A stretch of DNA of 32,000 bases. Source: Nostoc sp. PCC 7120 = FACHB-418. GTDB lineage: Bacteria; Cyanobacteriota; Cyanobacteriia; Cyanobacteriales; Nostocaceae. The stretch spans positions 5,820,001 through 5,852,000 of the forward strand of contig NC_003272.1 in NCBI RefSeq assembly GCF_000009705.1, in the 5' to 3' direction. This document shows, piece by piece, positions 1-32,000 of the stretch. The translations under genes and the position numbers were made by a program. The notes beneath the pieces are model-generated. The model saw only the letters and a list, made by a program, of their open reading frames with translations. It ran no database searches and had not been told where the DNA came from. How positions within the stretch are numbered: position 1 is the first letter of the stretch; each line of letters opens with the position of its first letter.

Positions 1-138
1 CGCTACGCTAATGCCCCTTGTGGGTGGCTGTCTTTAATTTTGTTGGCGTTCGCGGTAGCGTCTCGTAGAGAAGCCTTCCCGTAGGGTATTTTGAATTTTG
101 TTCGCCCTTGCCGTTCCCGTAGGGTATTTTGAATTGAT
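1..138. repeat. GC-rich short dispersed repeat cluster containing a 22-bp direct repeat
   Basis: TTCCCGTAGGGTATTTTGAATT occurs at 76-97 and 114-135. The module CGTTCGCGGTAGCGTCTC (47-64) is the reverse complement, with 1 mismatch, of GAGACGCTAACGCGAACG at 22746-22763. The 10-mer TCTCGTAGAG (61-70) recurs at 28455-28464. Confidence 0.7.
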
Positions 139-1671
139 TTATCTAGGTCGTCCCAATGTTGTAATATAAATAACTGCCTCATCATTGGGAATACCCAGTA
201 CTTCATTGACTTGATCATCAAAAAAACCACCAATACCACTGACACCTAAGTTGAGTTGGATAGCCGCTAAATTCAAGCGTTGTCCCAAATGTCCGGCATC
301 CATGTGTAAGTAACGATAAACGCGATCGCCATATTGAGCGATCGCAGATTTAAGATCAGATGTATGAAAAATTACGGCGGCAGCATCTCGGCCTAGTTCC
401 TGTCCCAAACAGAGAAAGTGTAACTCTCGCCGGAAGTTTTTAAACCGGATTTGCCTTAATTCTTGAGCCTTAGGCGCGTAATAGTAACAACCAGCCTCCA
501 GTCCTTGGACTCCGCAGACCGCGATAAAAGTTTCAATTAAATTTAAATCAAAATAATCTGGAGAATTATCTAGACTTTGATCAATATAATTTTGGGGTTG
601 ATAAGTAAAATCAAGTAAAGCTTTTAGTTCATCAAAGGTCAATTCCTCACCATTATAAGCACGGGTAGAACGTCGCTTGTGCATGGTGATTTCCAAATCT
701 GACAGATTTTCTCCCCAGTATATGGGTGCGGAGACAGTGGAGATTTTCAAGCAGAAAGGAAAATTGTATTTATCCTCCAAGGATCTTTCTTGTACGACCG
801 TTGGTAAATTCAGCTTGCCAGTGATACTAGCCGAAATTTGAGTATGACGATGAAAATATTTGAGCAATTCACCATCAGGAACTTGGGGATAATTAGTTTC
901 TGTAGCTGAGGGGAGAGATGTACATCCTGGGGATAAATTTTGCTGGATATCTAATAAATCTGCCAGAGGTAAAACAGCGATCGCTCCTTCCTGTAGCGGA
1001 TCAATGTATAGTAAATCATTAACCGCTTCATCAATGAAACCACCAATCAAGTGGGGACGATAATCAGTGATAGCAGCACCTAACTCAATATTTCCTAACA
1101 GGTGTCCTGTATCTAAACAAATGCGACGATAAGCCCGGTCTTCATAGCGCCACGCCGAACGATAGAAAACAGCCGTCACAATAATGGCTAATTGAGTACT
1201 TTCTAAAGCAGGATGCCAGAAACAAGCCTCTTGCAAACTTTGCCAAATATCACTTTCCCAGTAGTGCATCAGGGAATGAGTCCGACATTGGTAGTTATAA
1301 AGCCCCGGTGATAGTAGAGGCGTACCACGGGAAACCACATACACCTCCGCCGGATATAACCCCCCCGCGCTAGGTGCAGCACGTAAATATACCGTATTCC
1401 CCATAGAAGGCATTCTGGCAGTCAGCCCATAACTGCGAAACAGTAACCGCGACAGCCTTTGCCACCATTGACCATTGGCATCATTGACAAATACCTCTGG
1501 TGTTTCTTGTAAGTAGGGTTTGAGGTCAATAGCAGAACCGATTTTATACTCCTTAAACGGCACTGGCTGTTTAGCCCAATCTAACCTCTGACTTTTAGAG
1601 GCGATCGTATCAGGGTCATATTTAGTACGTTCGTGATAATGTTGAGCAATTGACTGGTGTATTTCTGGCAT
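139..1671 (-). CDS. SagB/ThcOx-type dehydrogenase, tandem nitroreductase-fold domains
   Basis: 510-aa ORF. The N-terminal HYHERTKY signature is typical of SagB-type dehydrogenases. The second half has RRSTRAY and GGFFDD nitroreductase-like motifs, and GGLYP occurs in the first half. Confidence 0.75.
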   Translation of the reverse strand: MPEIHQSIAQHYHERTKYDPDTIASKSQRLDWAKQPVPFKEYKIGSAIDLKPYLQETPEVFVNDANGQWWQRLSRLLFRSYGLTARMPSMGNTVYLRAAPSAGGLYPAEVYVVSRGTPLLSPGLYNYQCRTHSLMHYWESDIWQSLQEACFWHPALESTQLAIIVTAVFYRSAWRYEDRAYRRICLDTGHLLGNIELGAAITDYRPHLIGGFIDEAVNDLLYIDPLQEGAIAVLPLADLLDIQQNLSPGCTSLPSATETNYPQVPDGELLKYFHRHTQISASITGKLNLPTVVQERSLEDKYNFPFCLKISTVSAPIYWGENLSDLEITMHKRRSTRAYNGEELTFDELKALLDFTYQPQNYIDQSLDNSPDYFDLNLIETFIAVCGVQGLEAGCYYYAPKAQELRQIRFKNFRRELHFLCLGQELGRDAAAVIFHTSDLKSAIAQYGDRVYRYLHMDAGHLGQRLNLAAIQLNLGVSGIGGFFDDQVNEVLGIPNDEAVIYITTLGRPR

Positions 1672-1777
1672 AGTACTTTCAATACCCTTACGACATCCTC
1701 ATTTTGATCTTGGCATTCATCAGTACCATTATTTCAGTCTAATCAGCACATTATTCCTCAGAATTACTATTGTTTAA

Positions 1778-1886
1778 GGAGGCAGGGGCAGGAGGCATGG
1801 GGGCAGGGAGCAGGGGGAGCGAAGAAGAATAACGATGGACTATTGACAACTGACAGCTGACAACTGACTAATGACTAATGACTAGC
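1778..1886 (+). repeat. Composite intergenic repeat: G-rich block plus heptamer STRR array (copy A)
   Basis: GGAGGCAGGGGCAGGAGGCATGGGGGCAGGGAGCAGGGGGAG is followed by GACAACT GACAGCT GACAACT GACTAAT GACTAAT GACTAGC (1845-1886). The last units overlap the final 3 codons and the stop of the DUF4349 gene. Confidence 0.85.
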
Positions 1887-2750
1887 TAAATGATTACGCC
1901 GCCAACGGTAGAAGCCGTAGACCCCAGCAGACAAAATTAACCAATAGGGACTGTACACTATTAACCAAATACCCAATTTGAGCAGCCCAACCGTAAAATT
2001 TCCCAGGGAATAAGTAGATTTATTCCAAGTTTCTTGTATTTGCGAATTTACAGCCAGTTGAGGACTAGTACTAGCGACGGCTGCTTTGAGATTAAGCGTA
2101 ATAGTGGAATAGGCGACTTGATTTTGTAAGTTTTTCAATTGAGCATCAATTTGTTCGATAGATTGTCTAACATTGCTAAGTTCTTGAGCAACACTGAGTA
2201 CATCTCTGACAGAACCGGCCCGATCCATAATTTTTTGCAGATTCGCTTCAGTTTTGCGGAGATTAGTTAATCTGGCTTGGAAATCAACCAATTGATTGCC
2301 CACGTCTTCCGCCGTAATTTTACGATTTTCTACTGTGCCTAATTTAGCTAACTCTTCTATTGTTGGTTCCAGTAAGTTCTGCGGTACTCTTAGCTGTATT
2401 GAGGCAGTATGACGGGTATTTCCCTTTGTGGGTTGTTGTTCATTTAAGCCGATTAAGTCTCCCTGCTGACGATTAACAATTTGCGTAACAGTATCAATAC
2501 TTTTATCTACCGAGGTGACAATTAGAGTTATGGCCGCTTTTTTAATTAATTGGGGACGGGAACGGGGTATGGGTGCAGCTACCGCCTTTTGTGCCACATT
2601 ATCAGCAAGCTCAGAAGCAGAAACAGGAACAGGTGCTGATGCTTGATTTGTAGACTGGGGTGCAGAGGCGCAACTTGTAAAAATCACTCCCCCTACTAGC
2701 GCAGTGATAAATAAACAGGACTTACGTGGTAATTGAATAGACTTTTGCAT
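1875..2750 (-). CDS. DUF4349-like lipoprotein with coiled-coil region and C-terminal TM helices
   Basis: 291 aa. Signal peptide with a lipobox-like FTSC. Long coiled-coil segment (LTNLRKTEANLQKI...QIDAQLKNLQNQ). Hydrophobic C-terminus (LGIWLIVYSPYWLILSAGVYGFY). Confidence 0.6.
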   Translation of the reverse strand: MQKSIQLPRKSCLFITALVGGVIFTSCASAPQSTNQASAPVPVSASELADNVAQKAVAAPIPRSRPQLIKKAAITLIVTSVDKSIDTVTQIVNRQQGDLIGLNEQQPTKGNTRHTASIQLRVPQNLLEPTIEELAKLGTVENRKITAEDVGNQLVDFQARLTNLRKTEANLQKIMDRAGSVRDVLSVAQELSNVRQSIEQIDAQLKNLQNQVAYSTITLNLKAAVASTSPQLAVNSQIQETWNKSTYSLGNFTVGLLKLGIWLIVYSPYWLILSAGVYGFYRWRRNHLASH

Positions 2751-2842
2751 AATCTAACCCCAGATAGTTGGATTAATCACAAGTATTACTGAGCATAAAA
2801 CCTAAACCTGGGATTGTTGCATTTTATGTAACGTATCTAGTG

Positions 2843-3301
2843 TTACTCGTCCCCTAAAGACAAATATATAGGGGAAATCTGGCGTAGACCAGAGATGAGA
2901 CTTAACCCACCCATACCAAAACTGATCCAAGGTATCAAGCCTTCATAGGAATCCACTACACGCGCAGTAGTCGTTGGTCGCTTGGGGTCATAACGTACTG
3001 CTACTATTTTACCGTTACTGGAACGGTAAGATCGATAATCGCCAGTGAAACGAATGCGATCGCCTTTGGCTGAAAACTCAACTACAGGCGCATAGGTTTC
3101 TTTTTGCTTATCCTTACTATCGCGTTCACGACGACGGAGGCTATCTACTACCTTACCCTGTGTTTGTGTTAGTGTTGCACGTTCCTGGGTGACTTGATTA
3201 CCTACCAAAAAACCGCCCCCAATAAACACAAATCCAATCACCAGACCAAGAATGCCACTAAATGTATCTTCAAAGGTAATTTGGCGAAATTTTAAATTCA
3301 T
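2843..3301 (-). CDS. DUF3592-like small membrane protein
   Basis: 152 aa. N-terminal TM (GILGLVIGFVFIGGGFLV), a soluble beta-rich core (VRYDPKRP) and a C-terminal TM, the topology typical of DUF3592. Confidence 0.5.
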   Translation of the reverse strand: MNLKFRQITFEDTFSGILGLVIGFVFIGGGFLVGNQVTQERATLTQTQGKVVDSLRRRERDSKDKQKETYAPVVEFSAKGDRIRFTGDYRSYRSSNGKIVAVRYDPKRPTTTARVVDSYEGLIPWISFGMGGLSLISGLRQISPIYLSLGDE

Positions 3302-3471
3302 GGGTTTGACAATATCACAACAATAGATTCCATTAAACTATCTGGCATCGTCTGAATGCTTCGCTAATACTGACTATTTAACTTACAGAAAATTAATAGC
3401 AAATTACGTGAATTAAGATGAAGACTTTCGAGCAATACAAGCAACTGGGAAGAGTGTATGGAGGTGTAAAA

Positions 3472-4938
3472 CTAATGACTATTGACTAAAACTTTTAAAG
3501 TATTCAGACTAGTATCGGCACAACCAGTAATGAATCCGCCTAAACTTTGGATATGTTGCAAATATTCAATGGCGGGTTTTGTGATAACTTCTCCTGGCAT
3601 AAGGACGGGGATTCCTGGGGGATAAGGACAGACAATTTCTGCACAAATGCCATCGCACGCCTGTTCGATGGATAACGTTTCACTATCGGCAAAAAAGGCA
3701 TCACGGGGAGAAATTTCTGAAAAATATTCCAGATTACTATTAACTTTTGGGTTGACTAATGCCTTAGTAGGCAGTGTTGTTTCTGCTAAAGTTGTGAAAC
3801 CTTGGACTAACTGCTCAATATCAGTAGCTGTGTTTCCCAAGCTAATAATAAAGGTGAGATGTTGCAACGTAGCAAATTCAGCCGTTACCCCCAGTTGTTC
3901 ATCTAAAATTTCTTCCGCCGCAAAACCCGTTAAACCCAAGCCGGAAACAGTCACAGTTAAGCGTGTTTTATCCAAAGTTGTAAACCCTGGTGATGGTGTC
4001 TTGGTAGGAGGCTGTAAAACTGATAAGCCAGGAATTTGACTAATTCTTTCTCTGGCTTCATTCGCTAGTTGTAAGGTACGGGACATTAACTGTTTACCAG
4101 ACAAAGCCATTTGTTGACGAGCCGCATCCAGGGAAGCTAGAAGTACATAACTGGGGCTAGTAGACTGTAGCAGCTGCAAAGCCTGACTAACTCGAACCGC
4201 ATTTATTCTGTCACCTTGGATGTGAAGCATTGAAGCTTGCGTCATTGCACCCAGTACCTTGTGAATCGACTGTACAGTTAAATCTGCACCTGCGGCTAAG
4301 GCCGAGGTGGGTAATTCTGGGTGAAAAGCGAAGTGTGCGCCGTGGGCTTCATCTACTAGTAAAGGAATATTGTAGTGGTGGGTGACTTGGGCGATCGCCT
4401 CTAAATCCCCACATACACCGTAATATGTAGGGTAAACTGTCAACACCGCTTTAGCATCAGGATGTTGTTGCAAAGCTGCTTTTACAGCCTCAGGCGTGAT
4501 GCTATGGGCGATATCTAAAACTGGGTCATATTCAGGATAAATAAAAATCGGGATAGCACCAGAGAGAATTAAACCAGCGATCGCCGATGAATGTACATTC
4601 CGAGGCAAAATAATTTTATCCCCCGGTCTACAAGTAGCCAGAATTGCCGCCTCGACACCGCAAGTAGAACCATTGACCAAAAACCATGTCTGTGAGGCAC
4701 CAAACGCCGCCGCCGCTAATTGTTGGGCTTCCTGAATCACTCCTTGGGGCGCAGATAAATTATCTAAATCAGCCAACTCCGTCAAATCAGCACTAAATAC
4801 CGCTTTACCCAACAAATCAGCCAAAGGTTGAGCAATCCCCCTCCCCTGCTTATGCCCAGGAGTATAAAACGCTGCATGATGTCGAGCAGTACAAGCTTTT
4901 ATAGATTCTATTAGTGGTGTTTGGTTTTGATCAAGCAT
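3472..4938 (-). CDS. PLP-dependent Orn/Lys/Arg decarboxylase family protein
   Basis: 488 aa. N-terminal FYTPGHKQG. PLP-lysine motif SIHKVLGAMTQ. DEAHGAHF. C-terminal YPPGIP, typical of the Orn/Lys/Arg decarboxylase major and C-terminal domains. Confidence 0.85.
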   Translation of the reverse strand: MLDQNQTPLIESIKACTARHHAAFYTPGHKQGRGIAQPLADLLGKAVFSADLTELADLDNLSAPQGVIQEAQQLAAAAFGASQTWFLVNGSTCGVEAAILATCRPGDKIILPRNVHSSAIAGLILSGAIPIFIYPEYDPVLDIAHSITPEAVKAALQQHPDAKAVLTVYPTYYGVCGDLEAIAQVTHHYNIPLLVDEAHGAHFAFHPELPTSALAAGADLTVQSIHKVLGAMTQASMLHIQGDRINAVRVSQALQLLQSTSPSYVLLASLDAARQQMALSGKQLMSRTLQLANEARERISQIPGLSVLQPPTKTPSPGFTTLDKTRLTVTVSGLGLTGFAAEEILDEQLGVTAEFATLQHLTFIISLGNTATDIEQLVQGFTTLAETTLPTKALVNPKVNSNLEYFSEISPRDAFFADSETLSIEQACDGICAEIVCPYPPGIPVLMPGEVITKPAIEYLQHIQSLGGFITGCADTSLNTLKVLVNSH

Positions 4939-4945
4939 TGGTAAG

Positions 4946-5022
4946 GAGGTTGGGAGCAGGAAGAAGCAGGGGAATTAGAAAACTACTAACAACTGACAAC
5001 TGACAACTGACCAATGACCAAT
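4946..5022 (+). repeat. Composite intergenic repeat: G-rich block plus heptamer STRR array (copy B)
   Basis: GGAGGTTGGGAGCAGGAAGAAGCAGGGGAA, then GACAACT GACAACT GACCAAT GACCAAT (4995-5022). It lies in the divergent spacer between the decarboxylase and the tab2-like gene. Confidence 0.8.
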
Positions 5023-5079
5023 CTTGGTAGAGTGAGAATATAAGCAAAATATAAACTCGCCAGATTTATACGGCAGAAC

Positions 5080-5940
5080 ATGGGCAGTATTTGGGAATTA
5101 GATTTTTACTCCCGTCCAATTTTGGACGAAAATCAGAAAAAAGTTTGGGAAGTTGTAATTTGTGAAAGTCCCTTAGATATTCGCACAAAGACGGATTCCT
5201 TATTTCGCTATGCACAATATTGTCCCAGTACTGAAGTCAATTCAGCTTGGTTAAGGACAGCCATTCAAGAGGCAATTAGCAAGGCGGGGAAAGCACCAAT
5301 CAAAATCCGCTTTTTCCGTCGCCAAATGAATAATATGATCGTTAAGGCTTGCGAAGATGCAGGTATTCCAGCTTTGCCGAGCCGGCGCACTTTGGCACTC
5401 AATCAATGGCTGAAGCAGCGCATGGAAGAAGTTTATCCCCAAGAACCTGGTTATCAAGGGGTAACGACTCCCTCAGTGCGTTTAGACAGCCCTTTACCGC
5501 AACGCTTACCTGATGCGTTGGAAGGACAACAATGGGTGTTTGTCTCTTTATCAGCTGCGGATTTAGCAGAAATGCCAGACTGGGAAATTGGTTTTAGTGA
5601 GGCATTTCCATTAGATTTTGTCCAGGTATCGCCTGAAACCCGCATTCCTGGGGTGTTGATTTTCTCCCCTAGAGCTTTGCCGATAGCAGGCTGGATGTCT
5701 GGTTTGGAGCTGGCATTTTTGAGAGTAGATACCAGCCAAGGAATGAGATTAGTCTTAGAAACTGGTGCTACGGAAAGTTGGATTTTAGCAAATATCAAAA
5801 ATCCCACTACTGTACAAGAAGCTAGAGGTTTCGAGGAAGCCAAACAAAAAGCCAATGGTGTACATTTTATCGGTGTGCAGTCAAACCCAGAGGCAGAATC
5901 TTTTGCTGGATTTTGGCTGTTACAAGAGTTAGGGGTGTAA
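5080..5940 (+). CDS. Tab2/ATAB2-family RNA-binding protein (DUF1092)
   Basis: 286 aa. The N-terminus WELDFYSRPILDENQKKVWEVVICES is the hallmark opening of cyanobacterial Tab2-like proteins. Confidence 0.75.
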   Translation: MGSIWELDFYSRPILDENQKKVWEVVICESPLDIRTKTDSLFRYAQYCPSTEVNSAWLRTAIQEAISKAGKAPIKIRFFRRQMNNMIVKACEDAGIPALPSRRTLALNQWLKQRMEEVYPQEPGYQGVTTPSVRLDSPLPQRLPDALEGQQWVFVSLSAADLAEMPDWEIGFSEAFPLDFVQVSPETRIPGVLIFSPRALPIAGWMSGLELAFLRVDTSQGMRLVLETGATESWILANIKNPTTVQEARGFEEAKQKANGVHFIGVQSNPEAESFAGFWLLQELGV

Positions 5941-5971
5941 GGGTGTAAGGGTGTGGGGGTGTAGGGGATGA
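5932..5971 (+). repeat. G-rich octamer tandem repeat (GGGGTGTA-like, about 5 units) spanning the tab2 stop codon
   Basis: GGGGTGTA AGGGTGTA AGGGTGTG GGGGTGTA GGGGATGA. The TAA stop at 5938-5940 lies across units 1 and 2. Confidence 0.85.
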
Positions 5972-5996
5972 GAGAGATATGGATTGTCTATCTTTT

Positions 5997-6052
5997 TCCC
6001 CAGTCCCCAGTCCCCAGTCCCCAATCCCCAATCCCCAGTCCCCAATCCCCAT
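5997..6052 (+). repeat. STRR1-type heptamer array (CCCCAGT/CCCCAAT, 8 units)
   Basis: CCCCAGT x3, CCCCAAT x2, CCCCAGT, CCCCAAT, CCCCATT, read directly from the sequence. Confidence 0.95.
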
Positions 6053-6073
6053 TCCTTTTAAATGGTGATAAAG

Positions 6074-6154
6074 ACCAATGATTTGGGATAATTATCTGCG
6101 TCCGTCTGAAATCTACGCGGATAGTCACCAATGATTTGGGATAATGATCTGCGT
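6074..6154 (+). repeat. 28-bp direct repeat pair upstream of the TldD/PmbA gene
   Basis: ACCAATGATTTGGGATAATTATCTGCGT (6074-6101) and ACCAATGATTTGGGATAATGATCTGCGT (6127-6154), 27/28 identical, ending 45 nt before the ATG at 6199. Confidence 0.85.
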
Positions 6155-6198
6155 GTACTGCCAGTTCAAAATCCAAAGTCCACCATTCACCGAGGGTC

Positions 6199-7509
6199 AT
6201 GGGTTCTGAAAATTTGTCACAAGATACACTCGCAGAACAGCTGCTGGAACTAGCTCTTAAATCGGGAGCGGAAACGGCTGAAGTGTATCAGTCGCGATCG
6301 CTTTCTCGTCCGGTATTTTTTGAGGCTAACCGACTCAAACAGCTAGAAACCAGCCAATCTGAAGGTACGGCACTGCGACTATGGCGCAAAGGCCGCCCAG
6401 GACTCACGGTAGCTTATGGTTCGGTAGAACCAGGAGCAATGGTAGAACGCGCTCTTGCTTTGAGCGAACTGAACCAATCAGAACCAGTGGAATTGGTTAG
6501 CAACTTTCAGCCATCCTACCCAGATTTGGGTGAGGCTGTATCTGTAGAAGTTTTAGTTGGTTGGGGCAAAGAAGCGATCGCTCTCATCCGCGATAATTAT
6601 CCCGATGTCCTCTGTAATAGTGACTGGGAATGTGATGTGGAAACGACTAGACTTGTCAACACCCAGGGTCTAGATTGCTACTACAGCGATACTACCCTCA
6701 GTTGCTATATGTCCGCCGAATGGGTTCGCGGCGATGATTTTTTAAGTGTATCTGACGGACAGACTCAGCGCGATTACTTAGATCCCGAAAAACTAGCTTA
6801 TCAAATTTTACAAAGACTGGTTTGGGCTAAAGAAAACGTCCCACCTCCAAACGGTCGTGTCCCAGTTTTATTTACTTCCAAAGCGGCGGATATGCTTTGG
6901 GGTACAGCGCAAGCAGCGTTGAATGGCAAACGTGTACTAGAAGCAGCTTCCCCTTGGGCAGAACGTGTGGGTAAACAAGTAATCGCTCCCAGCCTTACCC
7001 TTTACCAAGACCCCCAAGCCGGGCCTTATAGTTGCCCGTTTGATGATGAAGGTACTCCGACCAAATCTTTGGTATTTATCGAAAAAGGCATATTACAAAA
7101 TTATTATTGCGATCGCACCACCGGACGGCAACTAGGTAACGGCACCACTGGCAATGGCTTCCGCCCCGGTTTAGGCAGTTATCCCACCCCTGGCTTATTT
7201 AACTTCTTGATTAAGCCTGGTTCCAAGTCCCTCAAAGACCTGATCCAAAACATGGATGATGGCTTGATTGTAGACCAAATGCTCGGTGGTAGCGCTGGGA
7301 TCTCTGGCGACTTTTCGATCAATATCGAATTAGGCTATCGAGTCCAGAAAGGTCAAGTAATCGGTCGTGTCAAAGATACAATGGTCGCAGGCAATGTTTA
7401 TACAGCCCTCAAGCAAGTGGAATTAGGCAGTGATGCTGATTGGAACGGTTCTTGTTATACTCCGTCTTTAATAGTCGAAGGACTATCGACAACTGGGAGG
7501 AATAATTAG
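6199..7509 (+). CDS. TldD/PmbA-family metalloprotease
   Basis: 436 aa. Family-typical N-terminus (LLELALKSGAETAEVY), a C-terminal Gly-rich core (GNGFRPGLGSYPTPG) and GISGDFS. Confidence 0.8.
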   Translation: MGSENLSQDTLAEQLLELALKSGAETAEVYQSRSLSRPVFFEANRLKQLETSQSEGTALRLWRKGRPGLTVAYGSVEPGAMVERALALSELNQSEPVELVSNFQPSYPDLGEAVSVEVLVGWGKEAIALIRDNYPDVLCNSDWECDVETTRLVNTQGLDCYYSDTTLSCYMSAEWVRGDDFLSVSDGQTQRDYLDPEKLAYQILQRLVWAKENVPPPNGRVPVLFTSKAADMLWGTAQAALNGKRVLEAASPWAERVGKQVIAPSLTLYQDPQAGPYSCPFDDEGTPTKSLVFIEKGILQNYYCDRTTGRQLGNGTTGNGFRPGLGSYPTPGLFNFLIKPGSKSLKDLIQNMDDGLIVDQMLGGSAGISGDFSINIELGYRVQKGQVIGRVKDTMVAGNVYTALKQVELGSDADWNGSCYTPSLIVEGLSTTGRNN

Positions 7510-7590
7510 GAGGCAGGGGAAGCAGGGGGGCAGGGAGCAGGGGGAAGAAATTGACTATGGACAATTGTACAGACGCGATTAATCGCGTCT
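7509..7590 (+). repeat. Composite intergenic repeat (copy C): G-rich block plus 20-bp perfect palindrome
   Basis: GGAGGCAGGGGAAGCAGGGGGGCAGGGAGCAGGGGGAAGAAATTGACTATGGACAATTG, then AGACGCGATTAATCGCGTCT (7571-7590), a perfect palindrome. Confidence 0.85.
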
Positions 7591-7614
7591 CTGACCAATA
7601 ACTAAATTAGTACT

Positions 7615-10230
7615 ATGTACTTTCGCAGTTGGTTGCAGCCTAGACGGGGTTTAGCGATCGCAGAAGCTTGTGTTATTGGGGTTTTAGCTGCATTATCTGC
7701 GGTATTCCTCAAGGTCTGTTCGGGATTATTAGGTGCATGGCGGGTTCATAGTTCTCATATTTTGCCGGCATGGGTAGTTTTACCAATCATTGGTTTGAGC
7801 TTTGGGTATTTGGCTGGGCTGATGGTGCAAAGATTAGCACCAGAGGCGGCGGGTAGTGGTATTCCACAAGTCAAAGCTACTCTAGCAAATATACCGATGA
7901 AATTGTCTTGGCGAGTAGCAATAGTTAAGCTACTGAGTGCTATTCTGGCTTTGGGTTCAGGGCTGACATTAGGAAGACAAGGGCCGACAGTCCAAGTGGG
8001 GGCAGGTTTAGCGGCGGGGATGAGTCGCTTGGTTCCCACTTCTCCCGACCATCGGCGGCAAATGATTGCGGCTGGTGCGGGTGCAGGTTTGGCGGCTGCT
8101 TTTAATGCCCCTATTGCCGGGGTCTTATTTATTATTGAGGAATTACTTCAAGATTTATCAGGGCTGACTCTGGGAACTGCCATTATCGCTTCATTTATTG
8201 GTGGGGTAGTTTCCCGGCTATTGGGTGGTCGTAGTCTAAATTTAAACATAGAATTACTTTCCTACTCTAGTGGCTTTTCTTTTCCAGAAATTCCCTTCTT
8301 TTTGCTGTTGGGTGTCTTAGCAGGGTTACTGGGTGCATTATTTAATCGCGGGTTGATTTTCAGCCTCCAGTTTTACCGGAATCTGCATATTAGCTTACCT
8401 CTGCGGGTAGCCTTGGCTGGTTTGGTATCGGGGATTGTCGTATCGCTGTTGCCTGAGTCTTTTCGGGATAACGCTGGTTTAAGGGAATATGTAATCACTG
8501 GTGATTTAAACCCATCCTTTGCAGCGATCGCTTTTATTGCTCAGTTTATCCTAACTTTAGTCGCATTTGGTTCTGGCGCACCCGGAGGTTTATTTGCGCC
8601 TAGCCTAATTTTAGGTTCGGCTTTAGGGCATTTGGTGGGCGTATTAGAGTATCAAATCACGGGGGATGGTTCTCCTGTTACCTATGCCTTAGCGGGAATG
8701 GGTGGTTTTTTTAGTGCGGTTTCTAAAGTCCCAATCACCGCTATTGTGATTGTCTTTGAAATGACCACAGACTTTAACCTAGTGTTGCCTTTGATGATAG
8801 TGTCTGTGACGGCTTACTTAGTAGCAGACAAAGTAGTACCTGGTTCACTGTATGAGAAATTATTACTTTTAAATGGCATTACCCTCACTAAACAGATGTC
8901 GGTAGAGGGGATATTAAGCCAAATGACTGCAAAAGATGTGATGCAGCAACGGGTAGAAACTCTAGATGCAGAGATAACTTTAGAAGAAGCCAAGCAAGCC
9001 TTTGCTAGTTCCCACCATCGCGGCTTCCCAGTAGTAGAAGATAACAAATTAGTCGGGATTATTACTCAATCAGATTTAACTAAAAGCCTCAGTCGCAGTC
9101 TAGAGAATAATCCTCACCTCAGGGAAATTATGACAGCCAATCCTATGACAGTCACACCCATACATACCTTGAGTAATGTTTTATATTTATTAGACCGCTA
9201 TCAAATCAGTCGCTTACCAGTTGTAGAAGGGCAAAAACTGATCGGGATTATTACCCGTGCAGATATCATTCGGGTAGAAGCAGACCGTCTCAACTGCGAA
9301 AATCCCAACCCAGGGCCCCAGCCAGAACCATCCTATGTAGTTTACCAAACGCGAAGTCCCAACACAGGCAGAGGTAGAATACTAGTACCAGTCGCCAACC
9401 CAGAAACCGCCGCGACTTTATTAAAAATGGCAGCCGCCATTGCCCGCGATCGCCATTATGAAATAGAGTGTGTACAAGTAATGCTGGTTTCCCGCCACAG
9501 TTCCCCATCGGAAACCACGGTGAGAACCGCCAAAAGTCGCCGTCTTCTGAGACAAGCCGAAGTCTTAGCCAAAAAATGGCGCATTCCCCTACATACCCAA
9601 ATTAGAGTCGCCCATGATCCTGCTCATGCAATTTTAGAAACCATTAAAGACCGACACATAGACTTAATTCTCATGGGATGGAAAGGTAGCACATCCACCC
9701 CAGGCAGGATTTTTGGCAACGTTGTAGATACCATCATCCGCCAAGCCACCTGTGACGTAGTGCTGGTGAAGTTAGGTAGTTCCCCATTCCCAATCCCCAA
9801 TACCCAATACCCAATCTCCAATCCCCAATTCAATCGCTGGCTAGTACCAATGGCTGGTGGCCCCAACGCCAGGATAGCAATTAAACTGTTACCAGCTTTA
9901 GTGACTTTAAGCGATGACCCACAAATTCGGTTGACAAGGGTGTTTAAACCTTGGGAATTTAGACCAGATATGACAGTTTTAGAACAAGCCATTCGTCAAT
10001 TGATGCGTCGCCGCCAACTATCTAGTACTGTAATTGCTGCGCCAGTACAAGCTGATTCAGTAGTCGAAGGTGTGATTAAGCTAGTGGAAACTGAAGGTTA
10101 TGATGTGGTGGTTTTAGGCGCTTCCCGTGAGGGCTTATTACAACAGGCTATTCAAGGTAATATTCCAGAGGCGATCGCTTCTGGTGTCGATAGTACCGTG
10201 ATTTTGGTAAGGGGAGCAATTGAGAGTTGA
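7615..10230 (+). CDS. ClC-family chloride channel/antiporter fused to a CBS pair and two USP domains
   Basis: 871 aa. ClC motifs GSGIPQV, GRQGPTVQ and GAPGGLFAPSL. Two CBS-like segments (GFPVVEDNKLVGIITQSDL, RLPVVEGQKLIGIITRADI). Two universal-stress-like alpha/beta domains (ILVPVANPE..., WLVPMAGGPNA...VVVLGASREG). Confidence 0.9.
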   Translation: MYFRSWLQPRRGLAIAEACVIGVLAALSAVFLKVCSGLLGAWRVHSSHILPAWVVLPIIGLSFGYLAGLMVQRLAPEAAGSGIPQVKATLANIPMKLSWRVAIVKLLSAILALGSGLTLGRQGPTVQVGAGLAAGMSRLVPTSPDHRRQMIAAGAGAGLAAAFNAPIAGVLFIIEELLQDLSGLTLGTAIIASFIGGVVSRLLGGRSLNLNIELLSYSSGFSFPEIPFFLLLGVLAGLLGALFNRGLIFSLQFYRNLHISLPLRVALAGLVSGIVVSLLPESFRDNAGLREYVITGDLNPSFAAIAFIAQFILTLVAFGSGAPGGLFAPSLILGSALGHLVGVLEYQITGDGSPVTYALAGMGGFFSAVSKVPITAIVIVFEMTTDFNLVLPLMIVSVTAYLVADKVVPGSLYEKLLLLNGITLTKQMSVEGILSQMTAKDVMQQRVETLDAEITLEEAKQAFASSHHRGFPVVEDNKLVGIITQSDLTKSLSRSLENNPHLREIMTANPMTVTPIHTLSNVLYLLDRYQISRLPVVEGQKLIGIITRADIIRVEADRLNCENPNPGPQPEPSYVVYQTRSPNTGRGRILVPVANPETAATLLKMAAAIARDRHYEIECVQVMLVSRHSSPSETTVRTAKSRRLLRQAEVLAKKWRIPLHTQIRVAHDPAHAILETIKDRHIDLILMGWKGSTSTPGRIFGNVVDTIIRQATCDVVLVKLGSSPFPIPNTQYPISNPQFNRWLVPMAGGPNARIAIKLLPALVTLSDDPQIRLTRVFKPWEFRPDMTVLEQAIRQLMRRRQLSSTVIAAPVQADSVVEGVIKLVETEGYDVVVLGASREGLLQQAIQGNIPEAIASGVDSTVILVRGAIES
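9781..9829 (+). repeat. Degenerate STRR1-like heptamer array embedded in the ClC coding sequence
   Basis: TCCCCAT TCCCAAT CCCCAAT ACCCAAT ACCCAAT CTCCAAT CCCCAAT, translated in frame as PFPIPNTQYPISNPQ in the linker between the two USP domains. Confidence 0.85.
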
Positions 10231-10252
10231 AGCTGATAGCTTTAGCCAAAAA

Positions 10253-11632
10253 TCACCAATTACCAAACTTTTCTAGCAAACATTCAGCAATGCGCCGTGC
10301 TGCACCTGGTTTACCCATGCGGCGGACTCCGTTTTCTCTGATGATGTGTAGGCTGTCAGGATTGGTGAAAAGCGATCGCACAACTGGAGCCACTTGTGCT
10401 GCTTCTTCGACTAAAATCAGAGATAAGCCTAACAGTCGGCTTTGGGCTTCGGCAAAACCAGGGTTATATTGTGGCCCCTGGCCAGGAATAGCGATCGCAG
10501 GTTTACCTAAACCGATAAACTGTTCTGTAGCTGTACCAGCCATTGCGATCGCTACATCACCCCAATGCAAACATTCGTTATATGATTGTTGAGTCAAAAT
10601 TAAATAAGCATTGCGTTGTTTAAATATCAAAGCATTGCTATCTTGCAGAGGTAGGGGTAAATCTGCGTGGGGTCGCCAACCTTGGGATTGTACAGTTTGG
10701 GCAAGTATATTCAAGTCTAAACCAGAAGCGATCGCCCCTAGAAATACCACGCTGCCAGAACTGGGTAAAAATGTATCGCGTTCTTGAAAACTCCCCATTA
10801 ATGCAGAAACACTAGTCATAATTATTTGCCAATTTTGATAAGCCTCTGGTGGACGAGAACCAGGAAGCAAGGTAATTACCAGTGGTCTGTCCATCTCTTG
10901 ATAGCGAGCATTGGCCATGTAAAATAATTGTGGTGACACTTTTGGTTCTAGACCGTCCATCATAGGATTGCCCACATCAAAAGCGGGAATCGGCCAATTT
11001 TTCAGGGTTTGCGTAGTCAATCCGTCTCTAGGAAACACCGCGCGACAACGGCGACGACTCATCAACCACCGTTCCCACGGATGATAAATTGAACCAGAAA
11101 AGTTTTCCCAACGAGCTGCTTTTGATTTCCTTGGTAATAATCCGACTTCATCCCGCACGTAGTATTCTGATTTCGCCGTTCCCACAAAAGCGTAATTAGC
11201 CCCACTGATAAAGGCAAACAATAAAGGGACAATATCGCCTACCGCGAGAATGGCGTTATTGTTACCTAATTTTTTTTGGGAACTTACCCAACGCCGCACC
11301 GCTTGAATTTGACTCCAAGTAAGCTGCACTAAACCCCCGCGTACATCCCGCGCCAATTGTCGCCCATCCATGTAGATAAAACCACCGGAAGGCATGGTAC
11401 GCACTGCACCAATCAGGGGGATATTTAAATTCTGGTAAGCCAGTCCTTCACCTACCAAAGGTAAAGCATAAATATCTGGTGGATTTGCTTGTTGCAATAA
11501 CGCCTGCAAAATGCGGACAGCTATCACATCTTCCCCATGACCATTACTTAATACCAATAATTGCAACCGAGAAGTTGCCATTGGTGAATTAGAAGCTAGA
11601 GATAAACGGGACACATCACTCATAAGAAACAA
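10253..11632 (-). CDS. Lipid-A-disaccharide synthase-related glycosyltransferase
   Basis: 459-aa ORF. LLVLSNGHGEDVIA near the N-terminus and the GTATEQFIGLGKP motif are typical of the cyanobacterial LpxB-related family. The true start may be the internal ATG at 11581. Confidence 0.7.
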   Translation of the reverse strand: MFLMSDVSRLSLASNSPMATSRLQLLVLSNGHGEDVIAVRILQALLQQANPPDIYALPLVGEGLAYQNLNIPLIGAVRTMPSGGFIYMDGRQLARDVRGGLVQLTWSQIQAVRRWVSSQKKLGNNNAILAVGDIVPLLFAFISGANYAFVGTAKSEYYVRDEVGLLPRKSKAARWENFSGSIYHPWERWLMSRRRCRAVFPRDGLTTQTLKNWPIPAFDVGNPMMDGLEPKVSPQLFYMANARYQEMDRPLVITLLPGSRPPEAYQNWQIIMTSVSALMGSFQERDTFLPSSGSVVFLGAIASGLDLNILAQTVQSQGWRPHADLPLPLQDSNALIFKQRNAYLILTQQSYNECLHWGDVAIAMAGTATEQFIGLGKPAIAIPGQGPQYNPGFAEAQSRLLGLSLILVEEAAQVAPVVRSLFTNPDSLHIIRENGVRRMGKPGAARRIAECLLEKFGNW

Positions 11633-11762
11633 AATATCAAAGTTAGCGGTCTAGTTAAGTAATTCGTAATTCCACTAGGTGGAAGTAAGTTATATATCCA
11701 TATAAGAATTACACAATCAGTTTCCAGTCTCATAAATTTTAAATTTTGCATTTTGAATTTTT

Positions 11763-13793
11763 ATGCGTATTTCTTCTGCTGCCTTACTGACTTTAACTAC
11801 TCTGGTGGCTAGCAATGCTACTCAACAAGCTATAGCTGCACCTCATACAGCCTCGACTCCATCTAAACAAAATGAGAACTTGGTAATTCCTGTTGTAGAG
11901 GAAACGCCTGTACAGTTAGGGAATGTGACACCACCGGAAACCGAAGTTACTCCCCAATTTTCTACTAAATCTAGAGTCATAGCTCAAAATTCTCCCGTTG
12001 TCCTTCCCTCTACACCCCGGCCAGTTGTTCCTCCTGCGCCCAAGCCTGCAACAACGGTAAACGAGTTAGTGGTGACAGCTACCGATGTGCAGATAGTCGG
12101 TGCAACACCAGAGTTACAGGAGATTATTCGCCAAGTAATTAAAACTCAAACTGGTGGAGATACCAGCCAAACTCAGTTACAAAGGGATGTAGCGGCAATT
12201 TTAGAAACTGGCTTATTTGCTAGTGCTAATGTTAATAGTCGCACTACTCCATCTGGATTGAATGTAGTGTATCAGGTGCAGCCTGTAATTGTGCGATCGC
12301 TCCAACTCACCGGTGCAAAAGCATTAACTTACTCAGTAGCCCAGCCACGTTTTCAGTCCCAAATCGGCAAACCCATCAGCCCGGAAGGCCTCAAGCAAGC
12401 AGTAGCACAAGTTAATCAATGGTATGCCGATAATGGTTATAATTTGGCGCGGGTGTTATCAATTGAACCCAACCGTCAAGGTATTCTGAATATCAATGTA
12501 GCGGAAGGTTTGGTGAGTGATATCAAGTTCCGCTTTGTCAACGATGACGGAAAAACCATTGATAGTAATGGTAATCCTGTAGGGGGAAGGACTAAACCCG
12601 ATTTTCTGCGACAACAACTCAAACTCCAGCCAGGACAAGTCTTCCAAGAAAATATAGTCAAGCAAGATGTACAGCAATTGTATCGTACAGGCTTATTTCA
12701 AAGTGTGAATGTGGCCTTTGCTGGAGATGCCACAAAACTGGATATGATTTACGAACTCAAGGAAAATGGGGCGCGGGCAATTAACTTGGGTGGTAGTTAT
12801 AACGGTGATGTGGGATTGATGGGTACGTTGAACTATCAAGACCAAAATATCGGCGGGAAGAATGATACTTTACTGGCGAATGTGGGGTTGAGTAGGACTG
12901 ATTTGCAGTTTGATACTAAATTTATTAGTCCCTATCGTGACACAAATAGCGATCGCTTAGGTTATACAGTCAATGCTTTCCGGCGGCGAGAAATTTCCGA
13001 AACCTTTGACGATGAGATTAAGTTAGCCAATGGCGATAAAGTGCGGGAAGGTAAGGTTGGTACAGGTATCAGCTTACAACGACCCATTGATGGTTGGAAT
13101 GCTTCTCTAGGGTTTAATTATAGCCGTACCAGCATCCGCGATCGCCAAGGTAATATCACTCCCACCGATGCCCAAGGAAATCCCTTATCTGTCAGTGGAA
13201 CTGGTGTTGATGACTTAACTACTGTATCTTTTAGCGCCACCAAAGACCAACGAGATAACCCCATCAACCCTACCCAAGGTTCTGTCGTCCGCGTCAGTAC
13301 AGAACAATCTGTACCCATCGGTCAGGGTAACATTTCCATGAATCGCCTCAAAGCCGATTACAGCCAGTATGTACCCGTAAATATCTTCAACAGTCAAACA
13401 CCCCAGGTCTTCGCCTTGAACGTGCAGGCTGGTACAGTCCTGGGTAACTTACCACCCTATGAAACATTTAACTTAGGTGGTTCTAACTCCGTCCGTGGCT
13501 ACGACGCGGGAAATGTCGGTAGTGGTCGTAGTTATGTATTAGCTTCAGCTGAATACCGCTTTCCCATAGTGCCAATAGTCGGGGGTGTGCTGTTCGCTGA
13601 CTTCGCCTCAGACTTAGGTTCTGGGGACACCGTTCTCGGAAATCCGGCTGGTGTGCGCGGTAAACCCGGTTCTGGCTTTGGTTATGGTGCAGGGATACGT
13701 GTAGACTCCCCCTTAGGCCTAATTCGCGCCGACTACGGCATTAACGACCAAGGGGAAAGTCGAGTACATTTAGGAATAGGGCAAAGATTTTAA
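11763..13793 (+). CDS. Omp85/BamA-family outer-membrane protein
   Basis: 676 aa. Signal peptide, Pro-rich spacer (PRPVVPPAPKPA), POTRA-like repeats (GLFASANV, GLFQSVNV), a beta-barrel with the GGSNSVRGY motif, and a C-terminal Phe. Confidence 0.9.
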   Translation: MRISSAALLTLTTLVASNATQQAIAAPHTASTPSKQNENLVIPVVEETPVQLGNVTPPETEVTPQFSTKSRVIAQNSPVVLPSTPRPVVPPAPKPATTVNELVVTATDVQIVGATPELQEIIRQVIKTQTGGDTSQTQLQRDVAAILETGLFASANVNSRTTPSGLNVVYQVQPVIVRSLQLTGAKALTYSVAQPRFQSQIGKPISPEGLKQAVAQVNQWYADNGYNLARVLSIEPNRQGILNINVAEGLVSDIKFRFVNDDGKTIDSNGNPVGGRTKPDFLRQQLKLQPGQVFQENIVKQDVQQLYRTGLFQSVNVAFAGDATKLDMIYELKENGARAINLGGSYNGDVGLMGTLNYQDQNIGGKNDTLLANVGLSRTDLQFDTKFISPYRDTNSDRLGYTVNAFRRREISETFDDEIKLANGDKVREGKVGTGISLQRPIDGWNASLGFNYSRTSIRDRQGNITPTDAQGNPLSVSGTGVDDLTTVSFSATKDQRDNPINPTQGSVVRVSTEQSVPIGQGNISMNRLKADYSQYVPVNIFNSQTPQVFALNVQAGTVLGNLPPYETFNLGGSNSVRGYDAGNVGSGRSYVLASAEYRFPIVPIVGGVLFADFASDLGSGDTVLGNPAGVRGKPGSGFGYGAGIRVDSPLGLIRADYGINDQGESRVHLGIGQRF

Positions 13794-13812
13794 ACATTAA
13801 TTATAAATTGAT

Positions 13813-13842
13813 GGGGCAGCGACCGTAGTTAATCGCTGCCCC
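13813..13842. terminator. Hairpin between convergent genes (possible bidirectional terminator)
   Basis: GGGGCAGCGA (13813-13822) pairs perfectly with TCGCTGCCCC (13833-13842) around a 10-nt loop. It is flanked by A-run/T-rich sequence, between the BamA stop (13793) and the fasciclin stop (13876). Confidence 0.55.
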
Positions 13843-13875
13843 AAAAATGTGTGTGTTATTTATGCAAACCCTTGC

Positions 13876-14277
13876 TTACGCAGGAATCAACACCGTATCA
13901 ATTACGTGAATAACACCGTTATCAGCAGCAACATCGGGAGTCGCAACTTTAGCATCATTGATTTGGACACCATTAGATGCGTCGATTTTTACATCTGAAC
14001 CCTGTACAGTAGTGGCTGACTTCAGCTTAACTACATCAGCTGCTAGGACTTTACCCGAAACAACATGATAAGTCAGGATTTTCTTAAGCTTGGGAATGTC
14101 TTTTAGCAAAGCATCTACGGTACCTTGTGGTAGTTTAGCAAATGCTTCATCGGTAGGAGCAAAAACTGTGAATGGACCAACACCTTTGAGTGTATCTACT
14201 AGCCCAGCAGCCTTAACCGCAGCAACTAAAGTGTTAAAGGAACCAGCATTTACAGCAGTGTCAACAATGTCAGCCAT
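13876..14277 (-). CDS. Fasciclin (FAS1) domain protein
   Basis: Motifs [17 protein letters not shown] and [14 protein letters not shown] prefer the start MADIVDTAV (ATG at 14277) over the 8-codon-longer ORF start at 14301. Confidence 0.85.
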
Positions 14278-14399
14278 GGGTTTTGATAAGTTTCTGTACA
14301 TCTAGATACAAAAGTAAACTTTTTCATGAAGAATTGTATCTATCTTTAGAGATGTACTTAATTTGAGTGAGCCAAAACTATTTTGAAGCTTACTCAAGC

Positions 14400-15818
14400 T
14401 TATCTCTTCTCTGATTTCCATGTCCCGTGGAAACTGTGGGGGATGACTTTGGGTAATTCTAGTTTGCAGATTGGTTCTTCATGGAGGCGATCGCTATCAT
14501 ATATCCAAACTTGACTACTGTGAGAATTGCCGTCGTACACCACTGTTAACACCCAATTGTCCGCAAGTATGGGTTCGGAAGGATAGCAGTTTTCTCCTGG
14601 GTAGGCTTCGATGAAGGTTTGTGTCTTGTGGTCAAAGCAGGCGATCGTGTTTAATAGTTCTTGGCTGATATCTGTGCCTTGACGGAATCCTGACATATAG
14701 GTATATCGAGATGCTTGACCGACGTTTTGCCGTGGCACATGAGGAAATTCACAATGTCTATCTAACAGTTGTTCAATTGCGGCTACTTTACCAGATTGGG
14801 GATGTAAATTGACCCGTGACAGTGTACTTGGAGCAGGTGTGTGAGTCTGACCAGTAGCTACTTCTTTGAGATATTGGTTAGTTTGAAAATCTTTGTAACG
14901 GGCAATATCCACAATGACTGCACCACTAGCATCTACATAACCGTTAGCAAAATGCCACTGATACCAAGGCTCTGTTTCCCCTCGACTCACTAAAGATAAA
15001 CTTTCACGGTCAATAACTAAAATCTGAGTCCCTAATTCTGGTCGCCACTGCATAGAATCACTATAGTTGCTAGTCCCCAACAATACAGGCAACATATTCA
15101 ACCGCACAGGGGAAATAAAAAATATTAAATACTTTCCTGCTAAAACAAAATCATGTATGAGTGGGAGACCATCTAGGGAGTATGCAGATTTTTGGATAAT
15201 TTTACCTGTAGAGTCACTTTTGTAAACATTCAACTTGGCATTTAACCCCAAGCTAATACCAAAATTAAAAATTTCTTTGGTCTGGGGGTCTTGCTTATAG
15301 TGGGCAGAATAAGTTAATCCATTAGTTAAGCCACCTAAATTATCTTCGCCCCAGGTTTCTAAAGTCTGTAAATCTAAAGCGTAAGGTCTTCCACCTTCCC
15401 ACAATGCCAAAAGTTTATCTGGTAATGCTAGGACTGAAGTATTGGCAGCATTTTTAATTGGTTTGCGCCATTGATTCCAAACGGGGCCTGGTGCAGTCAT
15501 CCCATAGTTGCCGTACAGAAATTTATCGGCGGTGTTTTCCACTTGATAGCCAACAGTCTGTACATAGCGGTAAGTTGCATGAACACCTCCATCGGTAAAA
15601 TTGACAGCCAAAATTGCTCCATCGCCATCAAACCAGTGTCCTGCAAGCATCCCTCCCCGTTCTAACCGTGCAGGTCCGTTGCGGTAGAGTGTACCCCGTA
15701 ATCCTTCAGGGATGTTACCAGAGATAATGGTTAACTGAGTAAGCGGAAATTCTTTTGCTGGTTCAGTTAATGCACTTGCCCAGGCTTTCTTATTTGACCT
15801 TTTATCAACTATCTGCAT
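14400..15818 (-). CDS. Carotenoid/apocarotenoid cleavage oxygenase (RPE65/CCD family)
   Basis: Four iron-ligand His contexts (GHWFDGDG, LIHDF, WHFANG, HSFHGTW) and overall CCD family similarity. I prefer the start MQIVDKR (15818) because the longer ORF would overlap the upstream gene by 59 nt. Confidence 0.9.
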   Translation of the reverse strand: MQIVDKRSNKKAWASALTEPAKEFPLTQLTIISGNIPEGLRGTLYRNGPARLERGGMLAGHWFDGDGAILAVNFTDGGVHATYRYVQTVGYQVENTADKFLYGNYGMTAPGPVWNQWRKPIKNAANTSVLALPDKLLALWEGGRPYALDLQTLETWGEDNLGGLTNGLTYSAHYKQDPQTKEIFNFGISLGLNAKLNVYKSDSTGKIIQKSAYSLDGLPLIHDFVLAGKYLIFFISPVRLNMLPVLLGTSNYSDSMQWRPELGTQILVIDRESLSLVSRGETEPWYQWHFANGYVDASGAVIVDIARYKDFQTNQYLKEVATGQTHTPAPSTLSRVNLHPQSGKVAAIEQLLDRHCEFPHVPRQNVGQASRYTYMSGFRQGTDISQELLNTIACFDHKTQTFIEAYPGENCYPSEPILADNWVLTVVYDGNSHSSQVWIYDSDRLHEEPICKLELPKVIPHSFHGTWKSEKR

Positions 15819-15840
15819 ATAAGTTGCTAACTTAAGAGAT

Positions 15841-17592
15841 TTAATTATCGGCGTTTCTGTATGCAACAACCTGATTCTTTTTTGTTCGCTTGGCCTCAAG
15901 CATTGCCTGATTTGCTCGACTCAATAAATCCTTAACAGTAATCCCAGGCTCTGATATAGCTATGCCAAAAGTTGCGGTGATACTTTCAAGGATCTGATCA
16001 CCATCCTTGAACTGCATTTGAGCAATATCTGCTCTTAGTTGCTCTACTCGCTCAATCAGTGTCTCCATCGTAACATTAGGTATCACAATCACAAATTCGT
16101 CACCACCCCATCTGCAAGGAATGTCAAAAGAGCGAATAGATGTTAAAAGTAGTTTTGCTAATGCCTTGAGAGCAATGTTGGCAGTTAAATGACCATAGCG
16201 AGAGTTGTAAGATTTAAAGTTATCAATATCCAGAAAAACAATGCCAAGAAATTGTCCCAACCGTTCAGCTTCTGCTAGCCTCTGATCTGTTATGGTTTGC
16301 ATATAGCTAGGGTTGAATAGTTGAGTTAACCCGTCCCGCAAATTGTCATGGGTTAGACGTTGTTTCATTAAGAGATTGTTGAGCGCAAAAGCTAAATATC
16401 TAGCAATTATCTCAGCAATTTGTTGTTCTTCTGAGCCGATTTCTTCCAGGGCATGAATGTGTAAAAACCCAACTACTTCAATTTGTCCTAACAATGGAAC
16501 ACACAAATGTGTACCATTAACAGGATGTATTAAATGACTGCACATCAGTCCTGGGTTATGAGGTGATAACAGGTTTAATTTACCTCTCCGTAATGCCCAA
16601 CACTCTGATTGTGAAAATACCTCTTTACTCTTTTTTTCGCTTCCCCAAAAAGTTCTCATCTCAACATAATTCTTGGAATTAGCAATTATGTTGATACAAC
16701 CACTCACGCTAGGAAAAAGCTTAGTAAAAGTTAAAGATACCACTTGATATACTTCATCTTCAGACTCGCAAGTATAGAGCATATTCACCATATCTGACAA
16801 ATATGTAACTTGCTGATTTTTTGCTTCTAATATTAGTGTTTTTTCTTCTAACTGCCGACTCAAATCCGCGATCACTCGTTGCGCTTCTACCGATTCTGTA
16901 ATATCTATGCTAATGCCTCCGATGCGACGCTCTCCCGTAACATGGTCACTAAACGGAAATTTAAAAGATAGCCAGTAATATGGTTTCTCATTACCTGGTG
17001 TCTTGACTTCTTCAATCAACTTCAATGGGCGTAGAGTTTTCAAAACGAGTTGATCATTTACCATTACCAGCCGCCCTTGTTCTGGATCTGGCAAGAATTC
17101 ACTATCTGTTTTACCTAGCCATTCAATTGGCCCCACCAAAAATCTAGACTGGATTTCTTTGTTGTAGTAAAGCACTCTAGATTGCTCATCTTTGATATAA
17201 GCTCCAAATGGGCCTTGATCTAAAAATAGCTGTTGCATCTGCTGGCTGCGCTGAAGCTCGCGGGCATCTCCTTGAAATTTGGCAATCAACTCTACAATTT
17301 GATAAGCGGTTGGCATCAGGCACAATAATGTAGATAAAGAGATAAACGCCATAATATTGAGTATGCCTAAGTGCAGGGAGGACACTGGCATATGCTGCTC
17401 AAAAATCGCCAAAAAGTGATGAAATCCACAAAATAGTACGAATGCGCCTGATAAGAAAAAGGCTAGCCAGAATTTAGAAGGGACAGTTGCTTTAGTTTTG
17501 CCAAATAAAACCGCTATTACTATGGGGATGCCAAAGTATGAAAATGCAGTAATGCCATGAGCGATTATAAAATTCCAGTAGATAATTTTCAT
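15841..17592 (-). CDS. Membrane sensor diguanylate cyclase: ETR1-like TM module - PAS - GAF - GGDEF
   Basis: 583 aa. N-terminal TM region with YFGIP and GAFVLFCGFHH motifs. PAS-like and GAF-like middle segments. C-terminal GGDEF domain (RWGGDEF) with an RSFD I-site 5 residues upstream. Confidence 0.85.
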   Translation of the reverse strand: MKIIYWNFIIAHGITAFSYFGIPIVIAVLFGKTKATVPSKFWLAFFLSGAFVLFCGFHHFLAIFEQHMPVSSLHLGILNIMAFISLSTLLCLMPTAYQIVELIAKFQGDARELQRSQQMQQLFLDQGPFGAYIKDEQSRVLYYNKEIQSRFLVGPIEWLGKTDSEFLPDPEQGRLVMVNDQLVLKTLRPLKLIEEVKTPGNEKPYYWLSFKFPFSDHVTGERRIGGISIDITESVEAQRVIADLSRQLEEKTLILEAKNQQVTYLSDMVNMLYTCESEDEVYQVVSLTFTKLFPSVSGCINIIANSKNYVEMRTFWGSEKKSKEVFSQSECWALRRGKLNLLSPHNPGLMCSHLIHPVNGTHLCVPLLGQIEVVGFLHIHALEEIGSEEQQIAEIIARYLAFALNNLLMKQRLTHDNLRDGLTQLFNPSYMQTITDQRLAEAERLGQFLGIVFLDIDNFKSYNSRYGHLTANIALKALAKLLLTSIRSFDIPCRWGGDEFVIVIPNVTMETLIERVEQLRADIAQMQFKDGDQILESITATFGIAISEPGITVKDLLSRANQAMLEAKRTKKNQVVAYRNADN

Positions 17593-17618
17593 TAGTCACT
17601 TAAGATAGCAATACTATT

Positions 17619-17881
17619 AGAGATTATTTATAAAGTAAATATTAAGTAGGGGAGGCAAAACGCGGTGTAGATATTCTTTCCGCTTTATTACCGTTGTGTT
17701 ATGGCTTCAGCCTAACGCACTGCTACATAACACGTTTCATTAAGCGCTTAAATTCATTTTTTTATGACTAATAATATCGAAATCCGTGCCTAAAACAACA
17801 CCAGTTGTTACAACGGAGGAAACATCCGCAACGCACTGACTCCCCTACAGAAATTTGATTTTTACTTTATAAATAACCTCT
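17619..17881. mobile_element. MITE-like fold-back element (about 263 bp) with long imperfect terminal inverted repeats
   Basis: AGAGATTATTTATAAAGTAAA (17619-17639) pairs with the reverse complement of 17861-17881 (20/21). GTAGGGGAG (17646-17654) pairs with CTCCCCTAC (17840-17848). Further imperfect inverted matches lie inside (CCGTTGT at about 17690 versus 17808-17814). No ORF. Confidence 0.5.
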
Positions 17882-18198
17882 TAGCAATCACCTTGAATTG
17901 ATGAAATACTTTTTTATTATTCGACTCATCTATTTTAATTTCTATTTTAATGAATGATGAACTTCTGCACGTAATTCAACATATATATTGAGATTGCATT
18001 TTATTCATTTTTTTCAATCTGCCATTGTACTGATAATTTAACGAAGGCAGGAGGCAGCTATGCTGAATGCTGTTTTTGTAACGGGGATTTATGCCTCGAT
18101 CCAAAAACTTTTCGCCTTAAAATGCGAGGTTTTAGACCCGATTGTTTCGATAACTATATCTAGAGAGATTTTATCAAATCAGACGAAGCTAACAGGGA

Positions 18199-20664
18199 TT
18201 AATTGAGCTTAAAGGGCAAGCTTGATGCGATTAATGTATCTACCGACTGGCTATCCAGTGGCTGGGAGAAAATGTATCCTTGTGCGTGTTTGCATTTTTT
18301 TATTTGCAACTGTCTTAATTGCTCCATTGTTTCTACACCCTCTGCTATGACATCTATATTTAGACTAAGTGCTAAGGAAATAATCGCCTGAACAATTTCT
18401 AAGTTTTTTTCATCAGCACCAAGGTTGATGACAAATGAACGATCAATCTTCAATGCACTAGAGGGAAACCGGTGCAGGTAACTCAAAGATGAATAACCTA
18501 TGCCAAAATCATCTAGGTGTAACTGAATATTCATCTGCTGCAATTGCAAAAGCATAGCAGTGGCTGATTCATGGTTCTCCATTAGTACGGTTTCCGTAAT
18601 CTCCAACTTGAGACTACTGGCTTCTAAACCCGTATCTTGCAGAATTTTGCGAATTTCCTCAATCAAATTGGGTTGGGAAAACTGTTTACTAGAAATATTG
18701 ACACTGATGGTTAAGGGTGGATGAGTAGTAAATTCCAATTGCCAAGCCCGCATTTGACGACAAGCTTCGCGTAACACCCAATAACCAATCGGCACAATCA
18801 GCCCAGTTTCTTCTGCTAATGAAATAAACCTTTCTGGAGAAACAAGCCCATGTTGAGGATGTTGCCAGCGTACAAGAGCCTCGAAACCGATAATTTTGTA
18901 GGTTTCTAGGGAAACAATTGGTTGATAATGAACCTGAAACTCTTGGCGTTCAACTGCCCGTCGTAAATCCATTTCTAACTGTAGTAGCTGGGCAGCTTGG
19001 CTGTACATACTAAAATCAAAGATTTCATGGCGGGCTTTTCCTAATGCTTTAGCACGGTACATTGCAATGTCGGCATCACGGATAAGCTCCTCAGCTAGAT
19101 TATAAGTATTTGTGCTTAAAGTGATACCAATGCTGATAGTACTAAATACTTCGTGTCCACTGAGGTTGAAGGCTCCTGTCAAAGACATATTTATTCTGTT
19201 AACTACATTTGTTACATCATTTAAGTCTTTGAGATCATCTAATAAGATCGTGAACTCATCTCCTCCTATACGGGCAACTGTATCTCCAGCACGCAGGCAC
19301 ATTTCTAACCTGCGTGCCAGCGCATTTAACAATTGATCGCCAATCATGTGACCAAGACTATCGTTGACAACTTTAAAACGATCCACATCGAGGAATAGAA
19401 CAGCAAATCTGTAGTCTGGATGACGTTTTACTACTGCTAGCGATCGCTCCAACCTTTCCACAAATAAGGCACGATTTGGCAGTCCAGTTAGTGAATCATG
19501 AAAAGCATCATGAATTAATTTCGCTTCTGCTTGCTTGAGAGCAGTAATGTCACGAGCGATACTTAAAACAAATTCTACTGAACTATCTTTAGCTAACTCA
19601 GGAACAAGACGAGTATGGTAATATTTTGTCCCCCAGGATGTAGGTAAATTGCTTTCAAACTCAGTCTGTTGCCCAGTTTTGAAAACTCGCTGGAGTTTAT
19701 AATCCCATATTCGACAAATTTCTTGTGGTAGATTCAACTCTACGTTAGTCTTACCGATGAATTTTTGGGCTAATATCCCTGTAACTTTCTCAATAGCGGG
19801 ATTGACGTAAACATAACACAATTGAGGATTAAACCTGACAATGATATCCGGTGTGTTCTCTACTACAGCTTTGAATTGTTTTTGACTATGGGCTAATGTC
19901 TCTAAAGTCTGTTTATGTTCATGGATTTCAGATTTTAGTTTATCGTGGGTTTTGATAATTTCAGAGGTGCGCTCTTTAACTTTATTTTCTAATTGATCAT
20001 GAGCTTGTTGGAGGGATTTTTCTATGCGTCGGCGTTTAGTAAGTTCTTGATTAATAATAATATTTGCTGAACTAACTAAACTAGCAGCTACTATGCTACA
20101 GGAAATAGTCAGCCAGGTAGTGCGATAAGCACTGTCGCTTGTTTGTATTGAACGCTGTTGCAATAAATTATTTTCTTCATTTTCTATAGCTTTAATAACC
20201 AGCCGAATTTTATCCATCAGCTGCTGTCCTTCATCCGTTTGAACTATTTTTAAAGCAGCTTCTAACTTCTCATCATTCCTTAATTTAATTGTCTGTTCCA
20301 GCAGAGTTAATTTTCTACTAATTAAAGGCTTAAGGGTAGTTATTCGTTCTTGTTGGCTGGGGTTATCTACAGTCAATTGGCTTAAAAGTTTTACTTTTTG
20401 ACCAATCTCATCAGTTGCCCTATGATAAGGCTCTAGATATGCGGGTTTACCCGTGAGGAGATAACCTCGTTGTCCAGTTTCGGCATCACTTACGTGGGCT
20501 ATTAATTCTTGAGTTTTTTCGAGTACTTCACGGGTGTGTATTACTGACTGAGCGTTTTTTCTGTACTCCAGTAGGCTGAGATAAGAGGCAACACCAATAA
20601 TAAACATGATTATTACTGCTACTACAAAAATATTGGTATTTTTTTTGTAAATAGACCAGTTCAT
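18199..20664 (-). CDS. CHASE3 - coiled coil - PAS - GGDEF - EAL c-di-GMP signalling protein
   Basis: 821 aa. TM1, then the CHASE3 signature (HTREVLEKT...ETGQRGYLLTG...YLEPY), then TM2. PAS domain. RIGGDEF with a RAGD I-site. EAL domain (EALVRW, DDFGIGYSSLSYL, EGVE). Confidence 0.9.
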   Translation of the reverse strand: MNWSIYKKNTNIFVVAVIIMFIIGVASYLSLLEYRKNAQSVIHTREVLEKTQELIAHVSDAETGQRGYLLTGKPAYLEPYHRATDEIGQKVKLLSQLTVDNPSQQERITTLKPLISRKLTLLEQTIKLRNDEKLEAALKIVQTDEGQQLMDKIRLVIKAIENEENNLLQQRSIQTSDSAYRTTWLTISCSIVAASLVSSANIIINQELTKRRRIEKSLQQAHDQLENKVKERTSEIIKTHDKLKSEIHEHKQTLETLAHSQKQFKAVVENTPDIIVRFNPQLCYVYVNPAIEKVTGILAQKFIGKTNVELNLPQEICRIWDYKLQRVFKTGQQTEFESNLPTSWGTKYYHTRLVPELAKDSSVEFVLSIARDITALKQAEAKLIHDAFHDSLTGLPNRALFVERLERSLAVVKRHPDYRFAVLFLDVDRFKVVNDSLGHMIGDQLLNALARRLEMCLRAGDTVARIGGDEFTILLDDLKDLNDVTNVVNRINMSLTGAFNLSGHEVFSTISIGITLSTNTYNLAEELIRDADIAMYRAKALGKARHEIFDFSMYSQAAQLLQLEMDLRRAVERQEFQVHYQPIVSLETYKIIGFEALVRWQHPQHGLVSPERFISLAEETGLIVPIGYWVLREACRQMRAWQLEFTTHPPLTISVNISSKQFSQPNLIEEIRKILQDTGLEASSLKLEITETVLMENHESATAMLLQLQQMNIQLHLDDFGIGYSSLSYLHRFPSSALKIDRSFVINLGADEKNLEIVQAIISLALSLNIDVIAEGVETMEQLRQLQIKKCKHAQGYIFSQPLDSQSVDTLIASSLPFKLN

Positions 20665-21168
20665 TTTTCGTGCCTATTTTAAAAAGTAATTATTTAATAA
20701 AATCAAATAAAAATATATGATAAGATGTCGCAGTTAATTCAATATTTTCTTTTCAAGAATTTTTATTTGAATCTTAGTAGTATTTAATGATGACAGTAAA
20801 ATCAAACAAAACCTACTAGCTCACGTAGGCTTGTAAACAGACATAAGTTATTAATTTATATCTAAGTGAAGTATTATATATTACAGATGAATTAAATAGA
20901 CACCCCTTTAGGGATGTTGTTTGCTTGATATTAAAATGTTAGAGTAAAATGTTTACGGCAAAAACTGGTGTTACCATCGCTAGAGTTAAAGGGTTAGTTT
21001 TTTCGTCCGGTTTACATACGAAAAGTATTTTTTCATCGAAATTCTCATTGTTTTGCTAACTCGAAGACTAAAATCAAACTTCCTGTCTAATTGGTAGACA
21101 AAAAACTGGAACCACAGTAACCATTTATTGATACAGTTATGTTTTGTCGATCGCTGGAATGTGTATGT

Positions 21169-22188
21169 ATGTCCCAGGTATCGCTTCCCCAATCGCTTCA
21201 GAAAGACCTACCCCTTACCGCTCTTGCACCCATGCAGGATGTGACAAACCTCTGGTTTATGAAGGTCATTGCCCACTATGGCAGCCCTGACTACTTCTTT
21301 ACGGAGTATTTTCGCGTGAATGATACCTCACGCCTCAATCGCGGTATTCTTTCAGCCATTACCGAAAACGATACGGGTCGCCCTGTTTTTGCCCAAATGA
21401 TTGGGGAAAGCATTCCTGACTTAGTGAGAACCGCTAAGGAACTCTGCGGCTATAATATCGCTGGAGTCGATTTGAATATGGGCTGTCCAGCACCGAGAAT
21501 CTATCGTAAAAATGTCGGGGGTGGATTGCTGCTCTCACCAGCTAAAGTGGAGCAGATTTTGGAAGAACTACGCCAAGCAGTGAACGATCGCCCTTTGACG
21601 GTCAAGATGCGCGTAGGCTTTGAAAACACAGACACCTTTTACGAAATTCTCGATATCGTCAATCGCCACAACATTGATTTGCTGAGTTTGCATGGTCGCA
21701 CAGTGAAAGATATGTACCACGGGGCAGTGAAATATGATTTGATTGCGGAAGCGGTGAGACGGGTTGATTGTCCAGTACTTGCTAATGGCAATATTCACTC
21801 CGCGACAACTGCCCTAGAAGTGCTTGAGCGAACAGGTGCGGCGGGGGTGATGGTGGGACGCTGGGCAATTGGAAATCCTTGGTTATTTAATCAAATTCGC
21901 CAGGCTTTACAAGGAGAGACGATCACGCCTGTTCCTTTAGTTGAGGTACGCAACTATATTGATCGTTTATGGCAAACCCCTACAGCCGCAACTATGCCAG
22001 AGCGATCGCGCGTAGGCTACCTGAAAATGTTCCTCAATTATATTGCCCTGAGTGTTGATGCTGAAGGTCAGTTCCTGCGACTGATGCGACGTACGCAGAC
22101 TGAGTTAGAAATGTTTAACCTCTGCGATCGCTTTCTGCTTAGTGATCTGACGCAAACTTTAGCACTAGCACCTTACTCAGGTGTATAA
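21169..22188 (+). CDS. tRNA-dihydrouridine synthase (Dus family)
   Basis: LAPMQDVTN, VDLNMGCPA (catalytic Cys context), LSLHGRT and ANGNI motifs. I prefer the start at MSQVSLP (21169). Confidence 0.85.
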   Translation: MSQVSLPQSLQKDLPLTALAPMQDVTNLWFMKVIAHYGSPDYFFTEYFRVNDTSRLNRGILSAITENDTGRPVFAQMIGESIPDLVRTAKELCGYNIAGVDLNMGCPAPRIYRKNVGGGLLLSPAKVEQILEELRQAVNDRPLTVKMRVGFENTDTFYEILDIVNRHNIDLLSLHGRTVKDMYHGAVKYDLIAEAVRRVDCPVLANGNIHSATTALEVLERTGAAGVMVGRWAIGNPWLFNQIRQALQGETITPVPLVEVRNYIDRLWQTPTAATMPERSRVGYLKMFLNYIALSVDAEGQFLRLMRRTQTELEMFNLCDRFLLSDLTQTLALAPYSGV

Positions 22189-22287
22189 TTACGCCCCGCC
22201 GTGAAGGTAATTCTCCCCACTCAGCAAGGGTTAATTGATGTCTAAACAACAAAGGAAATACAGCATTCTGAGATAAATATATAGCTA

Positions 22288-22324
22288 GGGACTGGGTATT
22301 GGGGACTGGGGACTGGGGACTGGG
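22288..22324 (-). repeat. STRR1-type heptamer array (GGGACTG, complement of CCCCAGT)
   Basis: GGGACTG GGTATTG GGGACTG GGGACTG GGGACTG, read directly from the sequence. Confidence 0.9.
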
Positions 22325-22406
22325 TGAAAAGTCTTTTTGTGTCTAGGTTGTATGATCTATTGATGTCCTAACACTACTGGCGACAGCTATACAACAGAAA
22401 ATACCC

Positions 22407-22658
22407 GTGCAGGCTAGGGAAATCCTGCGAGGGAGTGATTTCCAGTATCCGTTACAGAATGCAGAGATGTTGGTGCGATCGCTGATTGCCAATCAAGAAA
22501 TTGTGGAGGTAACGGGGGTCGAGATTAATTCTATAGATAAAGGGTTAGAGATTATCTTAGAGACCACAAAAGGAGAACAGTTGCAGATTATACCCAAACA
22601 AGATGATAACGCATATCTTGTCGACATTGCGGCGTTGCATAAATGCGGGATGAATTGA
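22407..22658 (+). pseudogene. Remnant of the N-terminal AMIN-domain region of an outer-membrane receptor/secretin-type protein
   Basis: GTG-initiated 83-aa ORF. NAEMLVRS...IVEVTGVEINSIDKGLEIILETTKGEQLQIIPKQDDNAYLVDI resembles the AMIN module at the N-terminus of cyanobacterial TonB-dependent receptors. It has no signal peptide, plug or barrel, and the ORF ends where a dispersed-repeat cluster begins. Confidence 0.45.
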
Positions 22659-22689
22659 GACTTTTGTACAAAGCAGAATATCGACTCTA

Positions 22690-22855
22690 CCCTTCTCCTT
22701 CTCCTGTCGGAGACGCTGCGCGTAGCTTGCTTCCCGTAGGGTACGGAGACGCTAACGCGAACGGGAACGCTTTCAGCGAATGCGTCTTTGCGCCTACCGC
22801 AAGCGGAACGCCTAGCGGCGAATGCGTGTTAGCGTTAGCGGGGCGTAGCCCGACA
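22690..22855. repeat. GC-rich short dispersed repeat cluster (nested modules)
   Basis: CGGAGACGCT x2 (22709, 22744). GCGAATGCGT x2. CGCTAACGC and GCGTTAGCG form an inverted pair. TTCCCGTAGGGTA (22729-22741) and GAGACGCTAACGCGAACG (22746-22763) are shared with the repeat at 1-138. Confidence 0.75.
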
Positions 22856-22966
22856 AAAATCATCCCAATAATCAGCAACGCCGGAAAATGGTAAATTTTA
22901 CCTAACATCTGAGATGGAAGCTTTCAGAAGCCCTAGAAACATCAAACAAGCGAATGCTGATCAAGC

Positions 22967-25576
22967 TTACCCTTCACTAATCAACTGTAACAAAGCTTCT
23001 GTTGATATCTTGCCACTCATATCAGCACCTTCTAAAAGGCTATCTGCCAAATCTCGCTTGTGGTGATGCAATTCTACAATTTTTTCTTCAATAGTATCCT
23101 TTGCTACTAAGCGATAAATTGTCACCGGGCGTTGTTGCCCAATGCGATGGGCGCGGTCTGAGGCTTGGTCTTCCACGGCGGGATTCCACCAGGGGTCTGT
23201 ATGGATGACATAATCGGCGGCAGTTAAATTGAGTCCTGTACCTCCAGCTTTGAGGCTAATGAGAAAGACATCGCCGTTCCCTGCTTGGAACGCATCCACC
23301 CGTTTTTTGCGCTCGGACACGGAAGTGCTGCCATCTAAGTATTGATAATTAATACCTTGCTTATCCAAGTAATTTCGGATAATGTGCAGATGGTCAACAA
23401 ATTGACTAAACACTAATGCCTTATGACGATTTTCCAGCAGTTCACCTAGTACCTCACCAAAAAGTTGCAACTTGGAACTGGATAATTCAGTGTCAGGCAT
23501 AACGAGGCTGGGATTACAGCAAGCACGACGCAGTTTCATAATCTCAGCTAAAACTTGCAAGTGTTTATTTCCGGCTTCTGCATTACTGTCGCTGAGTTTA
23601 GATATCGCTTGACGACGCAATGCTTCATAGAATGCCTTTTCCTCCCGACTCAACTCCACATGAAGTAAAATTTCGGTGCGGGAAGGTAACTCTTCTAGCA
23701 CCTGATTTTTTGTTCGTCGTAACAGAAATGGTTGAATCAGTTTTTTGAGTTTATTACGTGCTTGTTTATCCTGATATTTTTCAATGGGGATAGCAAAGCG
23801 TTGATTGAAGCTTTCAAAAGAACCCAATAACCCAGGATTAATAAAGCGGAACAAATTCCACAACTCACCTAGATGATTTTCAATGGGAGTCCCAGTAGTC
23901 AGCAACTTAAAATTAGCTTTTAGGTTCATGGCAGCCTGGGAACGTTTAGTGGTCATATTTTTGATTGCCTGGGCTTCATCTAAAACAATGGTTTGCCACT
24001 GTACCCCAGAGAGCATTTGCGCTACTTCTTCTTGCTGCAATAAACCATAACTACATACCAACATATCCAAGGGTTGTAAACCATCCAGTAATTTTTGGCG
24101 GTTAGCACCAGTAAATTGAATAATATTCAAGGTTGGGGCAAACTTCTGGGCTTCACTTACCCAATTCATGCACACAGACGTGGGGGCAATAATGAGGCTT
24201 GGCCCCTCATGGGCGTTTCTCAGGATAACAGCCAAGGCTTGCACCGTCTTACCGAGTCCCATTTGGTCTGCCAAACAAGCGCCTACACCCCAATGAGCTA
24301 GCCGCGCCAGCCAACAGAAGCCATCCATTTGATAGTCACGTAGTTCCGCCCCAAATGTAGATGGTAATTCGGGTTGGAGGTTTTTCATCTCCTGGAGACG
24401 CTGGATATGTGTTTTCCAGTGTTTATCTGTTTTTACCTTACCCACCTCATCGACAAAATCCTCTAACCCTAATGTTGCCAGTGGGTGAAACCGGATACCT
24501 TTACTGTGTTTTTCTGAAAACAACCGCAATTCATCCAAGCGTTTGCGAAAAGCTTGAGTTAAAGCCAGAAATTGACCATCACCAAGGGGAATAAAACGGC
24601 TGGGGGTTTTCTCCAATAGTGCTAGGAGTTGCTGCATATCCAGCACGAGGTCTTGATTCAATTTCAACTCACCAGTAGCCGCAAACCAGTCTTGTTGACG
24701 TTGAATTGATAAATTAAAGTCTTTCAGGTCTGCTTGGTGGCTAACACGCAGTTTTTCGCCTTCTGGCCATGCCATGACTACGCTGCTTCCCAATGCTTGC
24801 AATTCTAGCAGCAATTCTAAACATTCCTCTGGGTCTTCTATCAGCCATTCCCCATCTCGTTCTTCCGTGCGAGTCAAGCTAGGACAGGCGGCTACAGCGT
24901 TTTTGGCTAGTTGCTTCTCTTCCGGCAGATTGCGTCTGGTTTGCAGACGCTTACCGTCAATTTCGGCAATGACAGTCTCACCACCAGCACCAGGACGGTA
25001 GTAGGGGCCTCCTTGGGCAAAGGGGCGGGATAAAAGGGTGACTTTCAAGCCCGTATTGGCAGGTAAGAGGTGAATATGGGGGAGCGTTTGGGCGGGTACT
25101 TCTTCTGCACCTTCTGAGCCGCCACCGATGTCAGAATGCACGGTGACGATGCCTGAGACAGCATTAATGGCTGCCAAAACTTGTTTTTCGGCGATCGCCG
25201 GCACATTTAATTTATTATCTTTACCAAGGATCTCTGTAATCCGTCGATGTTCACTAGTAATTTCAATGACTTTAATACGGGTTGGAGTTTCTTTAATATT
25301 CAGAATATTCTGTGATGGTGGTAACTTGGGAGAAAATTCCAAGGTGAGACGACCAAGTTTTTCTTTTTTGACTAGTAGTTCCGGTTCTCCTTTGACTATT
25401 TCTACACGCACATTGGGGGTATCTTCCCAAAAAACTAACGGGTGTCCAATTAAGGCACAGATGGCTTTTTCGTTGAACATATACTCAACTTTGCCATAAT
25501 AGGAACCATCGCCGTATGTCTCAATACAACTACATACCCGCATATCTTGGGGTGTGATGTAATTAATGTTGATCAT
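22967..25576 (-). CDS. SNF2-family helicase with bacterial SNF2-associated N-terminal region
   Basis: 869 aa. Helicase motifs ADQMGLGKT (I), DEAQAIKN (II), TGTPIEN (III), GGTGLNLTAAD (V) and QASDRAHRIGQ (VI). The N-terminal roughly 400 aa (HPLVFWED..., DWFAATGEL...) resembles the SNF2-helicase-associated domain. Confidence 0.9.
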   Translation of the reverse strand: MININYITPQDMRVCSCIETYGDGSYYGKVEYMFNEKAICALIGHPLVFWEDTPNVRVEIVKGEPELLVKKEKLGRLTLEFSPKLPPSQNILNIKETPTRIKVIEITSEHRRITEILGKDNKLNVPAIAEKQVLAAINAVSGIVTVHSDIGGGSEGAEEVPAQTLPHIHLLPANTGLKVTLLSRPFAQGGPYYRPGAGGETVIAEIDGKRLQTRRNLPEEKQLAKNAVAACPSLTRTEERDGEWLIEDPEECLELLLELQALGSSVVMAWPEGEKLRVSHQADLKDFNLSIQRQQDWFAATGELKLNQDLVLDMQQLLALLEKTPSRFIPLGDGQFLALTQAFRKRLDELRLFSEKHSKGIRFHPLATLGLEDFVDEVGKVKTDKHWKTHIQRLQEMKNLQPELPSTFGAELRDYQMDGFCWLARLAHWGVGACLADQMGLGKTVQALAVILRNAHEGPSLIIAPTSVCMNWVSEAQKFAPTLNIIQFTGANRQKLLDGLQPLDMLVCSYGLLQQEEVAQMLSGVQWQTIVLDEAQAIKNMTTKRSQAAMNLKANFKLLTTGTPIENHLGELWNLFRFINPGLLGSFESFNQRFAIPIEKYQDKQARNKLKKLIQPFLLRRTKNQVLEELPSRTEILLHVELSREEKAFYEALRRQAISKLSDSNAEAGNKHLQVLAEIMKLRRACCNPSLVMPDTELSSSKLQLFGEVLGELLENRHKALVFSQFVDHLHIIRNYLDKQGINYQYLDGSTSVSERKKRVDAFQAGNGDVFLISLKAGGTGLNLTAADYVIHTDPWWNPAVEDQASDRAHRIGQQRPVTIYRLVAKDTIEEKIVELHHHKRDLADSLLEGADMSGKISTEALLQLISEG

Positions 25577-26906
25577 AATTACTACTGGGTTTGAGCCGAG
25601 AGAGGAGTTCTGCCGTTTCCATTGCCAACCAGTGGTGACCGGAGGCGAGCGATCGCCTATATAATGGCTCTAATAAATTCGGTAAGCGTTTTTTGGCACT
25701 ATCCGCATCCATCCAGTAAAGACATAATGAACAAAACAATGTTTGTAAGCTATTTTCTTCTTCCACGGAAGAAATATGCGAACTGACTACAAATTGTTTT
25801 TGGGTAATATCACCAAGGTGAACTTGCAACACCATTTTCAGCCTGGCATAAATAAAATTCAGCCAATGCTCTGATTGACGCGCAATTAAATTGGCATACT
25901 CTTCTGCTTCCCGCAGGCGTTGTGCTGAACCATCTTTTAACAGTGCTAGGATGAAAAATAAGCCGCCTATAGTATTGAAATATATTTGCCGTTTGCCTGT
26001 AGCTTTTTTCAGGGCTTTAAGAGCATCTGTATAATATTTAAGAGCTTGGTCGTTCTCACCCCGCAGAAAACACAACCAACCCCAATAAACAGCAGCGTTA
26101 TTTTGATATTCATCAGATATCTGCTCCAGGCTCTCTTGTGCTTCTTGGCTACAACCCCGTAACAGCAATTGCTCTGTTAAAATCAAGTGCAGATAATCTG
26201 AGCGATGTTCTCCATCTGTAGAGCATTCTGCTTCCAGCAGCATAAAGGCATCTTCGGACGCAGACAATTTTAATGTGGCATTGAGCAGGATACTAGATAT
26301 GCAGCTTTCAAATAATCCTTGCGGTAGGGTATGCAGCCAATCTGCGTCAAATGGATTATTGCATATCTGCTCTAATATCTTTTCTATGGCTAATTTTTCT
26401 TGGCTATAACTGTATTTCTGGTAGTCTTCAATTTGCTTATTAATAAAATCTGGGTCTTTACGGTAAAAACCTATGCGGATTTCTCTGATACACTGGTTTA
26501 AGCTTTGGAACATCCGAGATTCGTTTTGCCAGTGCTTCCGTATGGGTAGCTTTTCCTCAACTGCCATAACTTGGATTTCAAACTGTCCGGTTTGTACAGC
26601 ATGACGAGTTGCAATTTCTGTGAGTAACGGATGACATTCAGGGCCTAACCTACTTTCCTGTACTAATAAGCCTGATTTTACCAATTTATCAATTTGCGAA
26701 CTGAGGGTTTTAGTAACCCAAGGTCTATTATTTTCATCTAACGCGCCTGTTTTACTAAGACAACTGATGAAGGAATTTTTGTCTATGGGTGCATAAATTA
26801 CCGCAAACAATTGGATAATTTTTTGTACGCAAGGGTGTAACTCAAAATATTTCTTAGCAAGTAGTTTTGTTTGTATTTGGGAAGAATTAGATGCAAAATC
26901 AGTCAT
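25563..26906 (-). CDS. Uncharacterised all-helical (TPR-like) protein overlapping the SNF2 gene
   Basis: 447-aa ORF with no recognisable catalytic motif. It has a TPR-like segment (AVYWGWLCFLRGENDQALKYYTDALKALKK). Its stop overlaps the SNF2 start by 14 nt (ATGATCAACATTAA). Confidence 0.6.
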   Translation of the reverse strand: MTDFASNSSQIQTKLLAKKYFELHPCVQKIIQLFAVIYAPIDKNSFISCLSKTGALDENNRPWVTKTLSSQIDKLVKSGLLVQESRLGPECHPLLTEIATRHAVQTGQFEIQVMAVEEKLPIRKHWQNESRMFQSLNQCIREIRIGFYRKDPDFINKQIEDYQKYSYSQEKLAIEKILEQICNNPFDADWLHTLPQGLFESCISSILLNATLKLSASEDAFMLLEAECSTDGEHRSDYLHLILTEQLLLRGCSQEAQESLEQISDEYQNNAAVYWGWLCFLRGENDQALKYYTDALKALKKATGKRQIYFNTIGGLFFILALLKDGSAQRLREAEEYANLIARQSEHWLNFIYARLKMVLQVHLGDITQKQFVVSSHISSVEEENSLQTLFCSLCLYWMDADSAKKRLPNLLEPLYRRSLASGHHWLAMETAELLSRLKPSSNYDQH

Positions 26907-26927
26907 ATTAGTTCAGGTCTTTAAGTG

Positions 26928-28133
26928 TCAATTTCTGACAAAGTTAGACGGGTTTTGATCTAGTCGATGTTTAGTGGGAATTGGTTCTGGCTGCCCATCA
27001 CCCACAAGGGCTGCGGTTCTCTCCAGCGATTCCCTCAATCGCTTGGCTGCGTAAATGGACATATCTCGCGGTACACTAATGCGATCGCGCAAGTATCGTA
27101 GAGCGACATCAGATCCCGATGGAGGTACACAGTCAACCCCTGTCATCATGTGTGTTAAAGCACAACGTAGGGCTTGATCAAACAATTTATCATCTAAGGG
27201 GTTGACTCGGATAATATTAATCCGGTGTTCGATAGTTCGTTGAAGCGCTTCCATGCGGGAGTTTTCCGGTTCTGGATAAGTAACATCTGGTAGCCCGAAC
27301 CAAGGACCATGATCCACCCGCGCTTTATTGATCAGCATCTGAGTTTCGCCGTTTTCCCAGCACCCCCCCATCTGGGGCGGCAAATCATGTACATGGGTGT
27401 GGAAGTCGCTCTGGGTACCGCAGTAGGTCGGTCGGCTTTCCATTGCCGCAAACCATGCGTTTAAGCGAGGGTTTTCCTCTCGCAGTGAGTAGCCCTTGTA
27501 GTAGTAAAGACTCGCATTCATTCGTTCTACATAAGGCGTAAAAATGACATCAACGATGCCGAAGCTATCTAGAAAATAAGGGCTTGGGGTAAGACCTAGA
27601 GCCTCCTCGACCTTAGCCACCACTGTGATAAATTGTTCTCGGTTGCGTTTTTCTTGTTGAGGAGAAATTACTGGATAGCACAGCCAAGCGCACCAAGCTC
27701 TAAATAAAAGTCGTTCTAATTGCCGTAGAGGAATCACCGTGCGGTCTTCCATTCCTTGGCTCAACGGCCCAAAAACTTTTTCCAAAGCGATCAAAATGTC
27801 ATCGCTTTCCTTAATAATCCGTCCATCTAGCTCAATCGCCGGGAGCATACCTGATGGTACCTTACGTTTGTACCAACTTTCTTTCTCTCCATAGCAGAAC
27901 ATTGTCACTTTTTCGATGCGGTAGGGGATCTGTTTTTCCTCTAGCCATAACCAAACTTTTTGACAGTAAGGACACCAAGCATGGTTATCGCGGTACAACG
28001 TTACCCGTACCTCAGATTCGGGCTGACCAAACAAACGCAACCTTGCTTTAGCGTTGGTAAGACCATTAACAGTATCTATTTGATAGTCCGTGAGGGTTTC
28101 TAGTTCTTGCCAGCTTAAGGGTGCGATAGTCAT
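26928..28133 (-). CDS. Glutaredoxin/GST-fold family protein (CPYC N-terminal domain)
   Basis: 401 aa. [29 protein letters not shown] (thioredoxin-fold with a CPYC redox motif), followed by a GST-C-like helical domain. It ends 21 nt upstream of the next gene. Confidence 0.75.
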
Positions 28134-28170
28134 AGGGTTAGTAGCTAGTTATTCATTTGCTCACTATTGC

Positions 28171-28217
28171 TCACAAATACTCACATTTAATCTTAAGTGG
28201 CACAACTGAGTATTTGT
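28171..28217. promoter_or_regulatory. 12-bp perfect inverted repeat upstream of the Grx/GST-helical-SNF2 gene string
   Basis: CACAAATACTCA (28171-28182) and TGAGTATTTGTG (28206-28217). Adjacent direct repeats TTGCTCAC-TA-TTGCTCAC-AAATACTCAC at 28155-28183. It lies 38-84 nt upstream of the ATG at 28133. Confidence 0.3.
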
Positions 28218-28418
28218 GGTGATCATGTCGGGACTTGGCTGTAAAATACTATCATGCTACTAAGATTTAAGACACAACTAAAATTCAGCCAGCAACAAAG
28301 ATCCTTGCATAGTTCTACCGTTACATTTGTCAAGAAGTTAAATACTGCCTAACGCTCTTCTATTACTCTCGTTAAATAAAAATTCATAATCCTTGATTGT
28401 GAAGGCGTTGATAAATTT

Positions 28419-28598
28419 ACGAGTAGGTTGGGTTGAGGAACGTAGGCGCAGCCTTCTCGTAGAGTAACCCAACACGAAAAATCCTTGGTTTTGTTGGGTT
28501 TCACCCCAATTTTTGATAATTCTGGAATATGGCAAATAATCTTTAGAGAACATCTGCGTAACTTGGCGCTAACCTTCGTGTACCTTTGCGTTGAAAAA
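28419..28598. repeat. Dispersed repeat cluster (GTAGGTTGGGTTGAGGAACG / GTTGGGTTTCACCCC type, with a nested insert)
   Basis: GTAGGTTGGGTTGAGGAACG...AACCCAAC...TTGTTGGGTTTCACCCC is interrupted by CGTAGGCGCAGCCTTCTCGTAGAG. It shares TCTCGTAGAG with 61-70. The two overlapping ORFs here (28338-28609) are repeat read-throughs. Confidence 0.65.
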
Positions 28599-28666
28599 CT
28601 AATCAGCAACGCCCAAATTTTTCAAAGACTACTTATGTGCCTTGCGTAAGTCACTGACAAAACAAA

Positions 28667-28687
28667 TGCACCTAACGAGTAGGTGCA
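28667..28687 (-). terminator. Orphan terminator-like hairpin on the minus strand
   Basis: TGCACCTA / TAGGTGCA form an 8-bp stem with a 5-nt loop. On the minus strand it is followed by TTTGTTTT. It lies about 230 nt downstream of the TraL-like gene's own terminator. Confidence 0.3.
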
Positions 28688-28907
28688 ATGATTAGGCAAT
28701 TTCAGAAAGAGCAGTAGTATGTAAAACTAAGTAAGTAATAACTTAGAGTTAATAGAGTTTATCTGAATACGGAATAAAATATCTCAGTAAATCTACTGTA
28801 TTTCCGTCCCAAACTAATGAAAGCATTGATAATTGGTATTTTTACCATGAGCAAATTCTCTTAAGTAATAAATCTTAAATTTCTGATGTGTAGATAAAAA
28901 TCCCTGC

Positions 28908-28940
28908 ACAAAAAAATCCTCCCTGAGTGGAGAGGATTTC
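28908..28940 (-). terminator. Rho-independent terminator of the TraL-like gene
   Basis: On the minus strand, AAATCCTC-loop-GAGGATTT (28914-28921 pairing 28932-28939) is followed by a T7 run (complement of the A-run at 28910-28916), about 55 nt after the stop at 28993. Confidence 0.6.
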
Positions 28941-28992
28941 ACGAATTGCCGTGATTTAAGGGAAACAGATATTGATTACTTGTGTTGCTCCA

Positions 28993-29697
28993 TCATTTAA
29001 CTTCTTCATACCAAATACCCACGGTTTCAAAAGAAGCATAGGCAAGCTTGAGAAAATTTACCACTCTCTGTTTGCTGATGATGCCAAATTCTTTATACTC
29101 TCGTGCATCTGCAAACGTTAATCTATGCTGGTCTATTATATTTCTTTCTTTATACGCAAGTTTGGGAAAATCTATAGCCTTAACATTATATTTTTTTACT
29201 ACCTCTTGGATTGTTGCATCTGAGTTTACGTGTTCCCAGTCATCGCATAGGCCGAGATTTTTCACTAATATATGAGGAACTTTGCCACCATAACTATTTA
29301 CAGACTGCTTAAATAGATTGAGACTGTCATACCCCCCTGTTGACACAAACCACTTACAAAAATCTACCCCTTGAGACTCTCCCAGTTCAATTAAATGATT
29401 CTTCTCAATCCATCCCTTAACTGCTCTATGAGATTGTGCTGCAAGATTAGCAATCACCGTTTTATTCATTGCTATCTCAAAGATTTTATCCGCCTTATCT
29501 GCGTGCCTTTCATCCTCTGTAAATACTGCATACTGACATATACTTTTGTATACTCCAGCTACATCTGGATTTGACCTATCGGTTTCTACAGGTACAAATG
29601 GCATATTATTATCCAGACAATACTGAATCATTGTTCTAGCTACTAAAGACTTTCCCACCCCTCCCTTTTCTCCATCTATCAAATGAATTGTTGGCAT
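28993..29697 (-). CDS. TraL-like / ParA-MinD-superfamily P-loop ATPase (orphan)
   Basis: 234 aa. The N-terminus MPTIHLIDGEKGGVGKS (deviant Walker A KGGxGKS) and VETDRSNPD parallel IncP TraL as I recall it (MAKIHMVLQGKGGVGKS ... DTDPVN ... ERLTFDQAL ... RQRLKIV). The C-terminal matches here are HRLTFADAR and KQRVVNFL. Confidence 0.7.
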   Translation of the reverse strand: MPTIHLIDGEKGGVGKSLVARTMIQYCLDNNMPFVPVETDRSNPDVAGVYKSICQYAVFTEDERHADKADKIFEIAMNKTVIANLAAQSHRAVKGWIEKNHLIELGESQGVDFCKWFVSTGGYDSLNLFKQSVNSYGGKVPHILVKNLGLCDDWEHVNSDATIQEVVKKYNVKAIDFPKLAYKERNIIDQHRLTFADAREYKEFGIISKQRVVNFLKLAYASFETVGIWYEEVK

Positions 29698-29787
29698 AGT
29701 TGCACCTCTTTATCTTTAAACCTAGTATTGATTTCCTGATTTTATCAGGGTTAATGTTGACCAAAAATTTGCCGCACAATGCAAATA

Positions 29788-30033
29788 TCATCTTGAGCTG
29801 ACGTTATAGCTTAGTATAAGAATCCGATTTGATTCTTGAACAAATCGAAGTATCTGTATGCTAGGCAATGCCCACCATATCATAGTGTCTATAGTTGAGC
29901 CTGAGGCAATCTCAAATTCAGGATTTAGCTCATCTGTGTAACATAACTTCACTATCCCTTCTGATTTCCATTTCTTGCACTTCCTTGGTTTTACTTTTTC
30001 CTTGTCAAAGTTGAGAGAAAACACGGAGGACAA
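29788..30033 (-). CDS. Hypothetical small ORF (doubtful)
   Basis: 81-codon ORF with a TTG start only, no recognisable motif, AT-rich, 90 nt upstream of the TraL-like gene on the same strand. Confidence 0.15.
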   Translation of the reverse strand: MSSVFSLNFDKEKVKPRKCKKWKSEGIVKLCYTDELNPEFEIASGSTIDTMIWWALPSIQILRFVQESNRILILSYNVSSR

Positions 30034-30343
30034 GTATGTACATAGAAAATATAAACATTTGGTTTGATTTTTGTCTAAAATTAGCTATTTGTAGCGTGTT
30101 CGCCAAAATTAAAGTACGATCATCAAAGCTTTTCTAGGTTATGCGATCGCTAACGTAGCCTGATTCAGATAACATGATCAAAATAGGTCGAAAAAATTTT
30201 CCATTGGGTTATGCGGATTTTAACTCAATATAGTTCTCATGTACTATTAAATCTTGTATTTTTAGGAATCAAATCAGATTCAGATATTTACCAATTATTA
30301 ATCTAGATTAAGTATTTTACGAAAATTAATATATAGTCTCACT

Positions 30344-31999
30344 ATGTTTCAGAAGCTAGATATTAAATCAATATTTTTAAAATTGCTGCGTCTCCCATTT
30401 AAACTGCTGCCATCTCAGTTAATTACTATCACAGTGGTACTAACTCTCGTATTATTTTTGCCACAAACATGGGTTACTTGGCAAGCTTACAATGATTTCA
30501 ATAGTATTATCAAAAATGAATTAAGACTACAGAGTCTTAGTGAAAAAATTACTTATTATGATGAAGTTCTGACAATGTCAGCACGCATGAATGCTGTTAC
30601 AGCTAATTCTATGTGGGAAAGAAGATATCGTCAATTTGAACCTTTATTAGATGCAGTAATTAAAGAATCTATTCAACTTGCGCCCGAAGTTTATAATAAT
30701 CAAGATGCTAAGGAAACTGATTTGGCGAATAAACGTTTAGTGGAGATGGAATATCAGTCTTTTGATTTAGTAAGAAAAGGTCAATCATTAGCGGCGAGGT
30801 CACTTTTATTAAGCTCAAAATATGAATCGGAGAAACGAAAGTACGCATCGGGTGTTAATAAAATAAATCAAGCGATCGCTACACTGATAGATGAAAGAAT
30901 TTTAAAATATAAAATATATTTATTATGGTCAATTGGTGGCTCAGTTACTAGCTTGGCTTTTCTTATACCTTCATGGTTATTGGTATTACGTTTATTAAAA
31001 AATTATTTAAGAACCAGTAAAATAGCTCAAATAACACTAAGGGATCTCAATCATGAATTAGAGATGCGCGTAGAAAAAAGGGCAAGAGAGTTGCGATATA
31101 AAAATGATCAACTAACCCAAACATTACAAGAACTACAACAAACGCAACTTCAACTAATTCAAACTGAAAAAATGTCATCTTTGGGTGAGATGGTGGCTGG
31201 TATTGCCCATGAAATAAATAATCCGATTACTTTTGTTAAAAACAACGTTAGTTATGTCAAAGAATATTCTCAGGATTTATTAAATCTAATCCAGAGTTAC
31301 CAAGAGTATTATACCCAACCGCCTGATATTCTCCAAGCACAAATTAACGATATCGATTTAGAATTTATCCAAGAAGATTTTATCAAGATCCTCAACTCTA
31401 TAGAATATGGCACTGATAGAGTTGAGAAAATTGTTAAATCCCTACGTAATTTTTCTCGACTTGACGAAGCCGAAATTAAATCAGTCGATATTCATGAAGG
31501 AATTGATAGCACTTTGATGATTCTATCTCACCGATTGATAGCTATAGACAAACATCCAGAAATTTTGCTCATCAAAGAATATGCTTCATTACCATTGGTT
31601 GAATGTTATCCTGGTTTACTCAATCAGGTATTTATGAATATTCTTGTTAATGCCATAGATGCTTTACATGAATATAATTGGCAACGCACAGATGATGGAA
31701 TGAAGAATAGCCCTTCTATGATTCGGATTTGCACTCATCAAATTGATGAATCTTGGATACAAATTCGGATTATTGATAATGGTATAGGTATTCCAGAAAA
31801 TATTCGTGACAAATTGTTTAACCCATTTTTTACCACTAAGCCACTAGGTAAAGGTACGGGTATAGGATTATCAATTAGTTACCAGATTATTGTGGAGAAG
31901 CATACTGGAAAGCTGTATTGTAATTCTATTGAAGAACAAGGTACAGAATTTGTGATTGAAATTCCTATTATTCAGAATTTATCTAGATTCACGAATTAG
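30344..31999 (+). CDS. Membrane sensor histidine kinase (two-TM periplasmic sensor, HisKA + HATPase_c)
   Basis: 551 aa. TM1 ([13 protein letters not shown]), a periplasmic helical region, TM2 and a coiled coil. H-box [11 protein letters not shown]-box NAIDA, G1 DNGIGI, G2 GKGTGIGLS. The stop codon is at 31997-31999. Confidence 0.9.
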
Positions 32000-32000
32000 A

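What the first reader, a model, noticed from the sequence alone, without database searches (positions are those of the whole stretch)
14400..17592. The ETR1-like diguanylate cyclase and a carotenoid cleavage oxygenase appear co-transcribed (22-nt gap)
The DGC stop (15841-15843) and the preferred oxygenase start (15818) are separated by only 22 nt on the same strand, with no hairpin between them. The alternative longer oxygenase ORF would even overlap the DGC 3' end. Carotenoid cleavage oxygenases produce apocarotenoids and volatile norisoprenoids, while the upstream gene encodes a membrane sensor for a small hydrophobic ligand. I know of no described pairing of this kind, which would link an apocarotenoid or volatile signal to c-di-GMP either as a sensing loop or by co-regulation. 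The link is an inference from gene order only.
Basis: inference. Interest (0 to 1): 0.65.

Follow-up and report, generated by a model that had tools for sequence, protein, structure and literature searches.

The report
Lineage-specific cyclase–carotenoid oxygenase gene adjacency
Two already-known Anabaena PCC 7120 genes, a membrane-sensor diguanylate cyclase (all4896) and an apocarotenoid oxygenase (all4895), lie 22 bases apart and may share a transcript, but only this strain's closest relatives have the pairing, so it looks like an accident of genome rearrangement and not a signalling system.

Summary
On the minus strand, the ETR1_N-PAS-GAF-GGDEF gene (15841-17592, all4896) stops 22 nt before the ATG (15818) of an RPE65-family oxygenase (14400-15818, all4895, also called NSC3 or NosDiox2). 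There is no terminator or stable hairpin between them. The window is Nostoc/Anabaena sp. PCC 7120.

Only about 15 nt of the oxygenase's ancestral leader survive at the junction, so its native promoter region is gone. Read-through from the all4896 promoter is therefore structurally likely. It is unproven, because the public RNA-seq counts are too low to decide.

The proposed functional link gets no comparative support:
- Of 80 species with an orthologous oxygenase (64-92% identity), only the closest (92%) has the cyclase upstream. The other 79 have no GGDEF gene within 7 kb.
- Seven cyclase orthologs at 75-89% identity sit in seven different contexts, none next to an oxygenase.
- None of 80 loci encoding canonical ethylene-binding domains has an RPE65 gene within 10 kb.
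- Elsewhere the oxygenase is tightly coupled to other, unrelated upstream genes.

NSC3's known in-vitro products are C18-C22 apocarotenoids, not small volatiles.

Verdict: a real but ordinary, recent, clade-restricted operon-like adjacency. Interest is low.

The parts
17587..18036 (-). all4896 upstream (promoter) region. This is the fragment used for FurA gel-shift assays in the literature.
   Evidence: Primers Pall4896_up and Pall4896_dw from the supplement of PMC12282138 match the window sequence read. The paper reports FurA binding to this fragment.
15841..17592 (-). all4896: a 583-aa membrane sensor diguanylate cyclase with ETR1_N-PAS_4-GAF_2-GGDEF domains.
   Evidence: ORF and Pfam. The GGDEF motif is intact, with an RxxD I-site (RSFD) five residues upstream, read directly from the translation. 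The 100%-identity cluster occurs on a contig of 6,413,771 bp.
17290..17577 (-). ETR1-like N-terminal (ethylene-binding-type) transmembrane domain, residues 6-101.
   Evidence: PF25487 scores 42.7 bits against a cut-off of 27. The family-invariant residues Y19, I22, F51, C55, H59 and S85 are kept, as is the near-invariant P23. H12, S48, H58, L78, M81 and L89 depart from the majority D, F, T, K, T and A.
16888..17223 (-). PAS_4 domain, residues 124-235.
   Evidence: Pfam E = 1.5e-18.
16381..16764 (-). GAF-like domain, residues 277-404 (weak match).
   Evidence: Pfam GAF_2 scores 22.4 bits, below the 28.6 cut-off. GAF_2/GAF is precomputed for many orthologs.
15871..16338 (-). GGDEF catalytic domain, residues 419-574.
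   Evidence: Pfam 129 bits, TIGR00254 129 bits, and PDB diguanylate cyclases at E down to 1e-21.
15819..15840 (-). 22-nt spacer between the DGC stop and the oxygenase start. Its 3' ~15 nt are the remnant of the oxygenase's ancestral leader.
   Evidence: The same 22-nt length is found in L005 and L173. The TTAGCAAnTTnAT motif is shared with the oxygenase leaders of Anabaena azotica and A. subtropica.
15844..15849 (-). GATAAT, a -10-like hexamer formed by the last two DGC codons (Asp-Asn). It is a candidate internal promoter element and is speculative.
   Evidence: Read. It matches TATAAT at 5 of 6 positions and has no good -35. The consensus scan did not report it.
14400..15818 (-). all4895: a 472-aa carotenoid/apocarotenoid cleavage oxygenase (NSC3 = NosDiox2).
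   Evidence: Pfam RPE65 425 bits. The closest solved structure is Synechocystis apocarotenoid oxygenase 2BIW (E = 1.6e-61), with all four iron-ligand His columns aligned. The gene name and in-vitro activity come from PMC7029182 and PMC5133782.

Best explanation
An ancestor of the PCC 7120 / ATCC 29413 / FACHB-3921 clade underwent a rearrangement. It joined the 3' end of the sensor diguanylate cyclase gene all4896 to a point about 20 nt upstream of the start codon of the apocarotenoid oxygenase gene all4895. The oxygenase lost its own upstream region, and no terminator separates the genes. The oxygenase is therefore most likely transcribed, at least in part, by read-through from the FurA-bound all4896 promoter, at the same very low level. 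The two products are a c-di-GMP synthase with an ETR1-type copper/olefin-sensor-like membrane domain and an Fe(II) oxygenase that cuts apocarotenoids. They are probably functionally unrelated, and the pairing is a neutral, clade-specific operon-like fusion. What is shown: gene identities, junction anatomy, absence of conservation, and purifying selection on both genes. What is inferred: read-through transcription and the lack of a functional link.
For: Junction anatomy: 22 nt, same strand, no terminator-like site and no stable structure. Only the last ~15 nt before the ATG resemble the oxygenase leaders of other Nostocales, and everything further upstream is DGC coding sequence. The same junction occurs in relatives whose DGC is 92% and 94% identical (L005, L173) and in all four contexts of the identical protein. 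Both genes are under purifying selection between the window and L005 (dN/dS 0.11 and 0.17, dS 0.24-0.32). Expression is similar and low: all4895 has 14/20/20/29 reads and all4896 has 30/19/45/52 reads at 0/6/12/21 h, both rising about 1.7-2-fold by 21 h, while the downstream all4894 falls (PMC3141674 supplement). FurA binds the all4896 upstream fragment (PMC12282138). Against a functional link: 79/80 oxygenase-ortholog loci have no EBD or GGDEF gene within 7 kb. DGC orthologs at 89, 88, 83, 83, 76 and 75% identity each sit in a different context without an oxygenase. None of 80 canonical EBD loci (989 kb) has an RPE65 homolog. The oxygenase is tightly coupled (<70 nt, same strand) to unrelated partners in other lineages, including glyoxalase-like, alcohol-dehydrogenase-like, GNAT, PIN and RND genes.
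Against: No direct transcript evidence spans 15810-15850. The primary TSS map (Mitschke et al. 2011) is not held in the library. In the FurA-depletion RNA-seq, all4896 fell 5.1-fold while all4895 rose 2.4-fold (PMC4788461 supplement), which would argue for independent transcription if it were real. However, the fold changes are small-integer ratios times 1.269, meaning a handful of reads. PMC12282138 lists all4896 as a single-gene transcriptional unit, based on MicrobesOnline/CyanoCyc predictions. A -10-like GATAAT lies at the DGC 3' end. Lack of conservation does not exclude a young, clade-specific functional coupling, and the pair has been kept through dS of about 0.3.
Confidence: 0.6

Rival explanations
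1. The genes are adjacent but transcribed independently. all4895 would be expressed from a promoter inside the 3' part of all4896, for example using the GATAAT at 15849-15844 to give a leader of about 19 nt, or from a site further upstream in the GGDEF-coding region. Read-through would be negligible.
For: All4896 and all4895 change in opposite directions on FurA depletion. all4896 is listed as a monocistronic unit in PMC12282138. A 5/6 match to TATAAT lies 21-26 nt upstream of the ATG. Many cyanobacterial promoters lack a -35 element (general knowledge).
Against: The RNA-seq values come from very few reads (RPKM 0.4-2.3, with quantised fold changes). The GATAAT is forced by the Asp-Asn codons and has no -35. 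The consensus scan found fewer promoter-like sites than shuffles and none near the junction. There is no terminator to stop the DGC transcript.
Confidence: 0.3
2. The pair is a functional module in which an oxygenase product (an apocarotenoid or a volatile olefin) is sensed by the ETR1-like domain of the cyclase, or both respond together, coupling carotenoid cleavage to c-di-GMP.
For: The genes are tightly adjacent, and the pairing is retained in the clade under purifying selection. The EBD keeps the Cys/His copper ligands. One literature hint points to another EBD gene next to a carotenoid gene: GeiEtr1 is grouped with a lycopene cyclase in Geitlerinema (PMC6682694).
Against: The adjacency is absent outside the >=92% identity clade in both directions, and 0/80 canonical EBD loci carry an RPE65 gene. 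Reported NSC3 products are C18-C22 apocarotenoids, which are far larger than the olefins known to bind ETR1-type sites (general knowledge). The all4896 deletion has no reported heterocyst phenotype, and the enzyme is not among the three major DGCs (CdgS, All1219, Alr3599) identified in PCC 7120 (PMC8682488, PMC13075795).
Confidence: 0.05
3. The pair is co-regulated by metal status without any ligand loop. The FurA-activated promoter would drive both a copper-dependent sensor and an Fe(II)-dependent oxygenase, so that both are made only when iron is sufficient.
For: FurA binds the all4896 promoter fragment, and all4896 drops when FurA is depleted. Carotenoid cleavage oxygenases need Fe(II) held by four His, all of which are present.
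Against: all4895 did not fall with all4896 in the same data set, although that data set is noisy. There is no conservation of the pairing. This explanation is purely inferential.
Confidence: 0.05

Closest known systems
Bacterial ethylene receptors with an ETR1-type ethylene-binding domain: SynEtr1/Slr1212 of Synechocystis, GeiEtr1/2 of Geitlerinema, AzoEtr1 of Azospirillum
   Same: All4896 has an N-terminal three-helix ETR1_N domain with the invariant Cys/His pair and the Tyr/Ile/Pro/Phe/Ser positions. Cyanobacterial proteins of this kind bind ethylene and affect surface behaviours (PMC6682694, PMC11819568).
   Different: Judging by the citing papers read here and my own recollection, the characterised receptors signal mainly through histidine-kinase-type outputs. 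All4896 has a PAS-GAF-GGDEF output. It also lacks the Asp25/Lys91 pair of ETR1 (H12/L78) and differs at four more highly conserved columns. No ligand-binding data exist for it.
EBD-GGDEF fusion proteins in general
   Same: 14 of 108 representative EBD clusters carry a GGDEF domain. One of them, P0246, has the same EBD-PAS-GAF-GGDEF order and also a His at the Asp25 position.
   Different: As far as I could find, none has been characterised, and none is known to be paired with a carotenoid oxygenase.
NSC3 / NosDiox2 (All4895) and Synechocystis apocarotenoid-15,15'-oxygenase (PDB 2BIW)
   Same: The window gene is NSC3 itself. It belongs to the RPE65 family, has four conserved His, and aligns to 2BIW at E = 1.6e-61.
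   Different: NSC3 cleaves beta-apo-8'-carotenal at C13-C14, C13'-C14' and C15-C15' in vitro (PMC5133782), which is broader than ACO's 15,15' specificity. Its physiological substrate is unknown.
Ordinary lineage-specific operon formation by rearrangement (short same-strand spacing without functional relatedness)
   Same: The gap is short, there is no terminator, the downstream gene's promoter has been displaced, and the pairing is found only in very close relatives.
   Different: Nothing differs. This is the category the locus best fits.

Membership tests
ETR1_N ethylene-binding domain (PF25487) | Profile match above the curated cut-off at the N-terminus | tested here: met
   42.7 bits against a cut-off of 27, residues 6-101. 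BLASTP to the Arabidopsis ETR1 N-terminus gives 31% identity and E = 7e-07.
ETR1_N ethylene-binding domain (PF25487) | Copper(I)-ligand Cys65 and His69 in helix 2, plus invariant Tyr32, Ile35, Phe61 and Ser98 | tested here: met
   C55, H59, Y19, I22, F51 and S85 are present. These columns are invariant in all 110 aligned sequences.
ETR1_N ethylene-binding domain (PF25487) | Asp25 and Lys91 of ETR1, reported as important for ethylene binding and signalling (Wang et al. 2006, from my own knowledge) | tested here: not met
   H12 and L78 occupy these columns. Across the sample the Asp25 column is D 80 / N 16 / H 11 and the Lys91 column is K 80 / L 10. The two columns co-vary.
ETR1_N ethylene-binding domain (PF25487) | Saturable ethylene binding | not testable with these tools
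   This needs a radiolabelled-ethylene binding assay on the expressed protein.
GGDEF diguanylate cyclase | GGDEF domain with an intact GG(D/E)EF active-site motif and RxxD I-site | tested here: met
   Pfam 129 bits and TIGR00254 129 bits. The sequence ...RSFDIPCRWGGDEFVIV... is in the translation.
GGDEF diguanylate cyclase | c-di-GMP synthesis activity | not testable with these tools
   The literature treats All4896 as one of eight DGC-only enzymes and not as one of the three major DGCs (PMC13075795). I found no enzymology.
Carotenoid cleavage oxygenase (RPE65, PF03055) | Full-length profile match and four iron-ligand histidines | tested here: met
   424.9 bits over profile positions 4-468 of 469. 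His residues align in the SAH, IHDF, WHFAN and FHGTW segments to the ACO 2BIW ligand columns. The ACO residue numbers come from memory.
Carotenoid cleavage oxygenase (RPE65, PF03055) | Demonstrated cleavage of (apo)carotenoids | not tested
   Taken from the literature only: NSC3/NosDiox2 activity as summarised in PMC5133782 and PMC7029182.
Operon (single transcription unit) | Same strand, short intergenic distance, no intervening terminator | tested here: met
   22 nt, no terminator-like site, junction fold z = -0.48.
Operon (single transcription unit) | A transcript spanning both genes, or correlated expression | tested here: inconclusive
   Flaherty counts are low and similar, with r of about 0.5 over 4 time points, calculated by hand. 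The FurA-depletion data show opposite changes but rest on a few reads.
Conserved functional gene pair | Adjacency conserved across divergent genomes | tested here: not met
   1/80 oxygenase-ortholog loci, 0/7 DGC-ortholog contexts at <=89% identity, and 0/80 canonical EBD loci.

The most novel reading that the evidence does not exclude
In the PCC 7120 clade only, the divergent ETR1-type domain of All4896 (His12/His58/Leu78 variant, copper ligands retained) senses an olefinic compound connected with carotenoid breakdown. Co-transcription with NSC3 would then make a young, clade-specific feedback between carotenoid cleavage and c-di-GMP.
Probability: 0.04. Interest if true: 0.6.

Novelty: already known. 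Interest (0 to 1): 0.15.

Why it matters
It matters little for biology at large. The pairing is not a conserved system, so it cannot be used to infer a ligand for cyanobacterial ethylene-binding-type sensors or a signalling role for apocarotenoids.

There are two practical points for people working on Anabaena PCC 7120:
- Deletions or insertions in all4896, which are used in the multi-gene c-di-GMP knockout strains, may have polar effects on the apocarotenoid oxygenase all4895 if the genes are co-transcribed.
- All4896, treated in the c-di-GMP literature simply as a PAS-containing cyclase, carries an ETR1-type membrane domain of an unusual subtype. That domain would be worth a direct ethylene/copper binding test independently of the oxygenase.

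Tried and rejected
- A homolog search with the 116-aa EBD alone returned only four short fragments and was useless for a neighbourhood survey.
I fell back on 8 canonical EBDs (A2). The metagenome survey therefore samples canonical EBDs at 58-76% identity to the query, not the All4896 subtype, and is probably taxonomically narrow.
- The Mitschke et al. 2011 TSS data could not be retrieved by DOI or PMC id.
- I first read the FurA-depletion RNA-seq as evidence against co-transcription, then discounted it. The fold changes (-5.075, +2.365, -1.903, -1.269) are integer ratios (4, 3, 1.5, 1) scaled by 1.269, which means single-digit read counts.
- The mention of all4895 as an OprB-like porin in PMC6584798 is evidently a gene-number mix-up and was ignored.
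- I considered whether the GAF domain might be a bilin- or retinal-binding photosensor. It is only a sub-threshold GAF_2 match without an obvious Cys-His chromophore motif, so I did not pursue this.
- The TTG-extended oxygenase ORF (15899) was rejected on ortholog N-termini.
- Composition (GC 0.36-0.44 across the three genes) gave no sign of foreign origin.
Full report
**Identity of the locus**

The window is the Nostoc/Anabaena sp. PCC 7120 chromosome.
- The 583-aa cyclase is 100% identical to a cluster whose longest contig is 6,413,771 bp.
- The published gel-shift primers for the 'all4896 promoter' match the window at 18036-17587.
- The gene table of Flaherty et al. 2011 places all4894-all4897 at chromosome coordinates that map onto the window with an offset of 5,820,000.

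On the minus strand the order is:
- all4897: CHASE3-PAS-GGDEF-EAL, 18199-20664.
- all4896: ETR1_N-PAS_4-GAF_2-GGDEF, 15841-17592.
- all4895: RPE65-family oxygenase, 14400-15818.
- all4894: fasciclin, 13876-14301.

The Omp85 gene alr4893 lies on the other strand.

**Check of the observation**

- The cyclase ends with TAA at 15843-15841.
- The oxygenase ATG is at 15818.
- 22 nt lie between them.

The alternative TTG start at 15899 is not used. All orthologs are 470-480 aa, align from residue 1 of the ATG form, and begin with the same ATGCA... codons.

Nothing separates the genes:
- No terminator-like hairpin occurs anywhere in 13700-18400, against 3.7 expected in shuffles.
- The 151-nt junction RNA is no more structured than shuffled sequence (z = -0.48).
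- No Rfam family matches.

**What the two genes are**

All4896 is a membrane sensor diguanylate cyclase.
- It has an ETR1-type N-terminal domain above Pfam's cut-off.
- Its GGDEF motif is intact and it has an RxxD inhibitory site.

I aligned it with 108 representative ETR1_N proteins found by an exhaustive HMMER search, plus Arabidopsis ETR1.
- It keeps every invariant column, including the copper-ligand Cys and His: Y19, I22, F51, C55, H59 and S85.
- It departs from the strong majority at six columns. These are ETR1 D25 (here H12), F58 (S48), T68 (H58), K91 (L78), T94 (M81) and A102 (L89).
- The D25 and K91 columns co-vary across the family.

The domain is therefore a genuine but divergent member. 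Whether it binds ethylene is open. EBD-GGDEF fusions are not rare: 14 of 108 representative clusters have one.

All4895 is the already characterised NSC3/NosDiox2.
- Its closest solved relative is Synechocystis apocarotenoid oxygenase (2BIW, E = 1.6e-61), with the four iron-ligand histidines aligned.
- In vitro it cuts beta-apo-8'-carotenal at C13-C14, C13'-C14' and C15-C15'. The products are apo-13-carotenone, apo-14'-carotenal and retinal (PMC5133782; PMC7029182).
The beta-ionone-forming enzyme of this organism is a different protein, NSC1.

**Is the adjacency conserved?**

No. I surveyed it from three directions.

1. A scan of one genome per species with the oxygenase returned 80 orthologous loci at 64-92% identity, with 7 kb of flank.
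   - tblastn with the cyclase, its EBD alone, its PAS-GAF part and the neighbouring genes found the cyclase upstream in only one locus. That is the closest one, Nostoc parmelioides FACHB-3921 (92%), with the same 22-nt spacer.
   - The other 79 have no EBD or GGDEF gene at all within 7 kb.
   - Their commonest neighbour is a miaB-like gene downstream, in 31/80 loci.
2. Cyclase orthologs at 89, 88, 83, 83, 76 and 75% identity each lie in a different context. None is followed by an oxygenase. A 94% ortholog has the identical junction. The sources were a Logan contig, Trichormus sp. M33_DOE_039, a JGI contig, Nostoc sp. MS1, N. edaphicum and Stigonema ocellatum.
3. Eighty metagenomic loci encoding canonical ethylene-binding domains (989 kb in all) contain no RPE65 homolog.

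The pairing therefore exists only in the clade at about 92% protein identity or more.

In other lineages the oxygenase has been placed within 12-70 nt downstream of quite different same-strand genes. These include a glyoxalase-like gene in five Calothrix-group genomes, an alcohol-dehydrogenase-like gene, a GNAT, a PIN toxin and an RND transporter. In 50 of 80 loci the oxygenase has a divergent upstream neighbour and hence its own promoter region.

**How the junction arose and what follows**

I compared the 150 nt upstream of the oxygenase ATG across genomes.
- Only the last ~15 nt (TTAGCAAnTTnAT-ATG) are shared with other Nostocales.
- Everything further upstream in the window is the cyclase's coding sequence and stop codon.

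The cyclase has its normal length and C-terminus. The breakpoint therefore lies in the few bases after its stop, and the oxygenase's ancestral promoter region was lost.

Both genes are intact and under purifying selection between the window and FACHB-3921 (dN/dS 0.11 and 0.17 at dS 0.24-0.32), so the oxygenase must still be expressed. The simplest route is read-through from the all4896 promoter, a 606-nt intergenic region to which FurA binds in vitro (PMC12282138). The alternative is a promoter inside the cyclase gene. The last two codons happen to form GATAAT 21-26 nt before the ATG.

**Expression data**

- In Flaherty et al. 2011 both genes are barely expressed. all4895 has 14/20/20/29 reads and all4896 has 30/19/45/52 reads at 0/6/12/21 h after nitrogen step-down.
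- Both drift upward while the downstream all4894 goes down. This is compatible with co-transcription, but it is far from proof.
- In the FurA-depletion RNA-seq, all4896 falls (RPKM 1.81 to 0.36) and all4895 rises (0.99 to 2.34).
- Those fold changes are small-integer ratios multiplied by a constant 1.269, so they rest on one to a few reads and carry no weight.
- The decisive TSS map (Mitschke et al. 2011) is not in the accessible library.

**Verdict**

I put it at about 0.6 for at least partial read-through.

- The locus is best described as a recent, clade-restricted, probably neutral operon-like fusion of two known genes.
- Published genetics gives all4896 no heterocyst phenotype of its own and does not count it among the three major DGCs maintaining c-di-GMP (PMC8682488, PMC13075795).
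- The residual novel reading, a young clade-specific functional coupling through the unusual EBD subtype, cannot be excluded, but I rate it at about 4%.

Noticed in passing
window 17290-17577 (minus strand; All4896 residues 6-101): The ETR1-type domain is an unusual subtype. It keeps the Cu-ligand Cys55/His59 and all invariant columns. It has His, Ser, His, Leu, Met and Leu where more than 70-90% of 110 family members have Asp25, Phe58, Thr68, Lys91, Thr94 and Ala102 (ETR1 numbering). Asp25 and Lys91 co-vary across the family, which suggests an interacting pair that a minority subfamily has replaced.
   Followed up: partly
window 17491-17592 (minus strand): The original gene table used by Flaherty et al. 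2011 gives all4896 as 1651 nt (chromosome 5835840-5837491). That starts about 34 codons downstream of the ATG supported by all 583-aa orthologs. The truncation removes half of the first transmembrane helix, including Tyr19 and Pro23. The same table also uses the overlapping long form of all4895. My inference is that this may be why the c-di-GMP literature does not mention the ethylene-binding-type domain.
   Followed up: partly
window 11763-14301 compared with L005 8426-8495: The fasciclin gene all4894 and the Omp85 gene alr4893 lie between the oxygenase and the TIGR03492 lipid-A-disaccharide-synthase-related gene (10253-11632) in PCC 7120. They are absent from that position in Nostoc parmelioides FACHB-3921, where the oxygenase is followed directly by the TIGR03492 gene. 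This is a second recent rearrangement at the same locus.
   Followed up: partly
L115 and L087 (both on contig Ga0209172_10000112, Trichormus sp. M33_DOE_039-like): The same genome carries both an All4896-type EBD cyclase and, about 80 kb away, a canonical (Asp/Lys-type) ethylene-binding-domain protein. Some Nostocales therefore have two distinct EBD sensor types.
   Followed up: no
window 18199-20664 and 15841-17592: Two c-di-GMP genes sit in tandem, 606 nt apart: all4897 (CHASE3-PAS-GGDEF-EAL) and all4896. This tandem, too, is seen only in the >=92% clade (L005, L173). In the literature, all4897 is the phosphodiesterase whose deletion, on top of six others, triggers a sharp c-di-GMP rise (PMC13075795).
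   Followed up: partly
L008 6850-6960, L027 6860-6950, L090 7760-7800: Heptamer tandem repeats lie next to the orthologous genes in other Nostocales. CCCCTGC/CTCATCT-type runs lie upstream of the oxygenase, and six copies of CAGAATT follow the cyclase stop in N. edaphicum. They resemble the short tandemly repeated sequences typical of heterocystous cyanobacteria, which may promote the frequent rearrangements seen here.
   Followed up: no
L075 5945-6988: In Iningainema tapete a zinc-type alcohol dehydrogenase / quinone oxidoreductase-like gene ends 12 nt before the orthologous oxygenase. This pairing makes more biochemical sense, since it could reduce apocarotenal products, than the cyclase pairing does.
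   Followed up: no
window 17696-17733: A perfect 8-bp inverted repeat (GTGTTATG ... CATAACAC, 22-nt loop) lies in the all4896 upstream region, about 100-140 nt before the start codon and inside the FurA gel-shift fragment. Its function is unknown.
   Followed up: no

Follow-up and report, generated by a model that had tools for sequence, protein, structure and literature searches.

The N-terminal membrane module of All4896, a 583-residue predicted diguanylate cyclase (DGC) of Nostoc sp. PCC 7120, is, on sequence and profile comparisons, a divergent member of the ETR1_N (ethylene-binding domain; EBD) family, and is truly, if atypically, related to the copper site of plant ethylene receptors: the Cys and His of that site are retained, but histidine stands in the place of the acidic residue (Asp25 in ETR1) that tight ethylene binding normally requires. 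The most likely role of All4896 is that of a putative metal-centred, probably copper-centred, membrane sensor controlling c-di-GMP synthesis. The gene was examined within a 32,000-nucleotide stretch of DNA (the window), for which a first-pass annotation had proposed an ETR1-like module joined to a PAS-GAF-GGDEF output.

The all4896 gene, its product and its neighbours

The features discussed below are as follows.

15841-17592, minus strand: all4896 open reading frame (583 aa), membrane-bound sensor DGC with predicted EBD-like transmembrane (TM) module, PAS, GAF and GGDEF domains
17263-17592, minus strand: residues 1-110, three-helix TM module, assigned as a divergent His-type ETR1_N/EBD member (PF25487, HHalign, AlphaFold2, dN/dS)
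17494-17589, minus strand: helix I (residues 2-33), carrying H12, Y19, I22 and P23
17401-17478, minus strand: helix II (residues 39-64), carrying V52, C55, H58 and H59; predicted metal-ligand helix
17221-17382, minus strand: helix III, running on without a break as a linker helix towards PAS (residues 71-124; AlphaFold2)
17389-17391, minus strand: Met68 codon, start in the original all4896 GenBank entry
16888-17223, minus strand: PAS domain (residues 124-235; Pfam PAS_4, 67.4 bits)
16381-16764, minus strand: divergent GAF domain (residues 277-404; GAF_2, 22.4 bits, below the cut-off of 28.6)
15871-16338, minus strand: GGDEF domain (residues 419-574; Pfam 129 bits, TIGR00254 129 bits)
14400-15818, minus strand: RPE65-family carotenoid cleavage oxygenase (472 aa), downstream, 22 nt after the all4896 stop
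18199-20664, minus strand: CHASE3-PAS-GGDEF-EAL protein (Pfam), upstream neighbour

Translation reproduces the reading frame and the placement of residues 1-110 given in the first-pass annotation, and both strings that it had aligned with ETR1 ('SYFGIPIVIAVLF' and 'SGAFVLFCGFHHF') occur in the protein, which is present in identical form in the chromosome of Nostoc sp. PCC 7120 and in related strains. The original GenBank entry (BAB76595.1, 'all4896') comprises residues 68-583 (516 aa) and, because it starts at Met68, lacks helices I and II. The longer form starts at the ATG at 17592, two codons downstream of an in-frame TGA; this upstream ATG is the start codon in all 26 extracted orthologue genes, and a comparison of 27 sequences shows purifying selection on residues 1-67 (dN/dS 0.19, versus 0.16 for GGDEF).

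The GGDEF active site and the RxxD I-site of All4896 appear intact from their motifs, and DGC activity is predicted. The GGDEF motif (residues 496-500, at 16107-16093) follows the I-site RSFD (residues 487-490, at 16134-16123) by five residues, and across 120 orthologue clusters GG[E/D]EF is conserved, with R487 kept in 119 and D490 in every one. The PAS-GAF-GGDEF architecture first proposed holds, with a qualification for the GAF domain, which stays below the Pfam cut-off in All4896 itself and exceeds it in orthologues (two of them). Pfam gave weak generic GAF matches, with no likeness to bilin-binding or cyanobacteriochrome domains, and a PDB search with residues 248-420, which include the GAF, found no relative.

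The RPE65-family gene is possibly co-transcribed with all4896; no terminator-like site was found between the two, the promoter and terminator scans being uninformative. The upstream CHASE3-PAS-GGDEF-EAL gene fits all4897 by position and domains and places two genes for c-di-GMP enzymes side by side in tandem; all4897 is classed as a PDE gene in the available passages of PMC13075795. Both neighbours are common only to the closest relative, the adjacency of all4896 and RPE65 being confined to PCC 7120 and N. parmelioides; other Nostoc genomes carry cobW, dtd, psb28 and MoCF genes upstream of the orthologue and a glycosyltransferase downstream. As the RPE65 neighbour is not a conserved partner, the idea that All4896 senses an apocarotenoid volatile was dropped. 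An Rfam scan of the window returned no match.

In the available passages of the published papers found, all4896 is named only as a "PAS/PAC diguanylate cyclase", an EBD is not mentioned and no enzyme assay is described; in two of these papers the word 'ethylene' does not occur at all. The gene is counted as one of eight DGC-only genes of PCC 7120 (PMC13075795), and its single knockout left heterocyst frequency unaffected (PMC8682488), a result that counts against the ligand-responsive sensor DGC favoured below. The suggestion that EBD-GGDEF fusions are essentially uncharacterised agrees with this literature and with a census of the sensory inputs to c-di-GMP signalling from 2022, which mentions neither ethylene nor copper.

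Membership of the ETR1_N family

Pfam ETR1_N (PF25487) matches residues 6-101 of the whole protein with 42.7 bits (E 6.9e-11) and scores 46.9 bits (E 3.4e-12) with residues 1-120 alone, against a curated gathering cut-off of 27 bits, while no competing TM family came near its own cut-off in the same search of the All4896 protein; a precomputed ETR1_N match is recorded for most orthologues. The profile check recommended by the first-pass annotation therefore came out in favour of the ethylene-receptor family, and the better match to another TM family that it had envisaged did not appear. Alignment of the orthologue profile with Asp-type bacterial EBDs (HHalign) gave a probability of 99.0% and an E value of 6.3e-18 over 102 columns spanning all three helices, and BLASTP detected the ETR1 N-terminus at 27% identity (E 3e-7). 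In the ETR1 sequence used throughout, every residue number given in the literature falls on the expected residue. ETR1_N scores are 33-47 bits for the All4896 group versus 104-118 for canonical bacterial EBDs, and no clade of the family is more divergent than that of all4896: among the phmmer matches listed, a single representative lies below E 1e-10. A word-index protein search with the 120-residue module recovered just four close fragments, and a profile search short fragments only. In the PDB, a sequence search with the whole protein matched the GGDEF and PAS parts and left the TM module without a match, and Foldseek with the TM model found nothing at E < 1, so that the fold has no solved counterpart to be compared with.

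AlphaFold2 places helices at residues 2-33, 39-64 and 71-124 (mean pLDDT 91.9), in keeping with the three TM segments originally predicted; the full-length model is poor (pLDDT 67, shallow alignment) and was used only for its secondary-structure pattern. A Lys-rich loop at residues 31-40, lying inside, fits an N-out/C-in topology as in ETR1. Residues were matched in helix alignments that contain no gaps and take residues invariant in the family as anchors; in these, ETR1 Y32, I35, P36, C65 and H69 correspond to identical Y19, I22, P23, C55 (codon TGT, 17430-17428) and H59 (CAC, 17418-17416), and I62 to V52, exactly as first listed. To place these residues in the family we used a sample of 155 sequences, made up of the best 150 of 160 phmmer relatives, four close Nostoc homologues and ETR1. 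Y19, I22, F51, C55 and H59 are invariant in all 155 (best 150 of 160 plus five), and Val occupies the I62 column in 13 of the same 155, the orthologues having Val or Ile. Among 120 orthologue clusters, H12 and H59 are kept in every one, C55 in 119 and H58 in 117; H74 and M81 are further conserved membrane residues, and H67 is present in most orthologues. Across 27 orthologues, dN/dS for the TM module is 0.19-0.27, which shows strong purifying selection.

Histidine in place of Asp25

Of the seven residues on which ethylene binding is judged (Wang 2006, as in PMC6682694 and PMC11819568), All4896 departs at Asp25, where HHalign and the helix alignments concur with the earlier placement of His12 (codon 17559-17557). 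The accompanying caution about altered metal or ligand chemistry was well founded and indeed understated: Lys91, the second partner in the Asp25 polar bridge, is Leu78 (codon 17361-17359), Thr68 is His58 (codon 17421-17419), and the N-terminal Cys segment is missing. All4896 begins five residues before a conserved Trp, a stop codon lying two codons upstream, and lacks the PHGxC segment found at the N-terminus of other bacterial EBDs; the Cys is present in all 44 relatives with an N-terminal extension. The missing segment counts against the ligand-responsive sensor DGC favoured below.

The consequences of losing Asp25 in ETR1 are described by Azhar et al. (2023; PMC10266040), from whom the following is taken. 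Among 1,221 EBDs, the Asp25 position holds Asp in 93.55% and Asn in 3.67%. No saturable ethylene binding was detectable in the D25A, D25N and D25Q mutants, which also counts against the ligand-responsive sensor DGC favoured below; the D25N off-rate rose at least 100-fold, and copper binding in vitro was nearly abolished in the A, N, E and Q mutants, a set that does not include His. The AlphaFold-Multimer model of that study puts Asp25 2.8 Å from His69 and 3.3 Å from Lys91, and Thr68 2.7 Å from copper, and the polar bridge with Lys91 is tied to signal output. Higher coordination numbers are argued to disfavour Cu(I) and ligand access (PMC10266040); the four possible ligands of All4896 (C55, H59, H12 and H58), which would favour higher coordination, therefore count against the same ligand-responsive reading. 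An Asp25-to-His replacement is not discussed in the available passages of the paper.

Loss of Asp25 is coupled to loss of Lys91 across the 155 relatives (best 150 of 160 plus five): by raw counts, 111 have both Asp and Lys, 37 have neither, and seven are mixed. Lys fills the column aligned with L78 in 115 of the 156 sequences compared there. His at the Asp25 position is invariant in the all4896 clade and goes together with the absence of Lys91, and the replacement recurs elsewhere in the family. Within the same sample (best 150 of 160 plus five; raw counts), non-Asp domains are mostly joined to GGDEF outputs rather than histidine kinases, and Asn25-type EBDs, which have likewise lost Lys91, frequently carry GGDEF outputs. 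The replacement of Asp by His also points to a joint evolution of output type and ligand-release kinetics.

Arabidopsis ETR1, founding member of the Pfam family that it shares with All4896, is likewise built of three TM helices, the first bearing Tyr32/Ile35/Pro36 and the second Cys65/His69, but differs in its Asp25-Lys91 bridge, Thr68, N-terminal Cys4/Cys6 disulfides, GAF-HK-receiver output and very slow ethylene release (PMC10266040). The EBDs of SynEtr1 and AzoEtr1 bind 14C-ethylene (PMC6682694, PMC11819568). SynEtr1 (Slr1212/UirS/PixA of Synechocystis PCC 6803) resembles All4896 in that its N-terminus is an ETR1-type domain of three TM helices and PAS/GAF-type domains come next, but retains all seven binding residues (PMC6682694) and has a cyanobacteriochrome GAF and a histidine-kinase output. 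In All4896, Asp25 is replaced by His and Lys91 by Leu, the N-terminal Cys segment is missing, the GAF lacks any cyanobacteriochrome or PDB match, and the output is GGDEF. AzoEtr1 of Azospirillum brasilense, another bacterial EBD protein, affects biofilm formation (PMC11819568); it also conserves the seven residues, and signals through a histidine kinase and cognate response regulator rather than a direct c-di-GMP synthase. A further known type is that of the Asn25-type EBDs (3.67% of the 1,221, mostly cyanobacterial), natural non-acidic replacements for which fast ligand release is proposed (PMC10266040); His, unlike Asn, is a potential metal ligand or hydrogen-bond partner, and in the clade of All4896 Thr68 is also His.

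Competing readings and significance

We consider it somewhat probable that All4896 is a homodimeric, membrane-anchored sensor DGC in which a divergent homologue of the copper-dependent EBD of ETR1, SynEtr1 and AzoEtr1 drives signalling in response to a ligand. Under such a scheme Cys55 and His59 would bind an intramembrane metal ion, in all likelihood Cu(I); His12 would stand where Asp25 polarises His69 in ETR1, and His58 where Thr68 adjoins copper in the ETR1 model, so that the site would be richer in histidine and the Asp25-Lys91 polar bridge removed. Binding of a small membrane-permeant ligand, which may be ethylene, bound less tightly or let go sooner than by plant receptors, or else some different small molecule of unsaturated or gaseous nature, would reposition helix III. 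This helix, predicted to run as one long helix into PAS, could pass the signal via the GAF to a GGDEF pair and thus alter c-di-GMP synthesis, on which the product would feed back through the I-site. Possible, albeit doubtful in our estimation, is a broader proposal in which His-type EBDs, marked by Asp25-to-His and loss of Lys91 (and in the Nostoc clade by Thr68-to-His and absence of PHGxC), would constitute a distinct class of intramembrane metal-centre sensors, preferentially wired to c-di-GMP and responsive to another small ligand or to metal or redox state, as opposed to plant-like ethylene sensing.

Several other explanations were weighed against that ligand-driven sensor. That an unrelated family of TM sensors happens to share a CGxxH motif, a view favoured by the identity with ETR1 of only 27%, is hardly credible, and is ruled out by an ETR1_N score above the curated cut-off together with the three-helix, 102-column HHalign match at 99%, no other family coming near its cut-off. 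It is very unlikely that All4896 is an ethylene receptor of the canonical kind, with the high affinity of SynEtr1 or ETR1 and set apart only by a c-di-GMP output in place of a histidine kinase. In favour of this view, All4896 shares five of the seven essential residues, the change of I62 to Val is conservative and the Cys/His copper ligands are invariant; moreover, many orthologues come from lichen (Peltigera) cyanobionts, and Nostoc species are frequent symbionts of plants and lichens. However, Asp25 is His and Lys91 is Leu, the ETR1 substitutions D25A, D25N and D25Q behave as described above, with the at least 100-fold faster off-rate of D25N (PMC10266040, in part), and the ETR1_N scores fall well short of canonical bacterial EBDs.

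The loss of the Asp25/Lys91 pair and of the N-terminal motif, the extreme divergence of the clade (one representative below E 1e-10 among the matches listed) and the presence of PAS and GAF domains would suit a degenerate EBD whose remaining functions are membrane anchoring and dimerisation, leaving sensing to the cytoplasmic domains. A plain anchor would need no invariant buried H12, C55 and H59, and these polar residues are invariant or nearly so in the 120 orthologue clusters, with dN/dS as low as in the catalytic domain, which makes such degeneracy improbable. An unlikely but less remote interpretation is that the His/Cys/Met-rich TM site reports copper, another metal or oxidation state, and not a gas. 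The additional conserved H12, H58, H74 and M81, with H67 in most orthologues, would accord with this, as would the argument that a four-ligand site favours divalent metals (PMC10266040, in part) and the FurA box of all4896, its 5.1-fold drop in a conditional furA mutant and the binding of its promoter by FurA in EMSA (PMC12282138, in part). Against it, FurA is a very broad regulator, and no genes of copper or metal homeostasis are conserved beside all4896 orthologues. We know of no EBD family member that acts as a metal or redox sensor.

A model-cyanobacterium gene treated as a plain "PAS/PAC diguanylate cyclase" in the available passages of the literature hereby gains a testable input, namely an ethylene-receptor-type module; the literature search found no experimental study of direct EBD-type coupling to c-di-GMP. 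Because Anabaena PCC 7120 strains devoid of all other diguanylate cyclases exist, the output of All4896 should be cleanly readable. The natural exchange of Asp for His also bears on the means by which Asp25 adjusts the binding of copper and ethylene by ETR1. If the His-type domains do form a class of their own, All4896 would be its first genetically tractable example, in an organism in which every other c-di-GMP enzyme gene is deletable.

all4896, its start codon and its surroundings

The papers cited here treat all4896 as a diguanylate cyclase only (PMC12282138, PMC13075795, PMC8682488, 2026 bioRxiv preprint), and the passages on the gene consulted in them make no mention of an ethylene-binding domain (EBD). 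A FurA box is predicted for the gene, FurA binds its promoter in EMSA, and all4896 drops 5.1-fold in a conditional furA mutant (PMC12282138). It belongs to a set of eight DGC-only genes (PMC13075795; 2026 bioRxiv preprint), and no heterocyst-frequency phenotype accompanies its single deletion (PMC8682488). A term search for "ethylene" returned zero occurrences in PMC8682488 and PMC13075795, and the words "ethylene" and "copper" are likewise absent from a 2022 census of the sensory inputs to c-di-GMP signalling.

all4896 and adjoining genes
14400-15818, minus strand: RPE65-family carotenoid cleavage oxygenase, the called gene from ATG 15818, 22 nt downstream of all4896
15841-17592, minus strand: all4896, 583 aa
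18199-20664, minus strand: CHASE3-PAS-GGDEF-EAL gene upstream of all4896, a second c-di-GMP gene in tandem

The N-terminal sequence quoted in the first-pass annotation is found in this ORF, and translation returned the codons assigned there to Cys55 (TGT, 17430-17428) and His59 (CAC, 17418-17416). The protein shares a 90%-identity cluster with BAB76595.1 ("all4896 [Nostoc sp. PCC 7120]"), the original GenBank entry, which comprises 516 aa from Met68, identical to residues 68-583 of the window ORF; helices I and II, and with them Cys55 and His59, are thus missing from it. A further entry, RUR83275.1, is 491 aa long and begins at Met93. The ATG of the 583-aa form begins all 26 of the 26 orthologous genes extracted from species-level genome loci L004-L029 (Nostoc, Anabaena and Trichormus; 72-92% identity), an in-frame TGA lies two codons 5' of it, and dN/dS across these genes and the window gene is 0.19 for codons 1-67 versus 0.16 for the GGDEF domain. 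Judged on the conserved ATG, the upstream TGA and dN/dS, the longer form is the real one. Loci L022 and L030 (CAZZZY010000213.1, CAZZZY010000093.1), which hold a Nostoc-type orthologue (74% identity) in a metagenome bin labelled 'uncultured Acetobacteraceae bacterium', are probably mis-binned cyanobiont contigs.

In position and domains the upstream CHASE3 gene fits all4897, deletion of which as the seventh PDE gene sharply raised c-di-GMP (PMC13075795). No terminator-like site was found between all4896 and the RPE65-family gene; a mechanical ORF list runs the latter to 15899, from a TTG overlapping the 3' end of all4896. PCC 7120 has this arrangement of neighbours in common with Nostoc parmelioides only; in other Nostoc genomes housekeeping genes flank the orthologue on both sides, and no conserved partner gene adjoins it among the Nostoc genomes compared. 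Elsewhere in the window, 7615-10230 (plus strand) encodes an 871-aa protein in which a voltage-gated CLC chloride channel is joined to a universal stress protein domain and two CBS domains, and three sizeable minus-strand ORFs, 10253-11632 (459 aa), 25563-26906 (447 aa) and 28993-29697 (234 aa), lack any Pfam match at E <= 1e-5.

Membership of the ETR1_N family

The N-terminus had been proposed to align with the copper/ethylene-binding domain of Arabidopsis ETR1, and a profile search against the ethylene-receptor transmembrane (TM) family upheld this, with ETR1_N matched above its cut-off.

Domains of All4896
Residues 6-101: ETR1_N (PF25487), Pfam 42.7 bits in the whole protein and 46.9 bits in residues 1-120 alone, curated cut-off 27
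Residues 124-235: PAS_4 (Pfam)
Residues 277-404: weak GAF, Pfam 22.4 bits, cut-off 28.6
Residues 419-574: GGDEF, Pfam 129 bits

Of the PAS-GAF-GGDEF output claimed for the protein, PAS_4 and GGDEF stand, and the GAF match is weak, falling under the Pfam cut-off. The GGDEF motif is intact (496-500) and the RxxD I-site present (RSFD, 487-490, five residues N-terminal to the motif), both as first described and both kept across 120 orthologue clusters. The runner-up Pfam matches on the TM part, EbsA and DUF6713, lie far under their own cut-offs, and an unrelated TM family sharing CGxxH by chance is rejected on that account.

Residues 1-120 were searched exhaustively with phmmer against 1.84 billion cluster representatives, which yielded 160 relatives at E <= 1e-3. 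Only All4896's own orthologue group matched better than 1e-30, the next match standing at 4e-10 (31-37% identity), and this marks the All4896 clade as a divergent branch that stands isolated in the family. When the query was aligned with 155 sequences (the best 150 of the 160 phmmer matches, four close Nostoc homologues and ETR1), Y19, I22, F51, C55 and H59 were invariant among the 155, P23 was present in 148, and position 52 was occupied by Ile in 141 and by Val in 13. As an independent test, HHalign compared two profiles with separate memberships, one of Nostocaceae orthologues only and one of Asp-type bacterial domains only, and aligned them with 99.0% probability and E 6.3e-18, the 102 matched columns reaching across all three helices. 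AlphaFold2 modelled residues 1-125 from a 55-sequence alignment at a mean pLDDT of 91.9, with helices at 2-33, 39-64 and 71-124; no solved structure was found to resemble the TM-module model. On this sequence evidence All4896 belongs to the ETR1_N family; it is not classed as an ethylene receptor.

Departures from the canonical domain

Residues were mapped with an ETR1 N-terminal sequence whose numbering fits every published residue number, and the column assignments were confirmed separately by family alignment and HHalign. Both methods place His12 at the Asp25 position, as had been claimed, and this residue is kept in 120 of 120 orthologue clusters. Among 1,221 EBDs, position 25 is Asp in 93.55% and Asn in 3.67% (Azhar et al. 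2023, PMC10266040). In ETR1, ethylene binding is no longer detectable with D25A, D25N or D25Q, the off-rate of D25N is at least 100-fold higher, and copper binding in vitro is nearly abolished in all four Asp25 mutants tested (A, N, E, Q); no discussion of His at position 25 was found in the available text of that paper (PMC10266040). By family alignment and HHalign, All4896 has Leu78 at the column of Lys91, the residue proposed to form a polar bridge with Asp25 (PMC10266040). Thr68, 2.7 A from copper in the ETR1 model (Azhar et al. 2023, PMC10266040), is replaced by His58. This His is kept in 117 of 120 orthologue clusters, and the clade has two more conserved polar residues of its own, H74 and M81.

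The N-terminus of canonical bacterial EBDs has a segment of ~20 residues in which F-x-P-H-G-x-C-x-x-W is conserved, resolved among relatives P0160-P0206 as F-[MIV]-P-H-G-[HMF]-C-[YF]-[LQ]-W and lying immediately ahead of helix I; its Cys occurs in 44 of 44 relatives having the extension. We know of no prior discussion of this second His/Cys element. The PHGxC-type motif is absent from the All4896 clade, All4896 itself starting five residues before the Trp.

Family-level patterns of residue and output are suggestive only, the sample being biased towards the All4896 query and uncorrected for shared ancestry. Across 155 relatives, uncorrected for kinship, the Asp25 and Lys91 columns covary almost completely, with Asp and Lys together in 111, neither in 37, Asp alone in 4 and Lys alone in 3 (Fisher p ~1e-27). 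Lys occurs at the Lys91 column in 0 of 18 His-type sequences, Asp or Glu takes its place in several of the Asn type, and the adjoining position 79 is Asp in most All4896 orthologues and Asn in PCC 7120; the polar pair may have been rebuilt in other forms. In a neighbour-joining tree, His-type domains fall in nine separate clades, some of them beside sequences of the Asn type, a pattern suggestive of repeated change at the Asp25 position. Non-Asp domains occur mostly with GGDEF and Asp-type mostly with histidine kinase, in this query-biased, phylogeny-uncorrected sample.

Recognisable outputs by residue at the Asp25 column (query-biased sample, phylogeny-uncorrected)
His-type: GGDEF 8, histidine kinase 1
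Asn-type: GGDEF 5, histidine kinase 5
Asp-type: GGDEF 7, histidine kinase 68

A candidate metal-centred sensor

All4896 has an ETR1-type three-helix module that keeps the Cys/His pair, as a canonical high-affinity ethylene receptor would; with His12 at the column where substitution costs ETR1 its binding, we regard such a receptor as quite improbable. The TM module is under strong purifying selection, and that it is a mere anchor, as the replacement of Asp25 and Lys91 might be read, is quite improbable too. A metal or redox sensor we think unlikely.

We lean towards All4896 as a metal-centred small-ligand sensor controlling c-di-GMP. In such a sensor, C55 and H59 of the TM module would bind a metal, probably Cu(I), and His12 and His58 would alter coordination or hydrogen-bonding around it. 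The modelled helix 71-124 runs unbroken from helix III into PAS, and a membrane-permeant ligand may shift helix III, and through it PAS and GAF, to change the cyclase. By analogy with the Asn variants, that ligand might be ethylene, bound with low affinity or released fast; alternatively, the signal that All4896 conveys to c-di-GMP could be some other small molecule, or the metal or redox state.
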